A DNA stretch of 55,541 nucleotides from an uncultured Gammaproteobacteria bacterium (GTDB taxonomy: Bacteria > Patescibacteriota > Patescibacteriia > Magasanikbacterales > UBA922). Below, in pieces: positions 1 through 55,541 of the stretch. A model generated the notes under the pieces. The model was given only the letters and a program-made list of their open reading frames with translations. It was not told the origin of the DNA and ran no database searches. The DNA lies in contig CAZFUL010000003.1 in the NCBI GenBank assembly GCA_964522435.1, forward strand, positions 1 to 55,541, in the 5' to 3' direction. Every line of letters begins with the position of its first letter. The stretch's first letter is position 1. The translations under genes were made by a program, and so were the position numbers.

Positions 1-3
1 ACG

Positions 4-32
4 TTGACAAAACAACCTAAGACCAGTAGTAT
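4..32 (+). promoter_or_regulatory. sigma70-type promoter for tRNA-Arg
   Basis: TTGACA (4-9), 17-nt spacer, TAGTAT (27-32), about 18 nt before the tRNA. Confidence 0.75.
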
Positions 33-50
33 AACTCCGCCTAAAACAAT

Positions 51-125
51 GCTCTTGTAGTTCAATGGATAGAACACCAGCCTTCTAAGCTGGTTATGCA
101 GGTTCGATTCCTGCCAGGGGCACCA
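51..125 (+). tRNA. tRNA-Arg (anticodon TCT), CCA encoded
   Basis: Cloverleaf: acceptor GCTCTTG/CAGGGGC, anticodon arm CCAGC-CTTCTAA-GCTGG, T-loop TTCGATT, ends ACCA. Confidence 0.95.
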
Positions 126-159
126 ACAAACAGCAGATTTTTTAATCTGCTGTTTTGTT
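125..159 (+). terminator. Rho-independent terminator after tRNA-Arg
   Basis: AAACAGCAGATT-TTTT-AATCTGCTGTTT inverted repeat followed by T-rich run. Confidence 0.8.
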
Positions 160-254
160 AGTTTGTTAGTAAGAAAATATCTATCTGTTTAGATAAAGAG
201 AAACAACACAATTTATAAAACAAGAATTTCTTCCTGTTTTTTTTTATCTCTGTA

Positions 255-263
255 TGCTATAAT
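255..263 (+). promoter_or_regulatory. extended -10 promoter upstream of pilus operon
   Basis: TGc-TATAAT about 45 nt before the pilB ATG. Confidence 0.5.
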
Positions 264-308
264 TTACGCATATATACCATTTATTTTGAGAGGGGTTGTT
301 TACTTTGT

Positions 309-2030
309 ATGATACACGAACCGTTATTGAAAAAAATTATTTTAGAAAAAACAAAACCATCAGAATCAACGTGGCAAACATACGAAAAAAAAGCACTAAA
401 AGCACATAAAGATATTGAACAATATCTTATTAGCGAAGGAATTATTGATGAAACCACCTTGTATACAAGCTTTGCCAAAGTATCTGATGTGCCATTTGTT
501 TCATTAAAAGGGAAAGAAATCGCCAAAGAGATTTTACAAATTATTCCTGCTGCCCTTGCACAAACCCACCAAATTATTGCATTTGAAAAAACAAAAGATA
601 CCCTGTCTCTGGCAGTTCTTGACCCCGATGACATTCAAACGATTGAATTTTTGCAAAGAAAAACAGGCCTTGTTCCGCATATATACGTCACAACCCCTGG
701 TGATATTAAAGAAGCGCTCCGTCGCTATCATACCGAGCTTGATCAAGATATAAAAATAAAAGAATTTACGGTTGTTGATGGCAAAGGAAATGAAAAAGAA
801 TTACAAAAAGCAGCGCAAGAATTGCCCATTATTAATGTGGTCAATAGCATTTTGGAACATGCGGTCTATGAAAACGCGAGTGATATTCATATTGAACCAA
901 CAGAAACAGAGGTTGCTGTTCGTTTTCGCATTGACGGGGTTTTGCAAACCATGATGACCTTACCCAAATCCGTTACGAGCGGTATTACCGCAAGAATTAA
1001 AATCCTCGCTGACTTAAAAATTGATGAGCACATGTTGCCCCAAGATGGGCGATTTAAAATTGATGTGCAAAGTGATAGTTACTCGTTTCGTGTTTCTATT
1101 ATGCCTGTGATGAACGGCGAAAAGATTGTGTTGCGCTTACTTCACGAGGGACAAAAAGCACTGAGCTTGGATCAACTTGGTTTTTTGTCTCAACAAAAAA
1201 CTATTATTAAAAAAGCGATTACCCGCCCACACGGCATGATACTGGTTACTGGACCAACCGGTTCTGGGAAAACAACCACTCTCTATTCATTACTTGGCAT
1301 GATGAATAAACCAGGCGTAAATATTTGTACGATTGAAGATCCTATTGAATATCACGTAGCGGGTATTAATCAAAGTCAGGTAAATACCCGTGTTGGGTTT
1401 ACCTTTGCCAAAGGATTGCGAGCCTTTTTACGCCAAGATCCTGATATTATTATGGTCGGAGAAATTCGCGATCAAGAAACAGCAGAAATTGCCATGCACG
1501 CCGCGATGACGGGGCATTTGGTATTGTCTACCTTGCACACCAATGATGCGGTATCGACCATTGCCCGATTGCTTGATATGGGTATTCCTGGATTTTTACT
1601 CGCCTCTACCCTGCAAGTAGTTGTGGGACAACGCTTGGTACGCAAATTAAACGACAAAACAAGCACCACCTATAAACTTTCGGCTGATGAAGCAAAAGAA
1701 GTAATGAGCCAATCAAATAGTAAACAAATTGCAAGTGCCATTACCAAAACAATGAAACAAAAAACAAAAAAACTCAGCGCTATCCCCTTCTATCGACCGG
1801 ATGAACATAAAAAATTACAGCACGAAGGCTATAAAGGGCGTATGGGCATCTATGAAGTATTAGAAATAACTCCAGAGCTTCAAAAAGCTATTTCTGAAAA
1901 TGCAACGACCAATGTATTACGGGCAATTGCAGAAAAACAGGGTATGACCCACATGTTTGAAGATGGCATGATAAAAGCTGCGCAAGGCATTACGAGTATT
2001 GAAGAAGTGCTGCGTGTTACCAAAGAATAA
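309..2030 (+). CDS. pilB: type IV pilus / T2SS assembly ATPase (PilB/GspE family)
   Basis: N-terminal GspE-type domain, ASDIHIEP, Walker A GPTGSGKTTTLY, TIEDPIEY, LRQDPDIIMVGEIRD, STLHTND. Confidence 0.93.
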   Translation: MIHEPLLKKIILEKTKPSESTWQTYEKKALKAHKDIEQYLISEGIIDETTLYTSFAKVSDVPFVSLKGKEIAKEILQIIPAALAQTHQIIAFEKTKDTLSLAVLDPDDIQTIEFLQRKTGLVPHIYVTTPGDIKEALRRYHTELDQDIKIKEFTVVDGKGNEKELQKAAQELPIINVVNSILEHAVYENASDIHIEPTETEVAVRFRIDGVLQTMMTLPKSVTSGITARIKILADLKIDEHMLPQDGRFKIDVQSDSYSFRVSIMPVMNGEKIVLRLLHEGQKALSLDQLGFLSQQKTIIKKAITRPHGMILVTGPTGSGKTTTLYSLLGMMNKPGVNICTIEDPIEYHVAGINQSQVNTRVGFTFAKGLRAFLRQDPDIIMVGEIRDQETAEIAMHAAMTGHLVLSTLHTNDAVSTIARLLDMGIPGFLLASTLQVVVGQRLVRKLNDKTSTTYKLSADEAKEVMSQSNSKQIASAITKTMKQKTKKLSAIPFYRPDEHKKLQHEGYKGRMGIYEVLEITPELQKAISENATTNVLRAIAEKQGMTHMFEDGMIKAAQGITSIEEVLRVTKE

Positions 2031-2055
2031 TCCCTCCTCCTATTTCTTATCTATC

Positions 2056-3162
2056 ATGAAAAAAAAACTTTCTCCTTTTGAAGAAAAACTTAATACCTGG
2101 GTGGCAAATCACTTCAGCAGGATTCCCTTTGTTCAAAAAATATTTTTTGTTGAACATTTACGCACCATGATTCATGCAGGCATTTCTGTTGTGGAGGCCT
2201 TGGATATTTTACAAAAAGAAAGTGAAAATAGAAAAATGAATGGTATTATTGCTCACGTAAAATTAGAGGTGGAGCAAGGAAAACAATTGAGCGAGGTGTT
2301 GCTTGCATATCCTGATCTTTTTCCTGCCGTGTATATAAAAATGGTCGCAGCTGGAGAAATATCAGGAAAATTAGAAGAGTCCCTCCTACAAATCGAAACA
2401 CAGATGAAAAAAACACGTGAGCTCACGTCGAGTATCCGTGGCGCAATGGTTTATCCAACGGTAGTTATTGCGGCAATGTTTGTTGTTGGTATTCTTATGG
2501 TAACGGTCGTCTTACCCAAACTCCTCGTGTTGTTTAAAGAATTTGATACAGAACTACCATTGGCCACGCGTATCCTTATTGCGATTACGGATTTTATGAG
2601 TAATCCAATCAATCTTACGATTATGGGAGTTGCGTTTGTTCTTTGTGTGATTGGATACATTATCGGATTGAAAAAAAGTCATTCATTTCGTCAGGGCGTT
2701 CATTGGGTACTTCTTCATCTGCCTATTGTTGGTGGAGTGATACGAGAAATTAATGTTGCACGTTTCTCATTAACACTTTCTTCATTATTAAACAGTGCTA
2801 TTCCTATTATTGATGCAATCGATATTACCGCAGACACCTGTGGAAATATTCACTATAAGGAAGCGCTACACAACACCACGGAAAAAATTAAAACAGGGGT
2901 CGCCCTTTCCGATACGCTGCGTGAATATCCGTTTTTATTTCCCCCTATTGTAACGGAAATGATTATGGTAGGTGAACGCTCTGGTGATGTTGGTAATTTA
3001 CTTACTGAGTTGTCCCATTTTTACGGCGATCAAGTTGATAAAACAATGAAAAACTTTTCTACGATTATTGAGCCTGTTATTATTCTTATGCTGGGTGTTG
3101 CGGTTGGCGGCTTAGCGGTCGCAGTAATTATGCCGATGTATACGCTTGTACAAACATTTTAA
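2056..3162 (+). CDS. pilC: type IV pilus inner-membrane platform protein (PilC/GspF family)
   Basis: Duplicated T2SSF domains (MVAAGEISGKL..L; MIMVGERSGDV..LL), AMVYP, TIIEPVII..AVIMPMY; ATG 2056 chosen over the overlapping upstream start. Confidence 0.92.
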   Translation: MKKKLSPFEEKLNTWVANHFSRIPFVQKIFFVEHLRTMIHAGISVVEALDILQKESENRKMNGIIAHVKLEVEQGKQLSEVLLAYPDLFPAVYIKMVAAGEISGKLEESLLQIETQMKKTRELTSSIRGAMVYPTVVIAAMFVVGILMVTVVLPKLLVLFKEFDTELPLATRILIAITDFMSNPINLTIMGVAFVLCVIGYIIGLKKSHSFRQGVHWVLLHLPIVGGVIREINVARFSLTLSSLLNSAIPIIDAIDITADTCGNIHYKEALHNTTEKIKTGVALSDTLREYPFLFPPIVTEMIMVGERSGDVGNLLTELSHFYGDQVDKTMKNFSTIIEPVIILMLGVAVGGLAVAVIMPMYTLVQTF

Positions 3163-3166
3163 CGAT

Positions 3167-4267
3167 ATGCTTGTTTCTCCCTTTCCCCATGCCTTTGGCC
3201 TTGATATTAGCGACACAGCGATTAAGTTGGTACAGTTATATAATACCTCCGTGTTATATAACAAACCCCACTACACCCTTTCTGCTGCTCGTACCGTTGA
3301 ATTACCTCCGGGTCTTATTGTTGATGGAGACATTCAACAACCTGAGCCCGTACGATCGTATGTTCAAAAAATTCTTCAAGGTAATAAAAAGAAGGATGCT
3401 ATTACCAGTCCATGGGTGGTGGCCTCTGTACCAGAAAAACGAAGTTTTTTAAAACTTATTACTCTTCCCAAAAGTCCTGATACGATAACAGAAGAAGATG
3501 TGATCGCCTTAGCCAAACAACATGTCCCGTTTGAACAAGATAGTTATTATCTTGATTGGCAAATTATTACGAGTACTCCGCTTCAAGAAACAACCGTTTT
3601 GCTTGCTGTTACCTCTCGACAAGTTGCCGACATGTATACCTATCTACTCGAAAGTGTTGGTTTGGGCGTCATTGCTTTAGAAATTGAATCTCTTGCCATG
3701 GCCAGAAGTATGATTACCGCACAAAAAATTTATGATGGCGAGGCACGTATGATTCTTGATATTGGATCAAGTAAAACAATTTGTATTGTCTATGATAATA
3801 ATAGTATTCAATTTAGTACCGTACTGCCCTACAGTGGTGATGGACTTACTCGCCTGATACAAGAAAAATTAAATATTACAGAAAGTGACGCAGAAAAAAA
3901 GAAAATGAGTTCCGGATTAAAACATGGACCTGGAAAACCAGAAAAAATGTGGCAACTCCTTATGAGGGAAACAACACAGCTTATTCATGATATAGAAAAA
4001 TCTATCAATTTTTATTATTCTCACTTTCCACAAGCAAACCGTATTACCCATATTACTATGTGTGGTGGGGGATCGCTCCTACCACAATTAGATGCCGTAT
4101 TAGCGGAAAAACTAAACCTCTCTATTCGTGCAGGATTACCTTGGAAAAATTTATCTCCCAAAAAACCAATCAACGTGCCAGAAACAACAGGGCTACGCTA
4201 TAGTGCCGCTATTGGTTTGGCCCTTCGTGCCGCAGATAATCCATTTTTTCGCTACGACACGATATAA
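3167..4267 (+). CDS. pilM: type IV pilus assembly protein PilM (actin-like fold)
   Basis: FGLDISDTAIKLV, ILDIGSSKT, MCGGGS, AAIGLALR motifs; follows pilC. Confidence 0.88.
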   Translation: MLVSPFPHAFGLDISDTAIKLVQLYNTSVLYNKPHYTLSAARTVELPPGLIVDGDIQQPEPVRSYVQKILQGNKKKDAITSPWVVASVPEKRSFLKLITLPKSPDTITEEDVIALAKQHVPFEQDSYYLDWQIITSTPLQETTVLLAVTSRQVADMYTYLLESVGLGVIALEIESLAMARSMITAQKIYDGEARMILDIGSSKTICIVYDNNSIQFSTVLPYSGDGLTRLIQEKLNITESDAEKKKMSSGLKHGPGKPEKMWQLLMRETTQLIHDIEKSINFYYSHFPQANRITHITMCGGGSLLPQLDAVLAEKLNLSIRAGLPWKNLSPKKPINVPETTGLRYSAAIGLALRAADNPFFRYDTI

Positions 4268-4277
4268 TCGATCTCTT

Positions 4278-4805
4278 ATGCTCCCTACTCGAGTAAACCT
4301 TCTTTCACCACAAAAACAAGGATACCTTCACCGCATGGTGTATATGCAATTTTTTAAGCATTTACTTCAAACCATATTGGCGCTTCTTTGTATTATTGCG
4401 GGCATGCTTATGGTGACAGAAATACTCTTGGCTGATTATATACAAGCAATACAACAAAAAGTAAGCATAGCGCCAACACGTATTACCCAAGTAAACAATG
4501 ATGTTACCTTTATAAATAAAACCATTCAACGCACCGCAGCGATACAAGAAGAATTTATTCCTTGGACAACCCATATGAGCGACCTGCTGGTGATGCTTCC
4601 GACAGGCATTTTCCTTAACGATATGCAATTTAATGGAAAAACAAAACAAATTATTCTTACCGGAACAACAGATACACGCGATACGCTTATCAGCTTTATT
4701 AACACACTAGAACTTTCACCCAACATTATCTCTGCTGATGTGCCCATTTCTCAACTAACACAAAAAGAAAGTAGTTCATTTAGTCTCACGATTCTCTTGA
4801 AATAA
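4278..4805 (+). CDS. pilN: PilN-like alignment-complex protein
   Basis: Single N-terminal TM, coiled coil, ferredoxin-like C-terminus (LPTGIFL..IILTG..L..F); position after pilM. Confidence 0.65.
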   Translation: MLPTRVNLLSPQKQGYLHRMVYMQFFKHLLQTILALLCIIAGMLMVTEILLADYIQAIQQKVSIAPTRITQVNNDVTFINKTIQRTAAIQEEFIPWTTHMSDLLVMLPTGIFLNDMQFNGKTKQIILTGTTDTRDTLISFINTLELSPNIISADVPISQLTQKESSSFSLTILLK

Positions 4806-4810
4806 CCGCT

Positions 4811-5371
4811 ATGCGTTATCTCTCTCTTAAAAAACAAATGTTTCTCCGTGCAACGATCTTGGCGGTTGTCTCTATTGCTGTTGCACTATTTCTTGTTATT
4901 CCAAAAGTTCACTCAATTGTAGCAATAAAAACAACCATTATTGAACAACAAACAAATGCAGAACAACAACATGAACAAAGCAAGCAACTTCGTCGCTCTC
5001 TAACTGAATTAACTCGTTCAATAGAAAGCGCGAAGGCACTCTCAGAGGCAACACTCACCTCAGATAAAGAGTTAGCTATTATTAAACAAATGGAAGCATT
5101 AAGCGAAAAAAATGCCATTACTCAACAACTTACTGTCTCTGTAAAAGAAATTGATTCAAATTCACCACTGACGTCTCAAGGCATATCCTCTTATTATGAT
5201 CTTGCTTTTTTAAACCAAGCAACATTTGAACAACATATTGCTTTTTTGCAAGAACTTGAACAACTTCCATTTTATGTCATAATTAACGAACTTCATTGGT
5301 CTGCTCAAAAAAACAATCCTCCCCTAGTTACCTTGCAGTTTCGTGCACGTATCTATATCCACAATCCATAA
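4811..5371 (+). CDS. pilO: PilO-like alignment-complex protein
   Basis: N-terminal TM, coiled coil, F..HIAFLQELEQLP.YV.INEL pattern; position after pilN. Confidence 0.6.
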   Translation: MRYLSLKKQMFLRATILAVVSIAVALFLVIPKVHSIVAIKTTIIEQQTNAEQQHEQSKQLRRSLTELTRSIESAKALSEATLTSDKELAIIKQMEALSEKNAITQQLTVSVKEIDSNSPLTSQGISSYYDLAFLNQATFEQHIAFLQELEQLPFYVIINELHWSAQKNNPPLVTLQFRARIYIHNP

Positions 5372-5375
5372 CAGT

Positions 5376-5759
5376 ATGGTTACGATAAAACAACACAAAA
5401 AAAATGCTCGGCTATACGGTGTAGAGTACAAACATATCCATAGTCTACGAATTTTATACTTGGTAACGGCAGGACTATTATTACTGTTGTTGTCCTATAT
5501 GGTAGCATTTATCTTTAAAAACGTATCTCAGGCGCTCGAAGAAGCAAATATTATTGTTCTTAGCCAATCCGCTACTCAGATGAGACGGATCCAATCAGAA
5601 AAATTACATACGGTAGAGGCTGCTTGGGAACAAAAAAAGTTGCCGTCTACAAATACGACTATCCCCAATCCATTTTTTTCTTCTGGCACAACAACGAGCA
5701 CGATTACGTCGCTGATAGATACGATAGAACCAATCGTTCCTAACCAAACAAACTTATGA
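5376..5759 (+). CDS. hypothetical bitopic membrane protein (occupies the pilP position)
   Basis: One TM (LYLVTAGLLLLLLSYMVAFIF), coiled coil, NPF motif and Thr/Pro-rich tail. Confidence 0.55.
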   Translation: MVTIKQHKKNARLYGVEYKHIHSLRILYLVTAGLLLLLLSYMVAFIFKNVSQALEEANIIVLSQSATQMRRIQSEKLHTVEAAWEQKKLPSTNTTIPNPFFSSGTTTSTITSLIDTIEPIVPNQTNL

Positions 5760-6886
5760 TGCAATATGTATTTATTCTTGGCAGGGAACAAGATATTTCC
5801 TGCGCAGAAATAGACCGTTTTTTTTTACAACAAGAACTATCATATAGAGTTATAGCGCGACAGGGCGAAATCTATCAGATACAAACAGAGCAGCCCCTCC
5901 CAAAAAACACCATGGATATTCTTGGCGGGACAAAACAAATATTAGAATATATTTCAGAAACAGCGACAGAAAAAAGAATTGTTTCCTATTTAGATGGAGC
6001 CCAACCTGATGGAAAAATTATTTATTCCCTTCATGGTGGTTCGGCTCCTATGGCGCTACGAATAAAAAAATTATTAAAAGAACAAGGGCGTTCTGTTCGC
6101 TACATTCTTCCAAACAACAGCGCCACTATTATTCATAACCAACTTGTTGAAAAACACGGCGATTTATTTATCATCAATAAACAATTATATAAAACAATTG
6201 GGGTTCAACCAATAGAAGCCTTTAGCAAACGCGACTATGATCGACCCGGGCGAGACAGTAAACGAGGCATGTTGCCTCCTAAGTTGGCACGCATTCTCAT
6301 TAATTTATTGGCCGCGCCAAACAAGGCAGTCATCCTTGATCCCTTTTGTGGTTCAGGAACTGTTTTAATGGAAGCCTTGTCTCTTGGGCACACAACGCTA
6401 TATGGAACAGATATTTCACCAGAGGCAATAGCAGATACGAAAAAAAGCTTGGCGTGGTTTATAGAAGAAGAAAAACTCTCTGCCTCTACTATGGAGGATA
6501 TTACGCTACAGGTAAGTGACATCGCTCTGCTCGCAAAAAAAATACCGCCTGGTGTTATTGATCATATTGTCTTTGAACCGTACATGGGCGAGGGTAGAAC
6601 GGGAAAAGAACGACACAAGGAACTGATCCAAACCATCCAAGAATTAGAACAATTATTTACAACAACTCTGCAAGTCTGTGCAACCTTGTTACCCAAAGGC
6701 GGGCGGCTTTCCTGCGTTATTCCACGATTTAAAGAGCAAGAAAATTGGCTTACGATTCCTTTTGAAAAAATAGTACAACGCGCAGGATTATCTATTATCT
6801 TCCTTCAAGAAAAAACTCATCTACTGTATCATCGTCCTGATCAATTTGTTGGAAGAGAAATTTGGTTATTAAAAAAGCCCGAGTAA
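5756..6886 (+). CDS. SAM-dependent methyltransferase, Trm11/TrmG10 (UPF0020)-like
   Basis: GMLPPKLARILIN, ILDPFCGSGTVLMEA, GTDIS, EPYMG motifs. Confidence 0.8.
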   Translation: MMQYVFILGREQDISCAEIDRFFLQQELSYRVIARQGEIYQIQTEQPLPKNTMDILGGTKQILEYISETATEKRIVSYLDGAQPDGKIIYSLHGGSAPMALRIKKLLKEQGRSVRYILPNNSATIIHNQLVEKHGDLFIINKQLYKTIGVQPIEAFSKRDYDRPGRDSKRGMLPPKLARILINLLAAPNKAVILDPFCGSGTVLMEALSLGHTTLYGTDISPEAIADTKKSLAWFIEEEKLSASTMEDITLQVSDIALLAKKIPPGVIDHIVFEPYMGEGRTGKERHKELIQTIQELEQLFTTTLQVCATLLPKGGRLSCVIPRFKEQENWLTIPFEKIVQRAGLSIIFLQEKTHLLYHRPDQFVGREIWLLKKPE

Positions 6887-6899
6887 CTCGGGCTTTTTT
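6871..6899. terminator. bidirectional terminator between methyltransferase and sod
   Basis: AAAAAAGCCCGAG-TAA-CTCGGGCTTTTTT; the methyltransferase stop codon forms the loop. Confidence 0.88.
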
Positions 6900-6904
6900 A
6901 TTCG

Positions 6905-7489
6905 TTATTGCACTCGATCAAACCGTTGCTGTACTTCTTCCCAATGAATGGCATTCATAAACGCAGCAATATAGTCTGCGCGCTTCATACCATAATCAAA
7001 CACAAAAGCGTGTTCAAATACATCCATAATCAGTATGGGAACAGATCCTGCAAGATGTCCGCCATCATGTTCATTAATCCAGGTATTATGGAGTTGTTTC
7101 CCTTGTGGATCATAGGTCAACACGGCCCAACCAATCCCTCGTAACGCACCTGTTTGCACAAAGTCTTTTTGCCAACGGTCAAAGGACCCATACTGCGCTT
7201 GTATTTGTTTCATGAGAGGACTTTCGGTATCACGTCCTTTTGCCTCTTTACTCATGTTTTCAAAATACAACTCATGAAGCCGCATACCGTTAAATTCCCA
7301 CCCAAATCGTCGTTTCATTTCTGCATAATCAGGGCCAACCGTTGGTTGTTCATTCAATGTGTTTAGTGATTGAAGTAAAAGGTTCGTGTTTTTTACATAG
7401 CCTTCATACAAACCAAAGTGTACTGTTAACTGCTGATCGCTAAATCCTGGCATGCCCAATAAATGCGTATAGGTTTTTGCATCGTACAT
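6905..7489 (-). CDS. sod: Fe/Mn superoxide dismutase
   Basis: Four metal ligands present: HFGLYEGYV, LHELYFENM, DVFEHAF. Confidence 0.88.
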   Translation of the reverse strand: MYDAKTYTHLLGMPGFSDQQLTVHFGLYEGYVKNTNLLLQSLNTLNEQPTVGPDYAEMKRRFGWEFNGMRLHELYFENMSKEAKGRDTESPLMKQIQAQYGSFDRWQKDFVQTGALRGIGWAVLTYDPQGKQLHNTWINEHDGGHLAGSVPILIMDVFEHAFVFDYGMKRADYIAAFMNAIHWEEVQQRFDRVQ

Positions 7490-7504
7490 AGAGTAGGTTA
7501 GAAA

Positions 7505-8080
7505 TTATATTTTACCAATTAACTCTACCCCTGGTTTGAGGGTACTACTTCCTGGTTTCCATTTTGCCGGACACACTTGTCCTGGGTGTTCATTAACAAA
7601 TTGTGCTGCTTGCAATTTTCTGAGTAATTCTTCAGCGCTTCGACCAATACTATTATCATGCATTTCATAGGCTTTCACTATCCCATCAGGGTTCACCAAA
7701 ATACTTGCCCGATAGGAAAGACCTTCTTCTTCAATATAAGTCCCCATAAGCCGACAAAGGGTTCCTGTAGGATCAGCTGCCATTGGATAGTTTACGGTTT
7801 TAATTGCTGGAGAACTATCATGCCACGCTTTATGAACAAAGGCAGTATCCGTACTCACACTCATAACCTCTGCATTCAACTCTTGAAATTTTGGATAAAG
7901 CTCTGCCATCTCTTGCAGTTCAGTTGGACAAACAAAGGTAAAATCTGCTGGATAAAAAAACAAAATTAACCACTTACCGCGATAATCAGCGAGGTTGACT
8001 TTTTTAATTTCATTGTTATGAAAAATATCAATATCAAGATGAGGCACTTCGCTATTAATAAGCGTTTGTGATTCTCTCAT
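7505..8080 (-). CDS. ahpC: 2-Cys peroxiredoxin (alkyl hydroperoxide reductase C)
   Basis: FYPADFTFVCPTEL and GQVCPAKWKPG. Confidence 0.95.
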   Translation of the reverse strand: MRESQTLINSEVPHLDIDIFHNNEIKKVNLADYRGKWLILFFYPADFTFVCPTELQEMAELYPKFQELNAEVMSVSTDTAFVHKAWHDSSPAIKTVNYPMAADPTGTLCRLMGTYIEEEGLSYRASILVNPDGIVKAYEMHDNSIGRSAEELLRKLQAAQFVNEHPGQVCPAKWKPGSSTLKPGVELIGKI

Positions 8081-8177
8081 TGTTGAACAACACCCCATAG
8101 GTATAGAAGATTAAGAATAAGACTATGACTAAATTTAAGAGTAGCTATTTTTTGCTCTCACGTCAACTGTGGAGAGA

Positions 8178-8894
8178 TTATACAATTAATCGATCAATTA
8201 CCTGACCAACAATATATCCAACGGTTGCAGCAATCCCTGCTAAAAGCAACATTTCTCCTCCTGAACGGAGAGGAGAACGTTTTGAATAATGAGAAACAAA
8301 CACACCTAAGCAAAACAAGCCTACCGCCGTTACCCCGGCAGAAATAACTATTCCTCGAATGGTGTGAACAAATAGATATGGTACCAAGGGAATAAGCCCT
8401 CCGATAATATAGGAAACCCCCATAATCACCCCATTTTGCACAGGGTTGTGTTTTTTGTTTGGCAATACTTCCAACTCTCGATATGCCATTTCTTGCAAAA
8501 ATAATTTCTTATTTTTTGACGCTTCTTCAGCCATGTTCTTTGCCAGGGTACGACTCCACCCATCTCTGATATACATATCTACGAGTTCTTTTTTTTCTTC
8601 ATCTGGGTATTCATCAATTTCTAGACGTTCTTCATCCATCATCCGCGCATCAATAGCGTTCGCAGACTTATTGGATAAATAAGACCCAACAGCCATTGAA
8701 ATGGACTCAACAGAAATAATAACAAACCCTGCAAGCAAAATAGTAAAGGGATCTCTGGTTGCTAACGCAATACCGGTTATAGAACCAAAGGTAGATACCA
8801 TCCCATCTTCCATTCCAAATACAAATTCACGCATCCGTTCTTTAACGTTACGCTGTTGGTGATGAATAAAATCTGGTCGTTTGTGAATTGCCAT
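8178..8894 (-). CDS. VIT1/CCC1 family Fe/Mn transporter
   Basis: REFVFGMEDGMVST, ISMAVGSYLS, acidic cytosolic insert, IGGLIPLVPY, five TM. Confidence 0.9.
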   Translation of the reverse strand: MAIHKRPDFIHHQQRNVKERMREFVFGMEDGMVSTFGSITGIALATRDPFTILLAGFVIISVESISMAVGSYLSNKSANAIDARMMDEERLEIDEYPDEEKKELVDMYIRDGWSRTLAKNMAEEASKNKKLFLQEMAYRELEVLPNKKHNPVQNGVIMGVSYIIGGLIPLVPYLFVHTIRGIVISAGVTAVGLFCLGVFVSHYSKRSPLRSGGEMLLLAGIAATVGYIVGQVIDRLIV

Positions 8895-8922
8895 ACTATA
8901 TTTATACTATCATTTTTTTAAC

Positions 8923-8952
8923 AAAAAAAATACCCGTATGTTCTTACGGGTA
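8923..8952 (-). terminator. terminator of ychF
   Basis: TACCCGTA/TACGGGTA stem followed by T8 on the minus strand. Confidence 0.8.
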
Positions 8953-8960
8953 CGGCAGCA

Positions 8961-10034
8961 TTAGGCAATATGAAAATACACAACATCACCATCTTGAACA
9001 ATATATTCCTTCCCTTCAAGACGCATTTTACCTGTTCCCTTAATACCACTCCATCCTCCATGGCTAACAAAATCTGTATGGTGAACCACATCGGCTTTAA
9101 TAAAGCCTTTAATAAAATCGGTGTGAATTTCTCCTGCAGCAAAGGGGGCTTTCGTTCCTTGTTTTACTGTCCAGGCGCGCGTTTCCATTTCTCCGGCGGT
9201 AAAAAATGTCACAAGACCAAGAAGTTCGTATCCTGCTTTAATCATCGTATCAAGCCCAGATTCTTTCATGCCAAGATCTTCCATAAAGATAGCGGCATCT
9301 TCTGCGGACAATTCTCCTAATTCGGCTTCTGTTTTTGCGCTAATATAAATATGTGGAACGCCTTCTTCGACAATGGGTCGTTCTGTTGCAGATAGCTGTA
9401 CATCATCAATATTTACCACATAGAGCATTGGTTTCATGGTAATAAGATGGAGCTCTTTCATAATAAGCGCTTCTTCTTCTGTATAACTCAGTGCGCTTGC
9501 TCGTTTTCCACTTTCTAAATGCGCTGATACTTTTTCTAATAATGCAATTTCAGCCGCAAGTTCTTTTGCTTGAATTCCTTTTGCGCGTTTTTTCGTTTTA
9601 TCCAAACGACTAGAGACTGCTTGCCAATCTGCCAAGACCAACTCTAAATTAATAATATCCGCATCATCCTTGGGATTAACTCGTTGTTCAACATGAATAA
9701 TATTATCGTCACGAAACGCGCGAACCACATGAATAATCGCATCCGTTTCTTTAATGTGTGACAAAAAATCATTTCCTTTTCCTTCACCTTTTGACGCATT
9801 TTTTACCAATCCTGCGATATCCCAAAACTCAATCGCTGTTGGAATAATTTTTTTAGATTGTTCGGCTGTCGCAAGCCCTGCAAGTCGCGCATCAGGAACC
9901 TCAACAACACCAACATTGGGCTCAATGGTACAAAAAGGATAATTTTGCGCATCGGCCTGTTTACTTTTGGTTAAGGCATTAAATAGTGTTGATTTTCCAA
10001 CATTCGGTAATCCAACAATCCCAATTGATAGCAT
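8961..10034 (-). CDS. ychF: redox-regulated Obg-family ATPase YchF
   Basis: GIVGLPNVGKSTLFNALT, NYPFCTIEPN, DIAGLV, AGEIHTDF, EGKEYIVQDGD. Confidence 0.96.
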   Translation of the reverse strand: MLSIGIVGLPNVGKSTLFNALTKSKQADAQNYPFCTIEPNVGVVEVPDARLAGLATAEQSKKIIPTAIEFWDIAGLVKNASKGEGKGNDFLSHIKETDAIIHVVRAFRDDNIIHVEQRVNPKDDADIINLELVLADWQAVSSRLDKTKKRAKGIQAKELAAEIALLEKVSAHLESGKRASALSYTEEEALIMKELHLITMKPMLYVVNIDDVQLSATERPIVEEGVPHIYISAKTEAELGELSAEDAAIFMEDLGMKESGLDTMIKAGYELLGLVTFFTAGEMETRAWTVKQGTKAPFAAGEIHTDFIKGFIKADVVHHTDFVSHGGWSGIKGTGKMRLEGKEYIVQDGDVVYFHIA

Positions 10035-10108
10035 ACAATAACAGAATAAAAAATACGTGCGGCAATCCTATCACAAAAAACCTAATCTTTCAAGGCTGTC
10101 GCCTCGCG

Positions 10109-10420
10109 TTATTTTAATCCAGCCTCTTTCCGCAAAGAATATCCTAATACAACACGAATCAGGACAATCGCAAATAGTTGCAATGTTTGTCCGGACTGAA
10201 CAATAATTGCCGCTAAGACAATGTCTGCAGCAATGATAAATTCCAAACCAAAAATAATTCGGGTCGCAAGCTGATGGCGTACCTGCCCCATGCTGTAGCG
10301 AGGAAGGATAACTTTAACCAAGGCAATAAGAATAGAAACAAGGACAATACTTATCCCAACATATTCGACAATAAATCCAGCCTGTTCAATAATGAGTCTT
10401 ATTTGTTGATGGATAGCCAT
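10109..10420 (-). CDS. DUF1622-like small membrane protein
   Basis: GLEFIIAADIV and IVLIRVVLGYSL motifs, three hydrophobic segments. Confidence 0.75.
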   Translation of the reverse strand: MAIHQQIRLIIEQAGFIVEYVGISIVLVSILIALVKVILPRYSMGQVRHQLATRIIFGLEFIIAADIVLAAIIVQSGQTLQLFAIVLIRVVLGYSLRKEAGLK

Positions 10421-10442
10421 ATTGATTTGGATATATACATAA

Positions 10443-13400
10443 TTATAGTTGTTCTTGAGGTAGATCAATAACGACGTCTTCTTCGAGGACGAGATCGTCA
10501 CCTTCAACGGGGACGTTCAACAGCGGCGCTGACACCTCTTCTTCGACAATATCTTCAACAACGTCTTCTTGTTCTAGGCCTGGTGGTTCTCCAGGTGCCT
10601 CTTCTTCCACCAATTCATCATCAATAGATTCTTCTTCTATCACCTCTGGCAATGAGACATCTTCGGCAACCTCTTCTTCGGGCACATCAATTGGTCGATC
10701 TACAATAACCACCCAATCAAAGGTAGCATTACTTTGACCATTGAGCAGTTCTTGAACAAAAAATCCTTCTTGCGTTTTTTCTTTTATATAAATACCGTGT
10801 GACTCACTGGTGAGTGTTACATTGATACGAAAGTCTGTTTGTTCTCCTATAATATACTGTGTCACACTATCAAAAGAAATAAATGCAGCCCCTGCTTCTA
10901 ATTGTCCAGATCCAGAAAGCACATACTGGGATTGCTGCGATTGCAGTGCGTATAGTGCTGTACGCTCACCTTCTGTTTCTACCGTTGTAATAAATCGTCC
11001 ATACTCATCAATCATCCAACGCCCATCAACCCCCTCGATGCTGCGTACCTGTAATAAGCCATAGCCATTAAAATCAAGATTATTAGTAATAGAAACAATT
11101 TGTCCATTATTATTTATATCAACGTGCAGCGCTTGCGGATTATGAGCAAGTGGTTCCCCGATACTTAATGCCAACAAATCCATTTGTTCTTGTAATTCCG
11201 TAATGCTTGCTTGCAATCCATTTGCCCAACCAGAACGAACCAAGGACATAATTTTACCAGAACCCTGTTCGAGTGGTTCTAGCGCAACACCAATAATAGC
11301 AACCGTCCCTCGTTCATTTGCCTGTTCTGGATTATACCGCATGGCATGGCCTGGCGTAGTAGCACTTACTAATAAATCACCTCGTTCAATTGGACCATTT
11401 TCATCAGTGACCTTAACCGGCACACGACCGACCATAGCAAGAACCGAGGTAAATTCTGTTCTTCCACTTCCAATAGTAATTGTCGGATTTGTTGATACGA
11501 CCCCAGCAATAGCAGTCGCATAGGCCTGAGTACTCTTTGTATATCTATCAGTATCTTGCACATCTACCACCATAACGTCGCCTGGTTCTACCTGCAAACC
11601 AGGTTCAATGTCCACTCGTTCAGCTAAGTCTCCTGGGGTGCCTGGGGTACTTACTGCCACTGCCTCACCATAATAGGTTCCTGTTGTATGTACATTTCCA
11701 TTGGTAGCAATAGAAAAAACAGGCGTATTTCCATTTCTTACAGAAAATAAATACGTGGAGGTATTAATCGCCAACTCATTTCTTGTGTTAAAAATATACG
11801 CGTATTGATCCGTGCTGGTTACGGCTGTTTCAAATAACGCTGTGTGAGAAAATTTTATCGTGTTTGTTACAGAAACAGTCGTGGTATTCGCAGAAAGTGC
11901 TAATCCTCCATTAATTAACAATCCACCATTTCCTATAGAGGCACTATTACGAATGTGAATACTATCAGAAAAATAGGCTGTTTGCTCTACTTGTAGTCGT
12001 TCAATATTTGCCGTACCCAAACTACTTTGGGCGATATCGGCCCCATTTAAATGAACAATCCCTACGGTATCATCTGTGGTATCTCCAAAAAATAAATACT
12101 GCCCTGCTAAATCAATGTTTTCTGCACCCCCAATATCGGTTTCAGAAATAATGGTATATGCGCCAATGTCTCCGCGGTCTGTCCCTAAATCAATAATTTG
12201 CAAACTTTGTGCCGCATTGGTATCAGCAATATATAAATATCTTCCAGCAACAACAATGTCTTCTGGTGTACCAGGATTTGCATAATCTCCCAAATCAACC
12301 GGGTTCGTTGGGTCAGCCACACTTACCACAGAAATATCAGAGTTCCCTGGTCTCGTAATAAAAACGTGATTACCAGAAACAAAAATTTTTCTCGCAGCAG
12401 CAGCAAAGCCAAAATCTACCACACCAATTGAATTCATGTTTTGAACATCACTTGCGTCAATCACACTCAGCCCTAATGCTGTTGTCAATATATATAAATA
12501 TCTTCCACGAATTGCAATGTCTTCTGCGGTTCCGCTTCCTGCATACGTGGCAACTAATTCAGGGTCTGTTGGATCAGAAATATCCATAACATAAATATCA
12601 CTCACTCCTCCTCCTAAATAGGCATAGGCCCCCTGAACAAGCACTTCTTTAATAATAGCGTCTTGCACTGTTACAGAACTTAGCTCTTTTACCTCATAGG
12701 GATTTGATACATCTAAAATCGCAAACACCGTACCATTATTTCCCACATACACATACTCTCCGACAACGGTAATAACAGAAACATTGTATGCAGGATCAAA
12801 CACCGTCGTTGTTACAGGACTAAAGGGATCACTCATATCAACAATCGCTAAACCACCATTTCCCATCGCAACATAGGCATAATTTCCTTCTATATCAATA
12901 TCAAGGGGGCTTCCGGGTAAATTAATATCATCCCCGCTGTCATAATACGGGTCAAGAATTTTTCCTTGAATATAGGTCGTGTTTACAATCGTGGTTGTCC
13001 CTGTAAGATAACTGGTGCTGCTTACGGTGAGCGCACCAGCGATCGTCGTGTCTCCGTCTTCATCGACCCTAAATTTTTCTACCCCGCCAAGAGCAATACC
13101 AAACAGGGTTTCATCAGCATCTGCTAGGCCAGGATTAATATAGATCGTTCCCCCACCTACGGCAGATGATTGTGGGTCACCAATAAAAGTAAACCGACCG
13201 TTCGCGTCAGAATACGGAATGTAGGTAGAGGTTGCCGTGGTGCTGGGACTAATCCCCATTAAATACATGCTATTTATCGCATACCCCGCACTTGTTACTC
13301 GCTTACGTGGGGTCATTTTTTCTCCTTCAATCCAAATTTCTAAATATAATTCATCCTCTTCGGCGAATATACTTGTTGTAACCGCGTTTGTCCCTGCCCC

Positions 13401-13736
13401 CCCTAAATTTACTGAAAAAAGACCTGATGAGGGCGTTACGGCAATGGTACCCGTATTCCCCAAGGTGCCTGAAGCGGTATATAACAAATTCCCAGCAGCT
13501 TCGGCATCAAAAAGTAAAAAGGCCATGTCTTGTTCGGTACTTACCGACACCCCATCTTCAAATAGTTTTCCTTGGTACGTAATAATAGATGGAGGGGCCG
13601 CACTGTATGCCGTACTGGTTAAAAAAGTTGCAATAGAAAATAGAAAAAAAAGTAATGATAAAAGAGAGAGTGCGAGGATCATTCCCTGTGTTTGCTCTAT
13701 ACGTTTTTTAAAAAAATTACTCACAAAAAAATACAA
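10443..13736 (-). CDS. exported fibre/tailspike-like protein: N-terminal xYQG domain, LVIVD beta-propeller repeats, peptidase G2-like intramolecular chaperone, acidic tail
   Basis: Signal/TM then IITYQGKL...PRKRVTSAGYA; repeated IxVxGxYAYV..LxIxDxSDPxxP; GDLAE...IAGVVSTNP...VGRVPVKV..ENGPIERGDLLVSA..PGHAM; start may be M19 (13682). Confidence 0.8.
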   Translation of the reverse strand: MYFFVSNFFKKRIEQTQGMILALSLLSLLFFLFSIATFLTSTAYSAAPPSIITYQGKLFEDGVSVSTEQDMAFLLFDAEAAGNLLYTASGTLGNTGTIAVTPSSGLFSVNLGGAGTNAVTTSIFAEEDELYLEIWIEGEKMTPRKRVTSAGYAINSMYLMGISPSTTATSTYIPYSDANGRFTFIGDPQSSAVGGGTIYINPGLADADETLFGIALGGVEKFRVDEDGDTTIAGALTVSSTSYLTGTTTIVNTTYIQGKILDPYYDSGDDINLPGSPLDIDIEGNYAYVAMGNGGLAIVDMSDPFSPVTTTVFDPAYNVSVITVVGEYVYVGNNGTVFAILDVSNPYEVKELSSVTVQDAIIKEVLVQGAYAYLGGGVSDIYVMDISDPTDPELVATYAGSGTAEDIAIRGRYLYILTTALGLSVIDASDVQNMNSIGVVDFGFAAAARKIFVSGNHVFITRPGNSDISVVSVADPTNPVDLGDYANPGTPEDIVVAGRYLYIADTNAAQSLQIIDLGTDRGDIGAYTIISETDIGGAENIDLAGQYLFFGDTTDDTVGIVHLNGADIAQSSLGTANIERLQVEQTAYFSDSIHIRNSASIGNGGLLINGGLALSANTTTVSVTNTIKFSHTALFETAVTSTDQYAYIFNTRNELAINTSTYLFSVRNGNTPVFSIATNGNVHTTGTYYGEAVAVSTPGTPGDLAERVDIEPGLQVEPGDVMVVDVQDTDRYTKSTQAYATAIAGVVSTNPTITIGSGRTEFTSVLAMVGRVPVKVTDENGPIERGDLLVSATTPGHAMRYNPEQANERGTVAIIGVALEPLEQGSGKIMSLVRSGWANGLQASITELQEQMDLLALSIGEPLAHNPQALHVDINNNGQIVSITNNLDFNGYGLLQVRSIEGVDGRWMIDEYGRFITTVETEGERTALYALQSQQSQYVLSGSGQLEAGAAFISFDSVTQYIIGEQTDFRINVTLTSESHGIYIKEKTQEGFFVQELLNGQSNATFDWVVIVDRPIDVPEEEVAEDVSLPEVIEEESIDDELVEEEAPGEPPGLEQEDVVEDIVEEEVSAPLLNVPVEGDDLVLEEDVVIDLPQEQL

Positions 13737-13838
13737 CGGTTCAATAGCTTAAAAAGGCAATTAGATATAATTTGCCATCTTTATTCTATCATAATTGCTG
13801 TATTTTTCCGATACGTTGCTTGTGCAAAACATTCTTTT

Positions 13839-16526
13839 TTATACCCACGCACCCCAGCGCTTCCCAATGTTGATGTCGGCGATCACAGGAACAGCCAGTG
13901 TTACCACCGCCTCCATCGCTTGTTTTATTTCAGTAGCAATTTTTTTACTTGCTTCGTTTTTTATTTCAAATACCAACTCATCATGTACTTGCAACAAAAA
14001 GCGTACGTCATCTTTTACATAATAACTCTGTTTTTCGCACAATTCATCCACGGCAATCATTGCTAATTTTACAATATCCGCCTGGGTGCCCTGTATCGGC
14101 ATATTTACCGCCATACGCTCTGCCGCCGTACGAAGTTGGTGATTGGGTGAGTTAAGTTCTGGAATATAGCGTCTTCTCCCATAGAGGGTTTCTGTATACC
14201 CATCTCTTTTTCCCTTGTTAACGACGTCCTCTAAATAGGTTTTGACACCTGCAAAACTCGTAAAATATTTTTTAATAAATTCACGCGCTTCAGCATGACT
14301 CATGCCAGTCCGTGCCGCTAATCCAAACGGTCCCATACCATATAACACACCAAAATTTACTTCTTTGGCAGAACGACGCATCTCGGGTGTTACTTCTTCT
14401 AATGAGACCCCATGAATCACGGCGGCGGTCGCTTTATGCACATCTTCTCCTTTTTCAAAAATACTCATGAGCTGTGTGTCTTGAGCCAACGACGCTACTA
14501 TACGCAATTCAATTTGTGAATAATCTGCCGCGACCAAATCATACCCATCTTCTGACAAAAATGCTTCGCGAATTTTTTTACCGTACTCGCTGCGAATCGG
14601 AATATTTTGTAAATTGGGATCAGTACTCGATAATCGTCCTGTTGCAGCAACGGCTTGATTATATGACGTATGAATTCTCCCCGTTTGTGCATTTACCAAG
14701 GTTGGGAGTACATCAATATAGGTGTTTTGTAATTTCGTTAATTCTCGATGTTCTTCTATTAAAGAAATAATCGGGTGCATGTTTTTTAATTTTTCCAATT
14801 CACTCGCGGCAGTGGAATATCCTGTTTTTCCTTTTTTTATTCCCTCGGTAGGTAATGCTAATCGGTCAAACAAGATATCTCGTAGCTGTACAGAGGAATT
14901 CACATTAAACACCTCGCCAGCATGCCCGTGAATTTCTTTTACCATCTCAGTAATTTCTTTTGCTACCTGTACAGACAATTCTGACAACAATTCAGTGTCC
15001 ACTTTTATTCCTGTTAATTCCATGCGTGCTAATACAAAAGTAACATTCATTTCTAATGAAAAAAACAGTTCTTCTTGTTGCGCTTCTTTCAATTTTTTTC
15101 GTTGCACCTCGTATACCTCAAACAAATATTGGTAGTCTGTGACAATGTGTTGTACATCATCAGCAAACAACGATGCCTGTTGCTCTTCACCAATATCAAT
15201 AGCCGTCTCTCGTAAAATAATACTCCGAACATCATGGGCTCGGGTGGTGGCATTATTAATATACGAAGCAATCATGGTATCAAATATCTGTGCCTGTATC
15301 TCTGTTCCGTAACGGAGCAATACTTTTATTAATTGTTTCAAATCATGACCAATAATAAAAAGATTCTTTTGTTCAAACAAGGCAAACACCTGTTCTTTAT
15401 TTTTTTTCGAAAGTGCCGCAATATCAATAGAGTAGGTCTTTTTTTCTGTAACAAATACCAAGGCATGTAGCGGATCTGAAATAGAATTTGTCCCTGCTAA
15501 CACTTCTTTACACACAATCATTTTTTGTTTTTTTAACACAGCGACCGTGTCAGCAAGCTCGCCATCGCGAACGAGAGTATAGGGTCGTGGCTTTTCTTTT
15601 TTTATTGTTGTTTTTTCTTCTTGCTTTTTCTCACTCCCTGGCAAGCGTTTAATTAATGAAAAAAATTCAAAGCGTTTCAGTAACGCAATTATTGCCTGTT
15701 GGTCATAGTCATGAAACGGGATAAGTGGAAGGCTAATTGGCGCATTTGGGACATCTCGTACAATCGTTGCCAATTGTTTACTCAAAAAGGCCGCGTCCTT
15801 ATCTGCGACAAGTTTTTTTATAACAGAAGGACTCAATGTGGTGGTATTGGTATCAATATGTGTGTATAACTCTTCAATACTTCTTTCTTTTATCAAAATG
15901 TCGGTAGCTGTTTTTTTCCCAATTCCTTTTACCCCAGGAATATTATCCGAAGGATCCCCCATGAGTGCTTTAAAATCTGGAATTTGTTTTGCCGCAAAAC
16001 CAAAGACCTCTCGTACTTTCTGTTCATCGTAGGCGGTAAATTCAGACATACCGCGGCCAAGTAAATACACTTTTACCCGCGAGTCCTTCACCAGTTGCAG
16101 CAGATCTCTATCACCGGTTACCACAAGTACATCCGTGTCTGTTGTTTCTTCTGTAACAACACGACTCAGGGTCCCAATCATGTCATCGGCTTCATATCCC
16201 GCTTGTTCATATATAGGAATACCAAAGGCATGTACCACGTCATATACCAAAGGAATCTGCGCATAGAGCGCATCATCCGCTTTTTCTCTGGTGGCTTTAT
16301 ATTCTGTGTACAGTTCATCTCGAAATGTGCCTCCCGCAACATCAAAACAAACCGCCACATAGGTTGGATGGATATCTTGAAGAATTTTTAGCAGCATGGA
16401 GGTAAAACCAAACACCGCGTTTACCATAGTGCCGTCCGCAACGGTCAGTGGCGGCAAGGCATGGTATGCACGGTGAATAATGGCATGGCCATCAATAATA
16501 ACCAGGGTTTTTCTTTCTGTTTTCAT
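13839..16526 (-). CDS. polA: DNA polymerase I
   Basis: 5'-3' exonuclease (IDGHAIIHRAYHA, YEADD, GDPSDNIPGV), polymerase motifs DYSQIELR, KEVNFGVLYG, LLQVHDELVFE. Confidence 0.97.
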   Translation of the reverse strand: MKTERKTLVIIDGHAIIHRAYHALPPLTVADGTMVNAVFGFTSMLLKILQDIHPTYVAVCFDVAGGTFRDELYTEYKATREKADDALYAQIPLVYDVVHAFGIPIYEQAGYEADDMIGTLSRVVTEETTDTDVLVVTGDRDLLQLVKDSRVKVYLLGRGMSEFTAYDEQKVREVFGFAAKQIPDFKALMGDPSDNIPGVKGIGKKTATDILIKERSIEELYTHIDTNTTTLSPSVIKKLVADKDAAFLSKQLATIVRDVPNAPISLPLIPFHDYDQQAIIALLKRFEFFSLIKRLPGSEKKQEEKTTIKKEKPRPYTLVRDGELADTVAVLKKQKMIVCKEVLAGTNSISDPLHALVFVTEKKTYSIDIAALSKKNKEQVFALFEQKNLFIIGHDLKQLIKVLLRYGTEIQAQIFDTMIASYINNATTRAHDVRSIILRETAIDIGEEQQASLFADDVQHIVTDYQYLFEVYEVQRKKLKEAQQEELFFSLEMNVTFVLARMELTGIKVDTELLSELSVQVAKEITEMVKEIHGHAGEVFNVNSSVQLRDILFDRLALPTEGIKKGKTGYSTAASELEKLKNMHPIISLIEEHRELTKLQNTYIDVLPTLVNAQTGRIHTSYNQAVAATGRLSSTDPNLQNIPIRSEYGKKIREAFLSEDGYDLVAADYSQIELRIVASLAQDTQLMSIFEKGEDVHKATAAVIHGVSLEEVTPEMRRSAKEVNFGVLYGMGPFGLAARTGMSHAEAREFIKKYFTSFAGVKTYLEDVVNKGKRDGYTETLYGRRRYIPELNSPNHQLRTAAERMAVNMPIQGTQADIVKLAMIAVDELCEKQSYYVKDDVRFLLQVHDELVFEIKNEASKKIATEIKQAMEAVVTLAVPVIADINIGKRWGAWV

Positions 16527-16610
16527 AGTGCCTCAATCATAGCATAGCCCCGTCTTGAAAAAAAGCACTCCGCATGCTATTATTGCCAAGACATCATCGT
16601 GTTTTTTCAT

Positions 16611-16681
<71 letters not shown>

Positions 16682-16769
16682 CTCTCACTCACCGAAGCCC
16701 AAAGGGCGAAGGTGAGTCTTCCCCCTCCTAAGCCTTTGTGTAAATGGGTTTCTCCTTGGCCTATCCAAT

Positions 16770-16808
16770 AAACAAAAAACCCAGCCTTTCAGCCGGGTTT
16801 TTTTGTTT
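16770..16808. terminator. bidirectional terminator (G-U pair favours minus strand)
   Basis: Minus strand CCCGGC-TGAAAG-GCTGGG flanked by A and T tracts. Confidence 0.78.
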
Positions 16809-16821
16809 AGGATGCGATAGA

Positions 16822-17361
16822 TTACTTCACACGAGGATACACTTCCATCTTCAATTTTTTTACACCAAATTTTTTTGCAATTTGTAATGAGGCATCAAGG
16901 TCAAGGTTTCCTTTTTCGTCGCCAACAATGATATAAAAGTCAATACGACCTTTACCAGTATAACGAGCATTCATACGGTCACGTACCGTAAAGACGGTGT
17001 CACCATATAACTCAGGAAAACGAACTTGGGTACCAAGAGGCAAGTCATTACTTGCAATAGCATACACCGCTCCTTGCGCTTCAAACATTTCTTTATAATC
17101 AGACCCGTCTGCTGGAATAAACGGCGTACTATCTGTTTGATTCACATGACTCGAATACGCAGTAGCAACAACGTGCTTTACTCGTACCGGTTCACGGTCA
17201 TCACTCACAGGAAAGCGAGTCTCTTCTTTTGCTTGAACATCTTTTTTCAAGATATCAAACCAATTAAACCCTGCGGCATGGGTTGTTTGTGGCATAGCCA
17301 CCGTTACCATAACCACAGAAAGGATAATGGCTTGAACTTTCTTCAAAAGTAACTGTTTCAT
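16822..17361 (-). CDS. exported 3D (Asp-Asp-Asp) domain protein, MltA-like peptidoglycan hydrolase family
   Basis: Signal peptide, ATAYSS..NQTDSTPFI, ASNDLPLGT, TVRDRMN, RIDFY; start uncertain (17361 or 17373). Confidence 0.8.
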   Translation of the reverse strand: MKQLLLKKVQAIILSVVMVTVAMPQTTHAAGFNWFDILKKDVQAKEETRFPVSDDREPVRVKHVVATAYSSHVNQTDSTPFIPADGSDYKEMFEAQGAVYAIASNDLPLGTQVRFPELYGDTVFTVRDRMNARYTGKGRIDFYIIVGDEKGNLDLDASLQIAKKFGVKKLKMEVYPRVK

Positions 17362-17533
17362 ATAATGGGTCATTACTTTAACCAAACTGGATAGGTTTGT
17401 CCAGGGCGTCAAATAAAAAAGATAGCGATAGGCTACCTTGTTTTTTTCGACCAAGTACTATACCATAGATCTAAGGCTATGTCAATGGTTTTGAGCCTTT
17501 TTTATCCTTTTTTTGGCTAAAATAAGCAAAATT

Positions 17534-20209
17534 ATGAAAAATCGTTCTACTCGTAATTATGGGTATATTGCTCCCCCTTCTTCGCCGCAACGTCCAAACG
17601 AGCCAGGAAAGCGTCCGCCCCGTAAAAAACAGTCCCCTGTCACAAAAGCCGCTAAGCGCCTTGGATTAGGGCTCCTTTTTCTTATTTCATTACCTATAAA
17701 ATTCTTTCGCCTGCTCTCCCCAGACAAACGTTCCTCGCTTTTTCGGCTTCTCATAAAAGGTGTCTTCGTTATTGGGGTATTTGGGTTTGTGAGTGTGGTA
17801 GCGCTGTTTGCCTGGGCGAGTAAAGATTTGCCTGATCCAGACAAATTAACCGACCGCCCTATTGATCAAAGCACCATTATTTATGATAAGACAGGAACTC
17901 ACGAGTTGTATCAAATTTTTGCCGAAGAAAAACGTACCTTGGTTCAATTAGAAGATATTCCTCAAGAGGTGATCGATGGCGTTATAGCGACAGAAGACAC
18001 GGCCTTTTATGAACACAAAGGCATTCGTCCACTCAGTATTATCCGCTCTTTTGTATATGGAGTTTTAGGAAAAAATCGTATTGGTAGCGGTGCGTCCACA
18101 CTTACGCAACAACTCGTTAAAAACGCTATCCTTTCTCCAGAACAAACAGCATCACGCAAAGCAAAAGAAATTATTCTCTCTATTCGATTAGAACAAAAAT
18201 ATACAAAAGAACAAATCTTACAAATTTATTTTAATGAAATTCCTTACGGTTCTACTAATTATGGAATTGAATCTGCCGCACAAAGTTATTTTGGCAAATC
18301 CGTAAAAGACATTACCCTCTCTGAGGCCGCCGCACTTGCAGGCTTTCCAAAAGCCCCTACACGATACTTAAATGATCCAGAAGCGCTTAAACTGCGTCGT
18401 GATTTTGTGTTACGCCGCATGTTTGAAGAAGGATATATTACAGAAGAAGAAAAAAACACCGCGCAAGCAGAACCGTTGGTTATTAAAGAGCGCATAGAAA
18501 ATATTCACGCACCACACTTTGTATTATATGTAAAAGAAAAATTGGTTGACCAATTTGGAGAGCAAGCGGTAGAAACCGGAGGGTTGAAAGTGATCACCAC
18601 CCTAGACTGGGATATGCAACAAAAGGCAGAGCAAGCGTTTGACGATGCGGAAGAACGCTTTACCGAAGCGAATGCAGATAATGCATCCTTAGTGGCAATG
18701 GATCCCAAAAATGGCCACGTGCTTGCCTTAGTTGGATCACGAGATTTTTTTGATGATGAGATTGATGGACAATTTAATGTGGCGACTCTTGGAAAACGCC
18801 AACCTGGCTCATCATTTAAGCCGATTATTTATGCTGCCGCTTTTGAAAAAGGCTATACGCCTGAGACCGTCCTCTACGATGTCGTAACAAATTTTGCAGC
18901 TACAGGAAAACCCTACACCCCGCTTAATTATGATTTAGGTGAACGTGGTCCGGTTACTATTCGCGAGGCATTACAGGGATCATTAAACATTCCTGCGGTA
19001 AAAGCGCTTTACTTAGTCGGTGAAAAAAATGGGGTGAGCTTTGCAGAACGACTGGGCTATACAACACTCAGCGAAGGCAACTTTGGATTATCTCTTGTCC
19101 TTGGAGGCGGCGAGGTTACCCTCCTCGACCATGTGGTGGCATATAGTGTCTTTGCAAATGGCGGAGAAAAATTTCCTCCAGTAACTATTTTAAACGTACA
19201 AGATACTAGTGGTGACGTTTTATATGAGTGGAAACAACGTCCAGGAGAACGCGTTATCGAAAAAGATGTTGCAAGTACTCTCTCCAATGTATTAAGTGAC
19301 GATGCCGCAAGAACGTATGTGTTTGGAGCAAATAGCGTCCTCACCCTCCCGGGTCGTCCTGTTGCAGCAAAAACAGGAACAACAAATAACTATGTTGATG
19401 CCTGGACTATGGGATACACCCCGTCACTTGTTGCCGGTGTGTGGGCAGGCAATACCGATAACAGCCCTCTTACGAAGGGTTTTGGTGGTAGTCGGGTTGC
19501 GGGAGAAATTTGGAATAACTTTATGAAAAAAGCGCTCGACGGTTCCCCTGTGGAACAATTCCCTGAGCTTCCAGAAGTAACAACCACAAAACCGGTGCTC
19601 CGAGGATCTCAAGGAGGAAGAATAACCTTACAAGTAAACAGTGTCACTGGAAAAATTGCGACAAGCTCAACACCAGAAAAATATATTGTTGAAAAACAAT
19701 ATATTCAACCACATTCTATTTTGCACTATGTAAACAAAGATGATCCACAAGGACCAGCACCAGAAGATCCCAATAGTGATCCTCAATATGCTATTTGGGA
19801 AGCAGCAATCCAAGACTGGGTACAAAGAAAACAGCTCGCGGAGCCCACATGGCAAGTAAGCTTTGAAGATCCTCCAACAGAATATGATGATGAATATTCT
19901 CTGGAATTAATTCCACAGGTAGAAATCGTCTATCCAACACCAAGTACCACGATCTCCGGAAGACGACTGACGACCGACATTCGGGTGAGCGCCCCTCGCG
20001 GGGTAAAATGGGTAAAATATCGCCTAGATGAAAAATGGATCGGCGTTGAATACAATCACCCATTTAATTTTGATCAAGTAGTCGACAATGTTGCCGCAGG
20101 TCCCCACATACTCACGATCGTGGTAGAAGATGATATTGGCAACACCCTAGAAGAGTCCGTCCCGATTATCTTTAGTGACGAGCCCGAGAGTTTAGACGCG
20201 CAGCCATAA
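17534..20209 (+). CDS. class A penicillin-binding protein (PBP1A-type) with C-terminal Ig-like domain
   Basis: TM, GT51 motifs (ATEDTAFYEH, GASTLTQQLVKN, RKAKE), transpeptidase SSFK, SLN, KTGT. Confidence 0.93.
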   Translation: MKNRSTRNYGYIAPPSSPQRPNEPGKRPPRKKQSPVTKAAKRLGLGLLFLISLPIKFFRLLSPDKRSSLFRLLIKGVFVIGVFGFVSVVALFAWASKDLPDPDKLTDRPIDQSTIIYDKTGTHELYQIFAEEKRTLVQLEDIPQEVIDGVIATEDTAFYEHKGIRPLSIIRSFVYGVLGKNRIGSGASTLTQQLVKNAILSPEQTASRKAKEIILSIRLEQKYTKEQILQIYFNEIPYGSTNYGIESAAQSYFGKSVKDITLSEAAALAGFPKAPTRYLNDPEALKLRRDFVLRRMFEEGYITEEEKNTAQAEPLVIKERIENIHAPHFVLYVKEKLVDQFGEQAVETGGLKVITTLDWDMQQKAEQAFDDAEERFTEANADNASLVAMDPKNGHVLALVGSRDFFDDEIDGQFNVATLGKRQPGSSFKPIIYAAAFEKGYTPETVLYDVVTNFAATGKPYTPLNYDLGERGPVTIREALQGSLNIPAVKALYLVGEKNGVSFAERLGYTTLSEGNFGLSLVLGGGEVTLLDHVVAYSVFANGGEKFPPVTILNVQDTSGDVLYEWKQRPGERVIEKDVASTLSNVLSDDAARTYVFGANSVLTLPGRPVAAKTGTTNNYVDAWTMGYTPSLVAGVWAGNTDNSPLTKGFGGSRVAGEIWNNFMKKALDGSPVEQFPELPEVTTTKPVLRGSQGGRITLQVNSVTGKIATSSTPEKYIVEKQYIQPHSILHYVNKDDPQGPAPEDPNSDPQYAIWEAAIQDWVQRKQLAEPTWQVSFEDPPTEYDDEYSLELIPQVEIVYPTPSTTISGRRLTTDIRVSAPRGVKWVKYRLDEKWIGVEYNHPFNFDQVVDNVAAGPHILTIVVEDDIGNTLEESVPIIFSDEPESLDAQP

Positions 20210-20218
20210 GCATATACA

Positions 20219-20246
20219 TAAAAACCCTGCTCGTGCAGGGTTTTTA
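20219..20246. terminator. bidirectional terminator between PBP1A and dnaN
   Basis: TAAAAACCCTGC-TCGT-GCAGGGTTTTTA. Confidence 0.88.
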
Positions 20247-20256
20247 GTAACAGCTG

Positions 20257-21375
20257 TTATTGCCGTATAGGCATGACAATATACGTAAAATCATCCGAGG
20301 ACTTTGCTTTAAAAATACACGGCGAATCCGCACTATTCATTTTACATTCTAATATATCGTCTTCAATATGCTGTACGCCTTCTAACACATAGCGATAATT
20401 GAGTAACACACTGCCGCCCTCTCCTAGGGCCTCTGCATCAATTTCTGAGGCGTGTTCTCCTGTTTGTGCGCTGGTAGATGAAATACGACAGTGTTTTTTT
20501 TGTGCATCAATAGAAAGAGAAATCGCATTTACTCCTGCGTGACTAAACAAACTCGCGGCTTTAACACTATTAATGAACGCATCTTTAGAAATTTCTGCCG
20601 TGGTTTGAAATTGCGTTGGAATAATTTGTCGATAATCTGGGTAGTTGCCATCAATTAATCGAGACATCATATCAATGTCGTCTGTACGCAAGCTGATTTG
20701 CCCCTCTCCCAAAGAAAGGGTCACTGTTTTTGTTTCAGAGGCAATAACCCCAAGCAGGCGAACAAACTCGGCAACAGTTCGTGCGGGAATAATACATTGT
20801 TTTTCTTCTTGCATATGAGCAAGCATAATTTTACTTTCGGACAAACGGTACGAATCTGTTGCAGCAAACACGACCTCTTTTGTTTCTTTTGCAAAAAAAG
20901 AACAAAAAATCCCAGAGAGCTCTGGACGAATTTCATTTTTTGCCGCTGCAAACATGACATTGCTAAAGGCTTCCTTTAGTGCCTGCGTTTCAATGACCAC
21001 ATCAAATTGACGCGTCATTGAGGGAATCACCGGATATTCATCAGGACCGTCTCCTTTAATTTTTGTACTACTGCCGCTACTATGAATAATAACCTGTGCT
21101 CCTTCTAAAGAAAGCGTAATCTGTTCATCGCGTAATAGCGTGACATAATCCAATAACGTTTTGGCAGGAACAGTAAATCCACCAGGTTGTTCTACCTTTG
21201 CTCGAACTTGTGCGGTCACGGCTAATTCTAAATTCGTACTTAATAAAGAAACACCACTTTCTTGTGCTCGTATATATATATGAGAAAGAATAGGAAGATT
21301 GCTTGGCTTCATCGCAATCCCACTTGCAACATGTAGTCCTCGTAATAAGTTATCCCGTGTACAAGTAAATTTCAT
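20257..21375 (-). CDS. dnaN: DNA polymerase III beta sliding clamp
   Basis: STNLELAV, ATDSYRL, SRLIDGNYPDYRQIIP, YIVMPIR; downstream of dnaA. Confidence 0.96.
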   Translation of the reverse strand: MKFTCTRDNLLRGLHVASGIAMKPSNLPILSHIYIRAQESGVSLLSTNLELAVTAQVRAKVEQPGGFTVPAKTLLDYVTLLRDEQITLSLEGAQVIIHSSGSSTKIKGDGPDEYPVIPSMTRQFDVVIETQALKEAFSNVMFAAAKNEIRPELSGIFCSFFAKETKEVVFAATDSYRLSESKIMLAHMQEEKQCIIPARTVAEFVRLLGVIASETKTVTLSLGEGQISLRTDDIDMMSRLIDGNYPDYRQIIPTQFQTTAEISKDAFINSVKAASLFSHAGVNAISLSIDAQKKHCRISSTSAQTGEHASEIDAEALGEGGSVLLNYRYVLEGVQHIEDDILECKMNSADSPCIFKAKSSDDFTYIVMPIRQ

Positions 21376-21384
21376 AATTAACAA

Positions 21385-21725
21385 CTATTAACAATTACCA
21401 ATTTTTAAATAAATATATTTTTTAATACTAGTAGTAGTAGTACTGTGCATAGTGGGGAAAAGCCGTATTTGTCGCTAAAGAGAGCACTGTTTTTATTCGA
21501 CTCGTCTGGGGGACGACGGGCCTGAGCTTGGTGATATCTTGGGTTTTTTTATTGCTCAATAAATCTTGGCCAACTGTCTGTGTATAGATTCTTTGTTATC
21601 CCCGTTGAATGCAGGATGTTTTTCACACCTTACACACAATAATTTCTTGTGGATCTTTATGTGGATACCGTCTTGGTATAACAGGGGGATAAGGCAAATT
21701 GTATAGACTAGTCTAGTCAAACACA
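21385..21725. other. replication origin oriC (dnaA-dnaN intergenic): DnaA boxes, DnaA-trios, AT-rich unwinding element
   Basis: AT-rich 21385-21422; trios TAA TAC TAG TAG TAG TAG TAC (21423-21443); adjacent boxes TGTGCATAG (21444-52) and TGGGGAAAA (21453-61); further boxes TTTTTCACA (21619-27), TTACACACA (21630-38), TGTGGATAC (21660-68). Confidence 0.85.
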
Positions 21726-23105
21726 CTATGACATGCTCGTTGCGTATAATTTTTGCTTAATCATGTCGATATCTTGTTTTACTTTTAAATCGCTATCGAG
21801 CGCCTGTTCAATTTTCGTATGCGCATGAATGGCGGTGGTATGATCACGTCCGCCTAATTCATGTCCAATTGCCGGGTAGGATAGTTGTAGCTCGTGACGA
21901 AGAAGGTACATAATAATTTGTCGAGGAAAAGATACTTTCTTTTCTCGACTTTTGCCCATCATATCATCGTTTTTGATATCATAAAATTCACAAACAGCCG
22001 TAACAATGTCTCTTGGTGTTACGGATTTGCGCATAGACTTGCTCTCAAAACTCGCAAGAATGGATTTTACTGTTTCTTTGTTGGGGACTTCGTTATTGAT
22101 TTGGTAATAAACAGAAATCTTATTTAAGGCACCCTCTAGTTCACGGATATTGCTTTGGATAGACGTGGCAATTAATTCCAAGAGCTCTTTGGGTAATTCA
22201 ATATTTTTTTCTTGACATTTTTGTTGCAAAATCGCAATACGAGTTTCTACATTAGGAGAAGAAATGTCAGCAATCATGCCCCATTCAAAACGACTGCGCA
22301 AACGATCTTCGAGCGCAGGGATTGCTTTGGGTGGTCGATCACTCGTCATAACCACTTGTTTTCCGTTTTGGTGGAGTTCATTAAAGGTATGAAAAAATTC
22401 TTCTTGGGTTTGCTCTTTCCCACCAATAAATTGAATATCATCAATAAGCATGAGGTCAACATTGCGATAGCGGGTTTTAAAATCTTTTGCTTTTCCTTCT
22501 TTTACTGCGTTGACAAAATCATTCGTAAATTTTTCAGAACTCACATACATGATCTTTGCTTGAGGATTTTTTTGTAATAAGACATGGCCAATGGCTTGAA
22601 TAAGGTGAGTTTTTCCCAATCCAACATCCCCATAAATAAATAAGGGGTTATAGGCTTCTCCAGGACGATCCGCAACCGCACGGGCCGCTGCATGAGCCAA
22701 TTCATTTTCTTTTCCTACAATAAATGTGTCAAAAGTATACTTTGCTTGCAAACCAAACTGTTGCGCACGGACGCCGGTATTTGAGTAAATAGGCGTTTTT
22801 ACCGAAGAAACACTGGGTTCTTCTTGCACAAAACATTCTTGCTCACTAATATGTTTAATGTTTTCTACTTTATAATCAATGCGTTTAACCGGTTTTCCCG
22901 TAACGCGCTCAATGGTTTTAATTAAATCAGAGTTATATTTTTTTTCTAACCAGCTTTTGGTAAAGGTATTTGGCACACAAACCACCAACTGCCCACTGTT
23001 ATATTCTCCAATCCCCGTATTGCGAAACCAGGTGGTAAAATTTGCTTTAGAGAGGCGGAGTTCAAAATCAGCAAGAACAGCTTGCCATATTTCATAATTC
23101 GTCAT
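21726..23105 (-). CDS. dnaA: chromosomal replication initiator DnaA
   Basis: YTFDTFIVG, YNPLFIYGDVGLGKTHL, LIDDIQF, LRSRFEWG, GGRDHTTAIHA; true start MTNYEIWQ. Confidence 0.97.
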   Translation of the reverse strand: MTNYEIWQAVLADFELRLSKANFTTWFRNTGIGEYNSGQLVVCVPNTFTKSWLEKKYNSDLIKTIERVTGKPVKRIDYKVENIKHISEQECFVQEEPSVSSVKTPIYSNTGVRAQQFGLQAKYTFDTFIVGKENELAHAAARAVADRPGEAYNPLFIYGDVGLGKTHLIQAIGHVLLQKNPQAKIMYVSSEKFTNDFVNAVKEGKAKDFKTRYRNVDLMLIDDIQFIGGKEQTQEEFFHTFNELHQNGKQVVMTSDRPPKAIPALEDRLRSRFEWGMIADISSPNVETRIAILQQKCQEKNIELPKELLELIATSIQSNIRELEGALNKISVYYQINNEVPNKETVKSILASFESKSMRKSVTPRDIVTAVCEFYDIKNDDMMGKSREKKVSFPRQIIMYLLRHELQLSYPAIGHELGGRDHTTAIHAHTKIEQALDSDLKVKQDIDMIKQKLYATSMS

Positions 23106-23229
23106 ACGAGGATGCTGGTTATGCGAGGGTAAAAAATGAGAAGAAGGGAAAATTCCTTCCCATTTTAACACATTTGAGCAGAATACATAGGGCACAAATA
23201 TGGCTGTGTAAAGGCTATAGTGGGTAATG

Positions 23230-23258
23230 TGGGGATAACCTGTGGATTGTGGGGATAA
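23230..23258. promoter_or_regulatory. DnaA-box cluster upstream of dnaA
   Basis: TGGGGATAA (23230-38), TGTGGATTG (23241-49), TGGGGATAA (23250-58). Confidence 0.7.
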
Positions 23259-23272
23259 CCCCTCTGGGGCGC

Positions 23273-23301
23273 TTGACAAATACGAGGCGCTCACTTATAA
23301 T
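23273..23301 (+). promoter_or_regulatory. consensus sigma70 promoter of rpmH
   Basis: TTGACA, 17 nt, TATAAT. Confidence 0.9.
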
Positions 23302-23337
23302 GAGCTCACTTTTGTACCGAAATTCATTATACGCAAT

Positions 23338-23514
23338 ATGCCAAAAAGAACCTACCAACCGAAAAAAAGAAAACGTCAAAAATCACATGGCTTTCGTTCT
23401 CGTATGGCAACGAAAAATGGCCGCAGCGTGTTAAAACGACGTCGCGATAAAGGTCGCCATGACCTTACTGTCAGTGATGAAAAGAAAGGGAAACGCCTTC
23501 GCAAAACCAGATAA
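23338..23514 (+). CDS. rpmH: 50S ribosomal protein L34 (58 aa, C-terminal extension)
   Basis: [36 protein letters not shown]; divergent from dnaA. Confidence 0.95.
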
Positions 23515-23525
23515 TTGTTTCTTAC

Positions 23526-23560
23526 ACACCTCGCCAGAAATGGCGGGGTGTTCTTTTTTA
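23526..23560 (+). terminator. terminator after rpmH
   Basis: ACACCTCGCCA-GAAA-TGGCGGGGTGT then TCTTTTTT. Confidence 0.8.
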
Positions 23561-23599
23561 TAGTAAACTAGGGCTACCGGGCTTACCCAGACTTAAGCT

Positions 23600-23977
23600 A
23601 TGCTTCTCCAAAAGAACCGTTTAAAAAAAACCAGCGACATTGAAATCGTTTTTGAAAACGGTCGTTTTGTAGGTGGAGCGCTTACCACGCTTAAGGTGTG
23701 GCATATTATTCCAGAAAAATTTCCCAAACGAGGTTATACAAAAGACGACCTTAAAATTGCCTTTGTCGTCAGTAAAAAAATACATAAAAGTGCTGTTCAA
23801 CGGAACCGGCTCAAACGGCAAATGCGTGAGGTTGTTCGTTTATTACTTAAAGAAAACAAGCTCAGAGCAGGAAATATGCTGTTAGTGATGGCTAAGGCGG
23901 AAATGATTGGGAAAACATATCAAGAGATTGAAACAGATTTATTGGCTGTATTACGCCGAACCAGACTTTTAAGTTAA
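23600..23977 (+). CDS. rnpA: ribonuclease P protein component
   Basis: NRLKK..D...VF..G, IAFVVSKKIHKSAVQRNRLKRQMRE (RNR motif). Confidence 0.93.
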   Translation: MLLQKNRLKKTSDIEIVFENGRFVGGALTTLKVWHIIPEKFPKRGYTKDDLKIAFVVSKKIHKSAVQRNRLKRQMREVVRLLLKENKLRAGNMLLVMAKAEMIGKTYQEIETDLLAVLRRTRLLS

Positions 23978-23986
23978 CATAATAAT

Positions 23987-24020
23987 CCCTCCTTTTTAAG
24001 GAGGGGCTTGGGGTGGTTAT
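23987..24020 (+). repeat. REP-like palindromic repeat, copy 1
   Basis: CCCTCCTTTTTAAGGAGGGGCTTGGGGTGGTTAT; 32/34 identical to the reverse complement of 25806-25839. Confidence 0.8.
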
Positions 24021-24024
24021 TTTT

Positions 24025-24288
24025 ATGCGACTATCTACCCTATTTATCCGTCTCCCCCGCTACCCATTTCTCTGGGCTATCTTACTTTATCAAAAATTAT
24101 TATCCCCGGACCATTCTTTTTGGGCAAAACACTGGTACCCACAAGGCTATTGTCCCTATTCCCCGAGTTGTAGCAGCTACGGCTACGAGGTAATTAAGAA
24201 ATATGGGGTGATAAAAGGGATGGCAAAGGCTGGCTGGCGTATTGTACGCTGTAACCCGTGGGGTAAGGGTGGGGTGGATTTGCCGTAA
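24025..24288 (+). CDS. yidD: membrane protein insertion efficiency factor YidD
   Basis: YQKLLSP, CPYSPSCSSYGYEVI.KYG.IKG, RIVRCNPWGKGGVD. Confidence 0.92.
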   Translation: MRLSTLFIRLPRYPFLWAILLYQKLLSPDHSFWAKHWYPQGYCPYSPSCSSYGYEVIKKYGVIKGMAKAGWRIVRCNPWGKGGVDLP

Positions 24289-24339
24289 ATGGCTTTTTAT
24301 AGAAAACCGCTAACATAAGCGAAAAACCACAAAAACAGT

Positions 24340-24366
24340 AAAAATGGCTCAATACAGCCATTTTTT
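24340..24366 (+). terminator. terminator after yidD
   Basis: AAAAATGGCT-CAATAC-AGCCATTTTTT. Confidence 0.72.
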
Positions 24367-24432
24367 GTTATTTTATAAAAATAATTTGGCTAATATAAGC
24401 CAAGTTCTATATTTATCACTCTCGATGTACTA

Positions 24433-24461
24433 TTGACAAAACTGCTTTTTTGTGGTATTAT
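24433..24461 (+). promoter_or_regulatory. sigma70 promoter upstream of GC-rich orphan
   Basis: TTGACA, 17 nt, TGg-TATTAT (extended -10). Confidence 0.78.
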
Positions 24462-24612
24462 GTCTCGTTCTATCCTGAAAGCCGATCCTGGCTGATGGGT
24501 AGAGCGCCCAAGCTCTTTTCGCCAATATACCGTTGTGGTTGAGGCGAACCAATCGATAACGGGTCTGCGGACCCATGCTGCGGCAGCCTATGCTGACCGC
24601 CGGAGATGCCCC

Positions 24613-24996
24613 ATGCGCGCCCTCATCCTCGTAGTTCTGTCCTACGTTCTGGTTCCCGCCTGGATCGCCGCCGCCCAGGCTCAGCCTGTGGTTTCCAAAG
24701 AGTGTCGGCCCCGCCTCGTTCAGGGGGTGCTGCTCACCCCCGTCGGGTGTGAGCTCGCCCTGAAGAACAAGCACGACAACGCCACGGAGCAGAAGCGGCT
24801 GGCGGACGTCCGCAAGGACAAGGCGGCGGCCAAGCTGGCGGAGGCCCAGCAGGACCTGAAGGATACTGCCGAAGCCGCTCGCGCGGCTGAGATGCAGGTG
24901 ACGGAGCGTCCCAAGCTCCGCACCACCCTCCCCAGCCTGCCCGTGCCCGGCACACGTGGCCCCGCCGTTGATCTCGGCGGCAAAGTGGAGTTCTAA
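24613..24996 (+). CDS. GC-rich orphan secreted coiled-coil protein (127 aa)
   Basis: GGAG before ATG, signal peptide MRALILVVLSYVLVPAWIAAAQA, CRP..C pair, Ala/Lys/Glu-rich helix; strong GC3 bias. Confidence 0.72.
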   Translation: MRALILVVLSYVLVPAWIAAAQAQPVVSKECRPRLVQGVLLTPVGCELALKNKHDNATEQKRLADVRKDKAAAKLAEAQQDLKDTAEAARAAEMQVTERPKLRTTLPSLPVPGTRGPAVDLGGKVEF

Positions 24997-25176
24997 CGAA
25001 CTCCGACTCGGAATAGCTTGACCGAGTATAAACAACATCAGCTCTGCGCTCTGTGCGTGTGTACCACATATCCCCGGTACCCAATCAGAGAAGCAGAAGG
25101 CGAAGCTCACCCCTTCGCCTCCCCAACTATCATCATCTGCTTTGCAGGTGGTCATGAAAGGGAAAAAATACACAAG

Positions 25177-25211
25177 AAAAAAAGCCAACGACGAACACTC
25201 GTTGGTTTTTT
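25177..25211 (+). terminator. terminator closing the GC-rich orphan unit
   Basis: AAAAAAGCCAACGA-CGAACAC-TCGTTGGTTTTTT with a G-U pair on the + strand. Confidence 0.8.
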
Positions 25212-25320
25212 ATTTATTAATAAACTCAGTTACCTAAGACAACCGAGTCCCCCCTCTTTACAAAACCACCAGAACTATGCTTAACTAATAGACTTTGTTC
25301 TTTACTGAAGGAGAAGAGAG

Positions 25321-25710
25321 ATGTTGCGCATCATGATCGTGCTGATTTTTTTGACCGCCTGCGGCGGCACGCATGGCCATCAGTTCATCTACGAACTGCA
25401 TAGCCCCTATTTGCGGGGTAGTGTACACGTGATCAACCGGGAACTCGGTTGGGAGCTGTTGTACAACAATTTCGCGGGGGAAGCTGCGTTGGTAGACGGC
25501 GAACGCGGCCGCGATGCCGCTGGCAATGAAGCTGTTTTTTTTCGTATCCCATCAGATGGGTATCGGGAAGAGTTGGTGCTCATTGTCTTACCGACGCAAG
25601 GCGTCGGTTATGAGCGCAAGCGCCGCAACAGCGAGTTTACCGGACCATATTTTGAGCTGGTGCTCAAAAGCTCGGTGCCACTGTCGGCCCGCAAAAAAAC
25701 GTCTCACTAA
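25321..25710 (+). CDS. orphan putative lipoprotein (129 aa)
   Basis: AAGGAG SD, lipobox MLRIMIVLIFLTA-C. Confidence 0.65.
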   Translation: MLRIMIVLIFLTACGGTHGHQFIYELHSPYLRGSVHVINRELGWELLYNNFAGEAALVDGERGRDAAGNEAVFFRIPSDGYREELVLIVLPTQGVGYERKRRNSEFTGPYFELVLKSSVPLSARKKTSH

Positions 25711-25805
25711 CTTGCGCGAAAATTATGGAGGTACTTTTTCGCGCTCCTGAATATATATATCTTTGTTTTCAAAGGTATCTGTGGAAGGAAAAATGATACG
25801 GGTTG

Positions 25806-25839
25806 ATAACCTCCCCCAGCCCCTCCTTAAAAAGGAGGG
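25806..25839 (-). repeat. REP-like palindromic repeat, copy 2 (inverted relative to copy 1)
   Basis: Minus strand CCCTCCTTTTTAAGGAGGGGCTGGGGGAGGTTAT. Confidence 0.8.
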
Positions 25840-25849
25840 GGGCAATTTC

Positions 25850-26080
25850 TTATTCTATTATCTCTACGATTTTTTTTCTCCCCTTCTCTCCTTTCAGAAT
25901 TGTGATACACGACTTCGCAACATCAAATTGTTTGCTCAGTAATTCAATAAGCTTTTTATTTGCTTCGCCGTCCACGGGTGCTGCCGTGAGTTTTACTTTA
26001 TAAGCACCTGCTTGGTCTAAAGGAATAATTTCGTTTTTGGAAGAACGAGGTATTACCGTAATCGTTAAAATTTTTTTCAT
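25850..26080 (-). CDS. DUF167 / YggU family protein
   Basis: [41 protein letters not shown]. Confidence 0.9.
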
Positions 26081-26106
26081 ATATTTTTACTATACGATAG
26101 GGTCTA

Positions 26107-26135
26107 TAAAAAACCCCGAATTAATCGGGGTTTTT
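26107..26135. terminator. terminator after tig
   Basis: AAAAAAACCCCGA-ATTAA-TCGGGGTTTTT. Confidence 0.85.
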
Positions 26136-26144
26136 ATACGAACG

Positions 26145-27458
26145 TTATTTTTTTTCTTCTGCTTTTGGCGTTGCTTTTTCAGGAGCAAGAATTTGTTCTT
26201 TTAACCAAGACATTACTTTTTTATTTTGCAACATGACGGCAATAGATTCACGCACTTCAGGACGTTTTAACCGTTCTTGTGTTTGTTCATCTTTGTACAT
26301 GGCTTTGATCAACTCAATTTCTTTATTAATTTCATCATCATGTGCGTGGAGGTGTTGTTCTTTCGCAATTTCTCGAGAGATGAGCGCTGCTTTGGCACGT
26401 TTGGTTGCTTGATCCGTAAAGTCGTTAAAGAGCTCGTCTTCTTTTTTCTTTATATCTTTAAGGTACTGTTCTACGGTAATACCAGAGCGCTCTAAATTAC
26501 TTTTTAATTCGTAAAATATTTTTTGACGTTCTGCATTAATCAATACTTCAGGTAAATCACCAAAGGTGGTTTTTTCAATTAAGGCATCGAGCATGTCAAT
26601 TTCTACTTGTTGATCTGCTTTTTGTTCTGCCTCTGCTTCTAAGTTTGATTGAATGAGTGCTTGTAATTCGGCGGCACTTTTTTGTCCAACCTTTTGTGCA
26701 AAGTCATCAGTAAATTCAGGGAGTGTTCGTTCAAACACGTCTTTGACCAACACCGTAAAGTCAACAGTTTTTCCTGCTAAATGTTTTTGATAATGGGTTT
26801 TAGGAAACTCTAATGAAAATTGTTTTTCTTCTCCTTTTTCTAACCCTTCCATGTGTTTGTTAAATCCAGGAATGTAGTGATCTTCACTCAAGTACACTTG
26901 ATAATCTTTTGCTTGACCACCTTCCACAGGAACTTTGTCAATAAACATGTCCATATTGATAACGAGTTTATCTGTGCCTGTTGCCTTACCTTCCTTTACC
27001 GCTTCTGTTGCATGCATCCCACGAATGGCATCAATGGTTTCTGTAAGCGTTGCAGCATCAATCGTTTTTTTATTTTTTTTCACGGAAATTTTTTTCAAAT
27101 CAGGCAGTTTGATCTCTGGCAGTAAGGCAACGGTTGCAGAAAAAACAATATCATTGCCAGGCGCTAATTTTTCTAAATGAATTTCTGGCATACCAACCAC
27201 ATCCATCTTTTCTTTTTGGATGCTTTCAACATAGGCTTTTTGCACAATTGATTCCAATGCTTCTTGCAAAATCATCATGTCGCCCAATTCTTTTTTTACA
27301 ATATCAAACGGAGCTTTTCCTTTTCTAAAGCCTTTAATCGCGGTGCGTGCAGATAAGCGATCTGCCGCGATTTTAAGATCCGCGTCATATTCCGCGGGAG
27401 TAACAGTAACAACGAGTTTTATTTGAGATTGTTTCAGTGTTTCTTTAGTATATGACAT
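26145..27458 (-). CDS. tig: trigger factor
   Basis: IKGFRKGKAP ribosome-binding motif, FKBP domain (YIPGF...L.G...GEEKQF.L.FP..Y). Confidence 0.96.
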   Translation of the reverse strand: MSYTKETLKQSQIKLVVTVTPAEYDADLKIAADRLSARTAIKGFRKGKAPFDIVKKELGDMMILQEALESIVQKAYVESIQKEKMDVVGMPEIHLEKLAPGNDIVFSATVALLPEIKLPDLKKISVKKNKKTIDAATLTETIDAIRGMHATEAVKEGKATGTDKLVINMDMFIDKVPVEGGQAKDYQVYLSEDHYIPGFNKHMEGLEKGEEKQFSLEFPKTHYQKHLAGKTVDFTVLVKDVFERTLPEFTDDFAQKVGQKSAAELQALIQSNLEAEAEQKADQQVEIDMLDALIEKTTFGDLPEVLINAERQKIFYELKSNLERSGITVEQYLKDIKKKEDELFNDFTDQATKRAKAALISREIAKEQHLHAHDDEINKEIELIKAMYKDEQTQERLKRPEVRESIAVMLQNKKVMSWLKEQILAPEKATPKAEEKK

Positions 27459-27578
27459 AACAGAATAATCAATATAATAGCTAAAAATGAGCCTCTAGAA
27501 TAGCTTAATCTAGCAAAGAAGTCAACTTTTACCCTTTTCAAAGGAGGTGGTTTGTGATAGGCTGAGACTAAGAAACAT

Positions 27579-28970
27579 ATGAAACCACGCCTGTATACCG
27601 TGCTTCTCTATATCCTCCGCTCTTTTGTCTATATCAAACGAGCTGTTTTTTTCTTACTCCATATTGCCTGGCAAGGCTTTGGTCGCTTACATGACCTCTA
27701 TTCGGAAACGATAGGATTTCGTCTCTATAAAATATATTTCTTCTTTTTTCGTAAATTGCAAAAATATCATATTCGTTTTGATAAAAGCTTAGTAGAGCTT
27801 TTCTCTCGTCGGGCGGCGCTACAAGGGATCTTTCTGGCGCTTATTTTGTTAGTTATCTTTCCTGAGAGCAAGTTGTATACCAAGGAGATCACAAATCGTA
27901 TCCCAGGGAGACAAACCTTGTTGTATCAATTGGTTGGCCCGGGAGACCAAGATTTTGCCTTGGATGACATTGTTATTGAAGAAGCGGGCAACGATATTGC
28001 GCAATTGGGTCAATCGCAAAGCTGGCGAGAGGGTGCCTTAAGTGTGGATGGTCCAGTTGGTGCCAGCAGTGATATTGCTCGTGTGCCGCAGGATATTGGC
28101 GGTATTACCGCTGGCGGCTCTGCCATTACTAAACCAACTATTATTCCGGGAATGACACTGCCAACACTTGGCAGTAGTGGCGAAGCGGTTGGGGGCGTGC
28201 GTAGCGCTACGGTTGAGTATACTGTTCAGCCAGGCGATGTGCTGGGTGTTATTGCAGAACAGTTTGGTATTAGTGTTAATACCATTCTTTGGGCAAATAA
28301 TTTAACGACTCGTTCATACATCCGTCCTGGGGATACCTTAAAAATTCCACCACAATCAGGCGTATTCCATGTGGTAAAACGAGGTGATACGGTTAATGCT
28401 ATTGCAAATACGTATGATGCAAAAGCGCCAGATATTATTGCCTTTAATAAGCTACAAGAAAATGGTGCAGATATTGTTGTCGGGGAAGAACTATTTATCC
28501 CTGGTGGAGAGAAAAAAGCACCGACCCCTGTATATACGGCACCAATTCCTAACACTATTGCCCGACAAGTTGCGGCCCCACAACCATCGGTAGAAGCCCC
28601 TGCAGGATCTGGCTATATTTGGCCAACGAATGTTCGTACGATTACCCAATACTTTGGCTGGCGCCATACAGGGGTAGACATTGCGGGTCCTGTTGGATCA
28701 GCATTATATGCAGCACAATCTGGAACGGTTATTACCTCTCAATGTGGATGGAATGGAGGCTATGGTTGTTATATTATTGTTGATCATGGTGGTGGGGTAA
28801 CAACCTTATATGGCCATGCCTCACAATTGGATGTTTCTGTGGGTGATGACGTTGATCAAGGACAGGTGATTGGATTAATGGGGTCAACAGGTCGTTCAAC
28901 CGGTCCTCATGTTCACTTTGAGGTGCGCGTTAATGGAAGCAAACAAAATCCGCTCAAATACGTGCGCTAA
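27579..28970 (+). CDS. LysM-LysM-M23 peptidoglycan metallopeptidase
   Basis: Two LysM (YTVQPGDVL, HVVKRGDTV), HTGVDIA, TLYGHAS, STGPHVHFEV. Confidence 0.93.
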   Translation: MKPRLYTVLLYILRSFVYIKRAVFFLLHIAWQGFGRLHDLYSETIGFRLYKIYFFFFRKLQKYHIRFDKSLVELFSRRAALQGIFLALILLVIFPESKLYTKEITNRIPGRQTLLYQLVGPGDQDFALDDIVIEEAGNDIAQLGQSQSWREGALSVDGPVGASSDIARVPQDIGGITAGGSAITKPTIIPGMTLPTLGSSGEAVGGVRSATVEYTVQPGDVLGVIAEQFGISVNTILWANNLTTRSYIRPGDTLKIPPQSGVFHVVKRGDTVNAIANTYDAKAPDIIAFNKLQENGADIVVGEELFIPGGEKKAPTPVYTAPIPNTIARQVAAPQPSVEAPAGSGYIWPTNVRTITQYFGWRHTGVDIAGPVGSALYAAQSGTVITSQCGWNGGYGCYIIVDHGGGVTTLYGHASQLDVSVGDDVDQGQVIGLMGSTGRSTGPHVHFEVRVNGSKQNPLKYVR

Positions 28971-29142
28971 TAAATTATTTCAAGCGAAGATACACTGCCG
29001 TTTGAATTATTTGAAGCGATACAACACAGATAAAGAGAATATCATTCTAGAGATATGGTCTTTTGTCTATAAAAGATTGTTTTCCTGGGATGATCAATCT
29101 TTAGGGCGCTCACGGACGCGTTTCCGTTGATGGGGTTGCTTC

Positions 29143-29772
29143 ATGCTGCGCATGCTGGTCATGATTTCGTTTCTCGTCTCTACTCAGGCGTTTGCTCTTG
29201 GCTATGTCCAGAGCACGGTCGAGACGGCCAACGGCGAAGAGGCAATTCTTTTCGAAGTATACCTTGATCGCAAAGCTCAACCGCAAGTGTGTCGGTTGGT
29301 GGCAGAGGGAGAGCCGGTCTGCGAGACTTTCCCCTTTCCTATTGGCTGGGCAGCGTTTGTGCTCATCACCGAGGGCTGGGGCGAGGCCTATGTGGGACCA
29401 ACCGTTGCTCCAACGGAATGGTTGGAACTTACCGCGTTTGCGGGAGTACAACAAGGCGACAAGGGATTGGAAGCACGCTATGCTGCAAGCGTGTTTCTGC
29501 AACAACAACCATTCGCTCTTCTTGCTTCTGTGGAGTTCGATCACCACGGCACAGAAGGTGTTTGGTACGATTGCATAGCAACTGGCAGCTGGGATGAGCT
29601 GATCACGGTGGGAATCCAAGCCCGCCGTTACGTTGGTATTGGTCCCCGCATTGAGGTGAGTGGCTCTGATGGGGCCATCAAGTTCTGGGGTAGTTGGACA
29701 CCCATTGATCCAGAACAACAACAGGTTCTCGACGGTGCTCGAGGCATGATCGGGCTCATGTTGATCAACTGA
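29143..29772 (+). CDS. orphan exported beta-strand-rich protein (beta-barrel-like)
   Basis: Signal peptide ending QAFA, alternating hydrophobic strands with Gly/Pro turns and Trp/Tyr; GC-richer than host. Confidence 0.65.
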   Translation: MLRMLVMISFLVSTQAFALGYVQSTVETANGEEAILFEVYLDRKAQPQVCRLVAEGEPVCETFPFPIGWAAFVLITEGWGEAYVGPTVAPTEWLELTAFAGVQQGDKGLEARYAASVFLQQQPFALLASVEFDHHGTEGVWYDCIATGSWDELITVGIQARRYVGIGPRIEVSGSDGAIKFWGSWTPIDPEQQQVLDGARGMIGLMLIN

Positions 29773-29852
29773 CAAGAAACTATAGGAGATAGAGGACGAC
29801 GAAATGGGGTTCGTCTCCCCCACTTGCTTGTGTGGGGAAAAACACGAGCAGG

Positions 29853-29890
29853 AATCAGGGAAGATATACGATGTCTTTCCTGGTTTTTTT
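29853..29890 (+). terminator. terminator after 29143 orphan (may also serve yifB)
   Basis: AATCAGGGAAGATAT-ACG-ATGTCTTTCCTGGTT plus T run; three G-U pairs on the + strand. Confidence 0.78.
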
Positions 29891-31413
29891 TACGAAGCTG
29901 TTGTTTTTTGTCTATATTGCAATGCTTCTGCAATATGCGCAAGTTGTATCTGTTCTGACGCGGCTAAATCCGCAATCGTGCGGGCAACTTTGAGCACTCG
30001 GTAATAGCTGCGGGCAGAGAGTTGCAACTGTTCACTGGCTTGTTGCAATAGCGTTGTGGTCTCTGTATCTATTTGGCAATAAGAAAGGATTTGTTTGTTT
30101 TTCATATCACTATTACAGGATAAGGGTGTTCCAACAAAACGCTCATATTGCCGCGCTCTTGCGGCTATTACTCGTGCACGAATAACTGCCGAGGGTTCGG
30201 CTAACTCTGTCTCAGCTAATTTTTCTAATTCCACTCGTTGCACATCAATGTGTAAATCAATTCTATCTAACAGTGGGCCACTAATTTTTTTTTGATATTG
30301 TGCAAGATGGTGTGGGCTACAGACACAAGCTTTTTTAGGATCAGTGAGGAAGCCACAAGGACAAGGATTTTGGCTTGCGACAAGAGTAAAGGCAGCAGGG
30401 AATTCTACACTGCCTTGCGCACGAGAAATCGTCACCACCGTATCTTCGAGCGGTTGCCGTAATGTTTCTAATACCGTGCGCGAAAATTCCGGGAGTTCGT
30501 CTAAAAATAAGACTCCTCTATGCGCGAGCGATATTTCTCCTGGTTTGGGGTATGCACCTCCACCAACTAAAGAAACACTGCTTGCACTATGGTGTGGAGA
30601 ACGGAAGGGGCGTGTATACACAAACGGCGTCTCTTTGGGTAATAACCCGGCAATAGAATATATTCTGGTTACATCAATAGATTCTTCGTTGCTAAGTGGG
30701 GGTAAAATTGTGGGTAAGGTTTTTGCGAGAAGGGTTTTACCCGAACCAGGTGGACCAGAAAGCAACACATTGTGTCCCCCACTTGCCGCAATTTCTAATG
30801 CTCGTTTTACAAAAGCTTGTCCCTTAATATACGCCATGTCAACTAAATGGGATGTTTCTTCAACTATAGTGATGCGTGTTTTTGGTTGCTTCTCAATACG
30901 CGTGGTATTGCGTATATGAGCAATAAGTTGGGTAAAGGATGTCACGGGAAACACATCAATACCGTCAACTACTGCAGCTTCTGCGGCATTGACTGCTGGG
31001 ACAAATAATTGTCGGTAGCCCTTTTCTTTGGCAAATAACGCAACAGAAAGAATGCCAGTCGTATGACGAAGAGCCCCATCAAGGGCTAATTCTCCAATAA
31101 ATAGTGAGGTAGACAAATCAACAGATAGTTTTTCAGAGGTGATATACATTCCAACGGCCATGGCTAAATCAAAAGCGGTGCCATTTTTTCTCACATCTGC
31201 AGGCGCAAGATTAATAACCACCCGGCTATTTGATGGAAATACCAGATGACTATTTTTCCAGGCACTTCGTATACGCTCTTTTGCTTCTTGAATCGCCGTG
31301 TCCCCTAGCCCAATAATTTGAAACCCGGGCCAGCTCCCAGAAATATCAACTTCAGTAGAAATAGCTAAGCACTGTAACCCAACCGTGGTTGCGGTATGAA
31401 TAGTACAAAACAT
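29890..31413 (-). CDS. comM: YifB/ComM family Mg-chelatase-like AAA+ ATPase
   Basis: INLAPADVRK, GELALDG, GPPGSGKT, FRSPHHSAS, PGEISLAHRGVLFLDELPEF, NPCPCG, LLDRIDL, LSAR. Confidence 0.93.
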   Translation of the reverse strand: MFCTIHTATTVGLQCLAISTEVDISGSWPGFQIIGLGDTAIQEAKERIRSAWKNSHLVFPSNSRVVINLAPADVRKNGTAFDLAMAVGMYITSEKLSVDLSTSLFIGELALDGALRHTTGILSVALFAKEKGYRQLFVPAVNAAEAAVVDGIDVFPVTSFTQLIAHIRNTTRIEKQPKTRITIVEETSHLVDMAYIKGQAFVKRALEIAASGGHNVLLSGPPGSGKTLLAKTLPTILPPLSNEESIDVTRIYSIAGLLPKETPFVYTRPFRSPHHSASSVSLVGGGAYPKPGEISLAHRGVLFLDELPEFSRTVLETLRQPLEDTVVTISRAQGSVEFPAAFTLVASQNPCPCGFLTDPKKACVCSPHHLAQYQKKISGPLLDRIDLHIDVQRVELEKLAETELAEPSAVIRARVIAARARQYERFVGTPLSCNSDMKNKQILSYCQIDTETTTLLQQASEQLQLSARSYYRVLKVARTIADLAASEQIQLAHIAEALQYRQKTTAS

Positions 31414-31479
31414 AGGGTGATACACATATATAGTTGTATCCTATCAAAAAAAAGATGAAAAAATTCGAAAATGAAAAAA

Positions 31480-31962
31480 TTATGAAGAAATATCTGTTGC
31501 TTTTTTTCGATGATGTATGACAAACAGAAGGGTCCCCGTAATAATCATGAGGTCTGCAATATTAATAATGGAGGTAAATAATCGAATGTAATCAATAGTG
31601 ACAGAAAATAAAAATCGATCAATATAATTAGAAAGGGTGCCTAAGGAAAGAAGAGACAGTGCCCACCATTCTATAGGAGTTGAAGGGATTTTTTTATGAG
31701 AAAAAAAGAATAAGAGCAGGGTAAGAATAATAGGCGTGATAATTAAAACAAACCAATTGGGGATGCCTATGCCGAAGGCAATCCCAGGGTTATTGAATAG
31801 TTCCCATCCAATATAGGGAGAAATACTGTACCAATAAAAATCTGGGTTGGTTCTTGCCAGGTATTTGCAGAGTTGATCTAAAAGAAAAAACACCCCGCTT
31901 GTGGTAGCGATCCAAAAAGCGGGGCGAGAAAAGAATGGAGTAACGGAAGGATTAGGCTTCAT
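31480..31962 (-). CDS. lspA: lipoprotein signal peptidase II
   Basis: LDQLCK, NPGIAFG, SNYIDR, TIDYI, NIAD; four TM. Confidence 0.85.
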   Translation of the reverse strand: MKPNPSVTPFFSRPAFWIATTSGVFFLLDQLCKYLARTNPDFYWYSISPYIGWELFNNPGIAFGIGIPNWFVLIITPIILTLLLFFFSHKKIPSTPIEWWALSLLSLGTLSNYIDRFLFSVTIDYIRLFTSIINIADLMIITGTLLFVIHHRKKATDISS

Positions 31963-32359
31963 TGGTCAGTACTTTTTTTGCTTGAACAGAAGAACTTGAT
32001 GTGGGTCTTGCTAAAAGACGTTTCTTTTCTATGGGTTGTCCCGTATATTTACAAATACCATAGGTATTCGTATCAATGCGTTTAAGGGCAGAAATAACAT
32101 CGCGGAGTTTATTTTCTAAGGTAACCTCTAATGTTTTGTTAACACTAAAGTCGGCTACTTCACGGGCATTATCATCTTCCTCTGTGCCGTAGTTTGGAAA
32201 ATCAGCATTAAAGTTGCTTGCATCATCTGTACTACGATGGGCAAATTGAGACAGTTCTTTTTCAATTTTTTGTTTTTCATCTAAAAGAAGACCTTTTATT
32301 TCTTCAATAAAGTCTGCCTCAAACACGTCGCTGGTTTTTAATTCGTTCATTTGTGTCAT
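31952..32359 (-). CDS. DksA/TraR-like RNA polymerase-binding protein with degenerate zinc finger
   Basis: Coiled coil with EEDDNA tip, L.DV..ALKRID..TYGICKYTGQPIEKKRLLARP. Confidence 0.85.
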   Translation of the reverse strand: MTQMNELKTSDVFEADFIEEIKGLLLDEKQKIEKELSQFAHRSTDDASNFNADFPNYGTEEDDNAREVADFSVNKTLEVTLENKLRDVISALKRIDTNTYGICKYTGQPIEKKRLLARPTSSSSVQAKKVLTNEA

Positions 32360-32583
32360 ACTCCTTATGATCAATAGATAGAATGCTTTGCCAGTATACA
32401 AGAACTGACAAGAAAAAACAAGAAATTATGAGGGCATGTATGTGTATAAAAACGTAACTATTCCGCTACCGCACACAGGTAAAGAAAGCAGTCGCAGCGT
32501 AAGATGCATCTTGGCACACTACGCGACTTGCTTTCGTGCTTGTATTCTGAGAAGGGATAGTTTTAAATAAAAATATATTTTTT

Positions 32584-32638
32584 AAAATAAAAAAGGACCC
32601 TGCATTCCCCATAGTATTGTTTTACGGGAAGAGGGTCC
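32584..32638 (-). terminator. terminator of an unannotated minus-strand transcript
   Basis: GGACCCT..TTCCC / GGGAA..AGGGTCC stem followed by TTTTTTATTTT on the minus strand. Confidence 0.72.
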
Positions 32639-33075
32639 GAAAACGTCTTAGGGTGGCGTTACACTCATATCGATTGGCTATGATTAGTCAACCTATATGA
32701 GTGAAACGTCAACGACCTAAAAGACATCTATAGACGCCCTTCTACCACCTGGCCGGGTGAGGGTTCGCGGCGCGTTAAACAACCAAAGGTCGATAACGCA
32801 GTATTTGGGTGCGAACTTCCAACCACAGGATTCTCCTCTTATATTTTATATTTGTATAGGTATTTGTCAGAAAACGCTGAACAAGCGTGTTGCTGAAGGT
32901 GTCTGTTTGAAGAAGACAGGGGAAGATAGAGAGAAAGATCGCACTGCAGAAAGTAAAACAGGGCAATCCTGCGGCATAAGGCCGGAGTAGAAGAGGGTGA
33001 GCACCACACAAAGCAATATGTTTTGTGCAGTACATCCCTAAGTCTTTTGTGAAAGAACAGAACAACGTTACTATG
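32595..33075 (-). ncRNA. candidate structured non-coding or small-ORF transcript (about 480 nt)
   Basis: Bounded by a promoter (33081-33109) and terminator, long hairpins, no recognisable protein. Confidence 0.45.
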
Positions 33076-33080
33076 TATAT

Positions 33081-33109
33081 ACTATAGCATATTTTACAAA
33101 ACTTGTCAA
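33081..33109 (-). promoter_or_regulatory. sigma70 promoter (minus strand)
   Basis: TTGACA (33109-33104), 17 nt, TGc-TATAGT (33086-33081). Confidence 0.75.
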
Positions 33110-33203
33110 CAGGCCATTTGTTGGCTAATTTTAGCAAATTTTATGCAAAAACACGGTAAAAAATTGTCAAAACAGGTGTATACAAACACAAAAATAGGCG
33201 ACT

Positions 33204-33244
33204 TTATCCCCAGTTTGCTAAAGTTTTCCCCATAGTTATCCACA
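33204..33244 (+). promoter_or_regulatory. three co-oriented DnaA boxes outside oriC
   Basis: TTATCCCCA (33204-12), TTTTCCCCA (33224-32), TTATCCACA (33236-44). Confidence 0.65.
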
Positions 33245-33430
33245 ATGTATAGAATAGTGTATACAAAAGTACGTTTTTTTTGTGCATATCTTAATAAAAT
33301 AGACAGATATGTTGCTATACCATATGTTTTTACTGCAACAGTTTGTTACAAAAAACAGAAAAGTTGCTTGTTTTTTGAGCAAGGTATTTGTAAATAAGCG
33401 AAAATATTTATTTGAATACACTGGTGTATA

Positions 33431-33460
33431 CAAAAAATCACCTTTGGAGGTGAATTTTTG
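33431..33460. terminator. terminator after DoxX gene
   Basis: CAAAAAATCACCT-TTGG-AGGTGAATTTTTG. Confidence 0.68.
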
Positions 33461-33480
33461 ATAAACAATGTAGGTTGATA

Positions 33481-33903
33481 TTATTTTTTCTTAGTTGGGC
33501 AGATACATTCATCTTTCCCTGCCATAACGCGATATTTTCCTGCACCTGTTCCTGCAAGGGCAAGAGTGCTACCAAGCAGTGCGATTGGTAGAAAGGCTTG
33601 TTTAAGGGGACCCGGTACATGGGCAACAAGAAGAGCCACGACCATGATAATTGCCAAGATGGAAGCAATGCTGCGGGTATAGAGGCCCACAAGAATAGCA
33701 ATACCACCCAAAAATTCAACAATAGCGACTAAATATGCCCAAAAAGCGGCAACAGGGAACCCAAGATTGGTAAACATGCCAATCACCATATCCATGCTGC
33801 TGAGCTTTGACCAGCCACTGTAGATAAAGATAAGTGCAACACTTACGCGAAGGAACAAAAGTCCCCAGTCTTTTGCGTTATCAGAACAACACATCATTTT
33901 CAT
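33481..33903 (-). CDS. DoxX family membrane protein
   Basis: LLFLRVSVALIFIYSGWSKL, VEFLGGIAILVGLYTR, G.GKY. Confidence 0.9.
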   Translation of the reverse strand: MKMMCCSDNAKDWGLLFLRVSVALIFIYSGWSKLSSMDMVIGMFTNLGFPVAAFWAYLVAIVEFLGGIAILVGLYTRSIASILAIIMVVALLVAHVPGPLKQAFLPIALLGSTLALAGTGAGKYRVMAGKDECICPTKKK

Positions 33904-34060
33904 AGAATATATTATTATTAAAATATAATCGACCATCGACCTTTAGTATGATCGGAGAATAATTATTGTATAGTATAACAAGAGACAGTGCTGTTGTGTA
34001 GAGTGTATAGTTGCAGATTCATACTGACAGTATTATACTTGCGCAAAGTAATGCATACTT

Positions 34061-35032
34061 ATGATGTTGTTTTTATACGGAAAAGACAGCTTTCGTTCGC
34101 GAGAACAGCTGAAAAAAATTAAAGAAAAATTTATTGCCGAGCGGGATCCCCAACAGTTGAATATGCGCCAACTGGTTTGTGGACGTACTTCGCATGCAGA
34201 AATTGTCCAAGCATTTTCGGCAGCGCCATTTTTAGCAGAAAAACGCTTGCTTATCATAGAGTCGCTCATTGAACTTGCAGAAGAAGACACGCGTGCTTGG
34301 ATAAAAGAAAAGATAGAGGGAAATGCTATTCCTTCTTGGTTAATTTTGGTTATCTGGGAGGGGACAGATAGTTATAAAAAGAAAGAACAAAAAGAATTGT
34401 TTGCCCGGTTACAGCAAGAGCCCTATGCACAACCATTTGATGTGCTTTCTGACATAAAGCGAAAAGCTTGGATAGCGTCTCGTATAAAAGAGTCAGGAAG
34501 CACGATACAACCCAAAGCGCTTGATGTATTGCTTCGTTCTTGTGGGGAGGACCTTTGGCAAAGCAATCAAGTAATTGCCCAGTTGGTTGCCTATGCAAAG
34601 GGAAGAGACATTGAAGAAAAAGATGTTTCGTTATTTGTGGATCCGTTGATAGAGGATGCTATTTTTGCGTTGGTTGATGCAATTGTTTCAAAAAAAACAT
34701 CTCAAGCCCTTTTGTTATTATATGAACAATATGCCTTAGGGAAAGAATCTGGGTATGTATTTGCCATGATATTGCGGCAAATACGCATACTTTTACAACT
34801 GTTGGATATGAAACAACACTATGGAAGTATTTCGCCACAAGATGCGGCAAAACAATTAGGGATTCATCCGTTTGTTATTAAAAAAACGCTTCCGCTCCTA
34901 CAAAATTATTCGTTGGAAGAATTAATACAACAGCATACACGATTATTAGAAATAGATGTGCAAACAAAAACAGGGGCAGGGGATATTGCGGTATTACTGG
35001 ATGCGTTTATTGTTTCTGTGGCTCGTCGGTAA
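34061..35032 (+). CDS. holA: DNA polymerase III delta subunit
   Basis: FLYGKDSF, PFLAEKRLLII, IFALVDAI, LGIHPFVIKK; convergent with rpsT. Confidence 0.9.
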   Translation: MMLFLYGKDSFRSREQLKKIKEKFIAERDPQQLNMRQLVCGRTSHAEIVQAFSAAPFLAEKRLLIIESLIELAEEDTRAWIKEKIEGNAIPSWLILVIWEGTDSYKKKEQKELFARLQQEPYAQPFDVLSDIKRKAWIASRIKESGSTIQPKALDVLLRSCGEDLWQSNQVIAQLVAYAKGRDIEEKDVSLFVDPLIEDAIFALVDAIVSKKTSQALLLLYEQYALGKESGYVFAMILRQIRILLQLLDMKQHYGSISPQDAAKQLGIHPFVIKKTLPLLQNYSLEELIQQHTRLLEIDVQTKTGAGDIAVLLDAFIVSVARR

Positions 35033-35066
35033 ACAACACAGGAGTACAAAAAAATAGGGGTGAGCC

Positions 35067-35333
35067 CTATTTTTTCTTTGTGCGATTTGCTTGTTTCATG
35101 ACGCGAGATAATTTTCTTCCAGCAGTATTTGCTTTAAGGACGCCGCGTTTACTTGCTTTGTCCAAACTTTTTTGCAACAAGCGCATTTTTTCTTTTAATT
35201 CAGATTCGCCTGCTTCAATACCTTTGCGAACAGTTTTCATTGCTTGCTTATAGGTATCTTTTACTATTTTATTTCGTACCGCTCTTTTTTTAGATTGGCG
35301 TAATGCTTTTTTGGCATTTTGTAGATTTGGCAT
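35067..35333 (-). CDS. rpsT: 30S ribosomal protein S20
   Basis: MPNLQNAKKALRQSKKR, LDKASKRGVLKANTAGRKLSR. Confidence 0.95.
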   Translation of the reverse strand: MPNLQNAKKALRQSKKRAVRNKIVKDTYKQAMKTVRKGIEAGESELKEKMRLLQKSLDKASKRGVLKANTAGRKLSRVMKQANRTKKK

Positions 35334-35517
35334 AGAGATGGTAATGAAGGGTGTATATGTATAAATGATGTTTGAGTATGGTATCAATCAAGTACCCTAA
35401 AACAGAAAGAAAACCATAGCGTGAGAGTTGGGCAAAGTATAGATAGTTTTTCCTAATTTGTCAAGTATGTGAGTGACGATATCTCATTATTATCCCTTCT
35501 CAGCACACAAGCATATG

Positions 35518-36642
35518 CTATTCTTCTTCTTTTGGTTTATCCAACGATAGTGGTTCAATATGCGGTTCGCTTCCTGCGATACGGACGACATCTTTATCTA
35601 TTTTTGATAATTCTTTATAGGCGGTATTGTAATGGTTCACCGTTGTTCCCATAGACAAACCTAATTTTTGCATATAACTATCAAATACTTGAATATGTTT
35701 GCCAAGCTTCTCAACATTTTTGCGGATTTCTTTTGCTCCTTCTTCTATCTTTAAGGCGCGTAACCCTTGCAGAACGGTTTGTAAATAGGCAGCAAAAGTT
35801 GTGGGAGAAACGATAATCACCTTGCGTTCATTAAAGGCATAATCAATAAGATTACGCGTGTTTACTTTAACCACCCCAACCTCGTTTACGAGTAAATCAT
35901 AATAAATTGCTTCTGCTGGGATAAACATGAAGGCAAAATCAACAGTGCCTTCTTTTGGCTTAATGTACTTACTGGTTTCATCAATACGTTTTTTTAAATC
36001 ATTTTTAAAGTCTCTTTCTATTTGGGCACGGATATCATCATTTGTTTCATTTACCAGTTTTTGATAATTTTCAAGAGAAAACTTCGCATCCACAGGGATA
36101 GTGCCATCTTTCGTAAAGATAAGGGCATCAACCGTGTCGCCATCCTGAAAACTATGTTGGAGAGCAAAGGCCGTTGGAGGAAGAATATTTTCTAATACTA
36201 AGCGAAGGCCAGCTTCTCCTAAGTTACCGCGTTGTTTTTGGCTTCGGAGGGTTTTTTCTAGGTTGGTCAGTTGTTCTGAAAAATTAATTACCTGTTGGTT
36301 TGTTTTATCCAGACTGGTTAATTTTTCAGTAATCTCTGCAATCATTTTACTGCTTTGTCCAGTAATACCTTGCATAATTTTCGTATTTTGCCCAAATTGA
36401 TCTTGAATGGTTTGGTTGATATGTTGTTGAGATTCACGCATGACGTGGTGGGTGTCTGAAATTTTTTTATCAACGGTTTTGTTAAGATCTTGAAGTTGTT
36501 GCTGTAATAATAAAAAGAGTTGTTGTTGTGAATCATCGGGGGGCTTAGCTTGTTGTAAGCGGAGTTGTTTGTTTAGTACAAATATAAAGCCAGCAAGGGC
36601 AATAACGACCAAGATAAGGATACTAATAAGGAGAGTGAGCAT
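35518..36642 (-). CDS. rmuC: DNA recombination protein RmuC
   Basis: N-terminal TM, QRGNLGE, VDA...IPVDAKF, TVDFAFMFIPAE, IVSPTT. Confidence 0.92.
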   Translation of the reverse strand: MLTLLISILILVVIALAGFIFVLNKQLRLQQAKPPDDSQQQLFLLLQQQLQDLNKTVDKKISDTHHVMRESQQHINQTIQDQFGQNTKIMQGITGQSSKMIAEITEKLTSLDKTNQQVINFSEQLTNLEKTLRSQKQRGNLGEAGLRLVLENILPPTAFALQHSFQDGDTVDALIFTKDGTIPVDAKFSLENYQKLVNETNDDIRAQIERDFKNDLKKRIDETSKYIKPKEGTVDFAFMFIPAEAIYYDLLVNEVGVVKVNTRNLIDYAFNERKVIIVSPTTFAAYLQTVLQGLRALKIEEGAKEIRKNVEKLGKHIQVFDSYMQKLGLSMGTTVNHYNTAYKELSKIDKDVVRIAGSEPHIEPLSLDKPKEEE

Positions 36643-36773
36643 AGGAATGATATAAGGACTGGTAGTATAGCAAGGTTTATGGTAGATTGTCACTATTCTT
36701 TTATATACTTATTATTTATTTTTTATATATATTGTGCGACATAACTAAATATTTTAATTTAGCCAAATAATAA

Positions 36774-36848
36774 GCTCCTGTAGTTCAATGGATAGAACCA
36801 GACACTCCTAACGTCTAAATACATGTTCGATTCATGTCAGGGGCACCA
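36774..36848 (+). tRNA. tRNA-Arg (anticodon CCT), CCA encoded
   Basis: GCTCCTG/CAGGGGC acceptor, AGACA-CTCCTAA-CGTCT (A31-C39 mismatch), ACATG-TTCGATT-CATGT. Confidence 0.92.
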
Positions 36849-37145
36849 ATCTACGCTTTCGCTTCATCCGATGAGCCCGGATTAAAATTTTTATAGTATC
36901 CTTAATATATATTTTGTATTCAGTCGAATACAATTTTTTATATTAAGATGAAGTAACATACATGATTAACTTTTTTTTGATAGATATTGTTATTTGTTTT
37001 GCACACCTGAAGGGTGTGAACAAATTGGCGTAACAAAATCGGTAATATCCTACTTAGGTAGGATATATGGCGACAAAAGAACCATCCCGAGACGCTACAT
37101 CTGATTAATAAATTGATCCCCTGTGGAGGAAAAGGGAGGGTTTTT

Positions 37146-37161
37146 TGTTTCATGTGAAACA
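37146..37161. promoter_or_regulatory. parS site 1
   Basis: TGTTTCATGTGAAACA, 15/16 to the consensus TGTTTCACGTGAAACA. Confidence 0.85.
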
Positions 37162-37301
37162 GGAGATATTTAAATGATATGTTTATTAAACTGTTAATAC
37201 AGTGGATAATTTTGTTTTTTTATATAAATTGACTAATTTGTATACACTAGAGTAACCAAAATTTCTTATAAAACATTTTATATATATTTTAGTTTTTTAT
37301 T

Positions 37302-37317
37302 TGTTTCACATGAAACA
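37302..37317. promoter_or_regulatory. parS site 2
   Basis: TGTTTCACATGAAACA, 15/16 to consensus; exact reverse complement of site 1. Confidence 0.85.
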
Positions 37318-37392
37318 GGCGTCAAATCCCTTTTTAGCTGTTTATATAAAATAGACAAAATGGGGATGCCGGATGGAACCCTCCGGCCAAGG

Positions 37393-37791
37393 TTATTTTT
37401 TGTAGGTGGCCCCGATGCGGGAAGCGATTGTTTGCAATGAAGCCTCGCTTAATTCTCCAAAAGAAAGAGAATGCCCAAATACTTCGAGCGTATGAGGTTG
37501 GGTAAAGCTATCCGTGTGGATATCACATCCACCTACAATGGAGTACCCCTGAAGGCGCAGCTGTTCCAAGAGCAGGGCTTCTTCGTTTGGTCCAATGGGA
37601 GAGAGTCTTGCTCCCAAGAACGTAAGGAAAGAACGCAACAGTTGGCGGTGGTAGCTGTCGCTACCTACCAAAAGGGTCAGCAGAGAGTCTGACCCTTTTT
37701 TAAGAAGGATCGCTTTTTGAGCTAGACCATTTGGGTCAAACGTTCCTTCAACGCGACCTCGTTGTGTATAGGTAAAGACGATCAGTTCCAC
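37393..37791 (-). CDS. orphan hypothetical protein (132 aa)
   Basis: GAGGAG SD 7 nt before GTG, globular composition, hairpin GCCGGA/TCCGGC just after the stop. Confidence 0.6.
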   Translation of the reverse strand: MELIVFTYTQRGRVEGTFDPNGLAQKAILLKKGSDSLLTLLVGSDSYHRQLLRSFLTFLGARLSPIGPNEEALLLEQLRLQGYSIVGGCDIHTDSFTQPHTLEVFGHSLSFGELSEASLQTIASRIGATYKK

Positions 37792-37966
37792 GTCATTGCT
37801 CCTCGTGTTCTTCTCAAGATCGAGATTGATCTGTTTTGAAGAGAGTGTACTTGTATCAATGAATGTTTAAAATGTAAATAATTTTAATACAAAAACATAT
37901 ACATATATAAAAAATACTTGTAATATAATACAAAAATGATATACTTATTTTTGACAAAATAACCAT

Positions 37967-38692
37967 ATGCAAATAAAACAAGAACTAAAAAAAATCGGAC
38001 TAACGAAGTCTGAGACAGAAATCTATGTATTTTTGCTTCAGCAAGGTATATCTTCTCCACCTCAAATAGCACGAGGGACACATATCTCTCGTACAAATTG
38101 TTATCATATTTTATTTGCTTTACAGCAAAAAGGGTTGATAGAACCACATGTTGTCAGTAAACGGAAGGTATATCGAGCAACAGACCCAAGTTCTCTCCTT
38201 GATAATCTTGAAAAACAAAAAAATACCATTGAACAGATCATTCCTGACTTGCGAGGTTTATATAATGTTCAAAAAAATAAGCCAATAGTACAATTTTTTG
38301 ATGGATGGCAAGAGATGAAATCTATTTATGAACAATCGCTTGATGCACAAGAAATTTTTGCTATTGGGTCTCCGCAAAAATTATCTAGTATAGATAATAT
38401 CTTTTTTCAAAGATATATAAAAGAAATTCAAAGAAGAAAGATTGTTTTTCATGATATTATGGAAGTTGCTTCAGCAGAAGGATCATATCAACAAGTAAAA
38501 GAACTCCTGAAAGGATATTATGACGCTACCGTTTTACCAAGACAATATAATAATATAGAAACTGATATATTAATTTGGGATGATACGGTTGCTTTTATTC
38601 TTTTAGAACAACCGCTATTTGGAACTATCTTGGTTAATAAACAAATGGCTCGAACATGTAGAATGATATTTGCTTTAATAAAAAGTATATAA
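37967..38692 (+). CDS. TrmB family transcriptional regulator
   Basis: LKKIGLTKSETEIY.FLL, IARGTHISRTNCY.IL..L..KGLI HTH; KNKP.VQFFDG C-terminal domain. Confidence 0.88.
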   Translation: MQIKQELKKIGLTKSETEIYVFLLQQGISSPPQIARGTHISRTNCYHILFALQQKGLIEPHVVSKRKVYRATDPSSLLDNLEKQKNTIEQIIPDLRGLYNVQKNKPIVQFFDGWQEMKSIYEQSLDAQEIFAIGSPQKLSSIDNIFFQRYIKEIQRRKIVFHDIMEVASAEGSYQQVKELLKGYYDATVLPRQYNNIETDILIWDDTVAFILLEQPLFGTILVNKQMARTCRMIFALIKSI

Positions 38693-38797
38693 TACCGCTT
38701 ATTCCTTATTTTATAGCTTAAAAAAGGTAGTGAGCACTTGAATTTTTCGATAATTTGCTCTACTCTAAAGGGGGATGCTTATTTTTAATACTTGTAT

Positions 38798-39538
38798 ATG
38801 GAAATTATCTTCGTATTTGTTATTTTATTTATCCTTCTTATTAGCATTCGACAAGTAAATCAATATCAACGCGGGGTAAAATTTCAATTGGGAAAATATA
38901 CTGGTATGGTAGAACCCGGATGGCGTATTATTTTGCCGGTTATCCAAACCATGGTAAAAATTGATATTCGTACGAAAGCGGTGGATGTTCCCTTTCAAGA
39001 AGCAATCACTAAAGATAACATATCAGCTAAAATTAATGCGGTTATTTACTATAAAGTCAGTGATGCGGCTAAAGCTGTCCTTGAAGTGGAAAATTTTTGG
39101 TTTGCAGTCAGCCAATTAGCTCAAACCACCATGCGTAATGTGGTTGGAGAGATGGAATTAGATGAATTATTGGCCAATAGAGAGTCTGCAGCGCAAAAAA
39201 TTCAATCAATTATTGATGCTGCGACAGACCCGTGGGGTATTAAAGTAGAGGCTGTTGAGTTAAAAGACGTGATTTTACCAGATGATATGCAACGGGTTAT
39301 TGCGAAGCAAGCAGAGGCAGAACGAGAAAAACGAGCAGTAATTATTAAGGCAAGCGGAGAGCTTATTGCGGCAGAGAATATTGCAAAAGCAGCAAAAGTG
39401 CTTTCTGAAGCACCAGGTGCTCTTCATTTACGAACCCTTTCTACAATTAACGATTTAAGTTCCGATCAATCTAATACTGTTATTTTTGCGGTACCGTTAG
39501 AAATATTGCGTGCGTTTGAACGCATGGCGCAAAAGTAA
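38798..39538 (+). CDS. SPFH/band 7 (stomatin/slipin) family protein
   Basis: N-terminal TM, AITKDN, AQTTMRNVVG..ELDELL..RE, WGIKVEAVELKDV, QAEAEREKRA, LHLRTL. Confidence 0.94.
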   Translation: MEIIFVFVILFILLISIRQVNQYQRGVKFQLGKYTGMVEPGWRIILPVIQTMVKIDIRTKAVDVPFQEAITKDNISAKINAVIYYKVSDAAKAVLEVENFWFAVSQLAQTTMRNVVGEMELDELLANRESAAQKIQSIIDAATDPWGIKVEAVELKDVILPDDMQRVIAKQAEAEREKRAVIIKASGELIAAENIAKAAKVLSEAPGALHLRTLSTINDLSSDQSNTVIFAVPLEILRAFERMAQK

Positions 39539-39548
39539 TGGAAAGTAT

Positions 39549-39593
39549 AAAATAAAACGACTCCTATATAATAATAAGGAGTCGTTTTATTTT
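39549..39593. terminator. terminator after SPFH gene
   Basis: AAAATAAAACGACTCCT / AGGAGTCGTTTTATTTT perfect 17-bp inverted repeat. Confidence 0.88.
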
Positions 39594-39598
39594 AGACA

Positions 39599-39627
39599 TT
39601 GACAAATATAGGTAAGTTTTCTATACT
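39599..39627 (+). promoter_or_regulatory. sigma70 promoter of tRNA-His
   Basis: TTGACA, 17 nt, TATACT. Confidence 0.85.
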
Positions 39628-39653
39628 ACGCTTCATTCAAAAGCCCTTAGAGG

Positions 39654-39725
39654 GGTGGCCATGGTGTAGTGGTAGCACAGGAGATTGTGGCTCTCCTAGC
39701 ACGGGTTCAATCCCCGTTGGTCACC
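39654..39725 (+). tRNA. tRNA-His (anticodon GTG) with encoded G-1:C73, CCA not encoded
   Basis: G-GTGGCCA/TGGTCAC-C acceptor, GGAGA-TTGTGGC-TCTCC, ACGGG-TTCAATC-CCCGT. Confidence 0.93.
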
Positions 39726-39743
39726 CCTTTGTGGGTTTTGTGT

Positions 39744-39781
39744 AAAAAAACAACTCTAATCAGTGCTAGAGTTGTTTTTTT
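39744..39781 (+). terminator. terminator after tRNA-His
   Basis: AAAAAAACAACTCTA / TAGAGTTGTTTTTTT. Confidence 0.85.
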
Positions 39782-39822
39782 ATGCTATACTATACGGTGA
39801 TTAAGTTACTTAACAGTGTTTT

Positions 39823-42800
39823 ATGACAATAACACCATCTAAAGAACCTGACACGGTAAGAAAAGTGGTTGTATTTATGATTATTGCATTGCCTATTCTG
39901 GCACTTGTATCTGCCGTAGCATTAATTTTTCGTGGTATTCCTTTTGCATCTGCTCACCCTAATCAAATAACGGTTATTGATTATGGTATTCAAGGAAGCA
40001 TTGCTGATATGGCAATTTCTGATGATGGGGAAACACGATACTTTACTGGTTCATTTAGTTATGTTGGCGCAGGGACAGGTCCTGCGGTTATTGTAAATTC
40101 CAGTACGGGGGAATTAGTAACCTATCCAACTGTTACGCCAGAAAATGCCACTGTTCGCGTGGTTATTCCAGATGGAAATGGCGGGTGGTATGTTGGAGGA
40201 AGCTTTACAGGAATTGGGGGTGTCGATCAAGATCGTATCGCTCATGTGCTTTCGACTGGTGAAGTTGATGAAGTGTTTGCTCCAACATTTGATAGTTTTG
40301 GACATGTGTATAGTCTTGTTTTAGATGAAGAAGCGGGTCTATTATATGTGGGCGGATCATTTTCTGAAGTAAACGGGGAAGCGAGAAATGGTATTGTTGT
40401 TTTAGATAGTACCGATGGAAGTTTATTTGATGGCTTTGCATTAAGTTTAAATTCTTTTGGCGTAATCTATGATTTGGAAGTAACGAGCGGAACACTCTAT
40501 ATCGCTGGAAATTTTTCTTCGATAAGTGGATCAAATCGTTATTCATATGCCGGCATTGATATCTCCTCTAGTACCACAAGTACTGTTACGGATTTTGGTG
40601 ATTCTTGGGCATTGGGGACCTTTAGCACGGCAAATGCAATTGCTGTGGATGATAATTATTTGTATATAGGAGGATCTTTTTTTGGACTGGGCGCTGATTT
40701 TGATATTAGTAATTTAGCTCGTGTAGATATTGTAACAGGAGATATTGACTCTACCTGGAAACCGGGTGTTGATAGCACGGTCTATGATATTGAATTAACA
40801 GAAGAAGGTACAATATATGTTGGCGGAAGCTTTTCAGGTGTTTCTGGTGATAGTGGACAAGGGTATCTGGCTGCTATCGATGTTGCAACTGAAGTGTCAA
40901 CGGGTTGGGCTCCAGAATTAAATGCCTCTGTTGAAGATATTTTTGTTGATGGGGGAACGATATATTTTGCAGGAAATTTTAGTACAGTAAACGGTGTAAC
41001 AAAATATGGTGCTGCTGCGGTAGATGCTGAGACTGGACTAGTAAACACAGGATTAACGGTTGTGCCAACGTCTGGATCCGTCATCTATGCAATTGCTGCA
41101 CAAGCAGAGCGCGTATACTTAGGTGGAACATTTACTGCCATTGGGGGGCGTCGTTGTGAAGGACTGGTTGCGATAGATGTTGATTCAGGAGAACCAACGG
41201 ATTTTTGTCATAGTTTGAAACGTTTTGGTTCTGTAACAGGTGGAAGAAATCTTTTGTTAGAAGATAATTTATTATATGTAGGGGGTGGTTTTGAAGAAAT
41301 TAATGGTGAGTCATTAAAATACGCTGCTGTGTTTGACGTTAACACGAATGAATTACAAGATGTTGATTATAATTTATCAGCTGGTTTTGGGATGGGAGAT
41401 CAGGGAGTATACCAATTTTTAATTGATGGAGCAGATATTTATATTGGTGGAAAATATTCTTCTGTCGGATCTAATAGCCATGCAGCACTTGCACGCTTTA
41501 ATAAAACAACAGGAGTATATGATGCAACATTTAATCCTGGACTACACTATCCCAATTGTTGTGGCGGAAATGATGCGGAAGTACGAGATTTTCTTTTAGT
41601 GGACGATATAATATATGTGGGAGGGTATTTTACTTCTGTAACGGGTACAGTTGACCGGGCGCATTTGGCGGCATTTAGTGCCGTAGATAGTAGTTTACTT
41701 GATTGGGCCCCTGAAGCGGATAACCGGGTCACTGATATGCAAATTGATGGAACAAGCACCATATATATAGCAGGAAATTTTAGCACCATAAATGGTGATG
41801 ATAGAGATTATCTTGCGTCAGTTAACGCAAGTACTGGTTCAACGACGGATTGGAATCCTCAACCCGGTGGCACACCTACTGCATTGTTACTACAAGATGG
41901 TTATGTCTATGTTGGAGGTAGCTTTAGCACGATTGGTATTGTAGATAGAACATTGTTTGCTAGTTTTGATCTTACTGATGGTAGTTTAACCGATTGGAAT
42001 CCTGAACTTGATTCAAATATTAGTGCCTCACAATCAAGCATCAATCGTATTATTAAAGATGGGTCTACCTTATATGTTGCAGGAAATGCAATAACAGCAG
42101 GAGTGCAGCGAATATTTAATTTTGCACAGTTTGGGCCACTGACAATTCAATTTAACTCAAGTACCTTTGCACAAAGTGAAACAGTGACGAGTACACCATA
42201 CGAGATTGAAATTAGTAGTAGTAATACCTCATCGCTTCCGATTAGTGTGGTTGTCGATATTACAGGGGGAACTGCAACCTATGGAGAAGACTACACAATG
42301 GTAACAGGAACAGTGAGCATTCTTCCAGGAGAAAACAGTACCTCATCTGTTATTACCATTATAAATGACGATTCTTTTGAGGCTGATGAAACAATTATAT
42401 TAACGGTAGAAAGTGCGCTTGGTGCAGAAATAAGTGGTAATACTACCTTTACCTATACTATTCAAAATGATGATGTCGCGACACCCGGTGTTATGATTAG
42501 TGAATCTGATGGCACAACCGCAATTACAGAAGGTGGTGCAACAGATACCTATACCGTGGTATTAAATTCTGAACCAGCGGCCAATGTGACGGTAAGTTTG
42601 ACGGCTGATGAGCAAGCAACTCTTTCAACAAGTAGTATTTTATTTACTTCTGCAAACTGGGATGAACCTGTGACGGTGACCGTAACCGCGGTAAATGATG
42701 ATATTGATGAAGACGCGCATACGGCGACAACCACCCATAGTGTTGTCTCAGCTGATCCAGACTATGACGACATTGAAACAGAAAGTGTTGTTGCCACTGT

Positions 42801-44766
42801 TACAGATAACGACACTGCAGGAATTACCGCTACTCAATCTGCCGGAACAACCACTGTGAGCGAAGCGGTAGATGGAAGTACTGACAGCTATACGATTGTA
42901 TTAACGAGTGAGCCAACAGCGAATGTAACGGTAGCGCTAGATGCGGGTGACGACATTAGTCTATCAACCACCAGCATTGTGTTTACCACTGAAAATTGGG
43001 ATACGCCAGTGACCGTAACGGTGACTGTTGTTGATGATGCGATCGATGAAGATAACTCACATGAAGATACCATTACCCATGTAGTGACAAGTGCGGATGG
43101 TGATTATGATGAATTTGTTATCAATGATATTGCTGTTACCATTACGGATGACGATACTGCGTCTATGACCTTAACTGAAGCTGGTGGCTCAACAACGGTA
43201 ACAGAAGATGGGGCAACTGATAGTTATACCATTGTTCTTGGAAGCGCGCCGACAAGTTCTGTCACTGTTGAGTTAGATATAAATAATGCAGAGGTGAGTC
43301 TTTCAACGACCAGCATTGTGTTTACTGCTGAAAATTGGGACGATGTTGTTACGGTAACCGTAACGGCTGATAATGATGCGGATGTAGAAGCAGATCATAC
43401 GAGTGTTATAACGCATAGTGTGACTTCTGATGATGATTCATATGATGGATTTGTGCTTGCCAATGTGACCGTGACTATTACGGATAATGACGTTGCTCAA
43501 GAAGATGACGAAGAACCAACAACCGGTGGAGGGGGAAGTGCGTTTTTTATCGCTCCATCACCTAATACCCAAGCAGGACAAGGAGCTCCGTTGGGCGCAA
43601 CTACCGCTCGTTCTCAAACAACGATTGCGCTTACTCCGGGAGATAGAACACCGATTGCTATTGGCGGGGCGACACATTCTATTAGTGTAGAAAAAGCCTC
43701 TGCGGAAGAAGTAACCGTTATTTTACAATCAACCCCTGTAGTTGTCACAGTGAAAAAAGGTGAATCTGTTGAGGCAGATATTACGGGCGATTTTGTGAAT
43801 GATGTCGTTGTACAATATCTAGGTATTTTGAATGGAAAAACACAAGTGGTTGTGTCTGATCTTATTATACAAAGAAAAGCATTTGTGATTAACGGAGATG
43901 CCTTAGAGACAGAAAGTGATATCGTAACGTTGCATATTTTGACGCAAGATGTACGCTCCGTAGCCTTTTTAAACAGCCCTGATTTTGCAGATCTCAGCTT
44001 TACTCCGTTTACGAGCTCAAGTATTTCTTGGAAAGTAGTACCTGGTTTAGGAGAAAAAACGGTCTATGCACGATTACTGTTGAACAGTGGAAATATTTTA
44101 ACTGTTTCTGACACGATTACTGTTGTCCCTGTAGGGGCTCGTCGCATAACGAATTGTTCATTAGAGCCTGGTGCAGCCTATAAGTCAAAAGAAAGTCCTT
44201 CTGTCTTCTTTATTACAGAGTCTTGTACAAAACGCTTGTTTTCGAATGAAGATATTTTCTTCTCTTACTTTGAATCATTTTCTTTTGTTAAAACAGTTGC
44301 TGCCGCTGAATTAGCCGTCATTGCTGATGATACCCTCGGTGCCATGCCTATGGGGATTCGAGCTCGATTTAAAGATGGTAGTATCGTAAAAAGCGTTGCT
44401 CGACCGGCAGTGTACCTTCTTTCTCAAGGCGAAAGACGACACATTCTTAACGAAGCAGCATTTTTGGCTCTTCGATATCGTTGGGATTGGGTTGAGTCAA
44501 TTACAGAAGAATTGTTAGATAAATATCAAGAAGGAGATGCTGTTGATGGTATCCCACGGCCAGCGTATACCTTAATTACTTATGCGAATTCGCCTAAAGT
44601 GTATCGCTTAGAACCAGATCCAAAAAATCCAGAGGTGTTATTAAAAAGACATATTGTGAATGTTGATGTATTACGTCGTTTAGGATACAGAACAGATCGT
44701 ATCGTTACGGTCTTAGATACCGAACAATATGCGGATGGTGCCCCAATTGGTCAAGCCTCACGATGA
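39823..44766 (+). CDS. large cell-surface protein: beta-propeller repeats, Calx-beta and three Ca-binding Ig/cadherin-like repeats, C-terminal triple repeat
   Basis: N-terminal TM; recurring LYVGGSFS.v.g..R..laa.D...G...W.P; repeats ending TITDND; C-terminal xGxxVKS...PAVY repeats. Confidence 0.85.
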   Translation: MTITPSKEPDTVRKVVVFMIIALPILALVSAVALIFRGIPFASAHPNQITVIDYGIQGSIADMAISDDGETRYFTGSFSYVGAGTGPAVIVNSSTGELVTYPTVTPENATVRVVIPDGNGGWYVGGSFTGIGGVDQDRIAHVLSTGEVDEVFAPTFDSFGHVYSLVLDEEAGLLYVGGSFSEVNGEARNGIVVLDSTDGSLFDGFALSLNSFGVIYDLEVTSGTLYIAGNFSSISGSNRYSYAGIDISSSTTSTVTDFGDSWALGTFSTANAIAVDDNYLYIGGSFFGLGADFDISNLARVDIVTGDIDSTWKPGVDSTVYDIELTEEGTIYVGGSFSGVSGDSGQGYLAAIDVATEVSTGWAPELNASVEDIFVDGGTIYFAGNFSTVNGVTKYGAAAVDAETGLVNTGLTVVPTSGSVIYAIAAQAERVYLGGTFTAIGGRRCEGLVAIDVDSGEPTDFCHSLKRFGSVTGGRNLLLEDNLLYVGGGFEEINGESLKYAAVFDVNTNELQDVDYNLSAGFGMGDQGVYQFLIDGADIYIGGKYSSVGSNSHAALARFNKTTGVYDATFNPGLHYPNCCGGNDAEVRDFLLVDDIIYVGGYFTSVTGTVDRAHLAAFSAVDSSLLDWAPEADNRVTDMQIDGTSTIYIAGNFSTINGDDRDYLASVNASTGSTTDWNPQPGGTPTALLLQDGYVYVGGSFSTIGIVDRTLFASFDLTDGSLTDWNPELDSNISASQSSINRIIKDGSTLYVAGNAITAGVQRIFNFAQFGPLTIQFNSSTFAQSETVTSTPYEIEISSSNTSSLPISVVVDITGGTATYGEDYTMVTGTVSILPGENSTSSVITIINDDSFEADETIILTVESALGAEISGNTTFTYTIQNDDVATPGVMISESDGTTAITEGGATDTYTVVLNSEPAANVTVSLTADEQATLSTSSILFTSANWDEPVTVTVTAVNDDIDEDAHTATTTHSVVSADPDYDDIETESVVATVTDNDTAGITATQSAGTTTVSEAVDGSTDSYTIVLTSEPTANVTVALDAGDDISLSTTSIVFTTENWDTPVTVTVTVVDDAIDEDNSHEDTITHVVTSADGDYDEFVINDIAVTITDDDTASMTLTEAGGSTTVTEDGATDSYTIVLGSAPTSSVTVELDINNAEVSLSTTSIVFTAENWDDVVTVTVTADNDADVEADHTSVITHSVTSDDDSYDGFVLANVTVTITDNDVAQEDDEEPTTGGGGSAFFIAPSPNTQAGQGAPLGATTARSQTTIALTPGDRTPIAIGGATHSISVEKASAEEVTVILQSTPVVVTVKKGESVEADITGDFVNDVVVQYLGILNGKTQVVVSDLIIQRKAFVINGDALETESDIVTLHILTQDVRSVAFLNSPDFADLSFTPFTSSSISWKVVPGLGEKTVYARLLLNSGNILTVSDTITVVPVGARRITNCSLEPGAAYKSKESPSVFFITESCTKRLFSNEDIFFSYFESFSFVKTVAAAELAVIADDTLGAMPMGIRARFKDGSIVKSVARPAVYLLSQGERRHILNEAAFLALRYRWDWVESITEELLDKYQEGDAVDGIPRPAYTLITYANSPKVYRLEPDPKNPEVLLKRHIVNVDVLRRLGYRTDRIVTVLDTEQYADGAPIGQASR

Positions 44767-44800
44767 TAATATATTGATCTAGCTCGAAGGAATACTGTAT

Positions 44801-45910
44801 ATGAAAATACTGATTGTGTCGGTTTCTGCAGGACAAGGGCATGTAAGTGCTGCACAAGCAATTGAAGATACAGCAAAAAAACAATATCCAAATATTGATG
44901 TTGTTCACATCGATATGATGGACTATGTAACAAGTGCCGTGCGCCACGCTATTGTTGATGTGTATGATGTATTGGTAAAAACAATACCTAGCCTGTGGGG
45001 GTATGTATATGAAAAAACAAACGATGAAAAACGCATGCGTCAGGTGAATAAAATAATGAATCGTATAAATTGTTTTCATGCAAAAAAATTCTATGCATTT
45101 GTAGAACAATATCAACCAGATCACATTATTTGTACGCATTCATTTCCAGCTCAAGTAATTCGTCAAGCCGATCTTCCTTCTATTGCGACTGTCCCAATTT
45201 CGCTCGTGGTAACAGATTATGGTTTTCATTCCTATTGGATTAGACCGGATATTACCCATTATTTTGTTGCCACAAAAAAAATGGCCTGGGAAATGCAGCG
45301 TCGTGGGATACAAAAATCTACCGTGACCGTCACGGGTATACCGGTTCGTCAGCAATTTTTAGAAAAAAAAGACACACAAACTGTAAAAAAGAAGTACGGC
45401 ATTGCGAAAGAATACGCTGTGCTATTAGTATTGGCAGGAGGGCAAGGTATGATGAAAAGCGATGGTATTGTTGAATTGTTGCAAACATATCAAGAGTGGA
45501 AGCGGCCGATATACATTATTGCGATCTCTGGAAAAAATGCCACTCTCTATGAGGCCTTACAAGACGTACAAAAAAAACCGAAACAGTCTCATATCATCGT
45601 TGAGGTGGTACAGTGGACGAATGATATTGATGAATATATGCGTATGTCGGATGTAATTATTTCTAAACCAGGAGGAAGTACGACGAGTGAATGTATGTTA
45701 TTGGGCAAACCAATGATAGCTGTAAATCCTATACCTGGACAAGAAGATACCAATGCAACGTCTATATTAGAACAAGGGCATGGCTATATTGCCCGCACAG
45801 ACGAAGAAATATTATATTATACAGAGTTGTTATTACAAAAGCCCGTATTAATACAGGCACAGGTACAAGATCCAGCAAAGAACATTTTGGAGTCTATTAT
45901 TCAAAAATAA
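44801..45910 (+). CDS. MGDG synthase / processive diacylglycerol glucosyltransferase-like (GT28, UgtP-like)
   Basis: SAGQGHVSAAQAI, PDHIICTH, VVTDYGFH..W, VTGIPVR, LAGGQG, ISKPGGST.SE, PIPGQE..NA. Confidence 0.88.
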   Translation: MKILIVSVSAGQGHVSAAQAIEDTAKKQYPNIDVVHIDMMDYVTSAVRHAIVDVYDVLVKTIPSLWGYVYEKTNDEKRMRQVNKIMNRINCFHAKKFYAFVEQYQPDHIICTHSFPAQVIRQADLPSIATVPISLVVTDYGFHSYWIRPDITHYFVATKKMAWEMQRRGIQKSTVTVTGIPVRQQFLEKKDTQTVKKKYGIAKEYAVLLVLAGGQGMMKSDGIVELLQTYQEWKRPIYIIAISGKNATLYEALQDVQKKPKQSHIIVEVVQWTNDIDEYMRMSDVIISKPGGSTTSECMLLGKPMIAVNPIPGQEDTNATSILEQGHGYIARTDEEILYYTELLLQKPVLIQAQVQDPAKNILESIIQK

Positions 45911-45940
45911 AAGATCCCCGGGTATACCGGGGATCTTTTT
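45909..45940. terminator. bidirectional terminator between glycosyltransferase and pilin array
   Basis: AAAAGATCCCCGG-GTATA-CCGGGGATCTTTT. Confidence 0.9.
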
Positions 45941-46403
45941 AAATGGCAAAGGGAGTAGCATCTTCTTCGAGTCCGTCATTCATATATTGTCGTTGGTCGG
46001 CTTCAAGAGAATCGGCAGGGCTTCCGGGGATAGGGTTGGGAGTAAGAAATTGAGTGACAAATAACGTAATTGAGTAAGCACTCAGAATAATAATAAGTCC
46101 CACAGCCCCACGAACAATGGTGAGCTTTCCTTTTTCTATCCGATCTTCGTTTCCCGCGGAGGTCATCCATAGAAAGCCACCCCACACGACATATACCAAT
46201 AACAGCGTTCCTAAAAGCGTCAATACATTACGAATTAACACCGCTGCCGCAATTCGAGGGTCAACGGCTTCACCAAAATTAGCTCCTTGCGTCCCAGCCG
46301 TTGCTTGGAGTTGCTTATCTAAATCATCCCTATAATCAGCCTGTGCACTAAGAGGGATGATAAGTGCTATAGAAAATAGGAAACAGAAAAAAAAGCGTTT
46401 CAT
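45939..46403 (-). CDS. VirB2/TrbC-like (T4SS_pilin) paralogue 1
   Basis: Signal peptide plus core WGGFLWMTSAGNEDRIEKGK...GLIIILSAYSIT. Confidence 0.82.
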   Translation of the reverse strand: MKRFFFCFLFSIALIIPLSAQADYRDDLDKQLQATAGTQGANFGEAVDPRIAAAVLIRNVLTLLGTLLLVYVVWGGFLWMTSAGNEDRIEKGKLTIVRGAVGLIIILSAYSITLFVTQFLTPNPIPGSPADSLEADQRQYMNDGLEEDATPFAI

Positions 46404-46411
46404 ATACGGTA

Positions 46412-46897
46412 TTAAAATTCTTCAGAATAATTTCCTGCACCACGAGCACAAGTTCCTCGAACAAGGTCAAAGACATTACAGGTGACAGAAGCTCCCTGGG
46501 GGGTAAGCCGATCACCTTGTACAGATTGCTGTACTAGTCTACCTACGTACAGCGTAATTGCGTAAGAAATAAGAATAACTACCAATCCAATAACTGCTGC
46601 GGGTAAGGTTTTTTTTGCTTTTTCTATGCGTTGGCCTTCACCACGGTCGGTAAGCCACCAGTAACCAGAGAGAATAATAAGTCCCATGAATATCGTTCCA
46701 ATCATCGTAAGCGATACTTGAATTATTTGTGCAATAATAATTCGTGGGTCAACGGGCGTACCAATTTCTGCACCCGCTGCGCCTGCTTGCAGTTGGGTGG
46801 ATACTGCGCCACTCAAATCGTTTGCCGCTAATACGGGGGTGGCAGCAAAGATAATCACGAGGCAGCAAAGACGTAATAATATGGAAAGGTATGTCAT
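46412..46897 (-). CDS. VirB2/TrbC-like pilin paralogue 2
   Basis: SGYWWLTDRGEGQRIEKAK...GLVVILISYAIT; 2-Cys tail. Confidence 0.82.
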   Translation of the reverse strand: MTYLSILLRLCCLVIIFAATPVLAANDLSGAVSTQLQAGAAGAEIGTPVDPRIIIAQIIQVSLTMIGTIFMGLIILSGYWWLTDRGEGQRIEKAKKTLPAAVIGLVVILISYAITLYVGRLVQQSVQGDRLTPQGASVTCNVFDLVRGTCARGAGNYSEEF

Positions 46898-46900
46898 AGA

Positions 46901-47371
46901 TTATCGTTCAATACAACGATTTGCTCGGCACAAAGATCCTTCTGGACAGTCGAGAGATGAATCACAGGCACCACCAGCTTCGGCACTTGGGTTTGCATTA
47001 CCACTTGCTCTGTTGACAATACGAGGAACCACAAAATTTGTAATGCTATAGGCACCAACGGTGATAATTAACCCAATAATCGCTGCTTTAATAATTTCTT
47101 GCGCTTTTTCAATATCGCTTTCATTTCCTCGAGCACTCATCCAAATAAACCCGGCATATACGGTAAGGAGTAAAAATATCGTTCCAACAAAGGAAAGGGC
47201 GACTTTAATCACCGCACCAATATTTTGGGCAAGGGTTGTTTCATTTGCTTCTGCAAAACCAGCTTGTTTGGCTGCTCCCGCAGCTAAGTCGCCTCCTAAA
47301 TCAAGCGCAAATACCACCGTAGGGATAACAAAAAAACTAATAATGAAAAGACTAAAAAGATATTTTTTCAT
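46901..47371 (-). CDS. VirB2/TrbC-like pilin paralogue 3
   Basis: YAGFIWMSARGNESDIEKAQ...GLIITVGAYSIT; 4-Cys tail. Confidence 0.84.
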   Translation of the reverse strand: MKKYLFSLFIISFFVIPTVVFALDLGGDLAAGAAKQAGFAEANETTLAQNIGAVIKVALSFVGTIFLLLTVYAGFIWMSARGNESDIEKAQEIIKAAIIGLIITVGAYSITNFVVPRIVNRASGNANPSAEAGGACDSSLDCPEGSLCRANRCIER

Positions 47372-47379
47372 AGAGTAAA

Positions 47380-47757
47380 TTAGCCTACTTGTCCCAAGCG
47401 AGAGGTAACAAGGGCAGTAATGGCATAAGCACTCATAACAACAATGAGGCCAATGACCGCTGCTTTAATAATTTCTTGAGCTTTTTCTATTTGGCCAGAA
47501 TCTCCACGCGCAGTCATCCAAAGGTAACCCGCATATACCGTTAATACAAGAAAAATTAACCCAACAAAAGACAGTGCAGTAAAAATAATTTGTCCGGCAA
47601 CAACATCTACTTGTGTTTCACTCGTACCTGCTTTTTTTCCTGCAGTGCCTAAATTTGTCATCGCATCTTTTAAACTACCAGCCGCATGTGTGGCAGAAGT
47701 AAGGCTAACAAAAGAAATCACAACGAGTAAGAGAAAAGAAAAAATTTTTTGTTTCAT
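47380..47757 (-). CDS. VirB2/TrbC-like pilin paralogue 4
   Basis: YAGYLWMTARGDSGQIEKAQ...GLIVVMSAYAIT. Confidence 0.84.
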   Translation of the reverse strand: MKQKIFSFLLLVVISFVSLTSATHAAGSLKDAMTNLGTAGKKAGTSETQVDVVAGQIIFTALSFVGLIFLVLTVYAGYLWMTARGDSGQIEKAQEIIKAAVIGLIVVMSAYAITALVTSRLGQVG

Positions 47758-47771
47758 ACGTATGAATGTAA

Positions 47772-48392
47772 TTATTGTTGACATTGAGCAAGACAGGTTT
47801 CTACTCGTTCAAGACCTACCCTAAATTCATAATCAGTGCCGTCGCAAAAATCATCTCCAACATCACAACGGGTTCCTTGTGTTTGACAATCTTGCATCGA
47901 GGTAACCCGACATGCCCAGCCAGCATTTACGCGATCGAGACAACAACCGAGGCGACTTCCATCTTGTCCTCCCGGAAGATCATTTCCCGATGCAGTCCCT
48001 TCAATGGTTGGTTGAAGTCGCGTGAGTAAAAACGAGGTAATGGCATAAGCAAATAATATCACGGCTAAACCAGCAAGCGCTGTGAAAAGCGTATTTCTAG
48101 CTTTGTTTACTTGATCATCATTTCCTCGAGCACTCATCCATAGTATACCAGCATATACGGTGAGACCCAAAAATAAGAGACCAACTAATCCCAACACTCG
48201 TTTGATGAGTTGGCCAGAAGAGTCACTAAGATTTTTTTGAGAAAGTCCAGTTTTTTGCGGATCAGACACTTGTTGTAAGAGTTGATCCGCATTATTAATG
48301 GTTAAATTTCCTTGTGCAAATACAGAAGCGGTACCAAAGAAAAGTACGGTACAACTAAGGATGGTTATGAGAAAAAATCTTCGTATATGCAT
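47772..48392 (-). CDS. VirB2/TrbC-like pilin paralogue 5
   Basis: YAGILWMSARGNDDQVNKAR...GLAVILFAYAIT; 8-Cys tail. Confidence 0.84.
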   Translation of the reverse strand: MHIRRFFLITILSCTVLFFGTASVFAQGNLTINNADQLLQQVSDPQKTGLSQKNLSDSSGQLIKRVLGLVGLLFLGLTVYAGILWMSARGNDDQVNKARNTLFTALAGLAVILFAYAITSFLLTRLQPTIEGTASGNDLPGGQDGSRLGCCLDRVNAGWACRVTSMQDCQTQGTRCDVGDDFCDGTDYEFRVGLERVETCLAQCQQ

Positions 48393-48404
48393 AAAAACAC
48401 GCTA

Positions 48405-48794
48405 TTAGGTATTTGGTTGGCCGGCTTGAGGAGGTTCAGCGCTTGTAAATATAAAGTTCGTAATCGCGTACGATCCAAGAACCACAATAAGACCAATAAT
48501 TGCCGCAATAATAGTTTCTTTTGCTTTATTTACCACACTATCCTCTCCACGGGCAGTCATCCATAAAAAGCCACCATAGACCATAAGAATGAAAAAAATA
48601 ACCCCAATCATAGAAAGAGCTGCCCCAATAAGCGTTCCAATAAGATCAGGCACCGAGCGATTATATTTTTGAGATAGACCCGCTGCTTTTGCGGTTGCAT
48701 CTGTACCAAAACTATCAGCGAATACGGGTTGAGATAGTGATAGAGCTCCAATAAATAAGGCGATACAGAGTAGGGGAAAAAAATATTTTTTCAT
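48405..48794 (-). CDS. VirB2/TrbC-like pilin paralogue 6
   Basis: YGGFLWMTARGEDSVVNKAK...GLIVVLGSYAIT. Confidence 0.84.
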   Translation of the reverse strand: MKKYFFPLLCIALFIGALSLSQPVFADSFGTDATAKAAGLSQKYNRSVPDLIGTLIGAALSMIGVIFFILMVYGGFLWMTARGEDSVVNKAKETIIAAIIGLIVVLGSYAITNFIFTSAEPPQAGQPNT

Positions 48795-48837
48795 AACAAT
48801 ACATTAAATGATCAAATAGGCATGCAAGAGCACCGCT

Positions 48838-49275
48838 TTATGTTGATGTAGGAGAAGGCTGTGGTGCGGGGCTACTTTCCAATGATTGAAAAACGAATTG
48901 GGTCATAGCATAGGCTGCTAATACAATCACTAAGCCAATGGATGCTGCCACAAGGGTATCTTTTGCTTTTTTTGTATACTCTTCTTTTCCATGTGCGAGC
49001 ATCCAGGTGAAGCCAGCATAAATGGTAAGAAGTAAAAAAATAACCCCTAAAAAAGCCAGGGCAACCCCCACAATAGTCCCGAGCAATTCTGGAACAGAAG
49101 AAGAAACACTGTTTTTTAAGGTATTATTTCCTACCTTGGATGCTCCTGCAATGTCACTTAATCCAAGGTCAGCTGAAATAGTTGGGCCACTTGTCAATAC
49201 CGGAGTGGTAAACAGAACGACTCCCAAAAAAAGAGGAAGAAGTAACAAACATAGATTGTTTACCACTCGACGCAT
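48838..49275 (-). CDS. VirB2/TrbC-like pilin paralogue 7
   Basis: YAGFTWMLAHGKEEYTKKAK...GLVIVLAAYAMT; start moved to 49275 to avoid overlap. Confidence 0.8.
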   Translation of the reverse strand: MRRVVNNLCLLLLPLFLGVVLFTTPVLTSGPTISADLGLSDIAGASKVGNNTLKNSVSSSVPELLGTIVGVALAFLGVIFLLLTIYAGFTWMLAHGKEEYTKKAKDTLVAASIGLVIVLAAYAMTQFVFQSLESSPAPQPSPTST

Positions 49276-49288
49276 AGACAGGTAGAAT

Positions 49289-49687
49289 TTATTGCGGTGC
49301 ATCTTGATAGTCTCCCGTGGTTGCTTCGTATGCTTGGCGGGTGACGTAGGTTGTAATTGAGTAGGCACTTAAGATAATGATAAGACCAATAACTGAGGAA
49401 ATAATAATACTTTTTGCTTTACCGATTTGATCATCATTCCCTGCCGCTGTTGTCCATAAGATACCAGCGTAGACAATGAGCGCGACCATAATGGTTCCTA
49501 AAAGAGGAAGGAGACCTTTATTAATAATGGTGGCAACGGTAACACGAACATCTTGATCTTTTAGGCCGGTGGCTCTTCCTGGAGCAAGTCCAAGAGGGTC
49601 TTGTTGCGCACTAGCCAATTCTGGCGTGTACAATACGACTCCTGTAAGCAAGAGGAGCATTGCACCTACGATGACACGTTTTCTCAT
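49289..49687 (-). CDS. VirB2/TrbC-like pilin paralogue 8
   Basis: YAGILWTTAAGNDDQIGKAK...GLIIILSAYSIT. Confidence 0.84.
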   Translation of the reverse strand: MRKRVIVGAMLLLLTGVVLYTPELASAQQDPLGLAPGRATGLKDQDVRVTVATIINKGLLPLLGTIMVALIVYAGILWTTAAGNDDQIGKAKSIIISSVIGLIIILSAYSITTYVTRQAYEATTGDYQDAPQ

Positions 49688-49798
49688 AGCGTGAAAATAG
49701 ATTAAAAATATGTTTTAAAAAGTTTTCGCAACAGTGGCGTGTTACGAACACTTCTTAAAAGGGGAGAACTCTACCCCTTAATTAAGAGGGGCTTATCA

Positions 49799-50254
49799 TT
49801 AAAAATCTATTTGATCAGCACCATCTACGTTTGTTGCTTGCCCGATTTTGACTAAAGCAAATTTTGCTAAAGACCATGAGGCGAGAACAATTACTAACCC
49901 GATAATACCAGCAATAATAATTTTTTTTGCTTGGGCAACGGCATCGTCATTACCACCGGCGGTCATCCAACGGAAACCACCCCATAGCATAATGACAACA
50001 GAAATAATCGCTAAAAAGCCAATAATGACATTAATAACTTCAGCAATAGTAACAATCGGAGATTGTGTTCCAAGAGCCGTGTTATCTTCAAATTCATTAA
50101 TTCCTTCTTGGATAGGACTGACGTTCGCATTATTGCCACGACCAGCACCTGCTTGTGCAGAGGCAGATTGAACAAAGAAAACCATGCTCAAAAAGAGGGC
50201 CATAGCCATGAGAACTGCTGTTTTATTTTTTGTAAGTACTTGTGTTGTATTCAT
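49799..50254 (-). CDS. VirB2/TrbC-like pilin paralogue 9 (candidate major subunit)
   Basis: WGGFRWMTAGGNDDAVAQAK...GLVIVLASWSLA; strong SD AAGGGGGTGA before ATG 50254. Confidence 0.84.
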   Translation of the reverse strand: MNTTQVLTKNKTAVLMAMALFLSMVFFVQSASAQAGAGRGNNANVSPIQEGINEFEDNTALGTQSPIVTIAEVINVIIGFLAIISVVIMLWGGFRWMTAGGNDDAVAQAKKIIIAGIIGLVIVLASWSLAKFALVKIGQATNVDGADQIDF

Positions 50255-50290
50255 GTAGCTCACCCCCTTTCTTGGGAAGGATTAAATAGG

Positions 50291-50869
50291 TTATTTGGGC
50301 TTGCAACACACAATATTTGGTGTTGCACCACAACGATTTACTTTACAGATATTACTTGCCGCATTTCTACACTCTTGCCAGGTTGCGGGTTCAGGAAGTC
50401 CTGCACACTCTTGCACAGGCAGACATTGAAATCCTTCTGCCCCGAAAAGTTCGACACAATCGCTTGCAGGGCCACCACCAGGATTTGGGGTCGTTGTTGC
50501 TGGACCTTCTCCGGAATTATTGCGTAAACCAGTAATAATTGTACTCAGTATAGCATAGGCACTAAAAATTACCAAGAGACCAATTGCCGCATACATCATG
50601 GCATGGCTGCCTTTTTTTACCATATCTTCCCGACCTGCTGAGGTAAGCCAAAGAACGCCACCATAAATAAAGGCAAGTAATGTGAGAGAACCAAGAATAC
50701 CTAAGCCCGAGGTGATTATTTTTCCTAAAATAATGGGAATACTGGTATTTCCAATAGGATTGCTAATCACGATATCAGAAGAAAATTCCTGCGCAGCGGC
50801 AATACTTACTATCGCACAAGAAAGGCCGATGCTACAAAGAAGAACAAACATGTATCTATAATAGTGCAT
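50291..50869 (-). CDS. VirB2/TrbC-like pilin paralogue 10
   Basis: YGGVLWLTSAGREDMVKKG...GLLVIFSAYAI; 8-Cys tail ending CCKPK. Confidence 0.82.
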   Translation of the reverse strand: MHYYRYMFVLLCSIGLSCAIVSIAAAQEFSSDIVISNPIGNTSIPIILGKIITSGLGILGSLTLLAFIYGGVLWLTSAGREDMVKKGSHAMMYAAIGLLVIFSAYAILSTIITGLRNNSGEGPATTTPNPGGGPASDCVELFGAEGFQCLPVQECAGLPEPATWQECRNAASNICKVNRCGATPNIVCCKPK

Positions 50870-50876
50870 ACCCAGG

Positions 50877-51500
50877 TTACTGAACAGCGCGGAACGCACT
50901 GCTGACATTTAATGTATCGAGTAAAAAGTCTACGGCAATATAGGCGCTTAAAGAAATAATAACACCTGTTATCGCAGCAATCAAAATTTCTTGCCCTTGT
51001 TTAAATTTTTCTGGGTTACCAAATGAGGCTGTCATGATAATACCCCCATAAATAAACATAATAAAGGCAACGGATCCAATAAGAGAAAAAATAAATTTGC
51101 CAACATTAATGGCTAATTCAATGAGGCTATTTATATCTCGACAGCCTGTTTCTGAGAATGCACAGGATGGGATAGGGCCAGCATAATTATCTGGAAGTCC
51201 AGCGCTGTCTTCGCATTGTGTTGCGGTTTCGTTATATATACAACCCGCCACTCCTGGGGTGCTGCACGCCTTTGTGCAAAATGTTGTCGGCGTATCCTGT
51301 CTTCCTACCGCAACGCCTTTTTGTTGAAAAGCAGCTTCTATCCCTGGAATGTTAAATATACCATCTTGTTGTGGATAGATAACACAAAGCGTTTGTTCAT
51401 TTTTTGTAAAACGACATGTTGCGGCCGATGCCTCATGATACGGGATCAATACACCAAAAAACAGAGAAAAAAGAACTGAGGGGAACAACAAATATTTCAT
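50877..51500 (-). CDS. VirB2/TrbC-like pilin paralogue 11 (N-terminal Cys-rich domain)
   Basis: YGGIIMTASFGNPEKFKQGQ...GVIISLSAY at the C-terminus. Confidence 0.8.
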   Translation of the reverse strand: MKYLLFPSVLFSLFFGVLIPYHEASAATCRFTKNEQTLCVIYPQQDGIFNIPGIEAAFQQKGVAVGRQDTPTTFCTKACSTPGVAGCIYNETATQCEDSAGLPDNYAGPIPSCAFSETGCRDINSLIELAINVGKFIFSLIGSVAFIMFIYGGIIMTASFGNPEKFKQGQEILIAAITGVIISLSAYIAVDFLLDTLNVSSAFRAVQ

Positions 51501-51505
51501 ACAGG

Positions 51506-52882
51506 TTATAAGGTTTGTTGAATAGTTTGCGCTGCTCGTTGTAATAGTTCTGTATCTCTTTTTATCGCATCTTCTCCTTCTGGCACCGGAACAAGGTAGG
51601 AATCAATCATCGTTTTAATTGCTTCTGTTGCTACGGCTGCATTTTTACCGCGGTACCAATTTTGTGCGGTGAGCACTTGGGTCGCGAATGGGGAGAGAAG
51701 CGGGCTGTCAATTTGTTCTGCAATGTGCGCCCGTACGGGGGAGGGTTGTTGGACCGCTTCTGTATAGCGTTTAATATTATTTTGACTCGTGATAAAGCGG
51801 ATAAAGTCCCAAGCAATATCTTGATGAGGTGATTTTTTTACCACAGATTGAATCCAATAATTCGCAATATTGATAGGTTGATTTTGATTGAGTTGGGGTA
51901 ATGGGATAATTTCAACATTCATTTGAGGGGCACGCTCTCGAATGCGTGTTGCATCAAAGGCATAGCCAATATAAAACGCACTTTGTCCTCGGGTAAATGC
52001 CTCAAACGCTGTATCTTTTTCTGCGTTCCAACTGTACACATCTTTTGTTGGTTGGGCAAAATCAGTATAAAATCGCAGCACTTCAAAAGAGGGATGATTC
52101 ATACCTAATTGGCGTAAGTTTGCGTCAAGGGTCACTGTGCCATCATTGATAATTGCAATATTTCTTTGCAACAATAGGGTGGCAAAGATGTCGGCGGCAT
52201 TATCAATATTACTGCCTGTTCCAAGGGGAACACCAGATTGAATAATGCGACCATCAGCGCCAAAGGTCGTCGTCTTTTTTACCGCATCTAGAAATTGTTC
52301 CCAACTCTCTGGAGGGGTAGCAACACCGGCTCTGTCCAAAATGTCTTTATTATAATATACCGCGAGGGTATCAATAGAAAGAGGAATACCGTAGACATCC
52401 CCATCAATAATTACATCGTCTGCAACGGTTTGTACAAAATTTGTTTCAATCGCTCGTGGGGTGGGCATGGCAAAATTTTGTAGGGTCACCACGGTTTCTT
52501 TTCTATAATTTCCTTGGATAGATACGTCAGCGACTTGTACTTGGGCAGGCATTGGGGCAAGCCGAGGTTGATACTTTCTCATCCAATGCGCATGGACAGA
52601 AACAAGATCTGGACTCACATCATCTGCAAGGGCATTGGTAAACAGGGTATCAAATTCCTCGTAACGAATTTGTCGAATCGTAATGTTTACATAGGGACGA
52701 AGGGCAGTATATTCTTTGGCAAACTCCCGTAGCAGGGTAACGTCGTCAAATACCGTCCAGTACTCGAGGGTCACGGGGCGAATCGCTGCTTGTTGTTCTG
52801 ACGTCAGTCCTTTACAGCCTAAGCCTAAAAATATCCATATGATACAGATAAGGCTGATACGAAAAAAGGAAAAACGATTCAT
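51506..52882 (-). CDS. extracellular solute-binding lipoprotein (carbohydrate-type family)
   Basis: Lipobox FLGLG-C, VTLEYW, DDVSPDLV, YGIPLSIDTLAVYYNKDIL, PESWEQF, AWDFIRFI. Confidence 0.88.
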   Translation of the reverse strand: MNRFSFFRISLICIIWIFLGLGCKGLTSEQQAAIRPVTLEYWTVFDDVTLLREFAKEYTALRPYVNITIRQIRYEEFDTLFTNALADDVSPDLVSVHAHWMRKYQPRLAPMPAQVQVADVSIQGNYRKETVVTLQNFAMPTPRAIETNFVQTVADDVIIDGDVYGIPLSIDTLAVYYNKDILDRAGVATPPESWEQFLDAVKKTTTFGADGRIIQSGVPLGTGSNIDNAADIFATLLLQRNIAIINDGTVTLDANLRQLGMNHPSFEVLRFYTDFAQPTKDVYSWNAEKDTAFEAFTRGQSAFYIGYAFDATRIRERAPQMNVEIIPLPQLNQNQPINIANYWIQSVVKKSPHQDIAWDFIRFITSQNNIKRYTEAVQQPSPVRAHIAEQIDSPLLSPFATQVLTAQNWYRGKNAAVATEAIKTMIDSYLVPVPEGEDAIKRDTELLQRAAQTIQQTL

Positions 52883-52903
52883 ACAAGAACAGGCTTAAAA
52901 CGA

Positions 52904-53764
52904 TTAAAGTATTTGATTAAAGATAAATTGAACAACGGCGTAACTGCTTAAAATAATAATAACGCCCATCCCTCCCCAGAGCATTGTTTTCATCGCTTGT
53001 TGTTCTTTTGAGGAATTTCCTGCCGCAGTCATCCATAAAAATCCTGCATAGATCAATATAAGTAAGGCAATACTTCCAATAATTCCCATCACAATACGAA
53101 TACCCACACCAATGAGTTCTGGAATTGATTTTACGGATAATAGGTTTAACTCTTTTATTTGGTTTTCAAGACCATTTGTATCAATTTCTGGAATCGTGGG
53201 GTTTGTCGGTATTGTTGGAGATGCTGCTAATCGTGCCGAACAAGAAAGAATTGCTATTCTATAATAGCCATTAACTACAAGGGGAACGCCTGGTTCTCGT
53301 TCTATTCCTCTGATGGTGGTGTTTGGTATGCGCTGATACCCTACGCTGGCTCCTGTTTGTGGAAGGGCGGTACAGTCATTTTCTTCACGGAGTTCAAAGG
53401 GAGTTGGTTCTGGTGCTCCATTAGAAATTGGTGCTGGAAAAAAAGGGGGGCCTCCACCAAGAAGCCCTTGAATTGTAGCGGTAAGTTCTGAAGCAGAAAT
53501 GACATCAGATATCGTATATTGTTTTGTTGCATTAAAGGGCATTGACTTTGTCATTGGGTGAGTTGCATCGACCAAGGCATCAAATTCCTCTGCTGTTCGA
53601 GGGTAGTTTCTATTATTGAATGTTCGATAATCCCTGAACCCCGCTACTTGTAATTGACAAATACACGTCCCTGTCACGCTTGTTTCTGTTTGTGCAACGG
53701 CAATCGGAGTAATGCTAAAAAAAACAATAACAGAAGTAAGAAGTGACAGGGAGAATAGTTTCAT
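52904..53764 (-). CDS. VirB2/TrbC-like pilin paralogue 12 (large N-terminal extracellular domain)
   Basis: C-terminal YAGFLWMTAAGNSSKEQQAM...GVIIILSSYAVV; about 170-aa N-terminal domain with 4 Cys. Confidence 0.8.
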   Translation of the reverse strand: MKLFSLSLLTSVIVFFSITPIAVAQTETSVTGTCICQLQVAGFRDYRTFNNRNYPRTAEEFDALVDATHPMTKSMPFNATKQYTISDVISASELTATIQGLLGGGPPFFPAPISNGAPEPTPFELREENDCTALPQTGASVGYQRIPNTTIRGIEREPGVPLVVNGYYRIAILSCSARLAASPTIPTNPTIPEIDTNGLENQIKELNLLSVKSIPELIGVGIRIVMGIIGSIALLILIYAGFLWMTAAGNSSKEQQAMKTMLWGGMGVIIILSSYAVVQFIFNQIL

Positions 53765-53769
53765 AGTAA

Positions 53770-54618
53770 TTAGAGGACGAGACCTTCTTTTTTAGCAAAA
53801 TGAATGGTTGCTTGGAGTAAGGCGAGTTTATTACCTGTATCAAAATACTGTCCTTTATATTCGTAGGCAAAAAACGGTTTTTTCTTCGCTAAATAGTTTG
53901 CGGCGTCAGCTACCCAAATTTCTCCATCTTTTCCTTTTTGTTGTTTTTCGAGTGCGGACCAAATATCTTTGGTAAAAATATAGCGCATGCCTCCCACAAT
54001 TAAACCTTGAGGAGAGACTTTTTGTAGGGCAGGCTTTTCTACAAGGGTATCTACCCGGTATAAGCGGTCAGCCACCTGAGATTTGGCATAGACATTGCCG
54101 TATTTTGTCATGGCTTCTTTATCTTCAATTCGCTGTACTCCAATAATAGGTCCTTGTTTCTTATTAAACGCAGAAATAAGCTGTTTAGTAACAGGTGTAC
54201 TTGCGTCAATAATGCTATCTCCATCTGAGAAGGCAAAGGGGTCGTCTCCAATAAATTCTTTTGCACAAAGCAGGGCATGCCCATTTCCGAGGGGCTCTGA
54301 TTGCCGCGTATAAAAAAAGCGTACTTTTTTGGTTAAATCAATGAGCGGTTGTAAGCGATCTAATTTTCCTTGTTCTTTTAAAAAGTTTTCTAAGTCTTTA
54401 TCTCTATCAAAATGATCTTCTATTGCTCTTTTTTGTTGACTAGTAACAAAAATAATTTCTTTAATACCGCTATGCACCATTTCTTCTACAATATATTGCA
54501 CCACCGGTTTATCTAATACCGGTAACATTTCTTTGGGCATGGCTTTTGTTGCAGGTAAAAAGCGAGTCCCTACTCCAGCAACAACAATAACTCCTTTATG
54601 AACCGTTCGTGAAGGCAT
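53770..54618 (-). CDS. galU: UTP--glucose-1-phosphate uridylyltransferase
   Basis: VAGVGTRFLPATKAMPKEMLPVLDKP, QSEPLGNGHALLCA, VEKP, FDTGNK. Confidence 0.92.
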   Translation of the reverse strand: MPSRTVHKGVIVVAGVGTRFLPATKAMPKEMLPVLDKPVVQYIVEEMVHSGIKEIIFVTSQQKRAIEDHFDRDKDLENFLKEQGKLDRLQPLIDLTKKVRFFYTRQSEPLGNGHALLCAKEFIGDDPFAFSDGDSIIDASTPVTKQLISAFNKKQGPIIGVQRIEDKEAMTKYGNVYAKSQVADRLYRVDTLVEKPALQKVSPQGLIVGGMRYIFTKDIWSALEKQQKGKDGEIWVADAANYLAKKKPFFAYEYKGQYFDTGNKLALLQATIHFAKKEGLVL

Positions 54619-54708
54619 ATAAAAAATGTCAAAATATATAGGGATAGTATAACAGAAAACACTGTTGGTTCATAGTGATTCGTATTTTGTTATGGTATGC
54701 ACGCAGCG

Positions 54709-55541
54709 TTATATCTCTATTTCTTCCCAACTAATGAGTTCGTAGGTTTCTTTTGTTGGGAATCCTGGGGGAACATAATATAACAGGTTGCCATCATAAA
54801 TATGATTGGTGGTAATAAATCCTGAAACAGGAGGGGTTCCCCATTTCCAGCCGCCACCAGAAAATGATATTTGTGATCCAAAAAAGGTCAAACTTTCTTG
54901 TAAGCTGTTTTGGTAATTAGAACGATACAGGGGGCGATAAATTTGGCCATACTGAGCAAGCGCTGCTGCATGAATGGTCATATGTTCAGGCACTTGGAGG
55001 GGTACAATAATATCGCTTTGGGCAATAAGACCCAGAACATCGTCGCCGCCAAGTGTTGCATAGGTAATATTTCCGCTGATATAGATATCACGATAATTGG
55101 CGGGATTTTCTGGAAAACGTGCCGCAACTACGGTGACCCGTCCATTCACTACGCCATTTACCCAAACGTCATCTTCAAAAAACATTGCACCATTTTCGGG
55201 GATAGGATAATTTCCTTCTAAGACGGTTCCGCCTAGGTCGTACCATTGTTGTACGCACGCGCCGCTCCATTGACAGTAGGGAACGCGAGAGGTTACTCGA
55301 TACAGGTTAAAGGTCCCATTTGCCAAAAATTCTACGCGCCAGCCCTGGACGCCAGACGCGGGGCGGTAAAATCCTTCCGGCTCTTGTGACAGTTCTTGTA
55401 ATAATGAGACGTCTGCAGAAACACTGTTAAAATCTATGGGAGGAACAGGAAATTCCCAAAATCCTTGAGGACCGCCAGTTCCCCACACCCCATTTTGAAC
55501 GCCACTTGTTCCCGTATCATACGTTTCTCGTGCACTTTGTA
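54709..55541 (-). CDS. C-terminal part of a hypothetical, probably PilX/pilus-associated protein (truncated by window edge)
   Basis: Frame open to 55541; MFFEDDVWVNGVVNGRVTV, IYISGNITY, LGLIAQSDI, IHAAAL.Q.G, Y.YDGNLLY..PPGFP beta-rich pattern. Confidence 0.6.
   Translation of the reverse strand, partial: QSARETYDTGTSGVQNGVWGTGGPQGFWEFPVPPIDFNSVSADVSLLQELSQEPEGFYRPASGVQGWRVEFLANGTFNLYRVTSRVPYCQWSGACVQQWYDLGGTVLEGNYPIPENGAMFFEDDVWVNGVVNGRVTVVAARFPENPANYRDIYISGNITYATLGGDDVLGLIAQSDIIVPLQVPEHMTIHAAALAQYGQIYRPLYRSNYQNSLQESLTFFGSQISFSGGGWKWGTPPVSGFITTNHIYDGNLLYYVPPGFPTKETYELISWEEIEI

Follow-up and report, generated by a model that had tools for sequence, protein, structure and literature searches.

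The question raised by this locus is why half of the genes in an array of pilin-like proteins should carry cysteine-rich extra domains. In the window, by which we mean the entire 55,541-nucleotide stretch of DNA analyzed, 12 tandem paralogues occupy the minus strand from 45939 to 53764, in the ~1-Mb genome of an ultra-small bacterium of the Patescibacteria (CPR). The original prediction concerned positions 46412-53764; the array reaches 45939, with par1 (45939-46403) lying just beyond that interval. Twelve VirB2-like (Pfam T4SS_pilin) subunits are encoded here in a single operon, laid out as follows.

45909..45939 (-): intrinsic-terminator-like hairpin, 13-bp stem then T run, directly past the par1 stop codon; probably the end of the array transcription unit
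45939..46403 (-): par1, signal peptide, pilin hairpin core, and 37-aa acidic, Cys-free tail
46412..46897 (-): par2, pilin core and 42-aa tail (46415-46540) with 2 Cys, C140 and C150
46901..47371 (-): par3, pilin core, Gly/Ser/Ala linker, and 18-aa 4-Cys unit CDSSLDCPEGSLCRANRC (tail 46904-47026)
47380..47784 (-): par4, bare pilin core; true start probably the ATG at 47757, judging from the orthologue N terminus
47772..48392 (-): par5, pilin core, ~20-aa flexible linker, and ~57-aa 8-Cys domain (tail 47775-48023)
48405..48794 (-): par6, bare pilin core with short Pro/Gln tail
48838..49368 (-): par7, pilin core with short Pro/Ser tail; likely start, ATG at 49275
49289..49687 (-): par8, bare pilin core
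49799..50263 (-): par9, bare pilin core, with the top PF18895 score of the array
50291..50908 (-): par10, pilin core, Gly/Pro/Thr linker, and 55-aa 8-Cys domain ending CCKPK (tail 50294-50533); likely start, ATG at 50869
50877..51500 (-): par11, signal peptide, ~100-aa 8-Cys N-terminal domain (51126-51422), and pilin core
51506..52882 (-): solute-binding lipoprotein gene (SBP_bac_1/8), embedded within the array
52904..53764 (-): par12, signal peptide, ~190-aa 4-Cys N-terminal domain (53129-53692), and pilin core at the extreme C terminus

The mechanical list of open reading frames sets the start codons of par4, par7, and par10 too far upstream. The lipoprotein gene holds an equal position in the array of a closer relative, L039, and five more pilin-core genes, encoding four fusion proteins and one small protein, lie elsewhere in the genome.

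The identity of the shared core is well defined at the family level. All 12 paralogues match PF18895 (T4SS_pilin), 11 of them above the gathering cut-off of 26.6 bits; the remaining one, par2 (18.3 bits), was recovered by a custom core HMM. The cores also gave weak, sub-threshold matches to TrbC/VirB2 (16.8 bits for Pfam TrbC, with a cut-off of 27.9) and to the Mycoplasma ICE pilin-like family NF045849, all of the latter below the 40-bit cut-off (maximum, 37.5 bits for par12). Solved VirB2 or TraA structures were not matched by sequence, and the best match to a conjugative pilus by fold, 8dfu (E = 1.5), was not significant. In the paralogues, AxA-type signal peptides precede two hydrophobic helices, with a loop containing 2.9 Lys and Arg per 17 residues versus 0.9 to 1.4 in the flanks. 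Because a Sec signal peptide is combined with a two-helix membrane hairpin, both mature ends are expected outside the cytoplasmic membrane, and the appendages are thus predicted to face outward, as the original prediction had supposed, and not into the cytoplasm. No T4SS machinery adjoins the array; the sole T4SS-like locus found lies on another contig (C2:736-11318), and its VirB4-like ATPase matched generic P-loop models only.

Cysteine-bearing appendages occur on six of the 12 paralogues, with the counts given by the original prediction: 2 (par2), 4 (par3, at 136, 142, 148, and 153), 8 (par5, at 150, 151, 161, 169, 176, 183, 200, and 204), 8 (par10, at 151, 162, 168, 180, 188, 193, 201, and 202), 8 (par11, at 29, 39, 75, 79, 87, 96, 113, and 120), and 4 (par12, at 34, 36, 131, and 175). 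par1, par4, par6, par7, par8, and par9 have bare cores or short low-complexity tails; of these, par7 went unmentioned in the original prediction. The array cores contain no Cys at all, the non-appendage Cys of the array fall entirely within signal peptides, and in related arrays 3 of 14,057 core residues are Cys. Cys accounts for 5.6% of appendage residues, compared with 0.73% in exported proteins genome-wide. With N- and C-terminal regions counted separately, the number of Cys is even in 12/12 Cys-containing appendage regions of pilin-core proteins in this genome (binomial p = 5e-4) and in 98 of the 101 such regions from syntenic arrays of 20 related genera (p ~1e-25), or in 110/113 when the 21 genomes are pooled. 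This parity is far beyond chance. It is a genome-wide trait of the exported proteins of the organism, not a peculiarity of its pilins: exported-like proteins divide into 76 even and 33 odd, and cytoplasmic-like proteins into 169 even and 222 odd. An even-Cys bias in exported proteins has been described as a mark of disulfide-forming organisms (Daniels et al. 2010, PMC2823432).

Comparison with relatives shows these cysteines to be maintained and the appendages carrying them to come and go as units. In the one-to-one syntenic array of L039, 34/34 appendage Cys are conserved, including both in the par2 orthologue, all four in that of par3, and all four in that of par12 despite a domain identity of 21%. 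The par10 orthologue P0002 retains 8/8 Cys. par5 orthologues have either all eight or lack C176 and C183 jointly, the pair co-occurring in 8/8 sequences, and paired loss reaches down to 6 or 4 Cys. Meanwhile, the L039 orthologue of par1 has an inserted 8-Cys module where par1 has its Cys-free tail, that of par7 a 64-aa 8-Cys tail in place of the short Pro/Ser tail, and P0005 and P0010, core relatives of par10, bear N-terminal Cys domains and lack the tail. Thus, the claim of modularity is supported, as entire even-Cys modules occur in one orthologue and are missing from another, and close cores bear a domain at opposite termini. So is the claim that the appendages are mutually unrelated: BLASTP found no similarity between any two in the array at E < 1e-3, and 78/115 appendages are BLAST singletons. 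C-terminal tails are 52 to 60% identical and cores 54 to 65%, so the two evolve at an equal rate and nothing points to diversifying selection of the tails.

Structure modeling likewise predicts that the appendages are folded domains, those at the C terminus carried on flexible linkers. In the AlphaFold model of par5 the tail is the most confident stretch (pLDDT ~80) and the linker falls below 50; the N-terminal domain of par11 is modeled as an alpha/beta fold (pLDDT 65 to 77), the models resting on 4 and 8 sequences with a mean pLDDT of 61 to 64. This domain contains a conserved membrane-proximal module, PxGYxGPxPxCAFSxxGCR. The models matched no known fold, and no appendage matched a known binding domain; the par3 tail gave an EB-module match below cut-off.

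The genome also encodes the means of oxidative folding sought in the original prediction, namely, VKOR and six genes for DsbA-like proteins with CxxC motifs. VKOR adjoins one DsbA-like gene, and two of the DsbA-like genes lie directly upstream of Cys-rich pilin-core fusion genes outside the array, a linkage kept in 13/14 and 12/12 loci of other genera.

Taken together, topology, parity, paired Cys loss, conservation in L039, the VKOR and DsbA-like genes, and the AlphaFold models strongly, if indirectly, support the earlier view of disulfide-stabilized mini-domains on a shared scaffold. On these comparative and predictive data, the appendages very probably lie outside the cytoplasm as disulfide-bonded domains carried by a pilin-type hairpin. 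In this scenario, each product would be anchored by its hairpin with both mature ends outside the cytoplasmic membrane, and in six paralogues a small domain would extend one end, joined by a flexible linker where it is C-terminal. Cys within each domain would pair among themselves to form intradomain disulfide bonds, made by membrane-anchored DsbA/MdbA-like oxidoreductases that VKOR would reoxidize. The domains would behave as cassettes, wholly different among paralogues, gained, lost, and swapped between genera as whole even-Cys units, and able to occupy either terminus of closely related cores. We further propose, tentatively and short of regarding it as probable, that a T4SS-type pilus of mostly bare paralogues incorporates the decorated subunits or is capped by them, and that they act there as surface-binding (host-contact) modules, in line with the host-recognition repertoire envisaged by the original prediction.

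This last step faces a substantial competitor, which we hold to be a realistic possibility though not the expected outcome. The decorated paralogues may never polymerize, with the VirB2-like hairpin serving as a two-helix membrane anchor for disulfide-bonded ectodomains, as it would elsewhere in the genome for enzymes and a giant adhesin, and only the bare paralogues, if any, making a filament. Fusion partners of the core indeed also include a GDSL hydrolase that has an SLT-like motif, a 288-aa domain, and extensions of 572 and 3,580 aa; the enzyme and the 3,580-aa extension are difficult to accommodate in a filament of tight packing, which suggests that the hairpin can be a mere anchor. Similarly, the protein library includes polypeptides with 2 to 17 tandem cores and no internal signal peptides, which cannot be ordinary pilus subunits. 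On the other hand, both pilin termini face outward in solved conjugative pili, the tails are small (18 to 80 aa) on flexible linkers of 15 to 25 aa, the genes for decorated subunits are interspersed within one operon among those for bare cores, which could dilute the decorated subunits in a filament, and in a cultivated Saccharibacterium an array of VirB2-like pilins is essential, as reviewed in PMC12857230. Anchoring alone competes with display on a pilus, not with the disulfide bonds.

Other readings touch the disulfides themselves. High Cys density on a polymerizing scaffold, and the CC doublets of par5 and par10, would suit intermolecular bonds stapling neighboring subunits into a filament or surface lattice, but parity is even inside each separate appendage region (110/113), Cys are lost in pairs within single domains, adjacent paralogues have unrelated Cys patterns, bare cores offer no partner Cys, and the folds predicted by AlphaFold are compact and monomeric; such cross-links are therefore quite unlikely. 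It is very unlikely that the pilin-like part is a carrier whose tails are cleaved and freed as knottin- or defensin-like toxins, bacteriocins, or signals against a host bacterium: the tails are short, Cys-dense, behind flexible linkers, and without homologues of known function, but the linkers have no conserved cleavage motif, the N-terminal appendages abut the core via a conserved module, and the operon has no dedicated peptidase or exporter gene. Binding of zinc or another metal in place of disulfides is highly improbable. Zinc ribbons and zinc knuckles typically have four or eight clustered Cys, yet these domains are predicted to be extracytoplasmic, have no CxxC...CxxC pairs or His partners (spacings are C-x5-C-x5-C-x4-C, CC, and similar), and are linked at the operon level with DsbA-like oxidases, and even counts that drop pairwise to 6 or 4 Cys agree with disulfides, not with tetrahedral sites. 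Finally, the misplaced starts of par4, par7, and par10 might have hinted at untranslated or miscalled appendages with coincidentally even counts, but the frames and their Cys are conserved in independent metagenomes and parity is significant over 21 genomes, which effectively refutes such an artifact.

Whereas pilin arrays in Patescibacteria are already known, modular Cys-rich add-ons on VirB2-type pilins appear to be undescribed; searchable published descriptions of these arrays make no mention of cysteines, disulfides, or VirB2-fused domains. The known arrays (PF18895; Quinonero-Coronel et al. 2025, PMC12102498) are alike in core family, in their tandem, strongly diverged paralogues, and in their monoderm CPR genome, are likewise sometimes interrupted by a non-pilin gene, and are often unlinked to a relaxase. 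They comprised 2 to 11 genes in that survey, compared with 12 here, half of them with Cys-rich ectodomains. A six-gene array is essential in "Ca. Southlakia epibionticum" ML1, according to what a review relates of the work (Wang et al. 2023, in PMC12857230). TraA (F), TrbC (RP4), and VirB2 (Ti) begin, as here, with a signal peptide and continue into a two-helix hairpin whose loop is basic; unlike the array proteins, these canonical conjugative pilins have ~60 to 75 mature residues and no extra domains, and some are acetylated or cyclized. The Mbov_0395 family (NF045849, Mycoplasma ICE pilin-like conjugal transfer protein) shows weak hairpin similarity over its full length, also in a monoderm T4SS context, but its ~80-aa proteins have no appendages.

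The design principle is shared with modular type IV pilins such as PilB and PilC of Streptococcus sanguinis (Raynaud et al. 2021, PMC8179133), in which a functional (adhesive) module is grafted on a conserved polymerizing pilin and the product serves as a minor subunit among the plain subunits of the filament. The likeness is an analogy only, as type IV pilins belong to an unrelated filament superfamily that depends on a prepilin peptidase and has a class III signal peptide and one N-terminal helix in place of the Sec-type signal and hairpin seen here. For oxidative folding, the counterpart is the DsbA/MdbA-VKOR system that acts on exported proteins and pilins in monoderm Actinobacteria (Daniels et al. 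2010), with which this genome shares even-Cys exported proteins, membrane-anchored CxxC thioredoxin-fold oxidases, and a VKOR beside one of them. The CPR show an enrichment of MdbA-like oxidoreductases, which frequently adjoin VKOR, and type IV pilins were proposed as their clients (Meheust et al., bioRxiv 10.1101/335083); here, two conserved operons link the oxidases to VirB2-type pilin-core proteins.

The genome (~1.0 Mb, 11 contigs, 97% complete) is marked by its size and content as one of the Patescibacteria (CPR). The window covers positions 1-55541 of its contig C3. Twelve minus-strand ORFs, par1 to par12, lie in the window in tight head-to-tail packing, and all of them encode a pilin-type core.

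Features of the pilin-core array, in window coordinates
45939-53764, minus strand: twelve pilin-core ORFs, par1 to par12
45909-45939, minus strand: strong terminator-like hairpin with a 13-bp stem, starting on the final base of the par1 stop codon
51506-52882, minus strand: solute-binding lipoprotein gene (SBP_bac_1/8) between par12 and par11, the sole interruption of the array
47757, 49275 and 50869, minus strand: ATGs that are the probable true starts of par4, par7 and par10, respectively, judged from the N termini of orthologues

The strong hairpin follows par1 only, and none of comparable strength was found inside the array, which suggests that the whole array may be a single transcription unit ending at this hairpin. 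The solute-binding gene has no adjoining ABC permease or ATPase; it occupies the same slot in the array of a closer relative (L039:1597-2970), and more distant relatives have a gene-sized gap at the corresponding place in their arrays. Both the gene calling and the trimming of signal peptides were heuristic, and the starts that mechanical ORF calling gave for par4, par7 and par10 are apparently too far upstream; the corrected ATGs would abolish the apparent gene overlaps.

All 12 paralogues match the T4SS_pilin family (PF18895), 11 of them above the gathering score of 26.6 bits (28.1 to 37.1 bits); par2 scores 18.3 bits, below that threshold, yet its whole hairpin is aligned. The part shared in the alignment is a hairpin of ~70 residues, consisting of a hydrophobic helix, a W-M-T-A-x-G-N...K-A-K loop, and a second hydrophobic helix, preceded by a signal peptide and a short spacer. 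As read from the sequences, the signal peptides are cleavable, Sec-type and AxA-type, and two membrane spans follow. Basic residues are densest in the inter-helix loop (2.9 K+R per 17 residues versus 0.9 to 1.4 in the flanks), which fits a cytoplasmic loop under the positive-inside rule. Since a signal peptide followed by two spans would export an N-terminal domain and return the C terminus to the same side, this topology places the Cys of appendages at either end, that is, of the regions outside the hairpin core, in the predicted extracytoplasmic part of the protein.

None of the paralogues reaches the gathering score of TrbC/VirB2 (PF04956; 27.9 bits), the best in the window being par6 (16.8 bits; E = 0.008), and one relative scores 21.1 bits against the same threshold. 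Scans of NCBIfam gave sub-threshold matches to a pilin-like conjugal transfer protein of Mycoplasma ICEs, and when PDB sequences were searched with the core profile, no VirB2 or TraA was returned; the matches to designed "Pizza" repeat proteins were rejected as spurious (i-Evalue > 100 for each stretch). AlphaFold predicts a helical hairpin for the core, and the top Foldseek match of the par11 model is the Aeropyrum pernix conjugation pilus 8dfu, which is nonsignificant (E = 1.5; probability, 0.77; target-normalized TM-score [TMt], 0.58). Membership among the modular type IV pilins was rejected, as the class III signal peptide and single N-terminal helix are absent and a Sec-type AxA leader and a hairpin are found instead. 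Within the 55-kb window, there is no VirB4, VirB6, or VirB3 of a T4SS machinery.

Our data confirmed the Cys counts claimed for each appendage: the C-terminal tails of par2, par3, par5, and par10 contain 2, 4, 8, and 8 Cys, and the N-terminal domains of par11 and par12 contain 8 and 4. All other Cys of the twelve paralogues lie in signal peptides, the hairpins of the window being Cys-free, and par1, par4, par6, par7, par8, and par9 are bare or carry short Pro/Ser/acidic tails. The appendages had been described as mutually unrelated, and BLASTP comparisons of pairs among those of the window indeed gave no similarity. A loose regular expression for the par3-type unit, C-x5-C-x5-C-x4-C, matched only 6 of 99 appendages, and therefore no common repeat underlies them. 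A different short Cys-rich unit, CG(N/D)GTC...E...CP.DC, is repeated three times in the 347-aa, 32-Cys tail encoded by a relative (L014:6506-7915).

The even Cys counts are likewise real. With N-side and C-side regions scored separately and signal peptides excluded, all 12 Cys-containing regions of pilin-core proteins in this genome are even. An HMM built from the cores of the window recovered 187 further pilin-core ORFs in the syntenic arrays of 20 relatives, spread over different genera within this family and order, and there 98 of 101 Cys-containing appendage regions are even (binomial p of about 1e-25). That the regions on both sides are each even would fit the location of both in an oxidizing compartment. 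An exhaustive profile search for the PF18895-type family yielded 71,872 representatives (50% identity; E <= 1e-3); among the best 150 of these, 63 are even and 25 odd after crude trimming, a result that is supportive but not clean. Even bias in exported proteins is a known signature of disulfide-making organisms (PMC2823432), and a crude genome-wide split gave 76 even versus 33 odd counts for exported-like proteins and 169 even versus 222 odd for cytoplasmic-like ones. The parity of the pilins is thus one instance of a genome-wide rule, and what sets the pilins apart is their Cys density and modular arrangement: Cys make up 5.6% of appendages of at least 30 aa, and the cores contain 3 Cys in 14,057 residues.

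The closer relative L039, a 10.9-kb metagenome contig with 12 pilins, the solute-binding gene, and a flanking MGDG-synthase-like gene in one-to-one synteny, provided us with a view of Cys conservation. L039 keeps every one of the window's 34 appendage Cys, despite only 29% and 21% identity of the par11 and par12 N-terminal domains. Independent orthologues of par10 (53% identical) and par5 (50 to 55%) retain all eight Cys, with the exception of one par5 orthologue in which C176 and C183 are both gone. Across the eight members of the par5 family, whose Cys totals are 8, 8, 6, 8, 6, 6, 4, and 6, these two residues are always present together or absent together.

Among 115 appendages in 21 genomes, 78 are BLAST singletons, and tails at equivalent array positions range from ~18 aa (4 Cys) to 510 aa (38 Cys). 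The par1 orthologue of L039 (L039:8148-8861) contains an internal 8-Cys insertion, absent in the window, between conserved flanks ending DATPFA(I/L); this block consists of two C-x5-C-x5-C-x4-C-like units. Where par7 of the window has its short Pro/Ser tail, the L039 orthologue (L039:5219-5833) has a 64-aa tail with 8 Cys. In the protein database, the cores closest to that of par10 are those of P0005 and P0010, which carry N-terminal domains with 6 and 4 Cys and no C-terminal tail. In par11, a membrane-proximal module, PxGYxGPxPxCAFSxxGCR, is conserved and the distal part varies between 99 and 386 aa; a word-indexed homologue search recovered only par11 itself, and its orthologues were found via synteny. 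The closest orthologues are only 29 to 77% identical as proteins, so that synonymous sites are saturated, and core and appendage identity were compared in place of dN/dS. By this measure, par5 and par10 have C-terminal tails that change no faster or slower than the cores they are attached to, and the N-terminal domains evolve much faster. The turnover of the appendages is therefore modular, and over short evolutionary distances they show no hypervariability.

Structure prediction gave models of moderate confidence for both appendages modeled. In the AlphaFold2 model of par5 (4-sequence alignment), the tail is the most confident part (residues 150 to 206; pLDDT of about 80), forming a beta-hairpin, helix, strand, and helix after a linker (residues 126 to 145) with a pLDDT of <50. 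The par11 model (8 sequences) combines an alpha/beta N-terminal domain (pLDDT, 65 to 77) with the helical hairpin (pLDDT, 70 to 83). Foldseek searches of the PDB with both models returned nothing with E < 1, and neither appendage was matched. Pfam and NCBIfam scans of the window appendages and nine large ones from relatives gave no domain beyond two cases: an EB module (PF01683) in the par3 tail, at 18.8 bits below its gathering score of 24.3, and Dickkopf_N (PF04706), whose threshold is passed only by the 32-Cys tail of a single relative (28.4 versus 25).

Outside the window, the genome holds five more pilin-core genes, two of which are in operons with DsbA-like genes.

Pilin-core genes and associated loci on other contigs of the genome
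C2: 122-aa Cys-free pilin-core gene, within the following locus
C2:736-11318: T4SS-like locus with genes for a 918-aa coupling-protein-like ATPase, a 298-aa protein, the 122-aa pilin-core protein, a 799-aa VirB4-like ATPase (P-loop_TraG, DUF87), and 437-aa polytopic VirB6-like, 152-aa VirB3-like and 253-aa peptidase-like proteins
C4: 462-aa pilin-core protein
C4:58628-60790: two-gene operon of a DsbA-like gene and the 462-aa fusion gene; in relatives, L025-L038
C1: 680-aa pilin-core protein carrying a GDSL hydrolase domain plus an SLT-like (VirB1-like) motif
C1:37455-40114: two-gene operon of a DsbA-like gene and the 680-aa fusion gene; in relatives, L041-L052
C6: 712-aa and 3,705-aa pilin-core proteins

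The locus on C2, instead of being the chromosomal CPR system, may represent an integrated conjugative element. Both operon types encode a membrane-anchored DsbA-like oxidoreductase and, directly downstream, a large Cys-rich protein in which the pilin-type hairpin is central and flanked on each side by Cys domains; from its domain content, the C1 type would be a VirB2-VirB1-like fusion. Many proteins from the protein library (among P0021 to P0170) contain 2 to 17 tandem T4SS_pilin hairpins per polypeptide and no internal signal peptides, such as P0022 (555 aa, 6 cores) and P0034 (1775 aa, 17 cores), and proteins of this kind dominate the best 150 of the 71,872 family representatives. Such proteins are predicted to be multi-pass and, unless processed, cannot serve as ordinary pilus subunits.

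A search for oxidative-folding genes identified one VKOR (89.4 bits) directly beside a DsbA-like gene and six DsbA-like proteins (Thioredoxin_4/DSBA) in total; the two inspected are membrane anchored, with the motifs CPFC and CDNC. The C4 and C1 fusion genes each have one of these six DsbA-like genes immediately upstream. In other genera, a DsbA-like gene directly precedes the orthologous fusion at 13 of 14 loci of the first type, the 14th being truncated, and at all 12 of the second. The idea that DsbA genes also lie inside the arrays was rejected, as none was found in 20 array loci. Through the operon linkage of two DsbA genes to pilin-core fusions across an order, clients are assigned to some members of the DsbA/MdbA repertoire, which is expanded in these tiny genomes.

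These results make it very probable that the appendages are extracytoplasmic, disulfide-bonded domains on a pilin-type hairpin. The original prediction of disulfide-stabilized mini-domains on a shared scaffold is upheld in their predicted extracytoplasmic placement, even Cys counts, and paired Cys conservation, from which we infer the disulfides themselves. Of the two outcomes named beforehand as counting against it, cytoplasmic appendages and Cys that differ among orthologues, neither was observed. Other accounts of the Cys, in which they bind metal, staple neighboring subunits to one another, or belong to peptides that are released, seem unlikely beside this pattern, as does an artefact. In the pathway we propose, Sec would insert each precursor and signal peptidase would then remove the leader; the ectodomains would be oxidized by DsbA/MdbA-like oxidases, which VKOR would recharge, and the hairpin would afterwards be either kept in the membrane or extracted into a T4SS-type filament.

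Pilus display of these domains as binding modules is plausible, though we rate it at somewhat less than an even chance. Solved F-pilus structures show the lumen lined by the loop and the two termini outside (PMC5018250), an arrangement that, by analogy, would explain cassettes on either terminus. About equal weight falls to the alternative that the decorated copies are only membrane anchored, which is favored by the fusions to enzymes and giant proteins as well as by the library proteins with tandem cores. Returning to display, a broader and more doubtful scenario is that the VirB2-type hairpin serves as a general display module in this order: interchangeable disulfide-knotted binding cassettes, swapped between termini and paralogues over evolutionary time, would decorate or cap a T4SS-type pilus built from bare subunits, and a dedicated, cotranscribed DsbA would fold each of the two larger fusions, one of which has cell-wall-hydrolase-like domains. 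If true, natural modular pilins of the conjugative type would be represented here for the first time, and they would offer a concrete candidate for what determines host contact in epibiotic CPR bacteria with essential pilin arrays.

VirB2-type pilins are viewed as minimal, unadorned subunits. We offer the view that about half of the copies carry unrelated, disulfide-stabilized ectodomains turning over as cassettes, which gives paralogue diversity in large, even essential CPR arrays a concrete, testable explanation. The organism itself is uncultivated, and small stable Cys-rich domains could be expressed alone for binding screens against candidate host envelopes.

VirB2-like arrays of 2 to 11 genes have been described for 383 CPR assemblies (PMC12102498), and a six-gene array is reported to be essential in a cultivated Saccharibacterium (PMC12857230). 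Neither text mentions Cys, disulfides, or VirB2 domain fusions. A full-text literature search for CPR with cysteine-rich pilin returned only the MdbA paper (bioRxiv 10.1101/335083), in which MdbA-like oxidoreductases are enriched in CPR and adjacent to VKOR, with type IV pilins proposed as clients; the link to a VirB2-type core is not reported there, whereas our analysis ties DsbA to pilin-core fusions. The closest functional analogy is with Streptococcus sanguinis, whose modular type IV pilins (PMC8179133) belong to an unrelated filament family. Thus, while VirB2-like CPR arrays were already known, modular disulfide-rich VirB2-type pilins and conserved operons joining DsbA to pilin-core fusions appear to be new.
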